Notes: generated by a model from the letters alone, not told the origin. Counted from the stretch's first letter, positions 1 through 64,000 are shown. The stretch is DNA of 64,000 nucleotides from Phycisphaeraceae bacterium (GCA_963674705.1 OY771506.1:2176001-2240000); one strand, 5' to 3'. Numbers and translations: made by a program.

Positions 1-2904
1 GTAGAGGTGCAGCAGGCCCTGGTCGCGTGCCTCCAACACGCCGTCATTGATCAAGCCGCCATCGCCCGGATCGATCACCAGGCCGGCGCCGGCGACGTCG
101 GCGCGGATCGTTCCGTGGTTGGTGATCTGTGTGCGGTTGTTCCCGATGTAACCTTGCCCATGGATGAGGTTATCGTTGTTGATCAGGTGTCCGAAAGGAT
201 CACCGTCGATATCGCGGATGTAAGCGTTGCTGTTCGCCATTTGGATCGTGCCGCCGCCGGCGAGAGTCACGGCCGTCTCGATCTGCAGGCTGGTGCCCGA
301 CAAGCTGGAATTGATCAGCAGCACGCTGGCGGGGTTGTTGGTGAATGTGCCGGTCAGTTCAAGGTTGTGAGCGTTGTTGATACGCAGCAAGCCGTCCAGC
401 GTGACGTTGGTGAGGGTGCCGCCATTGCCGTTACCGGTTTCGATGGCCCCCGTGCCGGAGGTCTGGAGCGTGCCGTCGCTGATGACGGGGTTGCTGATGA
501 GTTGCACCAGCGAGACGTCGGCCGCATGAACTGTGCCGTTGAGATTGTTGTAAGCGCCGTCGATGAGCCGAAGGATGCCTCCCCCGACCGCTTCCATCAC
601 ACCGGTGTTGGTCAATCCCCCGGCACCGGGATCGATCGTCAGGCTTGCGCTGTCGACGTCGGCGCGGATCGTCCCGTTGTTGGTGATCTGCATACGGTTG
701 GCGCCGATCGCGCCTTGGCCGTGGATCAGGTTGTTCTGGTTGATCAGGTGTCCGGTGTCGGCCAGGCCGACCTCGTCGACAATTCGCGCGTTGCTGCCGG
801 ACAACTGGACCGTGCCGCCGCCGATGAGGGTGACGGGGGTTTCGATCAGCAGGTCGGTTGTCGAGAGCGAGGCGTTGACCCGTATGACGCTGGCGGGATT
901 GTTGGTGATGGTGCCAGTCAGTTCGATGTTGTCGCTGTTGTTGACGCGCAGCAGGCCATCGAGCGTGATGTCGGACAGGGTGGCGATGGTGGCGTTGCCG
1001 GATTCGATGACACCGGTGCCGACGGTCTGGAGCGTGCCGTTGCTGATGGCGGGGCCGCTGTAGAACTTCACAGCGGAGTCGGCCTGGGCGCGGATCACGC
1101 CGCCGAGGTTGTCGTAGTCACCCGTCCAAAGCCGAAGCACACCCTGGTTGCTCGCTTCCATGAGGCTGTCGTTGGTAACGCCAGCAACACCCGGATCGAT
1201 CTCGAGTATGCCGCCGGTGACGTCAGCGCGGATCGTCCCGTGGTTGGTGATCTGGGTGCGGTTGACACCGATCGAGCCCTGGCCGTGGATCAGGTTGTCA
1301 ACGTTGATCAGGTGTCCGGTATCGGCCAGGCCGGCCTCGTCGGTAATTCGCGCGTTGCCGCCGGACAACTGGACCGTGCCGCCGCCGGTGAGGGTGACGG
1401 GGGTTTCGATCAGCAGGTCCGTTGTCGAGAGAGTGGCATTGACCAGTATGACGCTGGCGGGATTGTTGATGATGGTGCCTGTCAGCTCGATGTTGTCGCT
1501 GTTGTTGATGCGCAGGTTGCCGTCAATCGTGACGTCGGTGAGGGTGGTGGTGGTGGCGTTGGCGGATTCGATGACGCCGTTGCCGACCGTCTGTAGCGTG
1601 CCGTTGCTGATGTCGGGGCCGTTGAAGAGTTGCACGGCGGAGTCGGCCTGGGCGCGGATCACGCCGCCGAGGTTGTTGTAGGCGCCCGCCTCAAGCCGGA
1701 GCACGCCCTGGTTGCTCGCCTCCATCAGGCTGTCGTTGGTGACGCCACCGGCGTTGGGATCGATTATGAGTATGCCGCCGCTGACGTCGGCGCGGATGGT
1801 GCCATGGTTGGTGATCTGCGTGCGATCAACGCCGATCTGGCCCAAGCCGTGGATCAGGTTGTCTTGATTGATCAGGTGCCCCAGCGGGTCGCCGATCCCG
1901 TCGTAGATCCCGGAATTGCCGTTCGCCAGCCTTACCGATCCGCCGCCGGTGAGCGTCACATCGGATTCGATCCGGAGGGTCGTGGCGGTCAGGCTGGCGT
2001 TGATCAGCAGTTCGCTGCCGGCTTGATTGGTGAACGTGCCTGTCAGTTCGATGTTGTCGCTGTTGTTGATGCGCAGCAGGCCGTCGAGTGTGACATCGGT
2101 CAGCGTGGTGACGTTTGCGTTGCCGGTCTCGATCACGCCCGTGCCGATGGATTCGAGTGTGCCGTTGGTGATCGTTGGGGATGAAGCCAACTGCACGGAA
2201 GAACCGTTCTGTGCGCGGATCGTTCCACCGGTATTGCTGTAGATGCCGGACAACAGCCTTAAGATGCCTCCGCTGTCGGCTTCCAGCAATCCGTCGTTGA
2301 CCATGCCGCCCACGCCGGGGTCGATATCCAGCACGGCGGCGTTGACGTCGGCGCGGATCGTTCCGTGGTTGGTGATCTGTGTCCTGTCCAGGCCGATGCC
2401 GCCCCGGCCGTGGATCAGGTTGTCGTTATTAATCAGGTGGCCGTCGTCGACACCCGTTACGTCATAGATGCGGGCATTCGCATTGACCAGCTCGATCGTC
2501 CCGCCACCGTCGAGACTCACGGCCGACTCGATTCTGATCGCGGTCGAGGTAAGCGTCGATTCGATTCTCAACAGCCCGGCATTGTCAATCTGTGTGCCCA
2601 GTTCCAGATACTGCGCGTTACTGATACGGAGTATATCTTCATCCCCGATCGTGAGTGTGTTGACGACGCGCCCCGTCGAGAGCACAACATCGAACGGGCT
2701 GAGCGGCGCGCCGTCTATCACCGCGTCATAAGTCGCGCCGCTGGGTTCGCCGTTATCCCAGTTCAACGAGTCGGTCCAGGTCGTTCCGTCACCCAGGCCG
2801 GTGAAGTTGGTTACCTGGCCATGTACGGCTGATGTCGAGACTAAAGACACAACCGCTGCACACACACCAAAACGCATTCCCACGTTATTAACGCTGAACA
2901 TCAT
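1..2904 (-). CDS. Large secreted repeat protein (beta-helix-like, ~187-aa repeats), paralog of 3284..6952; 3' end runs off the window
   Basis: Not in the ORF track; I translated it by hand. ATG at 2904 follows an AGGAGG RBS. Reads MMFSVNNVGMRFGVCAAVVSLVSTSAVHGQVTNFTGLGDGTTWTDSLNWD..., open to position 1. It has a signal-peptide-like start and five GHLINxDNLIHGxGxIGxxRTQITNHGTIRADV repeats. Confidence 0.88.
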   Translation of the reverse strand, partial: MMFSVNNVGMRFGVCAAVVSLVSTSAVHGQVTNFTGLGDGTTWTDSLNWDNGEPSGATYDAVIDGAPLSPFDVVLSTGRVVNTLTIGDEDILRISNAQYLELGTQIDNAGLLRIESTLTSTAIRIESAVSLDGGGTIELVNANARIYDVTGVDDGHLINNDNLIHGRGGIGLDRTQITNHGTIRADVNAAVLDIDPGVGGMVNDGLLEADSGGILRLLSGIYSNTGGTIRAQNGSSVQLASSPTITNGTLESIGTGVIETGNANVTTLTDVTLDGLLRINNSDNIELTGTFTNQAGSELLINASLTATTLRIESDVTLTGGGSVRLANGNSGIYDGIGDPLGHLINQDNLIHGLGQIGVDRTQITNHGTIRADVSGGILIIDPNAGGVTNDSLMEASNQGVLRLEAGAYNNLGGVIRAQADSAVQLFNGPDISNGTLQTVGNGVIESANATTTTLTDVTIDGNLRINNSDNIELTGTIINNPASVILVNATLSTTDLLIETPVTLTGGGTVQLSGGNARITDEAGLADTGHLINVDNLIHGQGSIGVNRTQITNHGTIRADVTGGILEIDPGVAGVTNDSLMEASNQGVLRLWTGDYDNLGGVIRAQADSAVKFYSGPAISNGTLQTVGTGVIESGNATIATLSDITLDGLLRVNNSDNIELTGTITNNPASVIRVNASLSTTDLLIETPVTLIGGGTVQLSGSNARIVDEVGLADTGHLINQNNLIHGQGAIGANRMQITNNGTIRADVDSASLTIDPGAGGLTNTGVMEAVGGGILRLIDGAYNNLNGTVHAADVSLVQLISNPVISDGTLQTSGTGAIETGNGNGGTLTNVTLDGLLRINNAHNLELTGTFTNNPASVLLINSSLSGTSLQIETAVTLAGGGTIQMANSNAYIRDIDGDPFGHLINNDNLIHGQGYIGNNRTQITNHGTIRADVAGAGLVIDPGDGGLINDGVLEARDQGLLHLY

Positions 2905-2959
2905 CGTCCTCCTAATTGGTAGTAGCTAGCATGAAGTGAAAAGAAACCTCCCCCAAGAT

Positions 2960-3007
2960 TAATATAAAGACATAATTGGGCTTTGCATGCTACTCGTCTT
3001 TATATTA
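2960..3007. promoter_or_regulatory. AT-rich inverted repeat upstream of the 1..2904 gene (possible operator)
   Basis: TAATATAAAGAC-N24-GTCTTTATATTA, perfect 12-bp arms, about 55-100 nt upstream of the start codon. Confidence 0.3.
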
Positions 3008-3199
3008 TGAATCAAGATAAATTGTTACCGGGGTGCCGGCGTGTAATGCCTTCGCGCAGACGGGGCGCGCCTGCTTTAGCAAGGTATTGTCAGGGTTGAC
3101 AAGCTTTCTGCTTGTTTGACGTTTACTTTTATATTTTAAATTAGTTTTAATTTAGAACCGTCAGATCGGTGGGCGTGGCAATCTGACTGCGCCCTATAC

Positions 3200-3244
3200 A
3201 AAGAAACGCAGCGCAAACGCTGTTATATCAGCATTTGCGCTGCG
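3200..3244 (-). terminator. Rho-independent terminator of the 3284..6952 gene
   Basis: On the minus strand: CGCAGCGCAAA...TTTGCGCTGCG stem followed by TTTCTTT. Confidence 0.6.
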
Positions 3245-3283
3245 ATGTTCGTCATAAGTTTGTGACTGCTATTGAAGCGTTAA

Positions 3284-6200
3284 CTAAGCCCTTCTTCTGC
3301 CCGTGACCAAGCCCGCGCCGAGCAGCGTGAGGATCAGCGTGGTCGGCTCGGGCACCGCGGCGCCTGCTGCCGGCGGGGTCGGCGCGGAGGGCAGCGGCGT
3401 CCCGCCGTTCCAGTTGCCGAGGATCAGGTCCAGGTCGTCCAGGCCGACGAAGCCATCGCCGGTCGGATCGCCGGACAGCGGATCCCCCGCGGGGACGTTC
3501 TGGTTCCAGTTGCCCAGGACGATATCCAGGTCGTCGAGGCCGACGAAGCCGTCACCGTTCAGATCGCCCGTGATCCTGAGGACGGTGAGTCGGACGAAGT
3601 TGGAGCCGTAGAAGATACCGAAGCCTTCACCGGGGCCTGCGGGGAGGTTGACGGTGTCGAACGAACCGCTGACCGAACCGCTTGCCAGAAGGATATCGAA
3701 CGTATCGCCGATCGAGGGCGAGAAGCCGCCGAGGATGGAGGCGTCGAGCGTGCCGGAGAGCACGACATCACCGAACACTGTGAGCCGGTCGTAATCCGTG
3801 CCCGCTGCAAGCCCGCCGATCTCAGCGGTCAAGGAACCGGTGGCGCCGAACGTAATCGTGCCCGCATCGATGGCTAACTCGCCGGCAGATGCGCCGGGTG
3901 AGATTTCGCCGTCATTGAGGATGTCGGCCGAGCCCGTGTTATTCATCTGGATGAAACCATTGCCCGAGATTGAACCGCCGGCGTTGTTGGTGAGTGTGCC
4001 GTCGATACGCACGGTGCTGTCTGTGGCAACTTCGATATCGCCGTCATTGGTAAAGCCATCCTGGATGTGCAGTGTGGCGGTGTCGATCGCTCTCAAGGTG
4101 CCGGTATTTGCCAGGCCGCGAGCGTCGACGTCGAGGGTGAGAGTCTGTCCCGAGACATCCGCGGCGATGGTTCCGCCGTTGGTGATCTGTGTGCGGTTGT
4201 AGCCGATGTAGCCCCGGCCATGGATCAGGTTGTCCATGTTGTTCAGATGGCCATCGATCACACCGGATTCATCGAGGATGCGTGATCCGCCGGCGATCAG
4301 TTCGATGGTGCCGCCGCCGGTCAGTGTGACTTCACTCTCGATCAGCAGGTCGGTAGTCGATACCGTGCTGCCGACGGTGATCAGGCTGGCTGCGTTGTTG
4401 GTGACGGTGCCGCGCAGTTCGATGTTGTCGGCGTTGTCAATCAGGACATGGCCGTTGATGGTCACGCCGTCAAGCACGGCGATCGTGGCGTTTGCGGTCT
4501 CAAAACGCCCGGTGCCGATGCTTTGTAGCGTACCGGCGGTGATCACGGGCCCATTGATAAACTTCACGAGCGAATCCACATCGGCGCGGATGGTGCCGCC
4601 GGTGTTGTCGTAGGTGCCGCTATTCATCAGGATGGTTGCGCCGTTGGTGGCATTGACCAGCCCCGTGTTAATCATGCCGCCGGCTCCGGGGTCGAGTTCC
4701 AGAGTCTGGTCGGTGATGTCCGCACGGATCTCACTCTGATTGGTGATCTTTGTGCGGTCATAGCCGATGTTGCCGCGTCCATGGATGAGCATGTCCGTGT
4801 TGGTCAGGTGCCCGTCAATCGAACCGGACTCATCCAGGATACGTGCGCTGGGGCCGACCATTTCGATGGTGCCGCCGCCGGTCAGTGTCACCGGTCCCTC
4901 GATCAACAGATCGGTTGCGGAGACCGTGCTGTTGATCCGAACGATGCTGGACGGATTGGTCGTGAGGGTTCCGATGAGTTCAATATTGTCTGCGTTCTCG
5001 ATCTGCACGACGCCGTCGAGTGTGACATCAGTGAGTGTCGCGATGGTTGGGTTACCGGTATGGATCAGGCCGTTGCCGATGGTTTGCAGCGTGCCGTTGG
5101 TGATGCTCGGCCCGCTGAGGAGCTCAACGGTCGAGTCGGCAGCCGCGCGGATCGTGCCGTTGGTGTTGTCGAAGTTCCCGTTGTTGAGTTGAAGGTTCGC
5201 GGTGTTGGTCGCTTCCATCAGCCCATCGTTGACAACATCGCTAAGCGGGTCGACCACAAGGGTCTGGCCGGCGATGTCAGCGCGGATCGTGCTGTGGTTG
5301 GTGATTTGTGTCCGGTTGTTTCCGATATAGCCGCGGCCGTGGATCAGGAAGTCGTTGTTGACCAGGTGACCGTCTGTGGTGAATGATTCGTCCAGGATAC
5401 GGGGCAAGGAACCGACCATTTCGATGGTGCCACCGCCGGTCAGGTTGACGAGCCCTTCGATCAACAGGTCGGTGCTGGATACGCTGCTGTTGATGCGGAT
5501 GATGCTCGAAGGTGTTGCGGTAAGTGTCCCGATCAGTTCGATATTGTCAGCGTTTTCGATCTGTACTAAACCATCGAGCGAAACATCGGTCAGCGCCGAT
5601 AATGTGGCGGTGGCGGTCTTGATGACGCCGGTCCCCACGGTTTGGAGCGAGCCGTTGGTGATCGCCGGGCCGGCATAGAGTTCGACGGTGGAGCCGTCCT
5701 GCGCCCGGATGGTGCCGTTGGTATTGTCGAAGTTGCCCGTATTTAGCCGGAGCGTCGCGGCGTTGTCGGCTTCGAGCAGGCCGTCATTCGACACGCCGTC
5801 GCCATCCGGATCAATATCCAATATGGCACCGCTGATGTCCGCCCGGATCGTGCTGTGATTGGTGATCTGGGTGCGGTTTGCGCCGATCTGTCCTCGACCG
5901 TGGATCAGCAAGTCGTTATTGATCAGGTGCCCGTCCGTGGCGCCTGATTCATCGAATATTCTCGCGGCGGAGCCGCTCATGCTGATGGTGCCGCCGCCGG
6001 TGAGATTGACGGCCGTCTCGATGACCAAATCCGTAGCCGAAACCGTACTGTCGATCAGGACTTCGCTGCCGGGGGTTGTGGTGAGTGTGCCGATCAATTC
6101 GATGTTGTCGCCGTTGTTGATACGGATGTTGCCGTCCAGCGAGACGTCGGTGAGAGTGGCGAGTGTCGCGTTGCCGGTTTCGATGATGCCGGTGCCGGTG

Positions 6201-6952
6201 GTTTCGAGCGAGCCGCCGGTGATCGCCGGGCCGGCATAGAGTTCGACGATGGCGTCATTCGCTACACGAATAACGCCACCGGTGTTGGTGTAGTTACCAC
6301 TGTCAAGTCTTAATGTGCTGTTTTGGTTGGATTCGAGCACGCCGTCATTGGTCATCCCGCCTGGGCCGGGATCGATCGTAAGCATGCCGCCGACCACGCT
6401 TGCCTGGATTGTGCCGTGGTTGGTCAGAATCGTGCGGTTAATGCCGATGAAGCCCTGGCCGAGGATCGAACTGCCGGTGTCGATGGTCAGGTGCCCGGTG
6501 TCGACGGTGCCTGACACATCGGCGATCCGAGCGTTGCCACCTTCCATCATGATGGTTCCGCCGCCGGTCAGTGTGACGGGCGTTTCGATCCGCAGGCCTG
6601 TAGGTGAGATTGTGGAAGTGAGTCGGATGGTTCCGTCGTTATTGATCTGGGTGCCGACCTCCAGTTCGTCTGCGTTGAGGATGCGTAGTATGTCTTCGTT
6701 GCCGACGGTGAGGTTGTTCACGAGGCGGTAAGCGGACAGTTCGACATCGAAGGGGCTGCCCGCGGCACCGTCTATGACCGCATCGAACGTGAGGCCGTTG
6801 GGATCGCCCGCATCCCAGTTCAAGGAATCGATCCAGCTTGTCCCGTTACCGCTGCCTGTAAAGTTACTGACTTGCGCGTTTGCCGGAACACCGATCGCGA
6901 TGGCTGTTAACAGACACAGTGACAGCTCCAAGCAATGAGCCTTTTTCGACAT
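3284..6952 (-). CDS. Secreted PEP-CTERM protein with ~187-aa repeats and a dockerin-like double Ca-binding repeat
   Basis: 1222-aa ORF with a GGAGG RBS and a signal peptide (ANA-Q). Five repeat units. C-terminus has GDLNGDGFVGLDDLDIVLGNWN twice, then VPEPTTLILTLLGAGLVTGRRRA. Confidence 0.9.
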   Translation of the reverse strand: MSKKAHCLELSLCLLTAIAIGVPANAQVSNFTGSGNGTSWIDSLNWDAGDPNGLTFDAVIDGAAGSPFDVELSAYRLVNNLTVGNEDILRILNADELEVGTQINNDGTIRLTSTISPTGLRIETPVTLTGGGTIMMEGGNARIADVSGTVDTGHLTIDTGSSILGQGFIGINRTILTNHGTIQASVVGGMLTIDPGPGGMTNDGVLESNQNSTLRLDSGNYTNTGGVIRVANDAIVELYAGPAITGGSLETTGTGIIETGNATLATLTDVSLDGNIRINNGDNIELIGTLTTTPGSEVLIDSTVSATDLVIETAVNLTGGGTISMSGSAARIFDESGATDGHLINNDLLIHGRGQIGANRTQITNHSTIRADISGAILDIDPDGDGVSNDGLLEADNAATLRLNTGNFDNTNGTIRAQDGSTVELYAGPAITNGSLQTVGTGVIKTATATLSALTDVSLDGLVQIENADNIELIGTLTATPSSIIRINSSVSSTDLLIEGLVNLTGGGTIEMVGSLPRILDESFTTDGHLVNNDFLIHGRGYIGNNRTQITNHSTIRADIAGQTLVVDPLSDVVNDGLMEATNTANLQLNNGNFDNTNGTIRAAADSTVELLSGPSITNGTLQTIGNGLIHTGNPTIATLTDVTLDGVVQIENADNIELIGTLTTNPSSIVRINSTVSATDLLIEGPVTLTGGGTIEMVGPSARILDESGSIDGHLTNTDMLIHGRGNIGYDRTKITNQSEIRADITDQTLELDPGAGGMINTGLVNATNGATILMNSGTYDNTGGTIRADVDSLVKFINGPVITAGTLQSIGTGRFETANATIAVLDGVTINGHVLIDNADNIELRGTVTNNAASLITVGSTVSTTDLLIESEVTLTGGGTIELIAGGSRILDESGVIDGHLNNMDNLIHGRGYIGYNRTQITNGGTIAADVSGQTLTLDVDARGLANTGTLRAIDTATLHIQDGFTNDGDIEVATDSTVRIDGTLTNNAGGSISGNGFIQMNNTGSADILNDGEISPGASAGELAIDAGTITFGATGSLTAEIGGLAAGTDYDRLTVFGDVVLSGTLDASILGGFSPSIGDTFDILLASGSVSGSFDTVNLPAGPGEGFGIFYGSNFVRLTVLRITGDLNGDGFVGLDDLDIVLGNWNQNVPAGDPLSGDPTGDGFVGLDDLDLILGNWNGGTPLPSAPTPPAAGAAVPEPTTLILTLLGAGLVTGRRRA

Positions 6953-7122
6953 GACCGGAATCCTCCCATAAGAAGTAACGTGAAGAATAAAAGACTTCGG
7001 AAATTAGATAGATATAACGTGCAGCACCGCCCGGGCTACATTTGTGTGGCCAGACTATATGCCTGAACACATGAATGCAAGCAAGAATTTGGTTATTTAT
7101 ATTAAGATATGATGGTGTTGGA

Positions 7123-8109
7123 TCAGCCGGGCTCGACGCTTTCGGTCGTTTGCATCGCCATTCTGACTAAACGATCGACGAGTCGGGTGAGGTTAATTTC
7201 CGCGTGATTGGCTGCCATCGGCAAGAGCGAGTGTGTCGTAAATCCGGGCATCGTATTGACTTCGATAAACCAGGGTCGGCCAAAGGTGTCGACCATAAAG
7301 TCGACACGACACAAATGGCGGACCCCTAAAGCGTTGAACGCGATTCGCGACCAGCTTCGCACCTGCTCCAGCGTTGTGTCGGGCAGATCAATATTAAAGA
7401 GATACTGGGTGTCGTCCCGCTCGTACTTGGCATCGTAATCGTAGTAGTCGCCTGCCGGGACGATCTGGATCACGGGTAGTACCTGTGGATCATCTGGTCC
7501 GTTGTCTGATGTGTTTGGGGCGATCACGCCGACCGTCAGTTCCTTGCCGGGGACGTAACGTTCAACCAAGAGCTTAGGATAGTCGCGGCTGAGCGCCTTC
7601 CGGGCCTTGTTGGCCTGTTCCTCTGTTTTGCATATCTCCAGGCCAAGCGTGGAACCTTCTTCCAGGGCTTTGATGACGACCGGGGCTTGTAACGTGCGCT
7701 GCTGGTCCGGTAGAAGCAGTTCAAACTCAGGGGTTGCAACACCGTGTTTGGCGACGGTGAGTTTAGTCAGGTGCTTGTTGATGCAGAGGCTTGCGGCGGC
7801 GGGTCCGCTACCGACGTAGCACAGATTGCGCTCGCTGAGTACGCGTTGAAGGCCGCCACCTTCGCCCCATCGACCGTGAAGCACGGGGAAGACGACGTCG
7901 CCGTCCCATGATGCGAACGTGTCCAAAGCCGAAAGATCATCCGGCATGATGTCGCGCTGCATGACTTCGTGGCCCGCATCGCGCAAAGCTTGCGCGACTT
8001 GCCCGCCGCCTACGAGACTCACCTCACGCTCACGATCCGGGCCGCCAGCCAGGACCATAATACGAAGCGGCTTGTCGGTGACGGATTGTTTAGGGTGTAC
8101 TGATGGCAT
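7123..8109 (-). CDS. ddl: D-alanine--D-alanine ligase
   Basis: Motifs LAGGPDREREVSL, VFPVLHGRWGEGG, EGST, YDYDAKY, RVDFM and EVNTMPGFT. Start placed at MPSVH (8109); the ORF is open to 8175. Confidence 0.93.
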   Translation of the reverse strand: MPSVHPKQSVTDKPLRIMVLAGGPDREREVSLVGGGQVAQALRDAGHEVMQRDIMPDDLSALDTFASWDGDVVFPVLHGRWGEGGGLQRVLSERNLCYVGSGPAAASLCINKHLTKLTVAKHGVATPEFELLLPDQQRTLQAPVVIKALEEGSTLGLEICKTEEQANKARKALSRDYPKLLVERYVPGKELTVGVIAPNTSDNGPDDPQVLPVIQIVPAGDYYDYDAKYERDDTQYLFNIDLPDTTLEQVRSWSRIAFNALGVRHLCRVDFMVDTFGRPWFIEVNTMPGFTTHSLLPMAANHAEINLTRLVDRLVRMAMQTTESVEPG

Positions 8110-8517
8110 GTTGTTTATTACATCGTCCATTATGAATGAGATCGACGAATTGAAGTTTCTGCGAACAAGGATCACTCGCCGAAAAAGCGCATATATTCGG
8201 CATTTTTATGCAAATTGCATGTTTGCTACACGTGGTTCTAACCATTGCCACTCCGTGATTGCGAAGCTACCCATATTGACAACAGGCTTCCGAAGCCCAT
8301 ACGGGTTTATACTTATATTGTAGAACTTCTGTAATAACCGATGAACGATATGTAGTGATTTTTCATGGTCAACTGTCAAAAAAGTCTTGCTTTAAGCGGG
8401 CTAACGATTTACAAGTACAAGACATTTGTCGTCCGTGACGTGACTTTTGAACCGTTTCGTCTCACGTCTCTAGTGCATCCTTACTATTCTATTTTTTTCA
8501 ACTTGGGGATTAGGAAT

Positions 8518-10956
8518 ATGACGCTACTTACAACCCAACTTGCACGTTTACATCGTTCAGTTGCCGCTCGGCTTTCGGGTCTGACGGCCAAACCTGTGAA
8601 TGTCCCACAACAGCAGTTACTGCCACGGATGGAAAGCCTGGAAGACAGGCTGTTGCTCTCCGCAACCTTGCTGGTCGACGCCGGCGTCGATCAACTGGCA
8701 GATGAAGGCTCACAGATCTCGGTAACCGGCACGTATGAAGACCTGGAAGGTGGCGGCGGGACGCCCGGCGTTTTTGAAGTCCTGCAACTGACAAGCACCA
8801 GCGCCAGCGAACAACAACTCGATATCGATGGCAACCGGGCTGTCTGGGAAAGCGATGGCGAGATCCTTTACTTCGATGGTACAACCGACGCGCTGAACAA
8901 TCCCAACATCATCAACATCACCGGCAACACGGTTACTTTCGAGAACGACCCGCACATCAGCGGTGATTACATCATCTATGCCGGCGCCGGCATCAATGCC
9001 TATGAGATCTCAACCGGGACGACAATCAATCTGGCAGCATCAACTATTTCCGTTGCTAACCCGGAAATCGATGGCAGCATGGCGGTCTGGACCGAGCGGG
9101 TCGGGTCCTTCTATACCGTGATGGTGGCCGATCTGTCTGCCGCGACCATCACCCCCACCGCGGTTTACCCGATCGGTAGCGGCCCGGGTGCCAACGGCAG
9201 CCAGCTTGATCCCAAGATCAGCGGCGACAACGTCGCCTGGAAGTCCCCGGGTCTTGGCGGCTACAACGACGTCTTCCTCTACAACCTGACCAACGACACG
9301 ATCGTCAATGTCTCGAACTCGTCGCTTGAAGACAACGGCCACGAGATCTCGGACGGCGTCGTCGTCTGGTACACCGACGGTGATGTCTATTACTACGACA
9401 GCACCTCCGCCTCGCCCGCCGCGGTGAACATCGGTTCGGCCGGCATCTCCGATGTCGTGCCCAGGGTCTCCGGCAGGAATATCGTCTGGGACGGCAACGC
9501 TGATGTTTACTGGCACAACATCGACACAGCCGTCACCATCAACCTGACCAATTCGCCTTCCAGCTCGTTGACCCTGCCCGATATCTCCGGCGACAACATC
9601 ACCTGGTCCAACGGCACCGACGTCTATCTCTATAACTTCGTGACCGGGATCACCACCAACGTCAGTGACAGCTCGCAACTGGACACGCAGGCGCTGGTTT
9701 CCGGTGACAACGTCGTCTGGCTGTCTCGGGCTTCTGCTGCATCCCAAGCCGATGTGTTCTTCGCCTCCGGCACGTCCGAGCCGTTGACCTACACAATCGA
9801 CTGGGACTTCGGCGACGGCACGGTTATCACTGATACCACACTCGAGCAGGACCATACATACCTGGACAACGGTATCTACACCGTTACGCTGACGGTCACT
9901 GCCAGTGATGGCCGTGTCACCAGCGACACACTCACCGCTGATATCAGTAACGTGGCCCCGATCGTCGATCCGATCGTCGGTGATACCCAGGCGCTGCGCG
10001 GCAGCACGCTCAGCTTCACCGGCAGCTACAGCGACCCCGGCGTGCTCGATACCCACAGCACCGAGTGGACCGTCACCGACAGTGGTGGGGCAGTCGTGGC
10101 GACCGGAACGGGAACGAGCTTCGACTTCACGCCTGAAGATGCCGGCACGTTCGATGTGACCTTCACCGTCACCGATAACGACGGCGGCGTCGGCAGCAGC
10201 ACGTTATCGACCAGCTCGGTGGTCATCCTCGTCGGGCCTGATCCGCTTGATCCATCACAGACCACGATCCAGATCGCCGGCTCCAACGGTCGGGACATCA
10301 TCCGTGTCCGCAAGTCATGCTGGACGCCCGGGACGCTGAAGGTCATCGTCCATGAACTGGATACCGGCAATGTCTATATCGAAGACGGTATCGTCGGGGC
10401 GGATCGCGTGATCGCCGATGGGCGGGCCGGCAACGATCAGATCAAGGTGCGTTGCAACCTGGGCGATCTGAAAGCAGAACTCTACGGAAGTGACGGAAAC
10501 GACATGCTCTGTGGCGGTGACGCCAACGACTTCATCTCCGGCGGTGACGGCTGCGACCTGATCTCCGGTGGCAACGGCCGGGACTTCCTCGTCGGCGGAC
10601 TCGGCAGCGACCTGGTCCTGGGTAACAACCAGGATGATATTCTGGTCGGCGGTGTGTACGTTGAAGGTCGCGACCTGGCTGCGGAGCGAGCGGTCCTTGC
10701 CGAGTGGTCGCGTACCGATATTGGTTATGCGGATCGCATCAATAACATCATCAACGGCACCGGCCTGAACGGATCGAGTGTTCTTGATGATAGCACCGTC
10801 TTCGATGATAACAGTTTCGACATCCTGCTCGGTCTGCAGGGGCGGGATTGGTTCCATGCCAACGATTGCCAGGACCTGACCGATGAACGTCGTAACGAGT
10901 ACATGTCCGAAACAGAGATAGACTTTGTTGATGCGGATGTGGATTACATCGTGTAA
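8518..10956 (+). CDS. Planctomycete LEPR-XLL extracellular protein with beta-propeller repeats, PKD domains and RTX-type Ca-binding repeats
   Basis: MESLEDRLLLSA motif; repeated P-x-ISG-D-x-V-x-W...DV-(F/Y)-x-Y blades; WDFGDG and HTYLDNGIYTVTLTV (PKD); GGDGCDLISGGNGRDFLVGGLGSD (GGxGxD). ATG at 8518 follows an AGGA RBS. Confidence 0.85.
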   Translation: MTLLTTQLARLHRSVAARLSGLTAKPVNVPQQQLLPRMESLEDRLLLSATLLVDAGVDQLADEGSQISVTGTYEDLEGGGGTPGVFEVLQLTSTSASEQQLDIDGNRAVWESDGEILYFDGTTDALNNPNIINITGNTVTFENDPHISGDYIIYAGAGINAYEISTGTTINLAASTISVANPEIDGSMAVWTERVGSFYTVMVADLSAATITPTAVYPIGSGPGANGSQLDPKISGDNVAWKSPGLGGYNDVFLYNLTNDTIVNVSNSSLEDNGHEISDGVVVWYTDGDVYYYDSTSASPAAVNIGSAGISDVVPRVSGRNIVWDGNADVYWHNIDTAVTINLTNSPSSSLTLPDISGDNITWSNGTDVYLYNFVTGITTNVSDSSQLDTQALVSGDNVVWLSRASAASQADVFFASGTSEPLTYTIDWDFGDGTVITDTTLEQDHTYLDNGIYTVTLTVTASDGRVTSDTLTADISNVAPIVDPIVGDTQALRGSTLSFTGSYSDPGVLDTHSTEWTVTDSGGAVVATGTGTSFDFTPEDAGTFDVTFTVTDNDGGVGSSTLSTSSVVILVGPDPLDPSQTTIQIAGSNGRDIIRVRKSCWTPGTLKVIVHELDTGNVYIEDGIVGADRVIADGRAGNDQIKVRCNLGDLKAELYGSDGNDMLCGGDANDFISGGDGCDLISGGNGRDFLVGGLGSDLVLGNNQDDILVGGVYVEGRDLAAERAVLAEWSRTDIGYADRINNIINGTGLNGSSVLDDSTVFDDNSFDILLGLQGRDWFHANDCQDLTDERRNEYMSETEIDFVDADVDYIV

Positions 10957-10986
10957 GCGATCTGCTGAAGTATTGGATATCAAAAC

Positions 10987-11019
10987 GGAGCCCACGTTCT
11001 TCGAGCGTGGGCTTCTTTT
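10987..11019 (+). terminator. Rho-independent terminator between convergent genes
   Basis: GGAGCCCACG-loop-CGTGGGCTTC followed by TTTT. Confidence 0.65.
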
Positions 11020-11048
11020 GTGTTTATACTAATTTGATACTGCGAGGA

Positions 11049-12545
11049 TCAATTGTTCTTCAGATATGCTTCATGAGTCAACGGGTAGCGTGCGTGCACG
11101 TGTTCGAGATAGGCCAGCAATTCATTTTTCAGTTTTTCCGCCAACTCGGGTTTTTCGCTGCTCAGATCGTGTTGTTCGGCGATGTCGTTTTCAAGATCGT
11201 ACAACTCGACGCTCTTGTCTTCGTAGAAGTACATCAGCTTGTACTTACCTTTGCGGATTGAAGACTGTGGCCTGGTCAGGCTGATGTAGCCGTCCTCGAT
11301 GCCGATCGGTGCGTTGAACAATGTATTGGGTCGCCAGTGATACCAGGGGAAGTGCCAGAACAGCGGGCGGTCGGTGAGTTTTTCGGGTGTCGGTTCACCT
11401 TTAATCAACGGCAAAATCGACATGCCATCATATTCACGATCCGCATCGGGTTTGCTGCCCGCCGCCGCCATGAAAGTCGGCAACAGGTCCATGTTGGTCA
11501 CGGGTACATCGCAGGTCGTCCCCGCTTTGGTCACGCCGGGCCATCGCACGATGAAGGGTTCACGCACGCCGCCTTCGTAGAGATTCCACTTGCTGCCACG
11601 CAGCGGCCGATTCCATGCCCATTGCGGGTGCCCGCCGTTATCCGAAGTCAATACGATAAGTGTGTCGTCGGCGTGTCCTGAAGCTTCCAGTGCGTTGAGC
11701 AATTGTCCGACGTAATGGTCCATCGTTTCGACAAACGCGGCATAGAGCACCCGATCATCGTCCATATCGGTTCCGGCTTTTTCGCGATACTTCTCCAGCA
11801 GCCAGCCGCACTTCGTATCGAGCGGATCATGCACGTAATAGTGAGCGACATAGAGGAAGAACGGCTTGTCGTGTTCCAGATTCAGAAAGTTGATCGCTTG
11901 CTGTGTCAATTCATCTTCAGGGAATTCACCGGGCTTGAAGTCGCCGAGTTTGCCGCGTTCACTTTTCGGATAACTGTATGGGTGAGACCCTTGTGTGTCA
12001 GCGAACCACTCAAAGCCTTGCTTGAGTGGGTTGTGCGTGGGGCTGATACCGAGGTAGCTGCTATGGTGTGCAGCGAGGTGCCATTTGCCGGCCATCCCGG
12101 TGGCGTAGCCGGCATCGGCGAGCTGCTCCGCCATCGTTCGCTCATCGAGTGGCAGGTTCTTGGTTTGAGATGGGGGAACGAGCGGGTATTCTTCGTACTT
12201 CTTAGACCACTGCTCTTTCGTTGGATTGTTATCATCGTATGTCGTGACAAATTCAAATCCAAGCCTTGCCGGTGAACGACCGGTCATCAGACCGGCGCGT
12301 GAGGCGGAGCAGATCGGCGCGGCCGCATAACCATCGGTAAAGCGCACGCCTGATTCGGCCAGTTGATCGATGTTTGGTGTTTCCGGTAATGGTGAGCCGT
12401 AGCAACCCAGATCCGCGTAACCCATATCATCGATGAAGATGAGCAGGATGTTTGGTTTCTGCGGCTTTGTATCTTCCGAAGCCATTGCGCCGGTGGATGT
12501 AAACAAAGAACTGATGGCCAGCAAAAAAAACAATCGCGAATTCAT
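11049..12545 (-). CDS. Sulfatase (formylglycine-dependent, secreted)
   Basis: Signal peptide, then PNILLIFIDDMG, CSASRAGLMTG, GKWHL, SDNGG and YEGGVREP. Start placed at MNSRLFF. Confidence 0.93.
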   Translation of the reverse strand: MNSRLFFLLAISSLFTSTGAMASEDTKPQKPNILLIFIDDMGYADLGCYGSPLPETPNIDQLAESGVRFTDGYAAAPICSASRAGLMTGRSPARLGFEFVTTYDDNNPTKEQWSKKYEEYPLVPPSQTKNLPLDERTMAEQLADAGYATGMAGKWHLAAHHSSYLGISPTHNPLKQGFEWFADTQGSHPYSYPKSERGKLGDFKPGEFPEDELTQQAINFLNLEHDKPFFLYVAHYYVHDPLDTKCGWLLEKYREKAGTDMDDDRVLYAAFVETMDHYVGQLLNALEASGHADDTLIVLTSDNGGHPQWAWNRPLRGSKWNLYEGGVREPFIVRWPGVTKAGTTCDVPVTNMDLLPTFMAAAGSKPDADREYDGMSILPLIKGEPTPEKLTDRPLFWHFPWYHWRPNTLFNAPIGIEDGYISLTRPQSSIRKGKYKLMYFYEDKSVELYDLENDIAEQHDLSSEKPELAEKLKNELLAYLEHVHARYPLTHEAYLKNN

Positions 12546-12630
12546 TTCGTTCTCCAAGCATATGAAATAAAGCGCTGGATAAGATACATCAATTATCAAG
12601 GGATAAACGCGATTGATTCGTGGTGAAATG

Positions 12631-12664
12631 AAAAAAAGCCACACGCAAAAAGCATGTGGCTTTT
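12631..12664 (-). terminator. Rho-independent terminator of trpB2
   Basis: On the minus strand: AAAAGCCACATGC-TTTTT-GCGTGTGGCTTTTTTT. Confidence 0.65.
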
Positions 12665-12702
12665 AAGATTTATTTCTTGACTTCTGCGAGCTTTAATTCG
12701 AC

Positions 12703-14073
12703 TTATTGACCTGCGACAACCGGAAGCCCCGCGAGCGCCATCGCGATTTCTTCTTCGGGGTATTCGTAGTCGTGCAGTTCGCCTGCGTTGTAGGCGATGT
12801 AGGCCGCCATATCGAAGTGGCCGTGGCCGCAGAGGTTGAAGAGGATGACTTCGCTCTTGCCTTCTTCCTTGCATCGCAACGCTTCACGGATCGCGCCAGC
12901 GACGGCGTGGTTGGCTTCCGGCGCCGGGAGGATGCCTTCGGCCTGGGCGAATTGGACGCCGGCGCCGAACGCTTCAAGCTGATGCACACCGATCGGTTCG
13001 CACAGACCCAACTGGACAATGTGAGATACCAGCGGCGCCATGCCGTGGTAACGCAGGCCGCCGGTGTGGATCGCAGGGGGAACGAAGGTTGAACCCAGCG
13101 TGTGCATCTTGACCAACGGCGTCAGGTGCGCGGTGTCGCCGAAGTCATAGGCGTATTTACCGCGAGTCAGCGACGGACAGGCAGATGGTTCGACCGCGAC
13201 GAACCGCCGCTTCTTGCCGCCCCGCAGTTGTTCACCGAGGAAGGGGAATGCGATGCCGGCATAATTTGATCCGCCGCCGGTGCAACCAACGATCACGTCC
13301 GGATCGTCACCCGCCATCTCGAGTTGTAAAGCACATTCCTGGCCGATGATGGTCTGATGCAGCAGCACGTGATTGAGCACGGAGCCAAGTGCGTACTTTG
13401 CTTTCGGATCTTTGGCCGCGACTTCCACCGCTTCACTGATCGCGATACCGAGCGAGCCGGGACAGTCCGGGTCTTTGGCGAGGATGGCACGGCCGGCTTC
13501 GGTTTCATCCGACGGGCTGGGTGTGCAGGTCGCGCCGAAGGCTTCCATGTAGGCTTTGCGGTAGGGCTTCTGCTGGGCCGAGCACTTGACCATGTAGACC
13601 TTGCACTCGATGCCGCCGATCAACGAGCACGCCAACGCCAGGGATGAACCCCATTGGCCCGCGCCGGTCTCGGTGGTCAGCTTGGTGACGCCCGCTTGCT
13701 TGTTGTACCAGGCCTGCGGCAGGGCGGTGTTCGGCTTATGCGAGCCGGCGGGTGATACGCCTTCATACTTGTAATAGATCTTCGCCGGTGTGCCGAGGGC
13801 CTTCTCCAGCCGACGGGCGCGGAACATCGGTGACGGACGCCAGATCTTGTACATCTCACGCACCGGTTCGGGGATCGGGATTTCCCGCTCGGTCGTCACT
13901 TCCTGCTCGATCAGAGCGTCTGGGAAAATGACTGCCAGGTCCTCAGCCGTCGCGGGCTGACCGGTTCCCGGATGCAGCGTGGGGGGCACCGGCGAGGGTA
14001 AATCGGCCTGGATGTTGTACCAGGAGGTCGGGATCTGGGATTCTTCGAGTAGGTACTTGACTTGGTCGGGCAT
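12703..14073 (-). CDS. trpB2: TrpB2-type tryptophan synthase beta chain (stand-alone PLP enzyme)
   Basis: GSHKPNTA (PLP lysine), TETGAGQWG, YALGSVLNHVLLHQT, GGLRYHG and APEANHA; 456 aa; no adjacent trpA. Confidence 0.9.
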   Translation of the reverse strand: MPDQVKYLLEESQIPTSWYNIQADLPSPVPPTLHPGTGQPATAEDLAVIFPDALIEQEVTTEREIPIPEPVREMYKIWRPSPMFRARRLEKALGTPAKIYYKYEGVSPAGSHKPNTALPQAWYNKQAGVTKLTTETGAGQWGSSLALACSLIGGIECKVYMVKCSAQQKPYRKAYMEAFGATCTPSPSDETEAGRAILAKDPDCPGSLGIAISEAVEVAAKDPKAKYALGSVLNHVLLHQTIIGQECALQLEMAGDDPDVIVGCTGGGSNYAGIAFPFLGEQLRGGKKRRFVAVEPSACPSLTRGKYAYDFGDTAHLTPLVKMHTLGSTFVPPAIHTGGLRYHGMAPLVSHIVQLGLCEPIGVHQLEAFGAGVQFAQAEGILPAPEANHAVAGAIREALRCKEEGKSEVILFNLCGHGHFDMAAYIAYNAGELHDYEYPEEEIAMALAGLPVVAGQ

Positions 14074-14791
14074 GGCTGTTGTCCGTCTAAAAGGTTCAGA
14101 ATTGAGTGTTTATAAACTTACCGATCATGTCGGCACGACTGAGTCTCCTCCAAGGCGGTGGATTTGGATACGACGCCACCGCATGAACACGTAAATTTAC
14201 CACTATTCTGTCCTTATTAAAAGTCTTGGCTTCGGAATTTGATGGCGGGTCATATGCTTCAATCCGCTGAGCAAGATGGCCGTGTCCCGGGATACGTCAT
14301 CTTGTGCTGAGGCAGTTCCTGGTGGTCCGGCGGTCTTGTCATCGTTTCATTCATGACAGCTTCGGCCCGGGCCTGATGTTCGTCATTGTCCGATGGATAA
14401 GAATCTGCCCTGGAACCAATCTAATCAAAGCGGGTGGTGACGACAGAGTATGTCATCGGGTAATGCAATGGGTGTGGTCACAGCGCTGAATATTATTTCT
14501 TTCCCAGAACTTCATGTGAATAATAAAAACCATTCTGGTCGACTCGCCAACCCATAGGGTTGTTGTGAATCGAAGCGGATTCCAGGTCTGTGATAATAAA
14601 TCAAAGTGATGATGCCCTATTGATTGCATCAGCGCGATGCTATATTCTCGCCGGCTCCAGGACGTCGTGAGTACAAGCGTTTTGGTTATGGGCAATTACC
14701 GATGAACGAAGTATCAATTCGGTCGATGTGCCTGAAGCATCCCATCATCAGCAGTTGACGATTCGCAAATCCACTATGGAGGTTATGAGCG

Positions 14792-15658
14792 TTGCAAGTG
14801 TCTGGGCCTGTCAAGCGCATCGGTTTTGTTGATTGCGATCTGAATAACTTCCACGCGGATGTTTTTCTTAAAGCGATCCGTGGTCCGCTGGCCTCGCGTG
14901 GGATCAGTGTGGCGGGTGCTACGGCTGTGCAGCAGGAGCAGAGCAAGCTATGGGCGCAGGAGCATGATCTTGCTTATTACACTTCGGTCGAGGCACTAAA
15001 CGATGCGGTCGATGCTTACATGATCCTTGCGCCGTCGAATCCGGAGGTGCACTTTGAACTATGCAGGCAGGTGTTCCCGATGGGGAAACCGACGTATGTA
15101 GACAAGCCGTTTTCGTCTGATCTGTTAACGGCACATCGCATCTTCGGGCTTGCCGATAAGTATCAAGTGAGTATTCAAACAACCTCCGCACTGCGCTACA
15201 CCGAAGTGCAACGCGTGGTTTTGGAAAGTCCAGAGCCTGTAAAGCACATGGTCGCCTGGGCGGGTGGCGATACCTTTGAAGAGTACGGCATACACCCTGT
15301 AGAACTGGTCATCAGTTGTATGGGGCCTGATGCGCTGGCGGCGCATTCGGTTGGTGATGAACAGCATCCGGTAATCATCATCGTGTTCACGGAGGGCCGT
15401 ACCGCGGTCATCGACTTTAATATCGGCACGCATGTGGACTACGCCGCCACTGTGACAACCGCTACAGGCACACAATACATCCCCGTGGGATTGGATACGT
15501 TATTCATAGATACCGCCTCGGCGATCCTGGATTTTCTGGAAACCGGCCAACCCACGATAGCGCGGCAGGAATCTTTGATGGTTCGCGAGATCCTGGACGT
15601 TATCGCTGATCCCGCTTCACGTTCCGGCTATATCCAACTCGAGCCCAATTCGATATAG
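14792..15658 (+). CDS. Gfo/Idh/MocA-like NAD(P)-dependent oxidoreductase
   Basis: KPTYVDKPF, SALRY and YGIHPVE motifs; GGAGG upstream of a TTG/GTG start. Confidence 0.75.
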   Translation: MQVSGPVKRIGFVDCDLNNFHADVFLKAIRGPLASRGISVAGATAVQQEQSKLWAQEHDLAYYTSVEALNDAVDAYMILAPSNPEVHFELCRQVFPMGKPTYVDKPFSSDLLTAHRIFGLADKYQVSIQTTSALRYTEVQRVVLESPEPVKHMVAWAGGDTFEEYGIHPVELVISCMGPDALAAHSVGDEQHPVIIIVFTEGRTAVIDFNIGTHVDYAATVTTATGTQYIPVGLDTLFIDTASAILDFLETGQPTIARQESLMVREILDVIADPASRSGYIQLEPNSI

Positions 15659-15759
15659 CCCCCGTCGCGTTTCTGCGGACGCATGTGACACGGCGATAGC
15701 CATACGACTTGCTGAACCTTTGAACGCTACGGCGACAACACTCACTTCAGGTTTCATCT

Positions 15760-17571
15760 ATGACGCTTGACTCACCTCGAATCATTGATGCCGGCATCGT
15801 CGGTGTTTACCTGATCGGAAGTTTTGCCATCGGTATCTTTGCCTCGCGTGTGTTGCGCAGCGGCAGTAAGGGGGAGGATGGCTACTACCTTGCAGGGCGC
15901 AAGGTGCCGGGGTGGGTCAACGGCATTTCTTATGCGGTCACCGCGATGAATTCCGATGTGGCGCCCGCATATTGTGGTTTTACGGTGGTGGTGGGTTTGT
16001 CGGCCGCGTGGTTGTATCTGTCGCGGTTTGGTTTGGCGATGATGCTGGTTGCGATGCTCTTTGCGGTACGCTGGCGGCAGTTGAAGATCAATACGGGGCC
16101 GGAGTTCCTGTCGCTGCGCTTTGGTGGGGGGCTGGGGACTTTCTCCCGCGTATATCTGTCGCTCTACAGCGTCGTTGTCGGCATGATCCCCTGGATCGGC
16201 GCGGGACTGCTGGGCGTACACATGATCTTCGGCCCGATCTTTGGCATTGAACATAAAGCCACGACGCTTCTACTCGTCCTGCCAATCCTGATCGTTTATG
16301 TCTGGGTATCCGGCTACACCGGGGTGCTGGTGACCGATGTGCTACAGACCATGATTATCCTGCTGGCGAACGCGATACTGCTGCTTGCTGTGCTCTGGCA
16401 GTTCGGCGGCCCCACGCAACTCGCCGACGCGGTACAAACGGCTTTGCCGGAGCACGCTTCCGATGCACTGTCTATCCTGCCTGTACCCGGGCATCCGGTG
16501 ATGAGCCCGTTACTTGTCCTTGCCTGGACACTCGTATCGACCATCGGCGTCGGTGGGAACGTCAACATCGATGGCCAGCGCATGATGTCCTGCCGATCTG
16601 CTGTGGATGCGGCGAAGGTTGGTATCTGGGGGCAACTGGCCCTGTTCGCGATGTTATTGCTTCTGACACTGCCGACCCTGGGCGCGATTGCTAATCATCC
16701 GGAGATGTACACCGCCACTCCCGCCGAGCGCGAGGCTGTCTACGGCATCATGCTCCATGATTATCTGCCGGTTGGCTTATTGGGTGTTGCGCTGGCGGCT
16801 CTGCTTGCCAGCGTCATGTCAACAATCGACAGCCAGCTTAACTACGGCTCGCAAACGCTGGTCAACGACGTTGTACGTCAGTTCAAGCCGGATCTGTCAC
16901 AACGCGTGGCGGTACAGATCGGACGTGTGCTGATCCTTGTGATTCTCGCGATGGGCGTGGTCGTCATGTACGCATCGGACTCCCTGATCGGCATCGCTAT
17001 CGTGCTGGCGGGGATGTTCGGTTCCTCGCTGGTGTTTGGTTGGGGGCAGTGGTGGTGGTGGCGGGTGAATATCTGGTCCTGGTGCACGGCAACACTCGGC
17101 GGGCCGATCGTTTACTTTGCTTTGGGTTTTGCCCTCAGGGCGTGGCCGCTGTGGCAAGCGAAACTCGAAGAGGGAGGCACTGTCGCACAGGGTATGGGCA
17201 TGTTGCAGGCGGTGATCGCGATGGCTGCGACGACATCGCTGTGGGTCATTGTCACACTGGTTACGCCGCCGCAGGACATGGCGACGCTCAAAGCGTTTTA
17301 TTGCAGAGCCAAACCCATGGGCGCCTGGGGGCCGGTGCGGCGTGCACTTGAAGCGGATGGTGATTGCCCGGATACACCTCGCGGCCTGATTGTTGGGGGG
17401 ATGGCTGCCGCTGTTTTAGGTGCAGTATGGATCGCGTTGGCGGTCTTAGCGATCAGTGAAGTGGTCGTGGGTGAGTATCTTGTCGCGGTGCTGCTGGGCG
17501 GCGGGGCTGTGGTCACCGCACTTTTATTTAAAAGGGCATTCCACTGGCACATCGCCCGCATGGATGGGTGA
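15760..17571 (+). CDS. Sodium:solute symporter family transporter
   Basis: Many TM helices; YYLAGRKVPGW, TGPEFLSLRFG, VLVTDVLQ and LASVMSTIDSQLN. Confidence 0.88.
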   Translation: MTLDSPRIIDAGIVGVYLIGSFAIGIFASRVLRSGSKGEDGYYLAGRKVPGWVNGISYAVTAMNSDVAPAYCGFTVVVGLSAAWLYLSRFGLAMMLVAMLFAVRWRQLKINTGPEFLSLRFGGGLGTFSRVYLSLYSVVVGMIPWIGAGLLGVHMIFGPIFGIEHKATTLLLVLPILIVYVWVSGYTGVLVTDVLQTMIILLANAILLLAVLWQFGGPTQLADAVQTALPEHASDALSILPVPGHPVMSPLLVLAWTLVSTIGVGGNVNIDGQRMMSCRSAVDAAKVGIWGQLALFAMLLLLTLPTLGAIANHPEMYTATPAEREAVYGIMLHDYLPVGLLGVALAALLASVMSTIDSQLNYGSQTLVNDVVRQFKPDLSQRVAVQIGRVLILVILAMGVVVMYASDSLIGIAIVLAGMFGSSLVFGWGQWWWWRVNIWSWCTATLGGPIVYFALGFALRAWPLWQAKLEEGGTVAQGMGMLQAVIAMAATTSLWVIVTLVTPPQDMATLKAFYCRAKPMGAWGPVRRALEADGDCPDTPRGLIVGGMAAAVLGAVWIALAVLAISEVVVGEYLVAVLLGGGAVVTALLFKRAFHWHIARMDG

Positions 17572-17656
17572 TGCGTGGGAAGTACTACTTCTATATAGAT
17601 AATCCGCCCCCGGCTTAACAATCTATAAGTCATTGATTAATAAAGAAATGCTTGAA

Positions 17657-17730
17657 TGGGCCATACTGGACTTGAACCAGTGACCTCCTCGATGTCAACG
17701 AGGCGCGCTAGCCAACTGCGCTAATGGCCC
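17657..17730 (-). tRNA. tRNA-Val (GAC), CCA not encoded
   Basis: Minus strand reads GGGCCATTAGCGCAGTTGGCTAGCGCGCCTCGTTGACATCGAGGAGGTCACTGGTTCAAGTCCAGTATGGCCCA. It folds as a cloverleaf with anticodon stem CCTCG/CGAGG around TTGACAT and a GTTCAAGT T-loop. Confidence 0.95.
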
Positions 17731-17901
17731 GTAAGCGGGGCATTATAACGCTGACGGCTTGGCTCGCCAATGTGCCTCCATCTGCGGCAAAATCTACTCG
17801 GCAAAGCGGCGGACAAATCAGTAGCATGACGGGCAACGATCGTGGGCCAAGGGGCCCATTCCTTCCCAACGCCACCGCCAGATTACCAAGGATAACGCCC
17901 G

Positions 17902-19071
17902 ATGCAGATCACCATGAAGTATGGCTGTAACCCCAACCAGTCACACGCCAAGCTCATCAGTCCGCTCGAAGACGGCCCACTGACCGTGGTCAACGGCGCA
18001 CCCGGTTACATCAACGTGCTGGACGCCCTGCGCGGCTGGCAACTCGTGCGTGAACTTAAGAAGTCAACTAATCAACCCGCCGCCGCTTCGTTTAAGCATG
18101 TGAGTCCTGCCGGCGCGGCCGTGGCGGGGGACCTGACCGACGAATTCTGCAAAGCCCACTTCTACGATGGCTCCGACATGTCACCCGTCGCCACCGCTTA
18201 TGCCAAGGCGCGCAGCAGCGACCGCGTCGCCAGCTTCGGCGACTTCATAAGCGTGTCAGATACCGTCGACGTGTCGCTTGCCAAAATCATCAAGCCGGAG
18301 GTTTCGGATGGCATCGTCGCGCCGGATTACGAACCCGAAGCCTTGGAAATCATCAAAGCGAAGAAGGGCGGTAAGTATTGCGTGCTCAAGATTGATCCGA
18401 CTTACGAACCCCCAGCCATCGAAACACGCGTCGAGTTCGGCCTGACGCTCGAACAGTCCTACAACGACAGCGTCATCGACGCGGAGCTATTTAAGAACGT
18501 CGTCACGAAGAACAAGACCATCCCCGATGATGTGATGGAAACGCTCATCGTCGCAACGATCACGCTCAAGCACACGCAGAGCAACTCGATCACCGTCGGC
18601 TATCGCGGTCAGGCTGTGGGTGTCGGTGCGGGCCAGCAGTCTCGTATTGCTTGTACCCGTCTTGCCTGCGAAAAGGCCGACCGCTGGTTCCTGAAGATGC
18701 ATCCCAAGGCGCTGTCATTGAAGTACGTGGACGGGCTGCCCAAGTCGGAAAAGGTCAACGCGATGGATCAGTTCGTGCGCTATCACGAGCTTGATGAAGG
18801 CGAAAGGGCGGTGCTCGCCAAAGCCCTGGCCGCCGATCCGGACCCGATCACTGAACAGGAACGGCTGGATTGGGCGAAGCAGTTTAACGGCGTCGTGCTG
18901 AGTTCCGATGCGTTCATCCCGTTCCGCGACAACCTCGACCGTGCGGTGCGCAGCGGGGCAAAGTACCTGGCGGAAGCGGGCGGCTCGGCACGTGACCAGG
19001 ATGTGATCGATGCCGCGGACGAACACGGCATGGCGATGGCGTTCACCGGCCTGCGCCTGTTCCTGCATTGA
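17902..19071 (+). CDS. AICAR formyltransferase (PurH-like, lacking the IMP cyclohydrolase domain)
   Basis: KYGCNPNQ, GYINVLDA, SFKHVSPAG, KHTQSNS, GAGQQSR, SSDAFIPF and RLFLH; only 389 aa. Confidence 0.88.
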   Translation: MQITMKYGCNPNQSHAKLISPLEDGPLTVVNGAPGYINVLDALRGWQLVRELKKSTNQPAAASFKHVSPAGAAVAGDLTDEFCKAHFYDGSDMSPVATAYAKARSSDRVASFGDFISVSDTVDVSLAKIIKPEVSDGIVAPDYEPEALEIIKAKKGGKYCVLKIDPTYEPPAIETRVEFGLTLEQSYNDSVIDAELFKNVVTKNKTIPDDVMETLIVATITLKHTQSNSITVGYRGQAVGVGAGQQSRIACTRLACEKADRWFLKMHPKALSLKYVDGLPKSEKVNAMDQFVRYHELDEGERAVLAKALAADPDPITEQERLDWAKQFNGVVLSSDAFIPFRDNLDRAVRSGAKYLAEAGGSARDQDVIDAADEHGMAMAFTGLRLFLH

Positions 19072-19160
19072 TAAAAGTTGATTGACTAAGTCATCACGTT
19101 TAGCGGGCGATCGCAGATCCCCGTGCAGCGATGGTATATGTGCACGCCTGGTCGCGATGA

Positions 19161-19754
19161 TTATTTGTCATCGCCGCCTTCAAGCAGAAGCCGGCCGACT
19201 TCCTGAAAGAGTTTGCCTTGCGCTTTGCTGTTCAGCAGGCCGAGTTCGTGTGTGATATTGGTCATCATGCCAAGAGCAATAACGGACCAGGCGGTGAGGG
19301 TTGCGTCGGGATGATCTGCTGACCCTGCTGTTTCGCGATGGGCTTTGACCTGGCCGATGATGAAGCGGTGAAACTTGCGGTACATGCGTTTGAGCGCTTC
19401 GCGGACCTCGGGGTCATCGGCTTCGTTGAGCCCGGCAAAGGTGATGCGGTGCAAGCCGGTTTCGCCTCGGTGTTCACCTTCCCAGTTCAGGATGCGCTCG
19501 GCCGGGGAGATATCATCTTCTTCATTAAGCAGCCTGCTCCAGATCTCGGCGGTGTATTCATATAGATAATCGATCGACGCCAGGAACATCGCTTTCTTGT
19601 TAGGCCAGAGCCGGTAGAGCTGGTTCTCGCGCAAGCCGCAACGCTCTGCAAGGGCGGCGGTCGTTGCGCGTCGATAGCCTAATTCCGCAAACGCACGCGC
19701 CAGCACGGGCACCAGTTCAGCCCGCCGCTGATTGGATAGGTTCGGTCTTGCCAT
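19161..19754 (-). CDS. TetR/AcrR family transcriptional regulator
   Basis: N-terminal HTH (FAELGYRRATTAALAERCGLRENQLYRLWPNK). Start overlaps the upstream stop (TGATG). Confidence 0.85.
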   Translation of the reverse strand: MARPNLSNQRRAELVPVLARAFAELGYRRATTAALAERCGLRENQLYRLWPNKKAMFLASIDYLYEYTAEIWSRLLNEEDDISPAERILNWEGEHRGETGLHRITFAGLNEADDPEVREALKRMYRKFHRFIIGQVKAHRETAGSADHPDATLTAWSVIALGMMTNITHELGLLNSKAQGKLFQEVGRLLLEGGDDK

Positions 19755-22700
19755 CAGTCAGTCTCACTCTCCATCATGGATGTCGGCTTTTTGGCTTCTA
19801 TCTCCGATTGCTTTGGCCTGCGGAAGACATAGCGCTGGTACACATATCCAAGCACGATCAGGCTCAGGCCGAGACCCAGCAGGCTCAGCACGCGCCAGAG
19901 GTCCTGCAGCTTGAACGAATCAATCGCCACTTTGCCCACCGCAACCAGCATCACCGCCAGCGAACCATACCGCAAAGCTGTGCTGCCTGTTACCAGTCCA
20001 CCTGCCAGCAGAATAAGCGCCAGTGATACCCACGCCATGGAGTAGCCGTAGCTTTCGGCCTGAGTGATTGGGTGAGTTTTCAGCAGCAGGTCGCTGCCGA
20101 CAAATCCCTGACGCACTTCCAGGGATACGAATACAAACAGCAGCAACAGCGACACCACGGTCGCGATCGGTTTCATCGGCACTTCTTTGATGCGCGAGGT
20201 ATAACCGAGCACAGCCGCCAACACGCACGGTAAGCCATACAGATACAAAAGCCAGTTCAACACACGCAGCGAGCCGACGTCCGTCTGGTGGAACAGTGGG
20301 TTATCAACACCAAGCGGGCCGACGATTGAAGCGACGAAACCGGCTACGCCGATAGCAACGCCTGCCCACTCGAAGGGCTTCATCTTCAAACGCGATCCGA
20401 TCCATGACAGAACGATTGCTAAAGTAAGCCAGATCACGCTGTAGGTCGCCCATTCGTGCAGGCTGATGTCGTTGTTCTCGCTCCATTGCGTGTCGGGCCC
20501 GGTAAACCCGTGCCTGATCTGCAGCGAAGCCAGCACGAACAGTAAAACGAATGAAAGCGCGTAACCCACCTGCCGCAGCGGGCTGTTTTTGTCAGCGAGT
20601 CTTGCGAGCAAAAATGCCAGCAGGGCCGGGACACCGTAGATATACAATAGCCAGTTCAGCACGCGCAGCTCGCCGAGGTTTGCAGATTTGAGCATCGGGT
20701 TGTCCAACGCCAACGGCCCAAGCACCGCGGCGGCCAGCCCGGCCCAACCGATGACAGTGGCGGCTTGCCGAAGCGCTGTGATCTTCACCCATCGGCTTAG
20801 CCAGAATATGGCTAGCGACACCGCGATCCAGGCTGTGCTGTAGGTGGCCCATTCATGCAGGCCGATACCGTTGTCAAGCCGCAAGGGCATCTCGTCCTGG
20901 CCCATGAATCCGTGACGCACTTGCAGTGTCACCAGCGCGAAGAGCAAGACAAACGATACGATGCCCGCTGCTTTCTTAAACGGGCCCGATTCACTTGGCA
21001 GCAGCCACGCAAAAAGACCGGCCAACACGCACGGCAAACCATAGATATACAGAAGCCAGTTCAAGATAAGCATGCTGCCAACATCCGCCTGTTTGAGCAG
21101 CGGGTTTGAGAAGATCAGCAATTGCAGCACAGACGTGATCAGTCCAAATATCCCAATCCCGATCGCCGCCTTTCGCAGCCCATCAAGCGAAACCTGCTTG
21201 AATCGCCAAATCACCACGCTGCCTACCGCAAGCCAGAACCCGGCATAGGTCGCCCATTCCACCAGCGTCGGCGCTGCCGACCAGAGATTTTCAGGATCGA
21301 AACCAAGGCGCAACTGAAGGCTGATCGTGATCGTGGCGGTGACGAGCGCCAGCGCCTGGAACGACGATCTCACCCACAACCAGGGGTTGCGGTGATAAAT
21401 CCACGCGATCGCGGCGAAGCCCAACGCAGGCAGACCGAAGTGCGCCAGCATCGTGTTGAACACCGGCCGCATCGGCAAGTCGTAATGCAACACGCCCGGG
21501 TAGATCAGTAGGCTGATGCAACCGGCTGTCAGCCAGCATGTGGGGATCAGCAGCCAGCGGAGGTTCAGCCGCATCCCGACCGCTGCGATCACCACCGCCA
21601 ATCCGCACCACGCCGGCGCAACCCACGGGTGATCGAAAGCAAACCAGATGGCAAACGTCGCCGATGCCGAGGCCATCAAGGCATACGCGTCGATGACAAG
21701 CGTGCCGTGGCGCTGCCGCGTGCGCCAGACGATAGCTGTCGCGATGATGGCGAGCGCCGACGCGGCGGTGTACACCATCCACCATTCAAGCCAGTGAGGC
21801 AGGTCATGTCTTTGGCCAAGATGCGCAAGCAATACAAAGACAAGCGAGCTTGCTGCCGACAGCCACGCGAACATGCCGGGCTGTGCGTTCCGCCACAGGC
21901 ACAGCAATCCACCCACAAAGAACACGGATCCATACCCGATTGCCAGCAGGTAGTACTTTGATGGATCGAGCTCAGCGAATTCCGCCTTATATGCTAAGGG
22001 CCAGGCCAGCAGCATCATCCCGCATAAGCCCGCGCCCAGGTACGAAAGCGTGATATACCGCCGATCAAAGCGCGAGAGCACCAGAGCACCGGCCGCGAGC
22101 AGGCCTAACGACGAAAGCTCCAACATCGAGAAGTGGCTGTACGCCACGAACATCGCCATCAGCAGGGCGCTGGTGCCAACCGCGCCGAGTCCTAACCAGA
22201 TACGACCGACCCAGCCAATCCTGCTTTCTTCCTGATCGCTTGCCTTGGCGGCGTTGGTCACGAACACCACAGCCGTACCTAACGCGAACATGACCAGCCA
22301 CTGGCTGTGGTTTGGGTCCCATGCGAAGAGCGTGTATGCCAGCGTTGTGACGACCGACGCGAGAAGCGTCAGCGCGGATAAACCGAACCACTGTTTCTTC
22401 CGCGTGATGACCGACAGACCGACCTCGAGCAGGAGCAGGTACGTAAACGTTGGCCCCCATGCCTTGTCATCACCGCTGATCAGTGTCGGCGTTGCAAAGC
22501 CGCCGACCAGGCCCAGCAGTGCAACGAATTGCCCATGCAGCAGCGACATCCCGACCGCAATGGCTGTGATCACCGCCATCAGGGCGAAGCCTTGCCAGGG
22601 TTGTAAGACTTCAAAGAAGGCGGTCGCCGCTAACACCGTCGCGAACATGATCGCCACACCCGCCGCACAGACAGCGGCCGCCACCTTGTCGGCACGTTTG

Positions 22701-23497
22701 CGCAGCCACAGGCTCGCAAGTGTCATAATCGCCCCGGACACACCCGCGATCGACAGTCTTGCCTGCACTGATAACAGCTCGTTATCAAACGAATACTTAA
22801 CCAGAAACGCCCCGGCCAGCATGAGCGCGATCCCGCCGATCCAGATATACACGCCCGCGCCGAGGCGTTCTTCCAGCGACACTTTCTTTTGCTTGGGCCT
22901 GGGTGATATTTTGGCTGGATACCACGGTTTAGGTTGCCGGGGAGGGGGTGTTGCAGCCTTGGAAGCAGCCCCGGTGATCGATGCGCCGCTGAGGGCGCCG
23001 CCTTGCACTTCCTTTGCGACTGATGCCAGCCGATGCAACGTTTCCTTCTTACTTGCTTCGGCTGTTGTCGGTTCTATCAGGCTGTAAGTCGCCTCATCCT
23101 CGGGTTCGGTTGCTTCTGCTGCGGCGTCGAGTTTTTCAACAAGTGGTTCGCTGACTTCGGGAATCGGTTCTTCAATCGTCGCTTCAGGTGATGCAACAGG
23201 TTTTGTGACCAGCGGCTTGTGTTCTGTTGCCGGGACAGAAACCTCTTTCTGAGGTGCGGCAGGTGCTGGGGGTTCGGGTTGGATAAAAGTGGTCTCAACC
23301 GGTGCGCTGACTTGCCGATCCACCTTCGGCATGGGTCGCGGCTGAACCGGGGCCTGGGCCGGCGGTTGATTTTGCAGCCGGGAAACGATCTGTTGCAGCC
23401 GACTGATCTGCTTCTGCATCTGGCGCTGTTCGATCCAGCCGATGATCGCCAGGAGCAGTGCCACGAAACCCAGTACCAGAGCCAAACTTGCCATCAC
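19754..23497 (-). CDS. DUF2339-like large membrane protein
   Basis: Pro-rich linker, LEERLGAGVYIWIGGIAL, >20 TM segments, repeated VLNWLLYIYGxP units and a C-terminal LWRVLSLLGLGLSL. Confidence 0.8.
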   Translation of the reverse strand: MMASLALVLGFVALLLAIIGWIEQRQMQKQISRLQQIVSRLQNQPPAQAPVQPRPMPKVDRQVSAPVETTFIQPEPPAPAAPQKEVSVPATEHKPLVTKPVASPEATIEEPIPEVSEPLVEKLDAAAEATEPEDEATYSLIEPTTAEASKKETLHRLASVAKEVQGGALSGASITGAASKAATPPPRQPKPWYPAKISPRPKQKKVSLEERLGAGVYIWIGGIALMLAGAFLVKYSFDNELLSVQARLSIAGVSGAIMTLASLWLRKRADKVAAAVCAAGVAIMFATVLAATAFFEVLQPWQGFALMAVITAIAVGMSLLHGQFVALLGLVGGFATPTLISGDDKAWGPTFTYLLLLEVGLSVITRKKQWFGLSALTLLASVVTTLAYTLFAWDPNHSQWLVMFALGTAVVFVTNAAKASDQEESRIGWVGRIWLGLGAVGTSALLMAMFVAYSHFSMLELSSLGLLAAGALVLSRFDRRYITLSYLGAGLCGMMLLAWPLAYKAEFAELDPSKYYLLAIGYGSVFFVGGLLCLWRNAQPGMFAWLSAASSLVFVLLAHLGQRHDLPHWLEWWMVYTAASALAIIATAIVWRTRQRHGTLVIDAYALMASASATFAIWFAFDHPWVAPAWCGLAVVIAAVGMRLNLRWLLIPTCWLTAGCISLLIYPGVLHYDLPMRPVFNTMLAHFGLPALGFAAIAWIYHRNPWLWVRSSFQALALVTATITISLQLRLGFDPENLWSAAPTLVEWATYAGFWLAVGSVVIWRFKQVSLDGLRKAAIGIGIFGLITSVLQLLIFSNPLLKQADVGSMLILNWLLYIYGLPCVLAGLFAWLLPSESGPFKKAAGIVSFVLLFALVTLQVRHGFMGQDEMPLRLDNGIGLHEWATYSTAWIAVSLAIFWLSRWVKITALRQAATVIGWAGLAAAVLGPLALDNPMLKSANLGELRVLNWLLYIYGVPALLAFLLARLADKNSPLRQVGYALSFVLLFVLASLQIRHGFTGPDTQWSENNDISLHEWATYSVIWLTLAIVLSWIGSRLKMKPFEWAGVAIGVAGFVASIVGPLGVDNPLFHQTDVGSLRVLNWLLYLYGLPCVLAAVLGYTSRIKEVPMKPIATVVSLLLLFVFVSLEVRQGFVGSDLLLKTHPITQAESYGYSMAWVSLALILLAGGLVTGSTALRYGSLAVMLVAVGKVAIDSFKLQDLWRVLSLLGLGLSLIVLGYVYQRYVFRRPKQSEIEAKKPTSMMESETD

Positions 23498-23750
23498 CTA
23501 CCCCTTACGCCCGCCACGCTTTCTGTTCTATCGCTTTGCTGAGCGTTAATTCTTTAAAAACAAGTAATTACGCGCTTTAGTACTAAATGGTTGCCTGCTG
23601 CGTGAGCGCCTTTACATCGTTGTTTTGTGTCTATCGGCTTGCAATCGTTAAAACGTAAGTGTATACTTACAAAATAAAGTTCAGATGGCCGATTGTCAAG
23701 ACCTTGTCACAATGCATCCGTAAAAAAAGCGACGCCGAAAGGGTGCTGAC

Positions 23751-24143
23751 ATGCCGAGCGTGAACCTGATCTTCGCCTGGTGCTGGATTGTGACGGGGTT
23801 GCTCGTTGGAGCGCTTCTGGGGATGGGCTTCCACAAGGAAACGTTCATGGGCGGCTACGCATCCTGGCGGCGGCGGATGATGCGCCTCGGGCATATCGCT
23901 TTTCTGGGTACCGCGATGCTGAACATGGGTTTGGCGCTTAGCGTAAGGTCGCTGGGCGTGCCGGATTCAAGTGTGTTCTGGCCGGGGCTTTTGTTGATCG
24001 TCGGTGCGGTGGCGATGCCGAGTGTGTGTTTCCTTTCAGCGTGGATCAAGCGCTTTCGTGGGCTGTTCTTTATACCGGTGTTGAGTCTGGTTGTCGGCTG
24101 TGGTTGGTTCACAGCCGTGGTTTATTGCCATCAATTCCAATAG
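23751..24143 (+). CDS. Hypothetical 4-TM membrane protein
   Basis: 130-aa hydrophobic ORF with an upstream AAGGG; first gene of the radical SAM operon. Confidence 0.7.
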   Translation: MPSVNLIFAWCWIVTGLLVGALLGMGFHKETFMGGYASWRRRMMRLGHIAFLGTAMLNMGLALSVRSLGVPDSSVFWPGLLLIVGAVAMPSVCFLSAWIKRFRGLFFIPVLSLVVGCGWFTAVVYCHQFQ

Positions 24144-24163
24144 CAATCGAAAGGGGGCTTACC

Positions 24164-25504
24164 ATGAGAATCGGATTGATCGCCATGAGTGGTGTGCGGG
24201 CGTGTGATGAGGAACTGTTGCGTCTGGGGCTGACGCTTCCCGGTTTCGTCGAACGCAGCAAAACAATTGCATCCTTGCCCAGCCTGGGCTTGCTGACCTT
24301 GGCCGGCATGACGCCCGAGCAACATGAGGTTGAGTATCTGGATGTGCAGGACATCGCGGATGTTCAGATGGACTGGGCGACGTTCGACCTGGTAGCTATT
24401 TCAACCTTCACAGCCCAGGCGCCGGAGGCTTATGAGCTGGCGGATCAATGCCGGGCTGCGGGCGCTCGTGTTGTGATGGGCGGGTTGCACGTCACCTGTT
24501 TGCCGGAAGAAGCACTCGAACACTGTGATGCGGTCGTGGTAGGGGAGGGCGAGTTGTGTTGGCTCGATGTATTGAAAGACGCCGAGGCCGATGGACTACA
24601 ACGCATCTATAGCGGCAGGCCCAACGAGTTTGACCTGGACGAGAGCCCCATGCCGGCGTTCCACCTGTTGGATATGGATAAATATAACCGCATCACCGTG
24701 CAGACCTCGCGAGGTTGTCCCTGGCGGTGTGAGTTCTGTGCCAGTTCGATTCTCTTGACGCCAAAGTACAAGCAGAAGCCGATCGAGAAAGTATTGGCGG
24801 AGGTTGATCGCATCCGCGAGCGCTGGGCCAGGCCGTTCATCGAGTTTGCCGATGACAACAGTTTTGTGGATAAGCGTTATTGGAAGGCGCTTCTACCCAA
24901 GCTGGCTGAACGCAGGATCAAATGGTTCACCGAGACCGATATCAGCGTCGGTGAAGATGATGAATTGCTTGTCCTCATGCGAGATGCCGGCTGCGCCGAG
25001 GTGCTGATCGGGTTAGAAAGCCCGACTGAGCAGAGCCTGCAAGGGCTTGAGCTGAAGACCGACTGGAAGAACAAGCGACGTGAAGACACTATCCGCCTGA
25101 TCCACAACATCCAGTCTCACGGCATCCGCGTTAACGGCTGCTTCATCCTCGGGCTCGACGGGCAAACCACTGATGTCTTCGACAAGGTCTATGACTTCGC
25201 TCGCGAACTAGAAATCTACGACGTGCAGATCACCTTGCAGACGCCTTTCCCCGGCACGCCGTTATATGCCAGGTTGCAGCGTGAGAACCGACTGCTCGAA
25301 GAGAATGCCTGGCATCGTTGCACCTTGTTTGATCTGACCTATCGACCCGCGCCGATGACTGCGGACGAACTGGTCCTGGGTTTCCACGACCTGGCTGTTC
25401 GGCTCTACAGCGATGAGGCGACCAGTTGGCGGCATGATATTTTCAAACGCAAGTACCGCAGGGCGACGAACGGGTCGATTGCGGGTATAAAGGAGACAGC
25501 GTAA
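24164..25504 (+). CDS. B12-binding domain radical SAM protein
   Basis: LPSLGLLTLAG and VVMGGLHVT (B12-binding domain); SRGCPWRCEFC (CxxxCxxC); FADDN; TPFPGTPLY. Start at MRIGLI after a GGGGG RBS. Confidence 0.9.
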   Translation: MRIGLIAMSGVRACDEELLRLGLTLPGFVERSKTIASLPSLGLLTLAGMTPEQHEVEYLDVQDIADVQMDWATFDLVAISTFTAQAPEAYELADQCRAAGARVVMGGLHVTCLPEEALEHCDAVVVGEGELCWLDVLKDAEADGLQRIYSGRPNEFDLDESPMPAFHLLDMDKYNRITVQTSRGCPWRCEFCASSILLTPKYKQKPIEKVLAEVDRIRERWARPFIEFADDNSFVDKRYWKALLPKLAERRIKWFTETDISVGEDDELLVLMRDAGCAEVLIGLESPTEQSLQGLELKTDWKNKRREDTIRLIHNIQSHGIRVNGCFILGLDGQTTDVFDKVYDFARELEIYDVQITLQTPFPGTPLYARLQRENRLLEENAWHRCTLFDLTYRPAPMTADELVLGFHDLAVRLYSDEATSWRHDIFKRKYRRATNGSIAGIKETA

Positions 25505-25539
25505 GACTCCAGGGGCCGGGGTTTGCAGGAGGTCTTCCC

Positions 25540-25917
25540 ATGTCACGATCTTCCCCGGCCATCAAACCCATCTTTGTCATCGCAGGACTCTATGACGGCC
25601 TGCTCGGTCTGGCGTTCCTTTTTGCTGCGCAGAAGATCTACGAGCGTTTTGACGTTACCCCACCGAACCACTTCGGCTACATCCACTTTGCCGCGTTGCT
25701 GTTGATCGTCTTTGCGCTGATGTTCTTCGCGGTTGCGTTGGACCCGAAGCGCAACCGCAATCTCATCCCGTACGGGATACTGCTCAAGGTCAGTTACTGC
25801 CTGACCGTCGGCTGGCACTGGCTGGACGCCGGCGTGCCGAACATGTGGAAGCCTTTTTTCGTACTTGATCTTGCTTTTATTGTTATCTTCATCTGGGCGT
25901 ACAGGAAGATCAGGTAG
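25540..25917 (+). CDS. Hypothetical 4-TM membrane protein
   Basis: 125-aa hydrophobic ORF with an AGGAGG RBS. Confidence 0.7.
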   Translation: MSRSSPAIKPIFVIAGLYDGLLGLAFLFAAQKIYERFDVTPPNHFGYIHFAALLLIVFALMFFAVALDPKRNRNLIPYGILLKVSYCLTVGWHWLDAGVPNMWKPFFVLDLAFIVIFIWAYRKIR

Positions 25918-25958
25918 CGGGACGGACGAGGTTATTGCAGTAACTTGCTTGGGATGTT

Positions 25959-28562
25959 GTGAAGATGAAGCACATGACAGTCTTGGGCCGACGCATGATA
26001 TTTGTCGTCGGCCTGTATTGTTTGTTGAATAGCGTGCTGAGCGTTTCTGCCTGGGGCCAACTTACGGATAACGACTTCGATCGTGTCCGAGGCCTGCGTC
26101 AGGCTGTGGTGGGCAAGGTGCTTAACGAAGAGCTGAACGTGCAGTGGACGGCCGACGGCCGTTGGCTCTGGTACCGTGTGCAGGAACGTGGCGATAAGCA
26201 ATCCTTCTGGAAAGTAGATACCACCACCGGCAATCGCAGCCCCGCATTCGATCCCGAATCTCTAGCGGTGTTGCTGGAAGAACACTTCGGTGAACCGGGC
26301 AATCCGATCACGTTTGATCCACAGCGTTTACCTATTGAACGCATTGTGATCGATGAACACAACCATACCCATCTGTTCCTTGTTCATGACCGTGGTGTGG
26401 TGCGTATCGTGGTTCGTGACGGTAAGGCGGAAATCCAAGGGGCACAGGCGGATGATCCTTTCCAGACGCCGATACGTAAAGCCGGATCGGATATCCGTAG
26501 TCGCAATAGCTCAACCTCCACGCACTTGTTATTTACGAATCAGAATCCACATGCAGTGCGTCTGGAATGGGTTGACACGGCCGGTCAGTACCACACCTAC
26601 GCCACCCTCCCACCGGGCGAATCGCATCGCCAGCACACATTCGTTGGTCACGTCTGGCGCGTCGTGACCGAGGCCGATGGGCAGGAACTGCTGCGTATTC
26701 GAGCGCGGAGGACATTCGGCGTTGTTGTGATTCCGGGTGAAGCTGTGGCTGAAGATCAAACCGGGCAAGGCCAAGCTCGCCGCGAATCATGGTCGCCGCC
26801 CGATCGCGTCTCGCCCGACGGCAAATGGAGAATCGATATCAAGGACAACAACCTTGTTCTCATCGATCAGGAAACTGAAGAGACCTTTGCGCTAACGGAA
26901 AGCGGTACGCCGGAGAACACATTTGATCATCAGCTGTTCTGGTCGCCGGATAGCCGACGCCTGCTTGCTGTGCAGACGCAGATCGTAAAGCCACGCAAGG
27001 TTCATCTCATCCAGTCTACGCCCCCGGATCAACTGCAGCCGAAGTTGATTGACATCGACTACGCCAAGCCGGGCGATCCGATCGATAAACCGCGACCCCG
27101 GTTGTTTGATGTGGTCGAACGTAAAGAGATTGAAGTGGACGATGTGCTGTTTAATGAGCCATGGTCCATCAATCACTTCCACTGGTCTACGGATGGCTCG
27201 ACTTGTTACTTGCTTTACAATCAGCGTGGGCATCAGGTCATGCGAGTGATCGCCATCGATGCGTCGACCGGTGCGGTCAGAACCGTTGTGGATGAACACA
27301 GCGATACATTCATCGATTATTCGAACAAAACCTACCTGAAACACTTTGACGAAACTGATGAGTTGCTTTGGATGTCCGAGCGGGACGGTTGGAATCATTT
27401 GTACCTTATTGATCGCAAGACAGGCTCGATCGTTCGGCAGGTCACAAGCGGGCAGTGGTTAGTTAAGCGCGTAAATGAAATCGATATTACTGATGGACAT
27501 CGCACCGCAACGCTAACCATCCTCGGCCACCCTGCGCACAACGGGCAGGACCCATACTTTGAGCATCACGCTCGTGTCGATATCGATACCGGCCAGCTGA
27601 CCTTACTCACCGAAGGCAACGGTACACATTCGCTGACCTATTCACCCGACGGCAAGCACTATGTCGACAAGTGGTCTCGCGTCGATCAGCCGCCGGTGTA
27701 TGAACTGCGGCGAAGTGAAGATGGTTCGCTGGTGTGTGAGTTGTCGCGTGCCGATGAATCGGCGCTGCTTGATGTGGTTGGCAGATTACCCGAGCCATAC
27801 GTCGCCAAAGGCCGTGACGGCCAAACGAATATCTGGGGTGTGATCCATCGCCCGACCAACTTCGATCCAAACAAACATTATCCCGTCCTTGAACAGATCT
27901 ACGCCGGCCCGCACGGCCAGCACGTGCCGAAGTCGTTTTCTGCATATCACGGCGCGCAGCGTTTTGCGGAATTCGGCTTCATCGTCGTGCAGATCGACGG
28001 CATGGGGACGAACTGGCGCAGCAAAGTGTTCCACAATGTCGCCTGGAAAAACCTGAAGGATGCGGGCTTTCCCGATCGGATTGCATGGATGAAGGCGGCG
28101 GCGGAGCATGAGCCGGCGATGGACATCAGCAGGATCGGCATTTATGGCGGATCGGCCGGCGGGCAGAACGCCATGCGTGCCGTACTTGATTATGCCGACT
28201 TCTACAAAGCCGCCATGGCCGACTGCGGCTGCCACGACAACCGTATGGATAAGATCTGGTGGAACGAGGCCTGGATGGGATACCCCGTCGATGAAAGCTA
28301 CATCAAGAGTTCGAACCTTGAAGATGCACACAAACTCGGCGGGGCGCTGCTGCTGACCGTCGGCGCGATGGACAACAACGTCGATCCGTCTTCAACCTTC
28401 CAGGTTGCTGATGCCTTGATCAAAGCCAACAAGGACTTCGACCTGATCGTCTTTCCTTCGGGCGGCCACGGCTCGGGCGGCAGCGATTATGGCTGGCGTC
28501 GTACAGCAAAATTCTTTGTCGAGCATCTGGGTGTGCCGGAAGCTGCTGGTGGCACGGACTAA
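25959..28562 (+). CDS. S9 family dipeptidyl peptidase IV-like protein with an inserted VHL-beta-like domain
   Basis: Signal peptide; SERDGWNHLY propeller; YAGPHG; GGSAGG nucleophile; DNNVD; GGH catalytic His. Confidence 0.9.
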   Translation: MKMKHMTVLGRRMIFVVGLYCLLNSVLSVSAWGQLTDNDFDRVRGLRQAVVGKVLNEELNVQWTADGRWLWYRVQERGDKQSFWKVDTTTGNRSPAFDPESLAVLLEEHFGEPGNPITFDPQRLPIERIVIDEHNHTHLFLVHDRGVVRIVVRDGKAEIQGAQADDPFQTPIRKAGSDIRSRNSSTSTHLLFTNQNPHAVRLEWVDTAGQYHTYATLPPGESHRQHTFVGHVWRVVTEADGQELLRIRARRTFGVVVIPGEAVAEDQTGQGQARRESWSPPDRVSPDGKWRIDIKDNNLVLIDQETEETFALTESGTPENTFDHQLFWSPDSRRLLAVQTQIVKPRKVHLIQSTPPDQLQPKLIDIDYAKPGDPIDKPRPRLFDVVERKEIEVDDVLFNEPWSINHFHWSTDGSTCYLLYNQRGHQVMRVIAIDASTGAVRTVVDEHSDTFIDYSNKTYLKHFDETDELLWMSERDGWNHLYLIDRKTGSIVRQVTSGQWLVKRVNEIDITDGHRTATLTILGHPAHNGQDPYFEHHARVDIDTGQLTLLTEGNGTHSLTYSPDGKHYVDKWSRVDQPPVYELRRSEDGSLVCELSRADESALLDVVGRLPEPYVAKGRDGQTNIWGVIHRPTNFDPNKHYPVLEQIYAGPHGQHVPKSFSAYHGAQRFAEFGFIVVQIDGMGTNWRSKVFHNVAWKNLKDAGFPDRIAWMKAAAEHEPAMDISRIGIYGGSAGGQNAMRAVLDYADFYKAAMADCGCHDNRMDKIWWNEAWMGYPVDESYIKSSNLEDAHKLGGALLLTVGAMDNNVDPSSTFQVADALIKANKDFDLIVFPSGGHGSGGSDYGWRRTAKFFVEHLGVPEAAGGTD

Positions 28563-28712
28563 AACCATTTGCATCAATTGTGACCGTCGTTGCCGCGGAT
28601 GCGAGAACCCACGTGGCCCATGAATCCAAAGACGTGGGGCCGCCCTGCACGAAGCTGGCGACAAACGGCAAACGGGTAGGACAAACGATGCAAATAGCTC
28701 ATGGTCTGGCTC

Positions 28713-28747
28713 TAGGACATCAAATATAACTTATATTAGATGTCCTA
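28713..28747. repeat. Near-perfect 35-bp palindrome in a convergent intergenic region
   Basis: TAGGACATCAAATATAA-C-TTATATTAGATGTCCTA; 16 of 17 arm positions are complementary. Confidence 0.7.
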
Positions 28748-28868
28748 TGCCCGGTATCAGTGGGGCTTTTAGGTTGTGGTTGTATGGTGCGTAAGCGGCT
28801 CCGTGCGGGAGCGTTGTGGTCGCCAGGTTTGCTTAGAGTGGATTCGGTACGCTCAGAATCGGCCGATC

Positions 28869-29312
28869 TTATTCGATCCCGATATCTTCATTCCAAAGGT
28901 CCGGGTGGTCGCGGATAAAGTCTTCCATAAGTTTGATACAGCGGGGGTTGTTGAGGTTGATCAACTCGACGCCGTGCTGTTTGAAGAGGTCCTCCGCGCC
29001 CATGAAGTTTTTGTTTTCGCCGATGATGATGCGCGGGATCTTGTAGAGCAGGCTGGTCCCGGTGCACATGATGCACGGGCTGAGCGTGCTGACCAGCGTC
29101 AATCGAGGCCAATCCCGCCGACGGCCTGCATTACGGATGCAGGCAACCTCCGCATGCGCTGTCGGGTCGTGCGTCTGCACGCGCAGGTTGTGCCCGCGTG
29201 CCACGACTTTGCCATCTGAATCGGCTAACACCGAGCCGATCGGCAATCCGCCTTCAGCTAGACCTGCTTCCGCTTCCTTGATCGCTTCGTCCAGTAGCGC
29301 CTGGTAGTCCAT
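28869..29312 (-). CDS. Nucleoside/cytosine deaminase (Zn-dependent CDA fold)
   Basis: PTAHAE and LSPCIMC motifs. Start placed at MDYQALL. Confidence 0.88.
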   Translation of the reverse strand: MDYQALLDEAIKEAEAGLAEGGLPIGSVLADSDGKVVARGHNLRVQTHDPTAHAEVACIRNAGRRRDWPRLTLVSTLSPCIMCTGTSLLYKIPRIIIGENKNFMGAEDLFKQHGVELINLNNPRCIKLMEDFIRDHPDLWNEDIGIE

Positions 29313-29427
29313 GATGCATCTATCCTCTTGGGGTAAGGTATCCGCAGAATAACAGAATGAATCCAAGTTCCAACCACTTCAGGCCTAACTTCAAATTCAA
29401 TGACCAGAATGAGGTATTATCCTGCCC

Positions 29428-30393
29428 ATGGGTATTTTGTATCTGATCCTGATCTCCGTCATCCTCATCTGGTTGCTCAGTGCGGCCGGGCTGGTGTATG
29501 CGTTGACTCATCCGCGGCGTAAGACTTTTGCCGTGGCATTGGGCAAGGGCGATCCCACGGACCCGGCTGATCTTGAACTGGATGCCCAAGCTGTGACGTT
29601 CTCGCTGACCGACAAATTGCGTACGCCCGGCTGGATCATCGAAGGCAAGCAACCGGCCGGGCCGACGATCGTCATCGTCCACGGGTTCGGTGACAGCCGA
29701 TATGGCGCGCTCAAGCGTTCGCCCCTGTGGCTGGACTTTGCACGCAAAGTTGTCGTCTTCGATATGCCTGGTCAAGGCGAATCCGAATCCCCACGCGGCT
29801 ACGGCGGGCTGCGAGAACCCGACGATCTGCTTGCCGTGCTCGGCCAGCTCGAACCTGACGACGCCAAACAGATCCTCCTGATGGGCGTATCCATCGGCGG
29901 GGGGATCGCGATCGCAGCGGCAGCCAAGGCAGAAGAGCAAGTACGGCAATCCATCCTCGGCGTGATCGCGGAGTCGCCTTACCGATACTGGGACCAGCCG
30001 CTGCACAATCTATTTAGGTACCGCAGATACCCGCGCTACCCGATCATCCCGCTTACGGGCGTTTGGCTTGGCCTGACCACGAAGGGCTTCAAAGACTTTG
30101 ATCGGGCTCATCATGCTGCGAAACTCGGCTGCCCGTTGCTGGTGATACATGGGTCGGAAGACGGATTGTGTCCGCCTCAAGCCGGCCGGGAGATTGCGCA
30201 GGCCGCGCCGGACGGGACGTACTTCCAGATCGATGGGGCCGGCCACGAGGACCTGCCTTTCGAGCACGAACAGGCTTACCGGGCCGCAGTTAGCGATTTT
30301 CTGCAAAAGCTTTGTGAAAGCGGAGGATCGGTTAAAATAGAAGGCTTGGCTGAGGCGGACCTGCAACCGACCCCAGACGGTTCGCCCATTTAG
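29428..30393 (+). CDS. Alpha/beta hydrolase with an N-terminal membrane anchor
   Basis: VHGFG, GVSIG (GxSxG), HGSED and GAGH. Confidence 0.85.
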   Translation: MGILYLILISVILIWLLSAAGLVYALTHPRRKTFAVALGKGDPTDPADLELDAQAVTFSLTDKLRTPGWIIEGKQPAGPTIVIVHGFGDSRYGALKRSPLWLDFARKVVVFDMPGQGESESPRGYGGLREPDDLLAVLGQLEPDDAKQILLMGVSIGGGIAIAAAAKAEEQVRQSILGVIAESPYRYWDQPLHNLFRYRRYPRYPIIPLTGVWLGLTTKGFKDFDRAHHAAKLGCPLLVIHGSEDGLCPPQAGREIAQAAPDGTYFQIDGAGHEDLPFEHEQAYRAAVSDFLQKLCESGGSVKIEGLAEADLQPTPDGSPI

Positions 30394-30459
30394 CCCGACC
30401 ATCTTGATCGGGTCTGCTTTACTAGCCGGTTTTCATCGATTGTTTTCAGGAGATACCCT

Positions 30460-31368
30460 GTGGCCGCCTTATCACTGCCCGATCTTTCCAAATCACCCAC
30501 GATCGACCAGGTCGGTGTGGAGGAGCGGGCCAAACGCTTCCAGACACGCAGCATCAAGAAGGCCTCCAAGATGGACGCCCTGAAGATGGTGCTGAGCATG
30601 ATCGACCTGACCACACTCACCGGCCAGGACACGCCCGGCAAAGTCAAGCAGCTCTGCTACAAGGCTCGCCACCTGCATGATGCTGTTGCGGGCCTGCCGC
30701 ACGTCGCCGCGGTCTGTGTGTATCCGACGATGGTGTATGTCGCTAAAAAAGAACTCGACGGCTCGGGAATCCACATCGCTTCCGTTGCGACCGGCTTCCC
30801 GACGGGGCAGTATCCGCTCGATGTCAAACTCGAAGATACGCGTAAAGCGGTACAGGACGGCGCGGACGAGATCGACATGGTCATCTCTCGCGGTCGATTC
30901 CTTGCCGGCGACTATAACTACGTCTTCGATGAGATCGCACAGGTGAAAGAAGCCTGCGGGAAAGCTCATCTGAAAGTGATCCTGGAGACAGGCGAACTGT
31001 CCACCTACGACAACGTCCGCAAGGCGAGCGACCTGGCGATGCACGCCGGTGCCGACTTCATCAAGACGTCGACCGGCACGATCAGCCCCGCCGCGACATT
31101 GCCCGTCACGCTCGTGATGCTCGAAGCGATCCGCGACTTTTACTATGCCACCGGCAAGATGATCGGCATGAAACCCGCGGGTGGGATCAGCCAATCCAAA
31201 CTCGCCATCCAATACCTGGTCATGCTCCGCGAAACACTCGGCCAGGCATGGCTAAGCCCTGACTGGTTCCGCTTCGGCGCCAGCAGGCTTGCCAACGATG
31301 TACTCATGCAGATCGTCAAACAAAAGACAGGCAACTACCAGTCCGTCGACTACTTCTCGAATGATTAA
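30460..31368 (+). CDS. deoC: Deoxyribose-phosphate aldolase
   Basis: IDLTTL, AAVCVYP, GADEIDMVI, LKVILETGEL, ADFIKTSTG, KPAGGI and RFGAS. Confidence 0.95.
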   Translation: MAALSLPDLSKSPTIDQVGVEERAKRFQTRSIKKASKMDALKMVLSMIDLTTLTGQDTPGKVKQLCYKARHLHDAVAGLPHVAAVCVYPTMVYVAKKELDGSGIHIASVATGFPTGQYPLDVKLEDTRKAVQDGADEIDMVISRGRFLAGDYNYVFDEIAQVKEACGKAHLKVILETGELSTYDNVRKASDLAMHAGADFIKTSTGTISPAATLPVTLVMLEAIRDFYYATGKMIGMKPAGGISQSKLAIQYLVMLRETLGQAWLSPDWFRFGASRLANDVLMQIVKQKTGNYQSVDYFSND

Positions 31369-31376
31369 TTTGGATT

Positions 31377-31550
31377 AACCACAGAGGCACAGAGACACAG
31401 AGTAAAACAAGAATATGGAACAGGGATGCACGCGGATGAACACAGATAATACGATAAAACGTGTGCGAGCGGCCTCTTCCTATCCGTATTTATCTGTGTT
31501 CATCCCTGTTAATGAATTGGTTTTCTCTGTGCCTCTGTGTCTCTGTGGTT
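31377..31550. repeat. Nested inverted-repeat cassette A (empty)
   Basis: Outer arms at 31377-31402 and 31525-31550 (8-nt CACAGAGR unit). Inner arms at 31419-31448 and 31481-31510 (10-nt ATRAACACRG unit). Confidence 0.9.
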
Positions 31551-31569
31551 CAATTAGAATGGCAAGGAT

Positions 31570-33039
31570 ATGACCCAGACAGACACACCCAAGCTGAACT
31601 TTGATACCGACTGGTCCTACGAGCCTGCGCCTGAATCGGTGCCGGTGCAGATTGATGACCGGTACGGTTTATTTATTGATGGCAAGTTTGTTGAGCCTGC
31701 GGAAGGCAAATACTTCGACACGATCAATCCCGCCAACCGTAATCGTCTTGCTGAAGTTGCTGAAGCAAGCGACGCGGATGTTGACAAAGCTGTCAAAGCC
31801 GCACGCAAAGCCTACGACAATGTCTGGTCGAAGATGCCCGCTGCCGATCGCGGCAAGTATCTGTATCGCATCGCTCGCATCCTCCAGGAGCGTGCCCGTG
31901 AGTTTGCGGTGATCGAAACGATGGATGGCGGCAAGCCTATCCGTGAATCGCGCGATATCGATATCCCGCTCGTTGCGGCCCACTTCTTCTATTACGCAGG
32001 ATGGGCGGACAAACTCGAATACGCTTTCCCGGGTAGGACCCCTAAGCCGATCGGCGTGTGCGGGCAGGTGATCCCGTGGAACTTCCCGCTGCTGATGGCC
32101 GCGTGGAAACTCGCCCCCGCGCTGGCTTGCGGCAACACGGTGGTTTTGAAGCCCGCCGAGACCACGCCGCTGACCGCGCTCAAGCTCGCTGAATTGATAC
32201 GTGATGCTGAATTGCCCGTGGGCGTCGTCAACATCGTCACCGGCGCGGGCGCGACCGGCGCTGCCGTTGTCAATCATCCGGACGTTGACAAGGTCGCTTT
32301 CACCGGCTCGACCGAGGTCGGCAAAACGATCCTCAAATCCATCGCAGGCAGTAATAAAAAATACACGATGGAACTCGGCGGTAAAGCCGCGAACCTGATC
32401 TTTGAAGATGCGCCGATCGACCAGGCTGTCGAAGGCATCATCAACGGTATCTTCTTTAATCAAGGGCACGTCTGCTGTGCGGGCTCGCGACTGTTCGTGC
32501 AGGAATCCGTCGCAGACACCGTTATTCGCAAACTCAAGGACCGCATCCAAACGCTTATCGTCGGTGACCCGCTTGATAAAAACACCGACATCGGCGCGAT
32601 CAACTCCAAGCCGCAGCTCGAAAAGATCGAGTACTACCTCAAGGTCGGCAAGGACGAGGGCGCAAAACTCTGGCAGCCCGATACTGCTCTTCCGACCGAA
32701 GGTTTCTTCTGTAAGCCCACGCTGTTCCTTGATGCAAGCCAGTCCCACCGCATCGTGCAGGAGGAGATCTTCGGCCCGGTGCTGGCTGTGCAAACCTTCC
32801 GCACGCCTGAAGAGGGCATCGCCAAAGCTAATAACACACCCTACGGCCTGTCCGGCGGCGTGTGGACCGACAAGGGCTCCAAGATATTCAAAGTCACCAA
32901 CAAGATCCGGGCCGGCGTCCTCTGGGCCAACACCTACAACAAGTTCGACCCGACTTCCCCCTTCGGCGGCTACAAAGAATCCGGCATGGGCCGCGAAGGC
33001 GGATTACATGGGCTGAAGGAATATGTATCACTGAACTAA
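31570..33039 (+). CDS. Aldehyde dehydrogenase (catalytic chain; probably acetaldehyde from DeoC)
   Basis: IPWNFPL, LKPAETTP, FTGSTEVG, MELGGK, FFNQGHVCCAG (catalytic Cys), EEIFGPV and PFGGYKESG. Confidence 0.93.
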   Translation: MTQTDTPKLNFDTDWSYEPAPESVPVQIDDRYGLFIDGKFVEPAEGKYFDTINPANRNRLAEVAEASDADVDKAVKAARKAYDNVWSKMPAADRGKYLYRIARILQERAREFAVIETMDGGKPIRESRDIDIPLVAAHFFYYAGWADKLEYAFPGRTPKPIGVCGQVIPWNFPLLMAAWKLAPALACGNTVVLKPAETTPLTALKLAELIRDAELPVGVVNIVTGAGATGAAVVNHPDVDKVAFTGSTEVGKTILKSIAGSNKKYTMELGGKAANLIFEDAPIDQAVEGIINGIFFNQGHVCCAGSRLFVQESVADTVIRKLKDRIQTLIVGDPLDKNTDIGAINSKPQLEKIEYYLKVGKDEGAKLWQPDTALPTEGFFCKPTLFLDASQSHRIVQEEIFGPVLAVQTFRTPEEGIAKANNTPYGLSGGVWTDKGSKIFKVTNKIRAGVLWANTYNKFDPTSPFGGYKESGMGREGGLHGLKEYVSLN

Positions 33040-33044
33040 GAAGA

Positions 33045-33199
33045 TATTCACCGCAGAGAACACAGAGATCGCAGAGAAGAATCATCGGAAATAGAAACAG
33101 GGATGAACACAGATGGACACAGATAAGACATGAGACAATAGAAGTGCAGATAAGTATTGTTTTTTTTTATCCGTGTTTATCTGTGTTCATACCTGTTTC
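33045..33199. repeat. Inverted-repeat cassette B (inner hairpin plus an orphan outer left arm)
   Basis: Outer left arm at 33045-33076 (9-nt CRCAGAGAW unit). Inner arms GAAACAGGGATGAACACAGATGGACACAGATAA (33094-33126) and its partner at 33167-33199. Confidence 0.88.
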
Positions 33200-33221
33200 A
33201 AACTGCATGAAGAGAATTGAT

Positions 33222-34130
33222 ATGAATCCCACGCAATCAGAATCTCAGACTTCCCCGGCCATCGACGCTTCACCGCGCCTTGGTGTGCTCAAGACGTACA
33301 AACTCTACATCGGCGGCAAGTTTCCGCGCACCGAGTCGGGCAGGTTTTATAAACTCACTTCAAGTTCGGGTGAGGTGCTTGCCAACATGTGTCAGGCCTC
33401 GCGCAAGGACTTTCGTGAAGCGGTCGTTGCTGCACGGGCGGCGCAGTCCGGTTGGTCGGGGGCGACGGCTTATCTTCGTGGACAGATCCTTTACCGCATC
33501 GCTGAGATGCTTGAAGGGCGGGCGAGTCAGTTCGCCACTGAGTTGATCCAGATGGGCGCCGAACCCGAGGCGGCGAGGGCCGAGGTCGCTTGTGCGATCG
33601 ATCGGTTGGTCTACTACGCGGGCTGGTGTGACAAGTATCAGCAGGTCTTCAGCAGTGTGAATCCGGTCGCATCCAGCCACTTCAACTTTTCGTTGCCCGA
33701 GCCGACGGGAGTTGTTTCCGTCATCGGGCCGGAGAAGAACGGCCTCATCGGTTTGATCTCCGTCATCGCCCCGATCATCGCTGCGGGCAATACCTGTGTC
33801 GCGCTTGCCTCGCAGAGTAAAGCCCTTTGCGCGATCACACTCGCTGAAGTATTGCACACCTCCGATTTGCCGGGTGGTGTTGTCAATCTGCTTACGGGTG
33901 ATCGTGACGAACTACTCGAACACTTCGCCTCCCACATGGATGTGAACGCCACGGTTTACTGCGGCAGCGATGCGGACCAGATCGAGCGGTTACGCACACA
34001 CGCCGCCGACAACCTCAAGCGCGTGATCACTAACAAGTGCACCGACTGGATCTCGCCCGACGCCCAGAGCCCCTACGAGATGCTCAACACCGTCGAAGTT
34101 AAAACCACCTGGCATCCGATCGGGATGTAA
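33222..34130 (+). CDS. Truncated aldehyde dehydrogenase-like protein (NAD-binding-like part only, no catalytic domain)
   Basis: KTYKLYIGGKFPRTESGR, RGQILYRIAE, YYAGWCDK and LPGGVVNLLTG. It ends KTTWHPIGM with no ELGG or catalytic-Cys segment. Confidence 0.85.
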   Translation: MNPTQSESQTSPAIDASPRLGVLKTYKLYIGGKFPRTESGRFYKLTSSSGEVLANMCQASRKDFREAVVAARAAQSGWSGATAYLRGQILYRIAEMLEGRASQFATELIQMGAEPEAARAEVACAIDRLVYYAGWCDKYQQVFSSVNPVASSHFNFSLPEPTGVVSVIGPEKNGLIGLISVIAPIIAAGNTCVALASQSKALCAITLAEVLHTSDLPGGVVNLLTGDRDELLEHFASHMDVNATVYCGSDADQIERLRTHAADNLKRVITNKCTDWISPDAQSPYEMLNTVEVKTTWHPIGM

Positions 34131-34135
34131 ATCGG

Positions 34136-34325
34136 ATTCACCGCGGAGAGCGCAGAGAACGCGGAGTAAGACAAGACATGTAACAGGGATGAACACAGAT
34201 AAGCACGGATCAGAAGATAATAGATAGTAATACTTCCGCCGCTTTAATTGTTTTCATCTGTGTCCATCCGTGTTCATCCCTGTTCCAAATTCTTCTCCGC
34301 GACCTCCGCGTCCTCTGCGGTGAAT
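34136..34325. repeat. Nested inverted-repeat cassette C (empty)
   Basis: Outer arms at 34136-34166 and 34295-34325 (9-nt CGCRGAG-containing unit). Inner arms at 34182-34210 and 34256-34284. Confidence 0.9.
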
Positions 34326-34341
34326 AGATAGAATAGCCATC

Positions 34342-35178
34342 ATGACCACCAAGCTCCTGCAAGTCGGCCCGGTTTCGATCGGCCCTGGTAAACCGTTAGC
34401 CATCATCGCCGGCCCATGCCAGGCCGAGTCGCTTTCGCTTTGCATGGAAGTCGGTAAAGCCATGCGCGACCGCTGCGCTGAGCTTGGGCTTGGTTTCATC
34501 TTCAAAGCCAGTTTCGACAAAGCGAACCGCAGCTCCATCCACACCGATCGTGGCCCCGGTATCACTGCCGGCCTGGATATGCTCGCGAAGGTGCGCGATG
34601 AACTGAACATCCCGATCACCACCGACCTGCACGAACCCGATCAGGCAAAAGCGGTAGGGCAGGTCGTCGACCTGATCCAGATCCCCGCGTTCCTGTGTCG
34701 GCAGACCGACCTGCTTGTCGCCGCGGCGAACACCGGCAAGGCTGTCAACGTCAAAAAGGGCCAGTTCATGTCGCCCGCCGAGATGGGCCACGTCGTCACG
34801 AAGTTGAACGAAGCGAATGCTTCCGGGGTGATGTTGACCGAGCGCGGCACGTTCTTCGGCTACCACCGCCTCGTCAACGACTTCGCCGGGCTTTATGACA
34901 TGATGCAACTCGGCCCGCCCGTCTGTTTTGATGTCACCCACTCCACCCAGCAACCCGGTGCAGCTCCCGATGGCAAATCCACCGGCGGCCGCCCCGACAC
35001 CGCCCCGACGCTGGCGCGGTGCGCGATCGCCGCCGGCGTCCACTGCCTCTTCATCGAAACCCACCCCGAGCCGACCAAAGCCAAGTCCGACGCCGCGACG
35101 ATGCTTCCGTTGGAGCAGATGTTGGGTTTGTTGGGGGAGTTGGCTGAACTGCATCAAGTGATACAAATACCCCGCTAG
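34342..35178 (+). CDS. kdsA: 3-deoxy-D-manno-octulosonate 8-phosphate synthase
   Basis: IAGPC, FKASFDKANRSS, QIPAFLCRQTDL, VNVKKGQF, TERGT, FDVTHS and FIETHP. Confidence 0.95.
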   Translation: MTTKLLQVGPVSIGPGKPLAIIAGPCQAESLSLCMEVGKAMRDRCAELGLGFIFKASFDKANRSSIHTDRGPGITAGLDMLAKVRDELNIPITTDLHEPDQAKAVGQVVDLIQIPAFLCRQTDLLVAAANTGKAVNVKKGQFMSPAEMGHVVTKLNEANASGVMLTERGTFFGYHRLVNDFAGLYDMMQLGPPVCFDVTHSTQQPGAAPDGKSTGGRPDTAPTLARCAIAAGVHCLFIETHPEPTKAKSDAATMLPLEQMLGLLGELAELHQVIQIPR

Positions 35179-35257
35179 GATGGGGGGACTTATTAGACGG
35201 GCCATCTTGGCCCGGTGGTGAGTATTTGTGTCGCAAGGCAGTAGTGAGGACTCGCAT

Positions 35258-35881
35258 ATGACCAACGACGCATTCTGGGAAATCATCGGACGAACAAAAT
35301 CGGCATCCGCCGGTGAACTCGAGGCGCAACTCGAAGCGATCAAGATCGAGCTTTCGGGTTTGCCTGAGTCAGAAGTCGTTGAGTTCGATAGGATATTCGG
35401 CGAGCTCAAGGATCGCGCTTATCACTGGGATCTCTGGGGTGCAGCTTACATCATCGGTGGTGGTTGTTCGGACGACGCTTTCATGGACTTTCGAAACTGG
35501 CTGATCTCGATGGGACGTGACGTGTATGAAAACGCGCTGGCCGACGTCGAAACCTTGGCTGATCTTGAGATCGGTGACGACTCCTTCTTCGAGGAATTAG
35601 CTTATGTGGCGAGCGAGGTCTATGAGCAGAAGACCGGCGGTGACATTCCATACTTACCGCATGACTTCCCGGTCGACCCGGTGGGCGAGCCGTGGGAAGA
35701 GAAGGGTGACGAACTTGAACGACGTTTCCCACGTCTTTGGGCGAAGTTTGTGACATCTGAACCAAAGCGTCATATAACACCCCGTCAGAATGGCGAGGCT
35801 ATAGAAAAGCCGGGCCGTTCTGGCCCATTCTCGCGGACAATTTGCGCGGTTTTCCACTGGTTAAACAAACCCTTTGAATAA
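35258..35881 (+). CDS. DUF4240-like protein
   Basis: FWEII, WDLWGAAYIIGGGCSDDAFMDFRNWLISMG and FPRLWAKF; ATG at 35258 after GAGGA. Confidence 0.8.
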   Translation: MTNDAFWEIIGRTKSASAGELEAQLEAIKIELSGLPESEVVEFDRIFGELKDRAYHWDLWGAAYIIGGGCSDDAFMDFRNWLISMGRDVYENALADVETLADLEIGDDSFFEELAYVASEVYEQKTGGDIPYLPHDFPVDPVGEPWEEKGDELERRFPRLWAKFVTSEPKRHITPRQNGEAIEKPGRSGPFSRTICAVFHWLNKPFE

Positions 35882-36087
35882 CCCCGGTGGTACCGGTTTA
35901 CCTACCGTCTCCTCGCCTGATAGCAGACCACGGCAGGTTATTCAATGGCCTCACACGTCTATTCCGTCTGAAATCACGATTCTGCGGGATTTTTGGAACA
36001 TCCGCCCCATTCTCGTCGTCTTATCTATGTCTGGGCCCCTTTGGGCGATAAGATGTTGTGGATCAGTAACTCATCAGGAGCCGGCCG

Positions 36088-37977
36088 ATGAATACCGTAC
36101 ACCTTGCGATCGCCCGAACGCGTCGCCGCATCTTCGCCGATACCTGGCTGCGGACACTCGGCTGGATGGCGCTGGTCTGGGTCGGCCTAGCGGTCCTGGT
36201 GCTGGTAGCCGACAAGCTCTTTGCGCTGCGGGTCCCGGTCGATCAGGCATGGATTTACGGCAGCCTCGGCGGGATTCTTTTTATCCTCGCCCCCGTCCTC
36301 GCCTCGACACGTCAGCCAGTCGAATCCATTGCCGCCACGATGATGGACGACAGGCTTGGTCTGAAGGACAGTCTCGGCACCGCGCTCTACGCTGAATCTA
36401 TTAAGGATGACCCGTTTGCCAAACAGGTGCTGGCCGATGCCGAGCGGTTGGCATCCAAAACGCGCGTCAATGAAGCGTTTCCCATCCGGCTGGGTACGGG
36501 TTGGAGCTATGCCCTCGCCGGGGGGGCGATCTTTGCGTTGATGGCGGTATTTCTGCCGGAGGGCGATCTATTCGGGATCGAAGGGAAGCAGGAACAAAAA
36601 CAGCAGCAGCTTGCCGAGGCCGAGCAGGTCCAGCGGCAGGTGCTCGAAGCCAACGCGATCCTGCGTGAGGTCGAAACCTCCGAATCCAAACTGGTTGAAG
36701 CCAACCCGGACGATATCTACAAGGAACTGGCCTCCATCACCAAGCGTGACCTGACCAATCCTGACTTCCGTAAGGAAGCGATCACCAAGCTCGCGACCAT
36801 TCAGGAGAAGCTGGCGGTTGCTGAGAAGAACAAGAAACAGGAGATCAAGACCGCCAAGAACAATATGACCAAACTCGATCCCGGCAAGCGAGGCCCGGCC
36901 GACCGCTTCGCCGACGCCATGCGTCGCGGCGACTTCGAGCAAGCTAAAAAGGAATTGCAACGCCTCGCCGACGGCCTGCAAGGGATGCCCGAATCCGAGA
37001 AGCAAGCGCTTAAGGATCAGCTTGAGGCCATGTCCGATCAACTGGACCAAATGGCTGAGCAGCAGAAGCAGGCCCAGCAGCAGGCGCAGCAAAACATCCA
37101 GCAGCAACTGCAAAACGCAGGCCTGACTCAAAATCAGATTCAGCAACTGCAACAGCAAGGCTACAACCAGCAGGCTGTGCAGCAGGCGGTACAACAGTCC
37201 TTGCAGAATCAAGGCATGAATCAGCAGCAGGCCCAGCAACAAGCACAACAGACCGCTCAAAACGTCAGCCAGCAGCAACAGCAATCGCAGAACGCCGCCC
37301 AGTCCCAGTCACAGTGTCAGGGCATGGGCTCGGGGCTCGGTCAGATGGCATCATCCCTAGGCGGTTCGCAGCCCGGCCAAAATGGGCAGAACAGTCAAAA
37401 TAACCCGGGCCAGCAAGGCCAGTTCTCTCAAGGCGCATGGCAGGCTCAGCAGCAGCTCAACCAGCTCCAGCAGATGCAGAACCAGCTCAACCAGATGCAG
37501 AACGCCCAGCAGCAGATGCAGCAGGCGATGTCGCAGTGCCAGGGTATGGGGCAAAATCAAGGGCAGGGCATGGGGCAAAACCCGGGCCAAGGCCAAGGCA
37601 GCAATTCCGGCCAAAACCAGACCGGCAATCCAAACACCCAGAACAATAGTGTCGGCGGACGTATGGGCGGCAGCGGCGGTAACAACCAGGTTCTAGGCGT
37701 CGAACGCCAGACCGCGCCTTACAGCACATCAACCGAACAAGATATCCAGCAGGGCCAGGGCCGTGTCATCGCCAGTTGGCAGGAGAACGGCCAGATGGTG
37801 GCCGGCGAAGCGACCGTCGAATTCGACAAGACCATGACCGAGGCCCGCAACGATGCCGAACGCGCCATCACTGACGACCGCGTTCCCCGCAGGTATCACA
37901 ATGCTGTGAAAGACTACTTCCAGCAGATGCCCACGTTAGACGAAGTCCAAAAGGCCCCCGCCGCGCCACGGGGGTGA
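36088..37977 (+). CDS. Membrane-anchored coiled-coil protein with a long Q/N/G-rich region (MoxR/VWA operon)
   Basis: N-terminal TM helices, DDRLGLKDSLGTAL, a Q-rich segment and a C-terminal VPRRYHNAVKDYF. Confidence 0.82.
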   Translation: MNTVHLAIARTRRRIFADTWLRTLGWMALVWVGLAVLVLVADKLFALRVPVDQAWIYGSLGGILFILAPVLASTRQPVESIAATMMDDRLGLKDSLGTALYAESIKDDPFAKQVLADAERLASKTRVNEAFPIRLGTGWSYALAGGAIFALMAVFLPEGDLFGIEGKQEQKQQQLAEAEQVQRQVLEANAILREVETSESKLVEANPDDIYKELASITKRDLTNPDFRKEAITKLATIQEKLAVAEKNKKQEIKTAKNNMTKLDPGKRGPADRFADAMRRGDFEQAKKELQRLADGLQGMPESEKQALKDQLEAMSDQLDQMAEQQKQAQQQAQQNIQQQLQNAGLTQNQIQQLQQQGYNQQAVQQAVQQSLQNQGMNQQQAQQQAQQTAQNVSQQQQQSQNAAQSQSQCQGMGSGLGQMASSLGGSQPGQNGQNSQNNPGQQGQFSQGAWQAQQQLNQLQQMQNQLNQMQNAQQQMQQAMSQCQGMGQNQGQGMGQNPGQGQGSNSGQNQTGNPNTQNNSVGGRMGGSGGNNQVLGVERQTAPYSTSTEQDIQQGQGRVIASWQENGQMVAGEATVEFDKTMTEARNDAERAITDDRVPRRYHNAVKDYFQQMPTLDEVQKAPAAPRG

Positions 37978-38189
37978 TCTCGGGTATCGGTATTCGGGTC
38001 TCGGGTCTTGCAACAGGGGACACAATCATTCTGGGTAACGAATCTGTGATAAGAGAGAAAAAGATGTTTGGTGCGGTAAGTCAGCACATATCCCAAAGCA
38101 CGTGTATGACTTGCTCATATGACATACGATGGGGTAACGAAAGTCGTAACCCGATACCCGAAACCCGAAACCCGAATCCCGATCAGTGA
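37974..38189. mobile_element. Heptamer-arm inverted-repeat cassette D flanked by GTGA direct repeats
   Basis: Left arm TGATCTCGGGTATCGGTATTCGGGTCTCGGGT (37975-38006). Right arm ACCCGATACCCGAAACCCGAAACCCGAATCCCGATCA (38149-38185). GTGA occurs at 37974-37977 and 38186-38189. Mobility is inferred. Confidence 0.65.
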
Positions 38190-41100
38190 ACTTCATCCGT
38201 TTCGATCAACCCGAGTACCTTTGGCTGCTGCTTTTGGCGGTGCCGATTGCCTGGCTTGGGATGCGCAGCCTTGCGGCGCTTGAGCCGGCCCGGCGGTGGA
38301 CCGCGATCGTACTGCGGCTGCTGGTGCTCGCCGTCCTGGTTCTCATGCTCGCCGGCCTGCAGGCGGTTCAGACGCATGACGACCTGACCGTCATCGCGGT
38401 GATGGATCAATCCGAATCCGTACGCCGATTCGCCAAGCCGCCGACCGAACTCAACGGCACGGAAGATGATGTAAACGACATCAGCCAGTGGGCACGTGAA
38501 TACCTCAAGCAGACTGCGGCCGACCGGCGCGATGGCGATCAACTCGGGCTCGTGACTTACGACGGCAAATCCAGCGTCCGCTCGCTACCCAGCGAAGCGA
38601 CCGACCTCGACACCGGCACGATCGATCAGCCCAACGAAGGCACCGACACCGCCAGCGCGATCCGCTCCGGCATGGCTTTGTTCCCGCCGGATTCAGGCCA
38701 GCGCATGGTCCTGTTTTCCGATGGCAACGACACTTCGGGCGACGTCATCGCCGCAGCACAGGAAGCTGCTGCCGCGGGTATCCGCATCGACGTGTTGCCC
38801 GCACCGTACCAGGTCGAGCATGAGGTCATGGTTGAGCGTTTGATCGCTCCCAATGAAGCTCGCGAAGGCCAGACCGTTCCCGTCCGTGTCGTCCTGCGTG
38901 CCACTCGACCGGCCGACGGCTTCATCCAGCTATCGCACGATGATGTGTTCATCGACCTAAATGGCGCACTGGAAGGCACAGGCGCACCGGTCTACAAGTC
39001 CGACTGGACGCTTGAAGAGACCAGTCAGACGGAAAACTCAACCGATGATCCAACGGTAGAAGATACGAACACCGTCGACGAACCCATGCTCGGTAAATAC
39101 ATCACCGTCCGCGAAGTGGACGTGCCGATGGGATTCACCGGCGTCAACAAGTTCCGCGCGATCTTCGAGACATCCGATGAAGACGACACGATGCAGATCA
39201 ACAACCAGGCCGAGGCGTTCACGCTTGTCTCCGGCAAGGGGCGCATCCTCTTTGTAGATAACGTCGGCGGCGAGTCGGGCAGCATCCTCCCACGCGCTCT
39301 TGCCAGCCGGGGTATCGAGATGGACGTCGTCGGCCCGGAGGGCGTACCCATCTCACTCGATCGGATGCAGCGTTACGACGCGATCATCCTCCAGAACGTG
39401 CCTTACGACCAGGTCATCGCACAGCAGCGCCTGATGGCCAAGTACGTGCATGATCTTGGTGGCGGCCTGATTATGCTCGGCGGGCCCGACAGCTTCGGTG
39501 CAGGCGGCTGGACCAATTCCGAAATCGATAAATACATCCTTCCGGTCAGTTGTCAGATCCCCTCGCAGACGATCCTGCCTTCCGGCGCATTGGCGCTGGT
39601 AATCGACCGTTCCGGCTCTATGGCCGCACCCGTCGGCGGCACAATGCGAACGCAGCAGGAGCTTGCCAATGAGGCGGCCGTCCTCGCGCTGAACACGCTG
39701 TATCCGCAAGACCTGATCTGTGTGATCGCGTTTGACGGAAGCGCTCACATGATCGTCAAAACGCAGCCAAACACCGACCCCGTCGCCGTCGCCAAGAAAG
39801 TACGCAGCATCCAGCCCGGCGGCGGCACGGAAAGTTACTACGGCCTGGAGATGGCCTATAAGGAACTGGCGCCCCTGACCGTGCAGGATGCCGCCGTCAA
39901 GCATGTCATCATGCTGACGGATGGTATGAGCGGCGAATCCATCACCGGCGGGTACGTCAAAATGCTCGGCTTGATGAACAAGCAAGGCATCACACTTTCC
40001 ACCATCGGTGTCGGTGATGGGCACAACTCTCAACTACTTAAACAATTGGCCAGCATGGGAAGCGGTAACTACCACCCCATCACCAACCCTTCAAACCTGC
40101 CGCAGGTCTTCATTAAAGAAGCCAAGACCATCCGCAAGAACCTGGTTAAAGAAAACCCATTTACCCCGACGGTGCAACCTACCGGCTCGCCGATCATGGC
40201 AAGCATCAGCAGCGTTCCTGAACTGCGCGGCCTGGTGTTGACCGGCGAAAAACACGACCCGCGCATCCTCATGCCCATGGTCGGACCCGAAGGTGAACCT
40301 GTATTCGCACACTGGCAGGTCGGCCTCGGACGTAGCGCCGCGTTCACCTCCGATGCGACCAACCGCTGGGCCACGCAATGGCTATCGTGGGGCGGCTACC
40401 CCGACTTCTGGGCACGCACCGTCCGCAGCATCGCGCGCCCAAGCGCCTCGCGCGATACCGACCTGATCGTGGGCATCAGCGATGGGCAATTGAATATCCA
40501 ACTCGATGCCGCGTTCGAATCCTCGCAAACAACCGGCAACCGCAGGCAACGTGCCGGCAGCTTCGGCAACTTCCTCGACGTTAAAGGCAGCGTTCTCAAG
40601 CCTGATGGCACCGTCGAACAGGTCGCGCTCGATCAGATCGGCCCGGGCCAGTACCGTGCAAACGTCCCCGCCGGCCAGACCGGCAACTACGTCGTCAGTC
40701 TCTTCATCGAATCGCCCGATGGATCTAGGCGTGCTGTCTTTGGCGGCGCGGGTAAACCGCCCGGCGAAGAGTTGCGCCGCTTCAAATCCAACAACGCCGT
40801 CCTCGAACGCATCGCCGAAATCACCAACGGTCGCGTCCTCGACCCGACCCAGCCCCAGACCGCAGGCCTCTTCGAACGCAACGTGCCTTTTGAAACACGT
40901 TCGATCCGCCCGCTTTGGCGCACGTTGTTGCTTTGGCTGGTCATCTTCTTCATGCTCGATGTCGCCTGCCGCCGCATCGCTTGGGATCCAGTCGCCATCT
41001 GGGAGTGGAGCAAGCAGCGTGTCGATTCGCTGCTTGGCACACTCAAGCCGCGCGAGGTCGAAGTAGAGACCACCCTCGCCGCGCTAAAGAACCGTCAGGC

Positions 41101-41401
41101 ACAAACCGAACAACAACTCGCCGATCGTGCAGCGGGTGTGCGCCTGACCAAGGTCGCAAGCGAACCCGCCGTCCCCGCACCGTCTACCAAGCGCAAGTTT
41201 GAAGCATCCGAGGACTTCGTCGCTTCCAGCAACTTTGCCGAATCCGTAGGCGGCGCGACCGACAACCCGAATTCAGCTTACGCATTGAATGACAAGCAAT
41301 CCGATGGCGACACGGCCGAAGGCGAAGGCATGACCACCAGCCGCCTCCTCGCCGCCAGGCGTCGCGCCCGGGAGCAGATGAATGATGAGAAAGGCAAATA
41401 G
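38186..41401 (+). CDS. Membrane protein with two VWA domains and a glutamine-amidotransferase-like domain
   Basis: DQSES and DRSGSM MIDAS motifs; SDGN and TDG; LIMLGGPDSFGAGGW; WQVGLGRSAAFTSD. Confidence 0.85.
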   Translation: MNFIRFDQPEYLWLLLLAVPIAWLGMRSLAALEPARRWTAIVLRLLVLAVLVLMLAGLQAVQTHDDLTVIAVMDQSESVRRFAKPPTELNGTEDDVNDISQWAREYLKQTAADRRDGDQLGLVTYDGKSSVRSLPSEATDLDTGTIDQPNEGTDTASAIRSGMALFPPDSGQRMVLFSDGNDTSGDVIAAAQEAAAAGIRIDVLPAPYQVEHEVMVERLIAPNEAREGQTVPVRVVLRATRPADGFIQLSHDDVFIDLNGALEGTGAPVYKSDWTLEETSQTENSTDDPTVEDTNTVDEPMLGKYITVREVDVPMGFTGVNKFRAIFETSDEDDTMQINNQAEAFTLVSGKGRILFVDNVGGESGSILPRALASRGIEMDVVGPEGVPISLDRMQRYDAIILQNVPYDQVIAQQRLMAKYVHDLGGGLIMLGGPDSFGAGGWTNSEIDKYILPVSCQIPSQTILPSGALALVIDRSGSMAAPVGGTMRTQQELANEAAVLALNTLYPQDLICVIAFDGSAHMIVKTQPNTDPVAVAKKVRSIQPGGGTESYYGLEMAYKELAPLTVQDAAVKHVIMLTDGMSGESITGGYVKMLGLMNKQGITLSTIGVGDGHNSQLLKQLASMGSGNYHPITNPSNLPQVFIKEAKTIRKNLVKENPFTPTVQPTGSPIMASISSVPELRGLVLTGEKHDPRILMPMVGPEGEPVFAHWQVGLGRSAAFTSDATNRWATQWLSWGGYPDFWARTVRSIARPSASRDTDLIVGISDGQLNIQLDAAFESSQTTGNRRQRAGSFGNFLDVKGSVLKPDGTVEQVALDQIGPGQYRANVPAGQTGNYVVSLFIESPDGSRRAVFGGAGKPPGEELRRFKSNNAVLERIAEITNGRVLDPTQPQTAGLFERNVPFETRSIRPLWRTLLLWLVIFFMLDVACRRIAWDPVAIWEWSKQRVDSLLGTLKPREVEVETTLAALKNRQAQTEQQLADRAAGVRLTKVASEPAVPAPSTKRKFEASEDFVASSNFAESVGGATDNPNSAYALNDKQSDGDTAEGEGMTTSRLLAARRRAREQMNDEKGK

Positions 41402-41847
41402 CCACCGATGAACACAGATGAACACAGATTGGATGCGGGGGCTGTGGTTGACCATGATGCGTTGACTGAACGCATTATTGGTTGCGCGATGGCTGTGAGC
41501 AATAGTCTGGGGGTGGGTTTTCTGGAGAAGGTGTACGAGAACGCCTTGGTTTTGGAATTGCGTGCGGATGGCTTGAGTGTTAACCAGCAAACGCCGGTAC
41601 ATGTGTGGTATCGCGATGAAGTGGTAGGGGACTTTGTTGCGGACTTGATTGTAGAGAACAAGGTATTGATTGAATTAAAACACTCGGATGGTATCCACCC
41701 GGTTCATGTCGCACAATGTCTCAACTACCTGCAAGCCACAAAACACAAAACCTGCCTTCTCTTAAACTTTGGCACAACTAAACTGGGCATCAAACGTATA
41801 TCACTATAAACCTCTTATCTGTGTTTATCAGTGTTCATCGGTGGCTA
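41399..41847 (+). mobile_element. Inverted-repeat cassette E carrying a GxxExxY gene
   Basis: 31-bp arms TAGCCACCGATGAACACAGATGAACACAGAT (41399-41429) and its partner at 41817-41847, with 2 differences, enclose the gene. Mobility is inferred. Confidence 0.7.
41408..41809 (+). CDS. GxxExxY protein (PD-(D/E)XK nuclease-like)
   Basis: LGVGFLEKVYENAL, ADLIVENKVLIELK, AQCLNYL and LLLNFG. The ATG lies inside the left repeat arm (MNTDEHR). Confidence 0.9.
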   Translation: MNTDEHRLDAGAVVDHDALTERIIGCAMAVSNSLGVGFLEKVYENALVLELRADGLSVNQQTPVHVWYRDEVVGDFVADLIVENKVLIELKHSDGIHPVHVAQCLNYLQATKHKTCLLLNFGTTKLGIKRISL

Positions 41848-41873
41848 AATTCTGCCACAAGGAGTGAATAATC

Positions 41874-42911
41874 ATGACCGTTAATACCAACGACGAGCAG
41901 CAGGTCCTTGAGCAGGCCGATGCATTCCGTAAAGACTACCAGGCTGTGCGCGAGCAGATAGCACGCTGGATCGTCGGCCATGGCGACATCATCGACGGCG
42001 TCCTGACCTGCCTGTTCGTCGGCGGACACGCGCTGCTCGAAGGTGTGCCCGGCCTCGGTAAAACGCTGTTGATCCGAAGCCTCAGCCAGGCGTTGTCGCT
42101 GGACTTCAGCCGTATCCAGTTCACGCCCGACCTCATGCCCGCCGACATCACCGGCACGACGATCGTCGTCGAGTCGCGCAATGAGGATGGCACGACCTCG
42201 CGCGTGTTCAAATTCCAGCACGGCCCGATCTTCGCTCAGATCGTGCTGGCTGACGAAGTCAACCGCGCGACACCCAAGACGCAGTCTGCCATGCTCGAAG
42301 CGATGCAGGAAAAAGCCGTCACTGTGGCCGGTGAAACCTACACGCTGCAAAAGCCCTTCTTTGTCATGGCAACACAGAACCCCATCGAGCAGGAAGGCAC
42401 ATACCCGCTGCCTGAAGCCCAACTCGACCGTTTCCTGCTCAAACTCGATGTCGGCTACTCTACCCGTGAAGAACTGCACGAAATCGCCAACCGCACCACA
42501 CGCGCTGAAGAACCCGTCATCGAGCCTGTGCTCGATGCTGCGAAGATCATCAACTATCAGAAGCTTATTCGCCGCGTCATCATCGCCCCGCACGTTCAGG
42601 ATTATGCGATCCGCGCTGTCCTCGCGACGCATCCGGACGGTGAATTTGCCGGCAAACTGACCAAACAGTTCCTGCGCTTCGGCGGCTCCCCCCGTGCCGT
42701 GCAGGCCCTTGTTCTCGGCGGAAAAGTCAGAGCGATGTTAGATGGCCGCGCCCACGTGTCTGTAGATGACATCAGAGCCATCATGCTCCCGGCGCTTAGA
42801 CACCGCGTCCTTCTGAACTTCGAAGGCCAAGCCGAAGGCATCACGCCGGACATGGTTCTGAACGACATCATCGACACACTGCCCGTGGAAGCCGAAGGCG
42901 TGCCGGTGTAG
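41874..42911 (+). CDS. MoxR family AAA+ ATPase
   Basis: GVPGLGKT (Walker A), RIQFTPDLMPADITG, LADEVNRA and ATQNPIEQEGTYPLPEAQLDRF. Confidence 0.95.
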   Translation: MTVNTNDEQQVLEQADAFRKDYQAVREQIARWIVGHGDIIDGVLTCLFVGGHALLEGVPGLGKTLLIRSLSQALSLDFSRIQFTPDLMPADITGTTIVVESRNEDGTTSRVFKFQHGPIFAQIVLADEVNRATPKTQSAMLEAMQEKAVTVAGETYTLQKPFFVMATQNPIEQEGTYPLPEAQLDRFLLKLDVGYSTREELHEIANRTTRAEEPVIEPVLDAAKIINYQKLIRRVIIAPHVQDYAIRAVLATHPDGEFAGKLTKQFLRFGGSPRAVQALVLGGKVRAMLDGRAHVSVDDIRAIMLPALRHRVLLNFEGQAEGITPDMVLNDIIDTLPVEAEGVPV

Positions 42912-42913
42912 GG

Positions 42914-43393
42914 AATGCACGAATGGCGAATGCTCGAATGTCGAAAGAATGACAAATGACGGAATGACAAATGAACGAGCGCTCGTATGACCTAGAGGAA
43001 CGAACAGCCAGGTTTGGTGAAAATATTATTGCCTTTGCCAAACGTGTAACGCTAAATGAGATAACGCGTCCCATTGTTGGGCAACTGGTACGATCTGGGA
43101 CGAGTGTGGGAGCTAATTACTGCGAGGCCGACGATGCGGAAACCAAAAAGGACTTTCGGCACAAGATCGCCATCTGCAAGAAGGAGTCCAGAGAAACAAA
43201 ACATTGGTTGCGTATGATTGTCACAGCAGAGCCTGTGTTGCGTGACGAAGCAAAAATATTATGGCAAGAAGCAAAAGAACTAAATTTGATCTTTGCATCC
43301 ATTCGCAACAGCACCGGAAGGCGATGAATGTGTCATTTGACATTGAATCATTCGACATTCTTTCGACATTCGAGCATTCATCATTCGTGCATT
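42914..43393 (+). mobile_element. Inverted-repeat cassette F carrying a four-helix-bundle gene
   Basis: 61-nt arms at 42914-42974 and 43333-43393, built of (G/A)AATG-containing 7-8-nt units, enclose the gene. Mobility is inferred. Confidence 0.7.
42971..43327 (+). CDS. Four helix bundle protein (23S rRNA intervening-sequence protein family)
   Basis: DLEERTARF, QLVRSGTSVGANYCEA, DFRHKIAICKKESRETKHWL and EAKELNLIF. Confidence 0.9.
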   Translation: MNERSYDLEERTARFGENIIAFAKRVTLNEITRPIVGQLVRSGTSVGANYCEADDAETKKDFRHKIAICKKESRETKHWLRMIVTAEPVLRDEAKILWQEAKELNLIFASIRNSTGRR

Positions 43394-43398
43394 AACTT

Positions 43399-44328
43399 AT
43401 GACCACCCTCAACTCCCAACCCGCCAAGCAGGACTCGCTCCTCGACCCCGCGTTCATGCATCGGCTTGATCGGCTGGATGTCATGTCGCGCAAGGTGCTG
43501 ACGGGCAAGATGCAGGGCGAGCGACGGAGCAAGAAGAAGGGGCAGAGTGTTGAGTTCGCGGACTATCGCAGTTACGTGATCGGCGACGATCTGCGGTTTA
43601 TCGACTGGAACCTCTATGCCAGGCTCGACAAACTTTTCTTACGCCTGTTTATGGAAGAGGAAGACCTGTCGGTGTCCGTCGTGCTGGATGTCACCGCTAG
43701 CATGGATTACGGCGATCCGAACAAGCTGCTCTATGCCAAGCGCGTCGCTGCGGCGTTGGGGTACATCGGACTGACGCATTACAACCGGGTGAACCTCTAC
43801 ACCTTTGCAGACACGATCACGGACATGGCCCAGGGCATGCGCGGCCGCCGACCCATCCCGCGCATGCTCGAGTTCCTGCAGATGCAGCAGCCCATCTCCG
43901 GCGAAGCTGCCAGCGGGAACCTTGCCAACGCATGCAAACGTCTCGCACTCGTCCAGCGACAGCCCGGCGTCATCATCATGCTCAGCGACTTTTTCGATAA
44001 GGGCGATCTCAACGAAGCCCTGCGTTACCTCGGCGGCGAGAAGCACGACGTCTACGCGATCCAACTGCTCTCCCCGCAAGAAGTCGACCCAGCTAAGGGC
44101 AACGTTCTCGGCGACCTGCGCCTTCGCGACATCGAGGACGGCGACATCGCCGAAGTCTCTGTGAGCCCGGCCCTGCTCAAACGATACAAAGCCAACCTCC
44201 AGGCTTACTGCCAGTTCGTCCGCGAACAGTGCCTGAAGCGCGGCGTCGCCTACATGATCAGCGAAACCGACGTGCCGTTTGATACGTTGGTGTTGAAGTA
44301 CTTACGTCAACGGGGATTGTTGGGATAA
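43399..44328 (+). CDS. DUF58 domain protein (MoxR partner)
   Basis: GQSVEFADYRSYVIGDDLRFIDWNLYAR, LDVTASM and LSDFFD. Confidence 0.92.
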   Translation: MTTLNSQPAKQDSLLDPAFMHRLDRLDVMSRKVLTGKMQGERRSKKKGQSVEFADYRSYVIGDDLRFIDWNLYARLDKLFLRLFMEEEDLSVSVVLDVTASMDYGDPNKLLYAKRVAAALGYIGLTHYNRVNLYTFADTITDMAQGMRGRRPIPRMLEFLQMQQPISGEAASGNLANACKRLALVQRQPGVIIMLSDFFDKGDLNEALRYLGGEKHDVYAIQLLSPQEVDPAKGNVLGDLRLRDIEDGDIAEVSVSPALLKRYKANLQAYCQFVREQCLKRGVAYMISETDVPFDTLVLKYLRQRGLLG

Positions 44329-44334
44329 GGATAT

Positions 44335-44796
44335 TGGAACAGGGATGAACACAGATAAACACGGATAAGATGAAGCGGGGGTATGTGTGGATCAATATCA
44401 TGAAATGACTGAGCAGATAATTGGTTGTGCGTATCGTGTCAGCAATACATTGGGATGTGGTTTTCTTGAGAAGGTATATGAAAATGCGTTGGTCTATGAG
44501 TTGAGTGAGTCAGAGCTTAAAGTTAGCCAGCAACAATCCATAGAAGTGAATTACGCGGCAATCGTTGTTGGGCACTACATTGCCGACATCGTGGTTGAAG
44601 AAAAAGTCATTATCGAGATAAAAGTGGCCAGTAAATTGGATGAAGTCCATGCAGCACAAACCATCAACTACCTTAAGGCGACCGGTTATCCGGTTGCACT
44701 TTTACTTAACTTCGGCAAACCAAAAATTGAGATCAGGCGTTTTGTCAACAAGTTCTAATTCTTTATCCGTGTCCATCCGTGTTCATCCCTGTTCCA
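44335..44796 (+). mobile_element. Inverted-repeat cassette G carrying a GxxExxY gene
   Basis: 34-bp arms TGGAACAGGGATGAACACAGATAAACACGGATAA (44335-44368) and its partner at 44763-44796. Same arm family as the inner hairpins of A, B and C. Mobility is inferred. Confidence 0.7.
44387..44758 (+). CDS. GxxExxY protein (PD-(D/E)XK nuclease-like)
   Basis: LGCGFLEKVYENAL, ADIVVEEKVIIEIK, AQTINYLKAT and LLLNFG. Confidence 0.9.
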   Translation: MDQYHEMTEQIIGCAYRVSNTLGCGFLEKVYENALVYELSESELKVSQQQSIEVNYAAIVVGHYIADIVVEEKVIIEIKVASKLDEVHAAQTINYLKATGYPVALLLNFGKPKIEIRRFVNKF

Positions 44797-44811
44797 TAAA
44801 TTGACTCAAAA

Positions 44812-46842
44812 ATGAACTTCATCTCACCAGGCATGGCACTTCTAGCAGCGGGCATCACCGTGCCGCTGTTGGTGTCGCTGTACTTTCTTAAGCTCCGTCG
44901 TCGGTTGATGCCTGTTTCATCGACGCTGCTATGGAAGAAGGCGATCCAGGACATGCAGGTGAACTCGCCGTTCCAGAAGATGCGGCGGAGTTTGTTGTTG
45001 CTGTTACAGTTGTTAATCCTGGCGGCGCTGCTCTTCGCGATGGCGCGGCCGACGATGGAGACGGTCGCCAATCCCGGGCAGCGAGTCGTCATCCTGATCG
45101 ATAACTCCGGATCGATGAACGCTACCGACGTCTCGCCCACACGACTCGATGAAGCCAAGAAGGCAGCGCTTGAGCTGATCAACAGCCTCGATGCCAGCGG
45201 ATCGAATGGCAACGACACAACTTCCGGCGGGGCGATGGTTGTCAGCTTCGCGCAAAGTTCGCAAGTCCGCCAGTCGTTCACGAACGATCCGTCACTATTG
45301 CGCGACGCGATCAGAAGGATCGAGCCGACGGACCACGTCAGCCGTCTTGAGCCGGCGCTGCGTTTGATCGAACCTTTTGCCGGCAAAGCCGCGCAGGATG
45401 ATACCGAGGGACTCGTCGTCTACATCATCAGCGACGGCCGGGTGCGCGACGATGGCCGGGTCCTGTCACTTGCCGGTGCGACGCTTAAATACATCCCCAT
45501 CGGTGGTGGTCCTGCGGGTAACGCCGGCGCTGCTGATCCTGACAACGTCGGTATCGTCTCCTTCAGCGCACGGCGAGACTTCGACAAACCCGAGATCGTT
45601 CAGATCTTCGCCAAGGTCGCCAACTACGGAAACAAACAGGTCAAAACCAACCTCACCCTCTCGCTCGATGGCAACCCCACCCGCGTCCAGCCCATCACCC
45701 TCGGTCCCGCGCCGCAAGTCGATACCGAATCATCGACCGAGTCCACGAGCAACAGCCACGAAACCTCCGTCCAGTTTGACTTCGTCCTGCCCGGCACAGC
45801 GCTCGTTGAGTTGGCGCATGACTATGAAGATCAACTGCCTGCCGACGACGCCGTCCGTTTGACGCTCGCACCTGCCCGACGTCTGCGTGTCCTGCTCGTG
45901 ACCGAAGGCAATGCGTTTCTGGCCAAAGGCATCCAAAGTGCAGGCGTGCGTCAGCTTGCGATATGGACGCCCGACAAGTTCGAGAATCAGGACCCCGAAT
46001 CTCTTAGCCGAGGTGGTTGGGAAGACGCGGGCACATCCGGCCTGGCAGGTGAAGGCTTCGACGTCATCGTCTTCGATCACTACAGCCCAAAGACGATCCC
46101 GCTGGTGGACAGCCTTTACTTCGCTGCTGCGCCACCGTTCGACGACATCAAGCGCATCGCACCGGATGAGCAATCCAACGCCCCGTCCGAGCGCATCCTC
46201 TATTGGGAGCGCACCCATCCTCTGCTGCGTTACGTCTCGCTCGAAGATGTGATCCTTTCCGACCCGGGCCGGCTTGAAGTTTCGCCGCAGGCCACCACGT
46301 TAGTGACCGGCCAGTCCGGACCGATCATGGCCGAAGTCGTCAGGGATGGCGTACGCCACGTTGTCGCCAGCTTCGACCTGCTGCAAACCAACTGGCCGAT
46401 CAAGATCAGCTTCCCTGTCTTCCTCGGCAACACCGTCCAAACCCTCGGCCTCGGCGGGCTCAGCGAAGGCGCAGGCGTCGCTTACCGCACCGGTGAAGTC
46501 GTTTCCATCCCCGCCGATTCGGATGTCACCTACACCGGCCCTGCTACACTCACCGTCCGCCGCACCCAAGGCGCAGCGGTTCTTCCCCCGTTCCCGCTTG
46601 CCGGCGTTTACACCACGACCGACACGATACAGCCGCCATTTGATCGGCTGGGAGTGAACCTGCTCGATCCGCAGGAAAGCGACCTGCGCACCATGGATGT
46701 ACTTAACGTCAGAACCACGGATGCCGATACTGCCGTGCAAACCGCCAGCATCCGCCGCGAGGTCTGGCAGTGGTTCATCTGGGCCGCCCTCGCTGTGATG
46801 CTCATCGAATGGCTGATCTACACCCGCCGCATGCATATCTGA
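44812..46842 (+). CDS. BatA-like N-terminal double-TM plus VWA domain protein
   Basis: PLLVSLYFLKLRRRLMPVSSTLLW, LLLLLQLL...ARP, DNSGSM, ISDG and a C-terminal TM (LIEWLIY). Confidence 0.88.
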   Translation: MNFISPGMALLAAGITVPLLVSLYFLKLRRRLMPVSSTLLWKKAIQDMQVNSPFQKMRRSLLLLLQLLILAALLFAMARPTMETVANPGQRVVILIDNSGSMNATDVSPTRLDEAKKAALELINSLDASGSNGNDTTSGGAMVVSFAQSSQVRQSFTNDPSLLRDAIRRIEPTDHVSRLEPALRLIEPFAGKAAQDDTEGLVVYIISDGRVRDDGRVLSLAGATLKYIPIGGGPAGNAGAADPDNVGIVSFSARRDFDKPEIVQIFAKVANYGNKQVKTNLTLSLDGNPTRVQPITLGPAPQVDTESSTESTSNSHETSVQFDFVLPGTALVELAHDYEDQLPADDAVRLTLAPARRLRVLLVTEGNAFLAKGIQSAGVRQLAIWTPDKFENQDPESLSRGGWEDAGTSGLAGEGFDVIVFDHYSPKTIPLVDSLYFAAAPPFDDIKRIAPDEQSNAPSERILYWERTHPLLRYVSLEDVILSDPGRLEVSPQATTLVTGQSGPIMAEVVRDGVRHVVASFDLLQTNWPIKISFPVFLGNTVQTLGLGGLSEGAGVAYRTGEVVSIPADSDVTYTGPATLTVRRTQGAAVLPPFPLAGVYTTTDTIQPPFDRLGVNLLDPQESDLRTMDVLNVRTTDADTAVQTASIRREVWQWFIWAALAVMLIEWLIYTRRMHI

Positions 46843-46883
46843 TCAACTGCATCGAGCACAAACGATTGATCCTGATAGACAAC

Positions 46884-46907
46884 AGCCCCACGCGGAAGCG
46901 TGGGGTT
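46884..46907. terminator. Hairpin between convergent genes (likely terminator)
   Basis: AGCCCCACGC-GGAA-GCGTGGGGTT. Confidence 0.5.
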
Positions 46908-46941
46908 CAATGTTCGTATCAACTATTCAGATAACAATCGC

Positions 46942-47415
46942 TCAATGCTCGGCCGGTGGATCCTCAAATTCACCCACCAGGTCGAGTTGCACGCGGTTGA
47001 CCTTGAAACCCGTGCGGGTTTGCAGCTCAGTAAGCAGGTTGTCGGGGATATGTTCGAGGATGCGTTTACCCAGATCATCGGGCACATCGGTGATCTGCCC
47101 TGTCCTGTCGCATCGCAGGTGCAGGTGGTCTTCACGTCCGGCGTCATACCGTGTTGACCCGTTGCCGCAGCAGCCCGTGATCTTGAATGCCAATCCGGCA
47201 TTGCACAGCGCTTCGAGCGTGTTGTACACCGTCGCCAGGCTCAGTTTGTCGTCCCTAGCCTTGACCATCTTGTACAGTTCGTCGGCCGTCGGATGCGAGT
47301 GGCACGACGATAACGCGCGATAAATCGCTCGGCGTTGTCGGGTGCAACGTAGGCCGTGTTCCGCGAATGCTGCTTGCAGGTTTTCTGACATGTCTGAGTG
47401 GTGATTCGCAGTCAT
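46942..47415 (-). CDS. Fur family transcriptional repressor (PerR/Irr-like)
   Basis: GLRCTRQR, HPTADELY, SLATVYNTL, RYD and HLHLRC. Confidence 0.9.
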   Translation of the reverse strand: MTANHHSDMSENLQAAFAEHGLRCTRQRRAIYRALSSCHSHPTADELYKMVKARDDKLSLATVYNTLEALCNAGLAFKITGCCGNGSTRYDAGREDHLHLRCDRTGQITDVPDDLGKRILEHIPDNLLTELQTRTGFKVNRVQLDLVGEFEDPPAEH

Positions 47416-47608
47416 GGGTCAAAAAGATCCGGTCCGCAGGGCCCGCCAGAATAGGTCCAGGCAACCAGCGTAGGACTAAACAATAAGGCCTGAACCCGTC
47501 CGGGTCCAGTCATATCATCCTATTTATATTCGATTTATCATACCGGCGGCTTTTAACCGCTCCTACGCGGGTTTTACGACAACCCCAACCCGCGTACACT
47601 ACCGGCCT

Positions 47609-48694
47609 ATGGCCAAGAAAAAACGCCCGTCTACCGGCCTCACCTACGCCCAATCCGGGGTCGATATCGACGCCGGCGACCGCACCGTTGACCTCATCAA
47701 GAGCCACCTGCGACGCACATACAACCCCCGCGTCCTCGGCCGACACGGCGCTTTCGCCGGCTGCTTCCGCCTGGACTACAACGAACGGCTGTTTAAACGC
47801 AACTATAAAGACCCCGTCCTCGTCGCCTGCACCGACGGCGTCGGTACCAAGGTCCTGCTGGCTGTCCGGATGGGCATCCACGACACGATCGGCCAGGACT
47901 GCGTCGCCATGAACGTCAACGACATGATCGTTCAGGGGGCCGAGCCGCTGTTCTTCCTGGATTACGTCGGTGTCCACAAGGTCGTGCCCGAACACATGGA
48001 GCAGATCGTTAAGGGGGTTGCCGACGGCTGCCAGCTCGCCGGTTGCGCCCTGATCGGCGGCGAAACCGCAGAGATGCCCGATGTCTATAAAGAAGGGGAC
48101 TACGACCTGGCAGGTTTTGCCGTCGGCGTCTGCGAACTGAAGCGCGTCATCGACGGTGAACGCGTTGAGGTCGGCGACGTCATCCTCGGCCTGACCTCCA
48201 GCGGCATCCATTCCAACGGCTACTCCCTCGTCCGCGCCATCATCGACAAAGCCAAACTCGACCTCGATAAACCCTACCCCGAGCTCGAAGACGACCGCCC
48301 GCTTGGCGAAGTGCTGCTCGAACCGACCCGCATCTATGCCAAGCAGATCGTCAGCGTCCTGCGCAGCTACAAACGTAAACGCCCGATCGGCGGCATGGCT
48401 CACATCACCGGCGGCGGCCTGCCCGGCAACGTCAATCGCGCCCTGCACAGCGCCGTCGACGCCAAGATCAGCCGAAAAACCTGGGGTATCCCGCCGCTTT
48501 TCAAATTCCTGCAACGTCACGGCAACGTCGAAGACGAGGAGATGCTCCGCGTCTTCAACATGGGCGTCGGTTACACGATGATCGTCCGCCCACACTTCGC
48601 GGATGCCATCATGGAAAAGCTCACCAAGCAGGGCGAACAGCCTTTCATTCTGGGCAAGATCACCAAGGGCACCGGACGGGTGGTGATCCAGTAA
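47609..48694 (+). CDS. purM: Phosphoribosylformylglycinamidine cyclo-ligase (AIR synthetase)
   Basis: YAQSGVDI, TDGVGTK, AMNVND, GAEPLFFLDY, GGETAEMP, SSGIHSNGYSL, AHITGGG and FNMGVG. Confidence 0.96.
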   Translation: MAKKKRPSTGLTYAQSGVDIDAGDRTVDLIKSHLRRTYNPRVLGRHGAFAGCFRLDYNERLFKRNYKDPVLVACTDGVGTKVLLAVRMGIHDTIGQDCVAMNVNDMIVQGAEPLFFLDYVGVHKVVPEHMEQIVKGVADGCQLAGCALIGGETAEMPDVYKEGDYDLAGFAVGVCELKRVIDGERVEVGDVILGLTSSGIHSNGYSLVRAIIDKAKLDLDKPYPELEDDRPLGEVLLEPTRIYAKQIVSVLRSYKRKRPIGGMAHITGGGLPGNVNRALHSAVDAKISRKTWGIPPLFKFLQRHGNVEDEEMLRVFNMGVGYTMIVRPHFADAIMEKLTKQGEQPFILGKITKGTGRVVIQ

Positions 48695-48962
48695 ATCTCT
48701 GTTGATGGACATTGCTAGTGCCAGTCGGGGGACCCGATGCCAGCAGATGTTTCCAGCTTTGTCGTGTGGCTAAATATCGACCCTGTAAACGCTAACGGGC
48801 CGGGAAGTCCTCGATTTGCCACGTGTGTGTTGCGTGGACGCATCATCCGGCCTGAAGCGGCGGCCATAGTTACAGGCGACTTCCCAATTCTTAAATTATA
48901 TCTATAATATTATTATGTGTTTATGTAATCTTGTCGGATTTCTGGCACATGCCTCAATCGAC

Positions 48963-48978
48963 TGGCAAGCCCCTTGTA
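48963..48978 (+). promoter_or_regulatory. Possible sigma-54 -24/-12 promoter
   Basis: TGGCAAG-CCCC-TTGTA against consensus TGGCACG-N4-TTGCW; correct spacing, but GT instead of GC at -12. AT-rich tract upstream. Confidence 0.3.
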
Positions 48979-49032
48979 TTAAGTGTGGCGTCTCACCCAA
49001 TGATGGGTTCGTGACGGAAAAGGAGTACAGCC

Positions 49033-49302
49033 ATGGATGAGAAGGCATTCCAAGCCAAACTGACCGAACTGATGGGTGAGATCTCGACCCTGCCCAAGGC
49101 CGAACGCGAAAAGCTGGAACAAATAGCCCAGCAAACCAAGGAGCGGCACCAGAAGCTGAAAAAGACCGTAGGTGACCTCCAGGAATCGCTCGATTACTTG
49201 CGTCTGTCGATCAAGTATCTCGTATTCGACCTGGAAGCCACCCGCCGGGAAAACCGCTACCTCCGCAAAATGCTCGAAGAAGACAACACCGGCCGAGATT
49301 AA
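49033..49302 (+). CDS. Small coiled-coil hypothetical protein
   Basis: 89 aa with an AAGGAG RBS, heptad pattern (LDYLRLSIKYLVFDLEATRRENRYLRKMLEE) and its own terminator. Confidence 0.8.
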   Translation: MDEKAFQAKLTELMGEISTLPKAEREKLEQIAQQTKERHQKLKKTVGDLQESLDYLRLSIKYLVFDLEATRRENRYLRKMLEEDNTGRD

Positions 49303-49383
49303 GCCACAGGCCTCTAGCTTACGAAACAGACCCGATCCTAACCGGGGAAAAACCACTGGTTACTCCAACCAGACCCTTGCTCG

Positions 49384-49417
49384 ACAGACGCCCCTTAAAC
49401 CAGGGCGTCTGTTTTTT
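49384..49417 (+). terminator. Rho-independent terminator
   Basis: ACAGACGCCC-loop-GGGCGTCTGT followed by a T run. Confidence 0.7.
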
Positions 49418-49420
49418 ATA

Positions 49421-49695
49421 TGGGGTCTGGGGTCAGGTGCTTAGGGACTGGGGATTAGTCCAAAAAAGCCGCTTGCGGCTTAGCGCGATAGCATGGCGAG
49501 CTATTAGCCATTAGCCTTTAACCATACAATCCGTCCGATCCACGATCCTCTGTCTCCTATTCTCCTGAGCTACACTCTCCTGCTCTATCCGGCCCGCCTC
49601 TCCGCTGCGCTCAGGACCGGCGCTGGGGGACAAGCCATTAGCCATTTGCGATTAGCAATACAATTCCCACACCCCACGCCCGATCCAAAACCCGC
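49421..49695. repeat. Patchwork of degenerate heptamer tandem repeats and a short palindrome
   Basis: TGGGGTC-like units (49421-49458); AAGCCGCTTGCGGCTT palindrome; two AGCCATT-unit arrays ending in ATACAAT (49499-49530 and 49633-49664). Confidence 0.6.
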
Positions 49696-49751
49696 TATCA
49701 TGTCCCTGTCCGACGATTAACCCCTGTTATGACTTAAAGCGAGATTCACGG

Positions 49752-50438
49752 ATGAATAGGCAGGACCTTCCCCACGACTTCACGATGTCCACTCCCCCCG
49801 GCTTCCAGGCCGCGATGCAGGCGATGACCCACGCCGGGCACTACTACCCCAACCCGCAGCTCGCCCCGCCGGCAATGCAACGCTACCGCGAGATGACCAT
49901 CGATGAGATGCTCCTGGAGAATCGGGTCATCTTCCTCGTCGGTGAGATCAACCACGCCAGCGCCACCGGCATCATCATGCGACTGCTGCACTTGGAAAAC
50001 ACCAAGCCCGGCGTCGATATCAGCCTCTACATCAACTCCCCCGGCGGGGCTGTCGATGACACCCTCGCCATCTACGACACAATGAACCACATCAGTTCCG
50101 AGGTCTCCACCGTCTGCGTCGGCAAGGCGATGAGCGGCGGCGCCCTGGTTCTTGCGGCCGGCGAAAAAGGCAAACGATACTGCCTGCCCCACGCCAAGGT
50201 CATGATCCACCAGCCCTACGGCGGGATCTACGGCCAGACCACCGATGTCGCCATCCAGGCCGAGGAAATCCTCAAGACCAAGAAACAGCTCAACGAAATC
50301 CTTGCCGAACGCACCGGCCAGGATGTCGCTCGCATCGAAGAAGACTCCGAGCGCGACAAGTTCTTCAGCGCCCAGGAAGCCAAGGACTACGGCCTGGTCG
50401 ATGATGTCGTCGTGAAGAATGAAGAAGCGAACAAGTAA
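49752..50438 (+). CDS. clpP: ATP-dependent Clp protease proteolytic subunit
   Basis: LLENRVIFL, LYINSPGG, GKAMSGG (Ser), VMIHQP (His) and ERDKF (Asp). Exact start uncertain. Confidence 0.93.
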   Translation: MNRQDLPHDFTMSTPPGFQAAMQAMTHAGHYYPNPQLAPPAMQRYREMTIDEMLLENRVIFLVGEINHASATGIIMRLLHLENTKPGVDISLYINSPGGAVDDTLAIYDTMNHISSEVSTVCVGKAMSGGALVLAAGEKGKRYCLPHAKVMIHQPYGGIYGQTTDVAIQAEEILKTKKQLNEILAERTGQDVARIEEDSERDKFFSAQEAKDYGLVDDVVVKNEEANK

Positions 50439-50493
50439 GCTTGCACTACGTGTCGGTGTGTTTTTCATTCAGCGTGCACAAGAATCATTACTC

Positions 50494-50523
50494 AAGGCCA
50501 CGATCGTTTGATCGTGGCCTTTG
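50494..50523 (+). terminator. Rho-independent terminator
   Basis: AAGGCCACGATC-GTTT-GATCGTGGCCTT. Confidence 0.6.
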
Positions 50524-50819
50524 TTAATCTCGGTAATGTAGGTCATCTTTATTCATCACTATCATGTCACTCACTAAATGAACACATTGGTGCGGTTAAC
50601 ATGGAACTCACAAGATAGCAATGGCTTTTGTGTGTTTTAGGCTATTTTTTATTTGAGTTCATTCCCGTCTCACAGTATTCTAGAAAAGTTAGTTTGTATT
50701 TATTGAACAAGAGGCGGGTCCGGTTGTTTCAACGTGTGATGTACTTGTCGATCAGTTCGGCCGTGGCGGACAACAAGACCTAACCAATTAACTTGCCATG
50801 ATCTGAAAGGATTACTCTT

Positions 50820-53012
50820 ATGCTGCGCCGGAACTGTTATCAAGCGGTTGTGTCACTGTCGCTCATTCTGGGTGTGGCGATGACCGCACATGCACAGGAC
50901 GCTTTCTACACCTTCACCTCAGCCACGGACGGCATCAGTTGGCCCGCCTCTCCGACCGGATTGTTGAATTACGATTCTTTCTGGGCGGATGACACCCTGG
51001 GCGGTTACAACCGATTCGACAACTACACTGAAAACAGCGTCTTTTTCGATAGCCAATACCAGGCTGCCGGTAACAGCAGCTTGATCGATAGCGACGCCAT
51101 GTGGGGCAACCCGATCGATAACTACGGCTACGCAAGCATCGACGTCGATTTCGGCGACGACTGGAACACGATGGCCGACACAGTTGCATTTGATATCGCC
51201 CTGGCGATGACCGGACAAGACGCGCCGGACTATATCAGCATCGACTTTTATGACAATTTTGAGAACTACGCCTCAGAAACATACAGCCTCAATGAAGTGT
51301 TCAACGCGGGTAGCGCCTTCGGCGGATTCAATGGTTACGCCGGGCACATCAGCGTCAGCGCTGCCAACCTCATCGGCTACAACGGCTCGCTGGCCGGCAT
51401 CACGGGTATGTCCATCAACCTCTCTGACATCGTTACCCCGGGCGGCACATCGGAGTTCGCCATCGATAACTTCGAGGTTAACGGCGATGGCGTCGATCCC
51501 GGACTCGATCCGGAAAACTCCGAAGTCGTATTCAATACGAGCGGCGTCGCCACCAACATGATCCGTAACAAATACGACTTCACCTTCGGCTATGTCGATG
51601 TTGAAAATATCGGTACCGGCGGCACGACCTATAGCGTTACCCTCGATCCCTCGTCCGATCCTGAATTCGTCGTCGCCACACCCGCGACCAACCAGATCAT
51701 CGCAGGCGGCGTGACGATCACGAACGGCTCGGACAATATCGCCACCATTTCCCAATCGACTCTCTCCGGCGATTACCAGGCCAGCGCGACATTGACCAAT
51801 GACCTCAATCCGCTGGATGCCGACGACCAGGTGACCTACGACATTACAGTCTTCGATCCACCTTCGACAACCGACGACTCAGGCTCGACCGTCCAGGTGG
51901 ATGTGGACCCGATCATCTATATCGAGAATGCCGCCGCCGGCCCTCACGCCGGGGCTCGCCGCGCGAGTGTTGAAGTGACCAATCGTTCCTTCCCCGCCGA
52001 CGGATTTTCCGTGGACGGGCTTTACGTCGGCGACCGGTCCGATGCGGGTGAGACCGAGACCGCGACCGTGATGTTTGATCGTTACGGCCGGGTCAACGGC
52101 ACCTACACCGGCTACTTTGCGGTCAGCTTGAAGATGGCCGATCCCAACCGCAGCTACCTGAACGGTGCGTCGCCCGTGCCCGACATCACCTGGAACCTGG
52201 CATATGACCTTGGCACGATCAGCAGCGACAACGCTTCGGTGAGTGTGAGTGATCCGCTTGGGCCGAGTGTCGTGGGTGTGAACGATGCGGCGACGGCGGC
52301 GACGATTTTGGACGGGCAGAGCAACGCGAATCAGACGGTTTCGATGGCGCTGACGAGCGACCCAGGCAGCAACGCGGACCTGGCGGGTACGCCGGTAGAC
52401 CTGATGTTCTCCGGCGGCAGCGCGCAGGGCCCCTACGTGCTGCAGTTCACATACCTGGACGGCAACATCCCCGGCGGCGTCAGCGAGTCGGACCTTAAGG
52501 TGCTCTTCTACGACACGCTGGCCGGCGAATGGGCGGCAGCAGTTGACGGCAACAGCGGCGGTAGCGCCACGTTCTACAACGGATCGTATAACAGCTATCT
52601 GATGTTCGTCGGCGGGGGCGTGCTGGACGCCGGTGACCTCGGCGTCTTCGGTGTGGATACCTTCAACAACAAAGCCTGGGCGATCATCGATCACGCCAGC
52701 ATCTTCGCGGTGGGCGTGCTCTCATCCGGTTCGCTCCCCGGCGATCTTAACGGCGATGGTTTCGTCGGACTCGACGACCTGGACATCATCCTCAGCAACT
52801 GGAATCAGACCGTCCCGCCCGGCAATCCTTTAGCGGACGTATCCGGCCCCGGCGGTACACCCGATGGTTATGTCGGTTTAGACGATCTGGATGTTGTGCT
52901 GTCTAACTGGAACAACGGCACGCCTCCAAGTCATTTATCAAACATCCCTGAGCCAACAACATTCGCATTGATCGGATCGGGCGCACTTTTATTGTTGCGC
53001 CGTACACATTGA
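50820..53012 (+). CDS. Secreted PEP-CTERM protein with a dockerin-like repeat
   Basis: Signal peptide (AHA-Q); FGVDTFNNKAWAIIDHASIFAV segment; GDLNGDGFVGLDDLD twice; IPEPTTFALIGSGALLLLRR. Confidence 0.88.
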   Translation: MLRRNCYQAVVSLSLILGVAMTAHAQDAFYTFTSATDGISWPASPTGLLNYDSFWADDTLGGYNRFDNYTENSVFFDSQYQAAGNSSLIDSDAMWGNPIDNYGYASIDVDFGDDWNTMADTVAFDIALAMTGQDAPDYISIDFYDNFENYASETYSLNEVFNAGSAFGGFNGYAGHISVSAANLIGYNGSLAGITGMSINLSDIVTPGGTSEFAIDNFEVNGDGVDPGLDPENSEVVFNTSGVATNMIRNKYDFTFGYVDVENIGTGGTTYSVTLDPSSDPEFVVATPATNQIIAGGVTITNGSDNIATISQSTLSGDYQASATLTNDLNPLDADDQVTYDITVFDPPSTTDDSGSTVQVDVDPIIYIENAAAGPHAGARRASVEVTNRSFPADGFSVDGLYVGDRSDAGETETATVMFDRYGRVNGTYTGYFAVSLKMADPNRSYLNGASPVPDITWNLAYDLGTISSDNASVSVSDPLGPSVVGVNDAATAATILDGQSNANQTVSMALTSDPGSNADLAGTPVDLMFSGGSAQGPYVLQFTYLDGNIPGGVSESDLKVLFYDTLAGEWAAAVDGNSGGSATFYNGSYNSYLMFVGGGVLDAGDLGVFGVDTFNNKAWAIIDHASIFAVGVLSSGSLPGDLNGDGFVGLDDLDIILSNWNQTVPPGNPLADVSGPGGTPDGYVGLDDLDVVLSNWNNGTPPSHLSNIPEPTTFALIGSGALLLLRRTH

Positions 53013-53409
53013 TAAATGTGATGCATGTATAACAGTAGAGATGAACATCTATACAATTGTTCGAACGTTAAGATTCTATATTTTTGTTAACAATAATAGA
53101 AATTACTTGTTCAAATCTTGACGTATTGTTATACTCGCAGTCCAGCAAAATGAGGGCGGATCTCATTTTTATTTTCGTGTGATGAGTGTCACCGCTTTCG
53201 TGCGCTAATACACGCGCATGTATTCGCGGTCTTGGTGTGCGCAGGTTTTACGCACGCTTCAACTTGTCCTTGAAAATCGGTCAGGAGCTTCAGCAACAAA
53301 ACTAATTTGTCATACGGCTATGTGTTGCGCCGAACCGTCGCACATGGACGCCGTCCTTTTTCGTTTGGAACTTAGAGCGAATCACTTAACTTAGATCAGG
53401 AGCGGATTC

Positions 53410-56400
53410 ATGAAGGATCAGAAATGTACACCGAAGATGACTCGGTGGGGGATCAATCTATCGTTCTTAGCCGTCGCCATGTGCGCCACGACACCTGCGG
53501 TGGCGGTCGATTGGGACGACGCCGGCGGCTCAGCCAGCAAACTGTGGTCGGACTTCGGCAACTGGAATCCCGACGGCAGCCCCAGCGGACAGGCCGTGAA
53601 CATCGGTAACCTCGCCGGCGCAGCCAACGACACCACCATCTTCGATGGCGGTTACCAGATCTCCTCGCTGACCATCACCAACGGCGCCGATGTCGTCAAC
53701 AGCACCGACAATGGCGCTACCGACGATTTTGAACTCGTCGTCAACGGCGACACCACCGTCAGCGGCTCCGGCAGCTCGATTATCATTTACGGCGGTGATC
53801 CCGACGGTCTCGACACCAATAACCTCACCATCAACAGCGGCGCAAGCGTGATTATCAACTCCACCACCGCGCAAGGCACCGCGGTTATCGAAGTGGACGG
53901 CGGTTCCGGCACCGGTCTGCTCGATATCAACTCCGGCGGCACCCTCATCGGCACCGGCCGAATCGATCTCGAAGCCGCCCCCGTTTCCGCAACAAACCTG
54001 ATTTCCAACGACGGCACGATCACGGCCAACACCACGCCTCTCATCTTCGGGTTCGCTCCCGCTGCCGGCACGCTGCAGATCACGGCTTTAAGCACTAACG
54101 CACGATTCGACTGGGACGGCAGCAGCGGTAACGGCGTACTTAACGTCAACGGCAACCAGACCCTCGACGTTGATGTCGATACGGGGACTGATGCCTTCAG
54201 CGGCACGATGAACCTCTCCACCGGCTCGTCGCTTGATATGGCTAACGGTTGGAGCATGGATACCGGAACCATCAACGCCAACACCCCAGCGTTCGGTCTG
54301 ATCATCATCGGTCAGGACCCGAACCCCGGACCGGCCGCCGTCATCAAGGGAAGCAACTGGACCATGACCGGCGGTACCATCAACGTCGACGATGCATGGG
54401 ATACACTGCAGCTTGATACCCAACTCGTCGCCTCCGGCGGAACCATCAACAACAACGGCACGATGGTCTTCAACGGTGGCGCAACCCTCCAGAGCGGTGT
54501 CGACTTCAACATGAATAGCAACGACTCCTCGCTCGTGGTTAATTCCACCGTCAACATCGATACCCCCGATTTTAATCTTGATGGCAACGAGGCCGCCGGC
54601 AACGTCACCACCATCAACGCCGGTGGCAACCTTGACATCGACGCCGGCGCAGGCGCTGACCTCAGCTTCGGACACACCATCAATATGAACGGCGGCGAAC
54701 TGGATGTGACCTCCACCACCGCCACCAACTGGGCGCTGAATTCCTTGGGCAGCCTGAACGTCGCAGGCAATGCGACCTCCACCATCAACAGCTCGGGGCT
54801 GCCTTTCCAGATCTCCGGCAACGTCAAAGTTGCCGATACGTCACTGCTGAACGTCAACTCTACCGCAGAGTTCTATAGCGCGGTCGATGTTGTCATCGAC
54901 GCCGGCAGCACACTCAACATGGCAACTGCTACTTATAACGGCGGTAACTACACCGGCAGCGGCATCTTCCGTCCCGGTGTCTCCACCATTGCTACCAGCA
55001 CGACATGGGGTGTCAGTATTGTCGACTTCGATGACGGCAACACCACTGTCAGCAACGGCGCAACACTCACTATCAACGCCGACAGCATCGAGGATGCCGG
55101 CGACGGCATCGATGGTACCACCACCATCGAAGACACCGGCCTGATCCAGTTCAACCTCACCGGCGGCGCCGACGTCATCTTCGACGCCGACCTGACCTAT
55201 AACGGCGATACAATCAGCAGCAACTTCATCCTGCAGTCAACAACAGGCTCCGCCATCCACTTCCAGGGCAATGTCGCCGACCTCAACATCAACGGCGACG
55301 GCGGTTCACTCGAACGCCTCATCTTTTCGGGCGGCTCTCGCCTTAATATCAACGACGTCGCCGAAGACTTCCGCTTAGGTGGCGGTTCGCTTACCGCCGG
55401 CAGCACCAACGAAATCGACGGCAGCACCATCAATGGCCCCGGTACACTCCAGGCCAGCACCGGCCGTGCCCTCCGCGGTAACGGCACGATCAACGCCCCG
55501 ATCGACTTCGACGGTACCGCCCAACTCATCGCCACCGGTGGGACGCTCATCGTTAACGGCGCACTCGTCGATGTCGGCACACTCGGCACCAGCGGCGGCT
55601 CTGCTGTCCTCAACGTGACGAATACCTGGAACACCAACGTGACCACTACCGTCTTGCTGCAAGGCGGATCTATCATCGGCTCGACCATCACAAACGATGG
55701 GGCCGATGGTATCAACGGCAACGGCACCGTCTCCGCTCGCATCATCAACAACTCCGTCGTCGATGCCGAAGGCGGCAATCTGACAATCAACAATACCACT
55801 AACGACTGGGACGGCTCAACCAACACCGGTTTGCTACGAGCCATCACCGGCGACCTCCAACTGATCGACAACGCCGCGTTCATCTTCCAAGGCACCGTCG
55901 AAGTAAACAATGGCCGACAGGTCTTCGCCAACGGCTTCGAGCTTGAATTCGATCCGGGCTCCCGCCTGCTGCTGCACGGCGGCACCTACCGCTCCACCAA
56001 CGCGACCGACATCGGCGGTATCGTGACCGTGGACACCGCGGCCAGCACCATCCAGAACGGTGGTACCACCATCTTCGAATCCACCAGCAGCACGACGCTC
56101 AACGCGAACCTGCTGCTGAACAACCCCACGACCCGTGTCCAGTCCGGGGCAAGCTTCTCCGGCGGTTCGACACTCATCAATGCTCAGAACCGAGCGTTGG
56201 TGATCGAAGACGGCGCCGATATCGATGTACTGATTCAAAACCGCGGTACGCTTGAATCCGGTTTGGTACTCGGTCAGAGTTCCGGTCTGGACTTCGAGCA
56301 GACCGTTGCCGGTACGTGGAACGTCGATCTCAACGGCACCGGTCTCAACGATTACGACCGCATGACACTCACCGGCATCGCCTCACTCGCAGGCACGCTG

Positions 56401-56859
56401 GACATCGCAGCGATCGGCGGCTTCGCCCCCTCGCTCGGTGACAGCTTCACCATCCTGCTGGCCAGCAACATCATCGGCACGTTCGATAGCGTGTTAGGTT
56501 CACCCGGTGCGGGCCTTGAATACGATGTCATCTACAACGCCACCAACGTGACGATCGAAGTCGTCAACGCGGTGCTCTTGCCCGGCGACCTCAACAACGA
56601 CGGCTTCGTCGGCCTGGATGACCTGGACATCGTCCTGGCCAACTGGAACCAGTCCGTCCCGCCGGCCGACCCGGCTGCCGACCCCTCCGGCGACAACTTC
56701 GTCGGCCTGGACGACCTGGACATCGTGCTGAACAACTGGAACGCCGGCACGCCCCCGACCAGCAGCGCCGCCGTCCCCGAACCCGGCGCAGCTTTGCTGC
56801 TGGCTTCGATGGGCATTGGTATGGTTGCTCGACGTGGCCGCAAAACCAAAAACAACTGA
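53410..56859 (+). CDS. Secreted beta-helix-like PEP-CTERM protein with a dockerin-like repeat
   Basis: Signal peptide; WSDFGNW; G/T/N-rich beta-strand repeats; GDLNNDGFVGLDDLD twice; VPEPGAALLL...RRGRK. Confidence 0.9.
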   Translation: MKDQKCTPKMTRWGINLSFLAVAMCATTPAVAVDWDDAGGSASKLWSDFGNWNPDGSPSGQAVNIGNLAGAANDTTIFDGGYQISSLTITNGADVVNSTDNGATDDFELVVNGDTTVSGSGSSIIIYGGDPDGLDTNNLTINSGASVIINSTTAQGTAVIEVDGGSGTGLLDINSGGTLIGTGRIDLEAAPVSATNLISNDGTITANTTPLIFGFAPAAGTLQITALSTNARFDWDGSSGNGVLNVNGNQTLDVDVDTGTDAFSGTMNLSTGSSLDMANGWSMDTGTINANTPAFGLIIIGQDPNPGPAAVIKGSNWTMTGGTINVDDAWDTLQLDTQLVASGGTINNNGTMVFNGGATLQSGVDFNMNSNDSSLVVNSTVNIDTPDFNLDGNEAAGNVTTINAGGNLDIDAGAGADLSFGHTINMNGGELDVTSTTATNWALNSLGSLNVAGNATSTINSSGLPFQISGNVKVADTSLLNVNSTAEFYSAVDVVIDAGSTLNMATATYNGGNYTGSGIFRPGVSTIATSTTWGVSIVDFDDGNTTVSNGATLTINADSIEDAGDGIDGTTTIEDTGLIQFNLTGGADVIFDADLTYNGDTISSNFILQSTTGSAIHFQGNVADLNINGDGGSLERLIFSGGSRLNINDVAEDFRLGGGSLTAGSTNEIDGSTINGPGTLQASTGRALRGNGTINAPIDFDGTAQLIATGGTLIVNGALVDVGTLGTSGGSAVLNVTNTWNTNVTTTVLLQGGSIIGSTITNDGADGINGNGTVSARIINNSVVDAEGGNLTINNTTNDWDGSTNTGLLRAITGDLQLIDNAAFIFQGTVEVNNGRQVFANGFELEFDPGSRLLLHGGTYRSTNATDIGGIVTVDTAASTIQNGGTTIFESTSSTTLNANLLLNNPTTRVQSGASFSGGSTLINAQNRALVIEDGADIDVLIQNRGTLESGLVLGQSSGLDFEQTVAGTWNVDLNGTGLNDYDRMTLTGIASLAGTLDIAAIGGFAPSLGDSFTILLASNIIGTFDSVLGSPGAGLEYDVIYNATNVTIEVVNAVLLPGDLNNDGFVGLDDLDIVLANWNQSVPPADPAADPSGDNFVGLDDLDIVLNNWNAGTPPTSSAAVPEPGAALLLASMGIGMVARRGRKTKNN

Positions 56860-56966
56860 GCAGGTAATACGCATGAAGTGTTCATGATGGATCGAATAGC
56901 AAACACAACCTGATTTTGTCGATCAGAACACTTTTAGCCTGAAGTTCAGAAAACACGTTTATACTC

Positions 56967-57020
56967 AGCCGTGACCAGGAGATTACTCACGCCAATCTCC
57001 TGGTTCACGGCTCTTTTTTT
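56967..57020 (+). terminator. Rho-independent terminator
   Basis: AGCCGTGACCAGGAGATT-loop-AATCTCCTGGTTCACGGCT followed by a T run. Confidence 0.7.
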
Positions 57021-57414
57021 ATGTACTTCTTTTTACGATGAAACACATCAAACCAAGCGGTGCTAAGTTTTCCGTCATATCTGTGACGGTATTTTCAAGC
57101 TACGAACAAATGCGCTATGGCCGGGCTGCGAAATACACGGACTGTATTGGCATGTCACTGAAACGTTCATATTCAAGCGATGATCCACTCTCACGAGATA
57201 TTCAATATAAATTTTAGTTTCCTGCGGTCGAAATAGATGGAAAGACTCAGCGCGCTATGTTACGCTCAGTGAGTCAACCGCGGGTCTGCAGACGTCGGTC
57301 TGGGGAGCACCGCGGGCGGGATTGGTTCAGTAATTTGCCGATGACAAGTTTGTTGCTCTCATAAGACACTTCACACACGACGCCCCGCGCCCGCCCAGCG
57401 AAAAGGGGTTCGTC

Positions 57415-58395
57415 ATGTCGATGCGCTTGCTTGTTGTACTTGCAATCTTTTTCTCAGCCGCGACCGCGCTTGGTGAATATCAACTTATCGAGGATTACAG
57501 CGCGCTGAGCCTGGGTGATATCGACGAACAATCAGGCTGGATCGCCTCAGCTGGCACCGCCGAGGTCGCCATCGATCCGGATGATGCGGCCAACCAGGTT
57601 ATGGCTGTGCATACCAACTCCGGACTCGTCCGTTATCCGCTGACCGTCGCCAACGACGAAACGCACATGCTCTTCTTCCGCCTGCGCTTCGCGGTGCAGC
57701 AGAAGTACTCCATCGGTCTTTCGCCATTGACCTACCCCTCAGAGTTCAGCGACTTCGGCCCGGAACTCGGCATGGCCAACGAAAGCAACGACCTGCACGT
57801 CTGGGACGACGAAGCCAATCCCAACTACGTCGAACTCGATACGCTCAACCAGGACAACTGGTACAACGTCTGGATGTGGATCGACTCGGCCAACGACCAG
57901 TACAAGGTCTGGGTCAACGACGCATCCGAATCCTATGCCGATGCCGGCGACATGTTGTCCGACGGCGACAACGACCTGTTCGACTTCCGTATCTCCGGCT
58001 TAAGCGACTTCGTCAAGTTCTACATCAAAACCGGCGGTGGTGGGGCGCCCGGTGCGCCCGACGGCCCGGTCTACATCGATGACCTCTATCTCAACATCAC
58101 CGACGGCGAATTCAACCTCAACAACCCGACCGCTCTGATCGGCGACGTCAACGGCGACGGCTACGTCGGCCTTGATGATCTGGACATCATCCTCAGCAAC
58201 TGGAACCAGACCATCCCACCCGCTGATCCACGCGCCGACCTGACCGGCGACAACTACGTCGGCCTAGACGACCTGGACGTCATCCTCATCGGTTGGAACA
58301 ACGGCACACCACCGAGTTTACTCAGCATCCCCGAGCCGATTACTGTTTTCTTTATGGGGGGAGGGCTGTTGGCTTGCCTTACGTACAGGCGCTAA
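57415..58395 (+). CDS. Secreted PEP-CTERM protein with a dockerin-like repeat
   Basis: Signal peptide; beta-sandwich-like body (WYNVWMWID, VYIDDLY); GDVNGDGYVGLDDLD twice; IPEPITVFF...RR. Confidence 0.88.
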   Translation: MSMRLLVVLAIFFSAATALGEYQLIEDYSALSLGDIDEQSGWIASAGTAEVAIDPDDAANQVMAVHTNSGLVRYPLTVANDETHMLFFRLRFAVQQKYSIGLSPLTYPSEFSDFGPELGMANESNDLHVWDDEANPNYVELDTLNQDNWYNVWMWIDSANDQYKVWVNDASESYADAGDMLSDGDNDLFDFRISGLSDFVKFYIKTGGGGAPGAPDGPVYIDDLYLNITDGEFNLNNPTALIGDVNGDGYVGLDDLDIILSNWNQTIPPADPRADLTGDNYVGLDDLDVILIGWNNGTPPSLLSIPEPITVFFMGGGLLACLTYRR

Positions 58396-58775
58396 ACCGA
58401 CTTACAGTCAGACCTGATGCACGGCTTGGTGTGCGAAAAACACGTGACAAGCATTCCAGGTAAGTTGTGCAGCGGTTCATATTGCTATTGTTTGTGGTTT
58501 TTGCAACAGGTAGAATAGCTGCCGATCAGCGGATCATTTGTGCATTGTGTCAGGGCGGATCTTGCGCGGCCAATATGCCGCGTGGGGGGTGGAGTTGTGG
58601 CATGCACACACACCTCATGTAATGACTTTGTCGCAACTACAGTTGTAGGGCCCCGCAGTGGATTGGGACTTCATGTAAACACCTATTGATACGTGTGCTC
58701 GCTGTATTGGTGATTCTGGCCACACACATTGTTCGGACACAACTTTCTCACATTTAACAATCAGGAGTCAACGCG

Positions 58776-61478
58776 ATGAGATCGCTTCGATGCAATTGGT
58801 TGGCGACTGTGCATTGTTTTGGCGCTGTCTTACTGTCTACAAGCAATGTTACAGCGACTGAATACACCTGGGACAATTGGTCCGGTGACAGTTCCTTCCA
58901 GACCGCGCTCAACTGGTCGCCGGTCGCCGTGCCTGGGACGACCGACACAGCGACGTTCGATGGTCTATTGGGTGGCAGCGGGATCGGCAACAATAACGTC
59001 TATGTTGCTGACGGTACGGCCGTCGAGGTCATGAAGGTAATTGACACGGCTATTGTCGACATGATTATCGGTGATGGTACGACCGCCAGTCGGTTCGATA
59101 TGGAACTGACCAGCGGTAATTCATTGATTATTGGCGACAGCAGCGGTGATACCGCGATATTCAATCTCAAGGGCGGTTGGCTCGATACCTGGCAGACATA
59201 CGTCAGTGGCAGAGCCAACTTTAATATCGTTGGCGCCGGCAGCTATTGGGATTCAACAGCGGTTCTGATCAGCGGTGACACAATCGCCAGCACCGCCGGT
59301 ATCGGTGTCGGCCTGTCGGCACAGATTGACAGTAACAGCCAGAATGTTGATGTCGGCAGCGACACGGGAAGTGGTCGTATTGTCGTGGATGGCACGCCGC
59401 AGGTGTTGTTCGGTCCGTCGGCGGCATGGGACGGGATCGGCGCGCTGGATGTCGGGCCGACCGGCACGTACGGCTTCAACTTCGGGCAGGTGACGCTTCA
59501 GGCCGGCGGTCAGTTAAGCGCGGCTTCCGCCGGCGTGCACGGCACCACCGACGTGCAAAGCAAGATCACCGTCAAGACCGGCGGCGACCTGACTGTCAGC
59601 GGCCTGCTGCAGATCGGGCCGTATAGCGCGTTGGAACTGATGAATACCGCGAGCAGCATCACGACCGGGCAACTCACTTCAACCGGGGGCAGTTTCAACT
59701 GGACAGGCGGAACACTGGAGATCTCGGCAAGCGAGCTTCATTTAGACAGCACCAATCCGGACAGTGTGTTCGGTAGCTCATTAACAGTTGGTAGTGGTAA
59801 AAAACTTATCACTTCAAATCCCAATGCCAGCGGCGCTTTTGACATCGGGCAGGTCGGAAGCGGGACGGGTTCTTTAACCGTGTCCGACGGAGGTATTGTT
59901 GAAAGCTACTTTGCGCATGTTGGAGAAGGAAACACCTCATCAGGCACGGCCCTGGTCAGCGGGACGGGATCACGCTGGGATATCAGCACGGATTTACGTA
60001 TTGGTGATCGGCACAGTGCTACTGGACAACTCACGATCCAGGACCAAGCGACGGTTACGGTCAGCAATCAACTTGCTCTGGGGCGCCAGGATACCGCCAA
60101 CGGTGATGTGATCGTAACTGATTCGGGCACGTTGTTGTCGGTCAATAAACGATTGGACGTCGCGGGTGGGTGGCAAGGTGGATCGGTATACAGTGACGGC
60201 GGCACAGGCTCGTTGACCGTCACCGGTGGCGGTCGCGTCGAGGTCGCATCTTTGCTCAAGGTCTGGAGCGGTGGAACGGTTACGGTTAACAGCCCCAGCA
60301 CGATTGTCGCCGACAAGGTCGATATCAGCGCGGGCGCGACGTTCAACATCAACGCCGGCGCAGTGCTTTATACCAACCAGTTGATCGGCTTCGGGAACAA
60401 TCCGGTAATCGGCGGCAACCTGCTGATCGGGCACGCCGACGGACCCACTGCTGCCAGCTACAGCGTCGGCTCGGGGCAGAGTCTGACCACAGGAAGCAAT
60501 CTCGTCATCGGCGTCGATAAGCCCGCCATGCTGATCGTCAGCGACGGTGGATATGTTAATTCCCTTAACGGCTTCATCGGTGGGATGCCGGGTTCTGATG
60601 GCAGCTCGGTGACGTTAAGCGGTTCCGGGTCTGGCTGGCACATCAATGGCGCACTGAACATCGGCGGCGACGGATACAACGTCGGTGGCCCGTCCACGTT
60701 ACTGATACAAAACGATGCGGCCGTGGACGCGGACGGGTGGGTCACTGCCTGGCCGGATTCGACGATTACACTCAATCTTGGCACACTTCACGCCGCGAAC
60801 GTCGAACTTGCCGGCGCCGAGTTGATCGGCAAGGGCCCCGTCAATCTTGGCAGCGGTATGCTCTTCAATGCCGGGAGGGTCTATCCTTATACCGGCGTGA
60901 TCGATGTGGCTGGTTCCTATAGTCAGGGCTCCGACGGTGAGTTGGCCTGTGTTCTGTACGGCCATGCCGGTATGCCGGGCGTGGACTTCAGCCAATTGAA
61001 TGTAAGTGGGGCAGCCAGTCTGGAAGGTGTGCTGAGGGTGTTTTATCAAACCCCATACACGCCGGCGCTCAGCGATAGTTTCCATATTCTCGCCGCTCCC
61101 TCGGGTATCACCGGCAGGTTCGACCAGGTCTTCTTACCCGACTTCGGGACGTTAGGCCTGCGAATCGACTATAACGATCCTTACTCAGTCTATATTCGTG
61201 CCGGGTTGACGGGTGATCTGAACGGTGACGGCTTCGTTGGTCTCGACGACCTGGACATCGTACTGAATCGTTGGAATCACAACGCCACGGCCGGTGTGTG
61301 GATCGAGGGCGATCCCTCCGGCGACGGATACGTAGGCCTGGCAGATCTCGACATCATCTTGAACAACTGGAACGCCGGCACGCCACCCGCTTCCGTCAGT
61401 ATCCCCGAGCCGGCTTCACTTCCATTCATCAGCGTATTCCTTTGCCTGACAACCTTACGGCGGAAACATCGCCACTGA
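58776..61478 (+). CDS. Secreted PEP-CTERM protein with autotransporter-like/PEPC-associated repeats and a dockerin-like repeat
   Basis: GSLTVSDGG and VSGTGSRW-type repeats; GDLNGDGFVGLDDLD and GDPSGDGYVGLADLD; IPEPASL...LRRK. Confidence 0.88.
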   Translation: MRSLRCNWLATVHCFGAVLLSTSNVTATEYTWDNWSGDSSFQTALNWSPVAVPGTTDTATFDGLLGGSGIGNNNVYVADGTAVEVMKVIDTAIVDMIIGDGTTASRFDMELTSGNSLIIGDSSGDTAIFNLKGGWLDTWQTYVSGRANFNIVGAGSYWDSTAVLISGDTIASTAGIGVGLSAQIDSNSQNVDVGSDTGSGRIVVDGTPQVLFGPSAAWDGIGALDVGPTGTYGFNFGQVTLQAGGQLSAASAGVHGTTDVQSKITVKTGGDLTVSGLLQIGPYSALELMNTASSITTGQLTSTGGSFNWTGGTLEISASELHLDSTNPDSVFGSSLTVGSGKKLITSNPNASGAFDIGQVGSGTGSLTVSDGGIVESYFAHVGEGNTSSGTALVSGTGSRWDISTDLRIGDRHSATGQLTIQDQATVTVSNQLALGRQDTANGDVIVTDSGTLLSVNKRLDVAGGWQGGSVYSDGGTGSLTVTGGGRVEVASLLKVWSGGTVTVNSPSTIVADKVDISAGATFNINAGAVLYTNQLIGFGNNPVIGGNLLIGHADGPTAASYSVGSGQSLTTGSNLVIGVDKPAMLIVSDGGYVNSLNGFIGGMPGSDGSSVTLSGSGSGWHINGALNIGGDGYNVGGPSTLLIQNDAAVDADGWVTAWPDSTITLNLGTLHAANVELAGAELIGKGPVNLGSGMLFNAGRVYPYTGVIDVAGSYSQGSDGELACVLYGHAGMPGVDFSQLNVSGAASLEGVLRVFYQTPYTPALSDSFHILAAPSGITGRFDQVFLPDFGTLGLRIDYNDPYSVYIRAGLTGDLNGDGFVGLDDLDIVLNRWNHNATAGVWIEGDPSGDGYVGLADLDIILNNWNAGTPPASVSIPEPASLPFISVFLCLTTLRRKHRH

Positions 61479-61523
61479 TCTGACTAAACAATACAACCTG
61501 CGGCGGGGGAGAAGGAGCCAACG

Positions 61524-62513
61524 ATGAATAAGCAGTTCCTGCTACGATCGTTTGTGGTTGTCGCCTTGCTTGCTACAAATGTCAACAGCACGCAAGGCCT
61601 GATTTATCTTAACTTCGATGAAGATATCTTCACCGCGCCGGTTGGGACACCCCTGATCAGGATCACCGCGACACTCGACCTCGATGGGCAGCACTATCTC
61701 TATGGCGGCACTAGCCACGGCTCGACAACAGCCGTCTGGGCCGATGCGAGTTTTACCCTCGGCCCACTGCCCGGCGCAACCACGACTAATGATCAACTCG
61801 ACAGCTTTAAAGCCCAGATCGGCGACCTGCCCGGACTTGTCCCGCCGTATGAAGATGTGCCCGTGACGATCCCCATCGTCTGGGGTTACTGGCACTTGAA
61901 CAATTGGCAATTCCCACAAGCCACCGATTACCCCGGGTATATCAGCGCAACCGGCTCGTTTGAATCCCAGAGTATCAGCGACCAGTACCGCGTTGAGTTT
62001 TACGTGAACATGCAACCGGGCTACACCGCTGACAATCCCTTGCTGCCCGATGTTGTACAACCCAGTGGCCGATACGACTTCCAACTCGATATGTCAGCAA
62101 CCGATCTGGGGCAGAACTTCTGTGTGTTCATCGATCCGGTCGCAGCCACGGGTTATCACTACTCGGTTGATCCAGGTGATCCGCTGTTTTCCGTCGTCTA
62201 TATTCCTGAAGCATTACCTTTAGGCGATTCGGAGTTTGATCTTGAAGTAGCCGGCGCTACTTACCCGATCCTGGCTGGCGTGCCGTTCGATCTGACACAG
62301 ATCGCGGCTGAAGGTGTCAGTGAATTTACGATCACCGGCATCGACCCCGCTGAAGGACTCGACCCCGCCGATCCGTCTGCGTTCCCGACCGGCCTGATGT
62401 TCGCCAGCCCCGGCGTCGCTAACGTGTCGATGATGCCGATCCCCAGCCCGCAAACGTTTGTCTTGTTGGGAGCATTTGCATTGGGTTCGTTGATGCGTCG
62501 TCGCCATGCCTGA
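61524..62513 (+). CDS. Secreted protein with a variant PEP-CTERM tail (IPSP), no dockerin
   Basis: AAGGAG RBS, signal peptide and a C-terminal PIPSPQTFVLLGAFALGSLMRRRHA. Confidence 0.82.
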   Translation: MNKQFLLRSFVVVALLATNVNSTQGLIYLNFDEDIFTAPVGTPLIRITATLDLDGQHYLYGGTSHGSTTAVWADASFTLGPLPGATTTNDQLDSFKAQIGDLPGLVPPYEDVPVTIPIVWGYWHLNNWQFPQATDYPGYISATGSFESQSISDQYRVEFYVNMQPGYTADNPLLPDVVQPSGRYDFQLDMSATDLGQNFCVFIDPVAATGYHYSVDPGDPLFSVVYIPEALPLGDSEFDLEVAGATYPILAGVPFDLTQIAAEGVSEFTITGIDPAEGLDPADPSAFPTGLMFASPGVANVSMMPIPSPQTFVLLGAFALGSLMRRRHA

Positions 62514-62563
62514 TACATCATTGTCTTCCACAACGCTGCGCCGCAAAGTCCGTTTACAGTTAT

Positions 62564-62598
62564 AGGCCGGTCTCGCTTTGATGTGGGGCCGGTTTTTT
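62564..62598 (+). terminator. Rho-independent terminator
   Basis: GGCCGGTCTCGC-loop-GTGGGGCCGGTT (with G-U pairs) followed by a T run. Confidence 0.55.
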
Positions 62599-62743
62599 CA
62601 TTGCTATCAATATGTTTATCGGCCGCATGACGATGTCGGTGGTTTTATGCCTTAGCTTAATCGCACAAGTCGATGAGCCAACCGAGCGTATTTGCGCGCC
62701 CGCCTCAATGCGATCACTGGCGGAGCGATCGGAGCCTTCGGCC

Positions 62744-64000
62744 ATGCTGTTCAACAGCCTCAACTTTGTCTTGCTCGTTGTGATCACCTTCGGGCTGTAC
62801 TACATCCCGCTTCTGCGTCGCACGCAGGTCGTGCTGCTATTGATCGCCAGCCTGACGTTCTACGGCTTCGGCCAGCCTTACCTGCTGACACTGCTCGTCA
62901 GTTCCGTACTTATCAACGCCTTTGCCAGCCGGGCAACCTATACATGCGATTCGCTCAAACGCGCCCGCACATGGGCGATCACCGGCATTGCGCTCAACCT
63001 GCTGCTGCTCGGCTTCTTCAAGTACGCCGGCATGCTCACACTCACCGTCCTGCGCGGCGAACCCGGCGAGCAATCCGTCGGCCACCTGCTGTTGATGATA
63101 CCGCTACCGATCGGCATCTCCTTCTTCACCTTCCAGGGAATGAGCCTCGTCGTCGATGCCTTCCGCGCTCGCGACGTTGACGAACTCCGCAAAGGGCTCT
63201 CCGGCCCGCCGATGCGCCACCTGCTGCACACCGGCTTCTTCATCTGCTTCTTCCCCCAGCTCGTCGCAGGCCCGATCGTCAAGGCCCACGAGTTCATGCC
63301 ACAGATCAAGCCCAAGTTCATCAAGGACATCGACTGGAACCGCTGCTTTTCGCTGCTGGTGATGGGCTACTTCATGAAGATGGTTGTCGCTGACAACCTC
63401 AAGGACCACACCTTCTGGATCCAGCCGCCATACTTCCAGGTGCGCGGTTCCATCGACCTTTTGGTGATGCTCTTCGGCTTCTCGATGCAGATCCTCGCCG
63501 ACTTCTGGGGCTACTCGTTGATCGCGATGGGTGTCGCCGGATTGTTCGGCTACTACCTGCCGAAAAACTTTGATCATCCTTACATCGCACGCAGCTTCTC
63601 AGAGTTCTGGCGCCGTTGGCACATCTCGCTGTCGACCTGGCTGCGCGAATACCTGTACTACCCGCTCGGTGGTAACCGCAAGGGCCGATCACGCACCTAC
63701 CTCAACCTCTTCATCGTCATGTTCCTCGGCGGACTCTGGCACGGCGCGGCATGGAGTTACGCTGTCTGGGGAACCGTTCACGGCATCGCGCTTGCCACCG
63801 AACGCGCCCTGCGCGGCAAAGTCAACCTCGGCAACAGCCTCATCATCCGCACGATCCAGATGCTCTTCGTCTTCCTGATCGTCACGCTCGCCTGGCTTTT
63901 ATTCAAACTGCCGAACTTCACCGACGCGGTGAACTACATCTATTGCATGTGTACCCGTTGGGACTATCCCTACGACCAGACGATGATGTACTACATCACA
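62744..64000 (+). CDS. MBOAT family O-acyltransferase (AlgI/DltB-like), partial
   Basis: Not in the ORF track; I translated it by hand from ATG 62744. Reads MLFNSLNF..., PIGISFFTFQ, FFPQLVAGPI, QILADFWGYS, FWRRWHISLSTWLREYLYYPLGG and GGLWHGA. Confidence 0.92.
   Translation, partial: MLFNSLNFVLLVVITFGLYYIPLLRRTQVVLLLIASLTFYGFGQPYLLTLLVSSVLINAFASRATYTCDSLKRARTWAITGIALNLLLLGFFKYAGMLTLTVLRGEPGEQSVGHLLLMIPLPIGISFFTFQGMSLVVDAFRARDVDELRKGLSGPPMRHLLHTGFFICFFPQLVAGPIVKAHEFMPQIKPKFIKDIDWNRCFSLLVMGYFMKMVVADNLKDHTFWIQPPYFQVRGSIDLLVMLFGFSMQILADFWGYSLIAMGVAGLFGYYLPKNFDHPYIARSFSEFWRRWHISLSTWLREYLYYPLGGNRKGRSRTYLNLFIVMFLGGLWHGAAWSYAVWGTVHGIALATERALRGKVNLGNSLIIRTIQMLFVFLIVTLAWLLFKLPNFTDAVNYIYCMCTRWDYPYDQTMMYYIT

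Follow-up and report, generated by a model that had tools for sequence, protein, structure and literature searches.

Inverted tandem-unit arms and their GxxExxY and four-helix-bundle genes at gene junctions of a Phycisphaeraceae bacterium: a likely family of small mobile DNA cassettes

The seven elements between the genes of two operons of a Phycisphaeraceae bacterium are likely members of a mobile DNA family of small cassettes that has not been described before. On balance, and with some reserve, we favour the view that these inserts belong to a larger set of small cassettes, bounded by paired inverted arms of ~30 nt, that is spread over the whole genome and moves as DNA, and that the cargo proteins encoded in some of them recognise their own arms, as is predicted. 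In the literature no paper was found that links such arms with these genes. The window is the whole stretch of 64,000 nucleotides that was analysed, and positions are counted from its first letter.

Arms and cargo genes at the seven junctions

Inverted arms built from units of 7–10 nt, as described in the first-pass annotation, were confirmed at 7/7 junctions between positions 31,370 and 44,800. It also proved correct that three cassettes are loaded with an AT-rich GxxExxY or four-helix-bundle (FHB) gene and that the rest are empty. J1 and J3 each consist of two nested elements. The arms had further been placed close to the stop codons, which agrees with the places given except at J2, where the stop-adjacent arm is unpaired and the paired arms begin 54 nt past the stop.

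31377..31550, no strand assigned: J1 (deoC-ald), empty nested element
31377-31410/31517-31550: J1 outer arms, 8-nt units, 30/34 paired
31419-31447/31482-31510: J1 inner arms, 10-nt units
33046..33076, + strand: J2 orphan left arm, 9-nt units, without right partner (arm family D20)
33094..33199, no strand assigned: J2 (ald-ald'), empty hairpin, arms of 10-nt units at 33094-33126/33167-33199, 29/33 paired
34136..34325, no strand assigned: J3 (ald'-kdsA), empty nested element
34136-34166/34295-34325: J3 outer arms, 9-nt units, 25/31 paired
34179-34215/34251-34287: J3 inner arms, 10-nt units, 29/37 paired
37980..38182, no strand assigned: J4 (Q-rich gene-VWA), empty, arms of 7-nt units at 37980-38006/38149-38182
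41399..41847, + strand: J5 (VWA-moxR), loaded, arms of 10-nt units at 41399-41429/41817-41847, 29/31 paired
41408..41809, + strand: GxxExxY gene 1 (J5), 133 aa, TIGR04256, PF13366
42914..43393, + strand: J6 (moxR-DUF58), loaded, 61-nt arms of 7-nt units at 42914-42974/43333-43393, 53/61 paired
42971..43327, + strand: four-helix-bundle gene (J6), 118 aa, TIGR02436, PF05635, relative of PDB 2RLD
44335..44796, + strand: J7 (DUF58-batA-like), loaded, arms of 10-nt units at 44335-44368/44763-44796, 31/34 paired
44387..44758, + strand: GxxExxY gene 2 (J7), 123 aa, TIGR04256/PF13366, predicted PD-(D/E)XK fold

At J4 the pairing extends into the stop codon of the upstream gene, and the left arm of J5 overlaps both the upstream stop and the cargo start. 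All seven elements sit between protein genes and none lies inside an rRNA gene. An Rfam scan returned only weak miRNA-type hairpin matches, far under the gathering scores, and the numbers of promoters and terminators in the cassettes were close to the shuffle level (3 vs 6.5 and 19 vs 15.4, respectively).

The cargo genes have GC contents of 0.47 (J5), 0.47 (J7) and 0.41 (J6), compared to 0.59–0.61 in the neighbouring genes. They score above the curated profile cut-offs, with 137.9 and 144.5 bits for TIGR04256 (cut-off 35) and 69.3 bits for TIGR02436 (cut-off 24). In GxxExxY proteins the residues E28, Y31, D67, E77, K79 and Q91 show no variation across 101 sequences. Together with the predicted fold these residues agree with the earlier description of the family as PD-(D/E)XK-like and point to an intact nuclease active site. 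The best Foldseek match of the predicted structure is Cas4 SSO0001; the match to Hjc (Z 6.9) is no higher than those to other PD-(D/E)XK folds. A search by sequence for a solved relative found none, and a search of the Atlas yielded GxxExxY clusters only. The FHB protein has no catalytic motif. In 9/9 cargo pairs pN/pS is 0.12–0.34. Neither protein family is catalogued with a function; PF13366 is listed with "Unknown" function and many transfers (PMC3424549), and PF05635 is described as homologous to Avd of DGR (PMC10053308). In viral contigs only five such loci were found.

Distribution, turnover and coupling of arms to proteins

Arms occur at 399 of the 3315 gene junctions of the genome and are therefore not peculiar to these two operons. 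The expected restriction to operon junctions, and the corresponding enrichment at co-oriented ones in a genome-wide arm scan, were not supported, since convergent junctions carry arms most often (88/469, against 272/2370 co-oriented and 39/476 divergent). Cargo has the same orientation as both neighbours in 87/146 loci. In the genome the exact 10-mer pattern was found 132 times and its reversed control not once. At least 16 arm families occur, and arm polarity is fixed inward in 759/941 arms. The first regex-based classes mislabel some junctions (J6, for example, was scored as "one only"). Eight of the nine GxxExxY/FHB genes of the genome are bounded by arms, and unrelated ORFs are found between arms as well. 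Loaded and empty elements have arms in common. For 15 of 16 defined arm families a loaded cognate is present in the genus, and 9/16 are abundant in this genome without a cognate gene in it. The loops of 88 empty hairpins contain no remnants of cargo genes detectable by blastx or blastn and are mostly unique.

Alignment of orthologous junctions from relatives revealed both empty sites and cargo swaps: junctions are bare, carry other arm families or contain other cargo. Fixed, vertically inherited cassettes without empty sites, the outcome set beforehand as speaking against the first-pass reading, are thus not what the relatives contain, and because of the bare sites and swaps the cassettes look mobile. 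Of the 13 loaded cassettes of the closest genome (G004), nine do not match what the present genome has at the orthologous site, and a locus first scored as shared with it (L074) is a replaced cassette. Gene calls in both genomes come from a simple custom caller, so that start positions are approximate. Overall, 75/161 arm-bearing orthologous junctions retain the same families.

At J1 the relatives have a bare spacer of 32–33 nt (G005, G006) or other inner families (G007, G009). At J2 both outer arms are present in G009, and G006 has a GxxExxY gene with other arms. J3 carries other families in G009, G007, G005 and G006, and no bare site was seen among five relatives. At J4, 7-mer arms of several other units occur in six further genomes of the same genus, and the junction is bare in G014 and G016. 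J5 is a bare spacer of 49–51 nt in five same-genus genomes and has a different 10-mer family in G004 and G009. At J6, G004 and G009 have a GxxExxY gene between different arms, G010 and G005 an empty hairpin and G007 an unrelated ORF, while G008 is bare. At J7 there is GxxExxY in G004, G009, G008, G003 and G001, an unrelated ORF in G010 and a 7-mer hairpin in G002; G007, G005 and G006 are bare. Since the J7 cassette is common to six genomes of the genus, some cassettes are long-lived. Whole modules reappear at non-orthologous sites, and 90 GxxExxY loci are spread over 77 distinct junctions. In four DNA contig sets covering the region a relative with a different insert at J6 was detected; a clean excision joint was sought there and not found, most joints being explained by shared arms.

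The arms are tied to both gene families rather than being placed at random and unlinked to them. Across genomes they flank 103/125 GxxExxY and 96/120 FHB loci, and shuffled flanks reached the same arm score in 0/125 and 0/120 cases. Arm sequence follows the clade of the enclosed protein across phyla, and the more alike two proteins are, the more alike their arms (Mantel rho 0.39, n=48, and 0.30, n=51; p 0.001), with the reservation that kin are not independent. One 10-mer arm is conserved across phyla in 62 of 80 loci with arms, although synonymous sites of the cargo pairs are near saturation. This arm is present in 20/64 GxxExxY-positive and 0/56 GxxExxY-negative genomes (Fisher p 7e-7). Such coupling of gene and arm follows from simple linkage as well.

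A proposed route of movement and its alternatives

In our best reading the system would work like REPIN-RAYT, except that the transposase is replaced by an intact PD-(D/E)XK nuclease or a protein resembling Avd. The cargo protein would bind its own arm family, and GxxExxY would cut at or near arm hairpins or cruciforms. Host recombination repair could then copy the arm-bounded segment into an intergenic gap or an existing element. Nesting, mosaics, capture of unrelated ORFs, the lack of target duplication and sometimes a short donor flank would all result from this route. The FHB protein would, like Avd, act as a binding partner and depend on a nuclease supplied in trans. The empty hairpins would relate to the loaded cassettes as REPINs do to RAYT, forming a non-autonomous majority. 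Hairpins in transcripts and their cutting by RNase III would be by-products, tolerated or used by the host. Only tentatively do we extend this to a class of mobile DNA that dispenses with transposases and has the GxxExxY and FHB genes as its autonomous members. Every protein lineage would recognise a tandem-unit arm of its own, the nuclease would open the DNA between genes where arms form hairpins, and repair would copy the segments bounded by arms, loaded or empty, from one junction to another. Counted against the proposed route are the Y1 transposases present in all 20 genomes with the 10-mer arm, the empty loops that show no trace of cargo, the nine families without a local cognate, the patchy donor-flank signal and the long persistence of the J7 cassette, as well as the missing catalytic motif of FHB and the lack of a solved relative of GxxExxY in the sequence search.

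The arms could instead be REP- or MITE-type ends moved in trans by an HUH tyrosine transposase (RAYT/IS200 type) or another transposase, with GxxExxY and FHB genes as passengers, which we regard as unlikely. The annotation had stated that no transposase is present; the window indeed contains no Y1 transposase match, but the genome has 14 Y1_Tnp matches. HUH chemistry is compatible with a lack of target-site duplication, and flanking repeats of at least 5 nt were found in 5/95 elements (null 5.0%), a threshold that a 2-nt duplication would escape. The unrelated ORFs enclosed by arms would likewise suit movement in trans. However, tandem arms flank 0/14 Y1 genes, several of which have palindromes of their own, and the 29 listed genomes with Y1 but without GxxExxY lack the 10-mer arm. 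Furthermore, 8-mer arms and a cognate GxxExxY gene occur together in G024, which is 100% complete and has no Y1 candidate, and in G107, which is 90% complete, fragmented and without Y1 among the matches listed. If the genes were mere passengers, one would not predict them to vary with the sequence of the arms. RAYT genes were also considered as the cognate partner and discarded, as their flanks differ from tandem arms.

It is also improbable, in our estimate, that slippage, gene conversion and ordinary homologous recombination between lineages have spread the arms as simple repeats, kept for a host role in mRNA stability, translation or DNA structure, with the genes hitch-hiking or serving the host. 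The two closest genomes do differ in unit number and long arrays occur, and regulatory roles for such heptamers are proposed by Rehm 2015 (PMC4692102) and MacGregor 2015 (PMC4679880). Synonymous change in the last 16 codons beside swapped junctions is raised, as for imported DNA (0.20–0.23 vs 0.07–0.09), and similar beside arm-free diverged spacers. The donor-flank signal is patchy (5/15 gene ends at swapped junctions), with arm-free diverged spacers sharing much of the rise, and four-fold sites revealed no long co-conversion tracts beyond 60 nt. Several swaps, on the other hand, have clean edges and an unchanged flank. Left unexplained would be 16 separate inward-polar families, each linked to one clade of proteins in different phyla, the invariant nuclease site and the spread into many unrelated junctions.

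The first-pass annotation had proposed mRNA intervening-sequence-like elements whose insertion into operons is almost neutral. In this reading the arms would be selected to pair in the transcript and to rejoin the flanking genes or form a site for RNase III, and the cargo would act on RNA. Mobile-looking cassettes tied to both families are supported, whereas stems shaped as RNA are not, and as a whole we find this reading quite unlikely. Long stable stems are predicted at 7/7 junctions, own arms pair better than family arms from other loci (mean 24.4 vs 14.6, n=68), and the J7 arms show compensatory changes relative to G009. Yet template switching at the DNA level can also create matched arms. 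The genome encodes RNase III, an enzyme that excises 23S rRNA IVSs in which FHB genes are known (PMC4990558) and cuts Correia-element hairpins (PMC10969869); cutting of the arm transcripts here would be a likely side effect. Arm mismatches are strand-symmetric, without excess of G-U over A-C (94:95 and 87:94, compared to 69:8 in terminator-like stems), a test that long stems weaken; 47 empty co-oriented hairpins gave 44:33 (p 0.25). The preference for convergent over co-oriented junctions and the many junctions with unmatched arm families, incapable of pairing, also argue against selection for pairing in RNA.

Owing to the link between arm and protein, each orphan protein gains in its own 30-nt arm a defined candidate substrate, and assays of binding and cutting that compare cognate with non-cognate pairs are feasible at once. 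Should the proteins prove to move the arms, it would be a mobility route without transposase or integrase that reshapes about one in eight gene junctions here and can capture unrelated genes and fuse to host genes. If the transposase-free class is real, two very large orphan families would obtain a function.

Comparison with known systems

The closest parallel is REPIN-RAYT. As described by Bertels and Rainey 2011 (PMC3337134) for REPINs, the extragenic, hairpin-forming inverted doublets here number in the hundreds and enclose spacers that vary and are mostly unique. In both systems a genome has several families, each matching the repeats that flank its own small gene, and repeat mosaics occur. 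Target duplication, likewise, was not found here. The partner here, however, is a PD-(D/E)XK nuclease or a four-helix bundle and not an HUH transposase, and each arm is a direct tandem array of 7–10-nt units instead of the palindrome described there. RAYTs are described as single-copy genes with mostly vertical inheritance; the loaded cassettes, by contrast, undergo turnover and are found across phyla.

Bacterial MITEs (Correia, ERIC; PMC10969869) are also short intergenic inserts with TIRs at their ends, and RNases can cleave the transcripts made from them. They differ in that our elements have no target-site duplication of at least 5 nt above chance, no internal sequence common to the copies and a cognate gene that is not a transposase.

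Free-standing homing endonucleases are small nuclease genes at the junctions of conserved genes. They share with our cassettes this location, the intact active site (GxxExxY only) and the recurrence of related cassettes at the same junction. Flanking codons are changed in a minority of swaps, within 16 codons and not at long range, but arm-free diverged spacers show this as well. Arms and large populations of empty copies set the present system apart, as do its short, patchy flank tracts and an FHB protein without a nuclease motif.

Like J6, the Coxiella S23p IVS has a PF05635 gene within a stem-bounded insert, and horizontal acquisition is shared with CPR rRNA inserts and 23S IVSs (PMC4990558; bioRxiv 2024.02.27.582315); homing is described in the latter source. 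The inserts here, in contrast, occupy the junctions of protein genes, whichever of the three orientations these genes have; GxxExxY makes up two thirds of the local cargo, and no RNA-type pairing signature was seen. With regard to DGR Avd, the only reverse transcriptase match of the genome is far from the window.

Finally, short-period intergenic repeats have so far been described without a source. Inverted heptamer pairs are described in Xanthomonas (GGGAATC) and Nostoc (GGGGA(C/T)T) by Rehm 2015 (PMC4692102), and TAACTGA repeats in Beggiatoaceae by MacGregor 2015 (PMC4679880). These are intergenic 7-mer arrays, often in inverted pairs, with the same polarity to gene ends as the arms here, one family of which has a GGGATT-type unit. 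In those papers the heptamers are read as regulatory or G-quadruplex repeats; the main text of the former does not contain "helix bundle", "nuclease" or "intervening", nor that of the latter "four helix" or "S23". If the transposase-free class holds true, the cyanobacterial and Xanthomonas intergenic heptamers and the ORF-bearing 23S rRNA intervening sequences would be footprints of one system.

Arms in the window and across the genome

The gene order is deoC, two aldehyde dehydrogenase genes (ald, ald'), kdsA, a Q-rich gene, a VWA gene, moxR, a DUF58 gene and a batA-like gene. All seven internal junctions of the two operons (J1–J3 from deoC to kdsA, J4–J7 from the Q-rich gene to batA-like) hold inverted arms, each built from short tandem units, where the first-pass annotation placed them. 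The cargo genes at J5 and J7 encode GxxExxY proteins (TIGR04256/PF13366) and that at J6 a four-helix-bundle (FHB) protein (TIGR02436/PF05635); each scores above the family cut-off, and their proposed AT-richness was borne out by a GC content 12–19 points below that of the neighbours. The region departs from that annotation in two details: J1 and J3 each consist of two nested elements, and at J2 the arm adjoining the upstream stop lacks a partner. At window 44383–44389, the ATG of the J7 GxxExxY gene of the same-genus relative G003 is out of frame by one base in both the source genome (G000) and G004, so that a GTG is likely the start there. Between both operons lies a DUF4240 gene (window 35228–35881), around which no arms were noted.

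The arms are not confined to these two operons. A de novo scan of the 5.54 Mb genome yielded 270 inverted pairs (114 periodic), from which 16 arm families were defined. With custom gene calls, arms occupy 272/2370 co-oriented, 88/469 convergent and 39/476 divergent junctions; coding DNA contains 130 arm-family matches in 4.08 Mb. The majority of arms (759 of 941) are directed inward from the nearer gene, and many junctions carry unmatched or stacked families. Five of six FHB genes and all three GxxExxY genes of the genome are arm-bounded, at junctions that we take to be those of lepA, fabH-fabD and groEL-dnaJ, among others. Given these genome-wide counts, the two operons are dense cases of a general habit rather than a special locus.

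Two further palindrome families (about 110–130 copies each) are nested with arms and form repeated mosaic modules, and a perfect AT-rich 30-nt palindrome outside the arm families occurs several times, shortly ahead of the window and at other places:
G000:C1:962638, 968504, 2420675 and 784412, examples of the mosaics, which occur genome-wide
G000:C1:1426226 and 2166021–2167297, copies of the 30-nt palindrome
The GxxExxY gene after groEL (locus L229, G000:C1:2957870–2958297) has an internal TAG and a left arm within the reading frame; this junction is also loaded in G003, G009 and G024.

Turnover between relatives

Orthologous junctions were compared in ten same-genus and six other genomes, wherever both genes lay on one fetched stretch, and occur in every state: bare, empty (arms without cargo), loaded or with other cargo. 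G005 and G006 have a bare J1, and a GxxExxY gene occupies J2 in G006. Five genomes are bare at J5. At J6, G004 and G009 carry GxxExxY between different arms, and G008 is bare; at J7, five relatives are loaded and three are bare. No bare J3 was found among five relatives, and a bare J4 occurs only outside the genus. Two unrelated ORFs lie between arms of 10-nt units (10-mer arms), both lacking a Pfam match:
L025:8805–9197, 130 aa, J6 of G007 (an assembly containing frameshift errors)
L026:9876–10217, 113 aa, J7 of G010

In the closest genome, G004 (median protein identity 96.9%), 4 of 13 GxxExxY/FHB genes are common to G000, one of them armless; at the sites of the remaining nine, G000 has different cargo, empty arms one inside another or a relative of the gene between other arms, or is bare. 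In a 1.22 Mb portion of G004 picked for arm density, 161 of the 716 orthologous junctions bear arms: 75 of the same families, 40 partly so, 33 in one genome only and 13 swapped, according to regex-based, imperfect classes. One FHB cassette of G004 (L076, G004:C1:2602548–2605865) forms an in-frame fusion (a 314-aa open frame) with the following gene, presumably ispF-like, in which the right arm is read as a linker. Its site is bare in G000 (G000:C1:5337300–5337800), where the next arm downstream contains an insertion sequence, which we assume to be IS630-like. Armless FHB genes of the genus (G000:C1:3224184–3224501; L082, L081, L072, L069, L065, L066), at least one of them at the same site in G004, are possibly a domesticated lineage.

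Synonymous change in the last 16 codons before the junction is 0.20–0.23 beside swapped and 0.07–0.09 beside kept families (p 4e-6, swapped and one-only classes pooled); beside arm-free diverged spacers it reaches 0.16–0.195. The threshold of flank change is exceeded at just 5 of 15 swapped ends, some swaps are clean-edged, and no long foreign tracts were seen at four-fold sites flanking swaps. Some of the turnover thus probably came in from other lineages, together with a few dozen flanking bases. In 88 empty hairpins the loops are rich in AT and contain no cargo remnants; most are unique, but two near-identical pairs sit at different sites. Composite modules are repeated at junctions that are not orthologous (457 pairs passed filtering, of which the two highest-ranking are probably orthologous). 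These near-identical loops and recurring modules point to copying within the genome. Target-site duplications do not exceed chance (5/95 elements, null 5.0%).

Cargo proteins, their arms and possible mechanisms

E28, Y31, D67, E77, K79 and Q91 of GxxExxY are kept in 101/101 aligned sequences. Its structure model (pLDDT 95.4) has Cas4 SSO0001 as best Foldseek match (E 4e-4) and also matches several PD-(D/E)XK folds (Z 8.4–8.7). The FHB protein matches PDB 2RLD (E 4e-15); PF05635 is called an Avd homologue in PMC10053308. Cargo pairs have pN/pS of 0.12–0.34, and internal stops occur in 3/125 GxxExxY and 3/120 FHB genes.

Removal of duplicates and short flanks left 125 of 132 GxxExxY and 120 of 136 FHB loci. 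Arms were found at 103/125 and 96/120 (none in shuffled flanks) in sets that are biased, since 80 loci of each are nearest relatives of the window proteins. The arms have a median length of 31–32 nt and a period of mostly 8–10 nt around GxxExxY and mostly 7 around FHB. With nearest-relative loci subsampled to 12, arm similarity tracks protein identity (rho 0.39, n=48, and 0.30, n=51). The 10-mer arm and its protein clade occur together in Planctomycetota, Acidobacteriota, Pseudomonadota and others, and a loaded cognate exists for 15 of the 16 arm families in the genus (seven in G000). In a set of 120 genomes from this phylum, 20/64 of those with GxxExxY carry the 10-mer arm, versus 0/56 of those that lack GxxExxY. 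Linkage alone accounts for part of this coupling, and related genomes are not independent.

Arm families, turnover, gene-arm coupling, an intact nuclease site and strand symmetry are established here. Our somewhat preferred interpretation is that of DNA-level cassettes: the cargo proteins would recognise their own arm family, and nuclease cutting followed by host repair would relocate arm-bounded segments.

It is unlikely that a RAYT or another transposase moves the arms in trans. Y1 transposases do occur in 20/20 genomes bearing the 10-mer arm, but at least 29 genomes with Y1 and without GxxExxY all lack this arm. Furthermore, the Y1/RAYT-like matches at 14 places in G000 have flanks unlike the arms, several with their own palindromes, and the further genomes G024 and G107 combine 8-mer arms and cognate genes with no Y1 match (for G107, among the matches listed). 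With these, G000 hosts many repeat-plus-gene systems in parallel. Passive spread of arms with a host role appears no more probable than transposition in trans.

Slightly less credible still are mRNA intervening sequences, the initial reading. Arms fit their own partner more closely than the arms of other members (24.4 vs 14.6, n=68), J7 arms show compensatory changes, and RNase III is encoded in G000. Strand-symmetric DNA processes can likewise yield better own-partner matching and compensatory changes. RNA-selected stems tolerate G-U and not A-C. On the cargo sense strand, G-U:A-C is 94:95 in GxxExxY arms, 87:94 in FHB arms and 44:33 in empty co-oriented hairpins (n=47), in contrast to 69:8 in terminator-like stems of G000; this lowers the likelihood of an RNA role, at reduced weight because long stems weaken the test.

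Comparison with known systems

The open literature searched yielded no link of GxxExxY or FHB to flanking tandem inverted arms. Empty repeats are already described (Rehm 2015, PMC4692102; MacGregor 2015, PMC4679880), PF05635 genes are wedged in cas operons (PMC3936711), a table lists PF13366 as unknown (PMC3424549) and the myRT preprint has a single GxxExxY mention of no bearing. PMC3337134, PMC10969869, PMC10053308, a CPR preprint and PMC4990558 served for comparison. A new mobility mechanism is conceivable, though we would rather bet against it. The cassettes are real and widespread, and are best filed with repeat-plus-partner-gene systems, to which this locus adds a turnover map between close relatives, a family match from empty arms to loaded cassettes, a co-occurrence test and a G-U test against the RNA reading.
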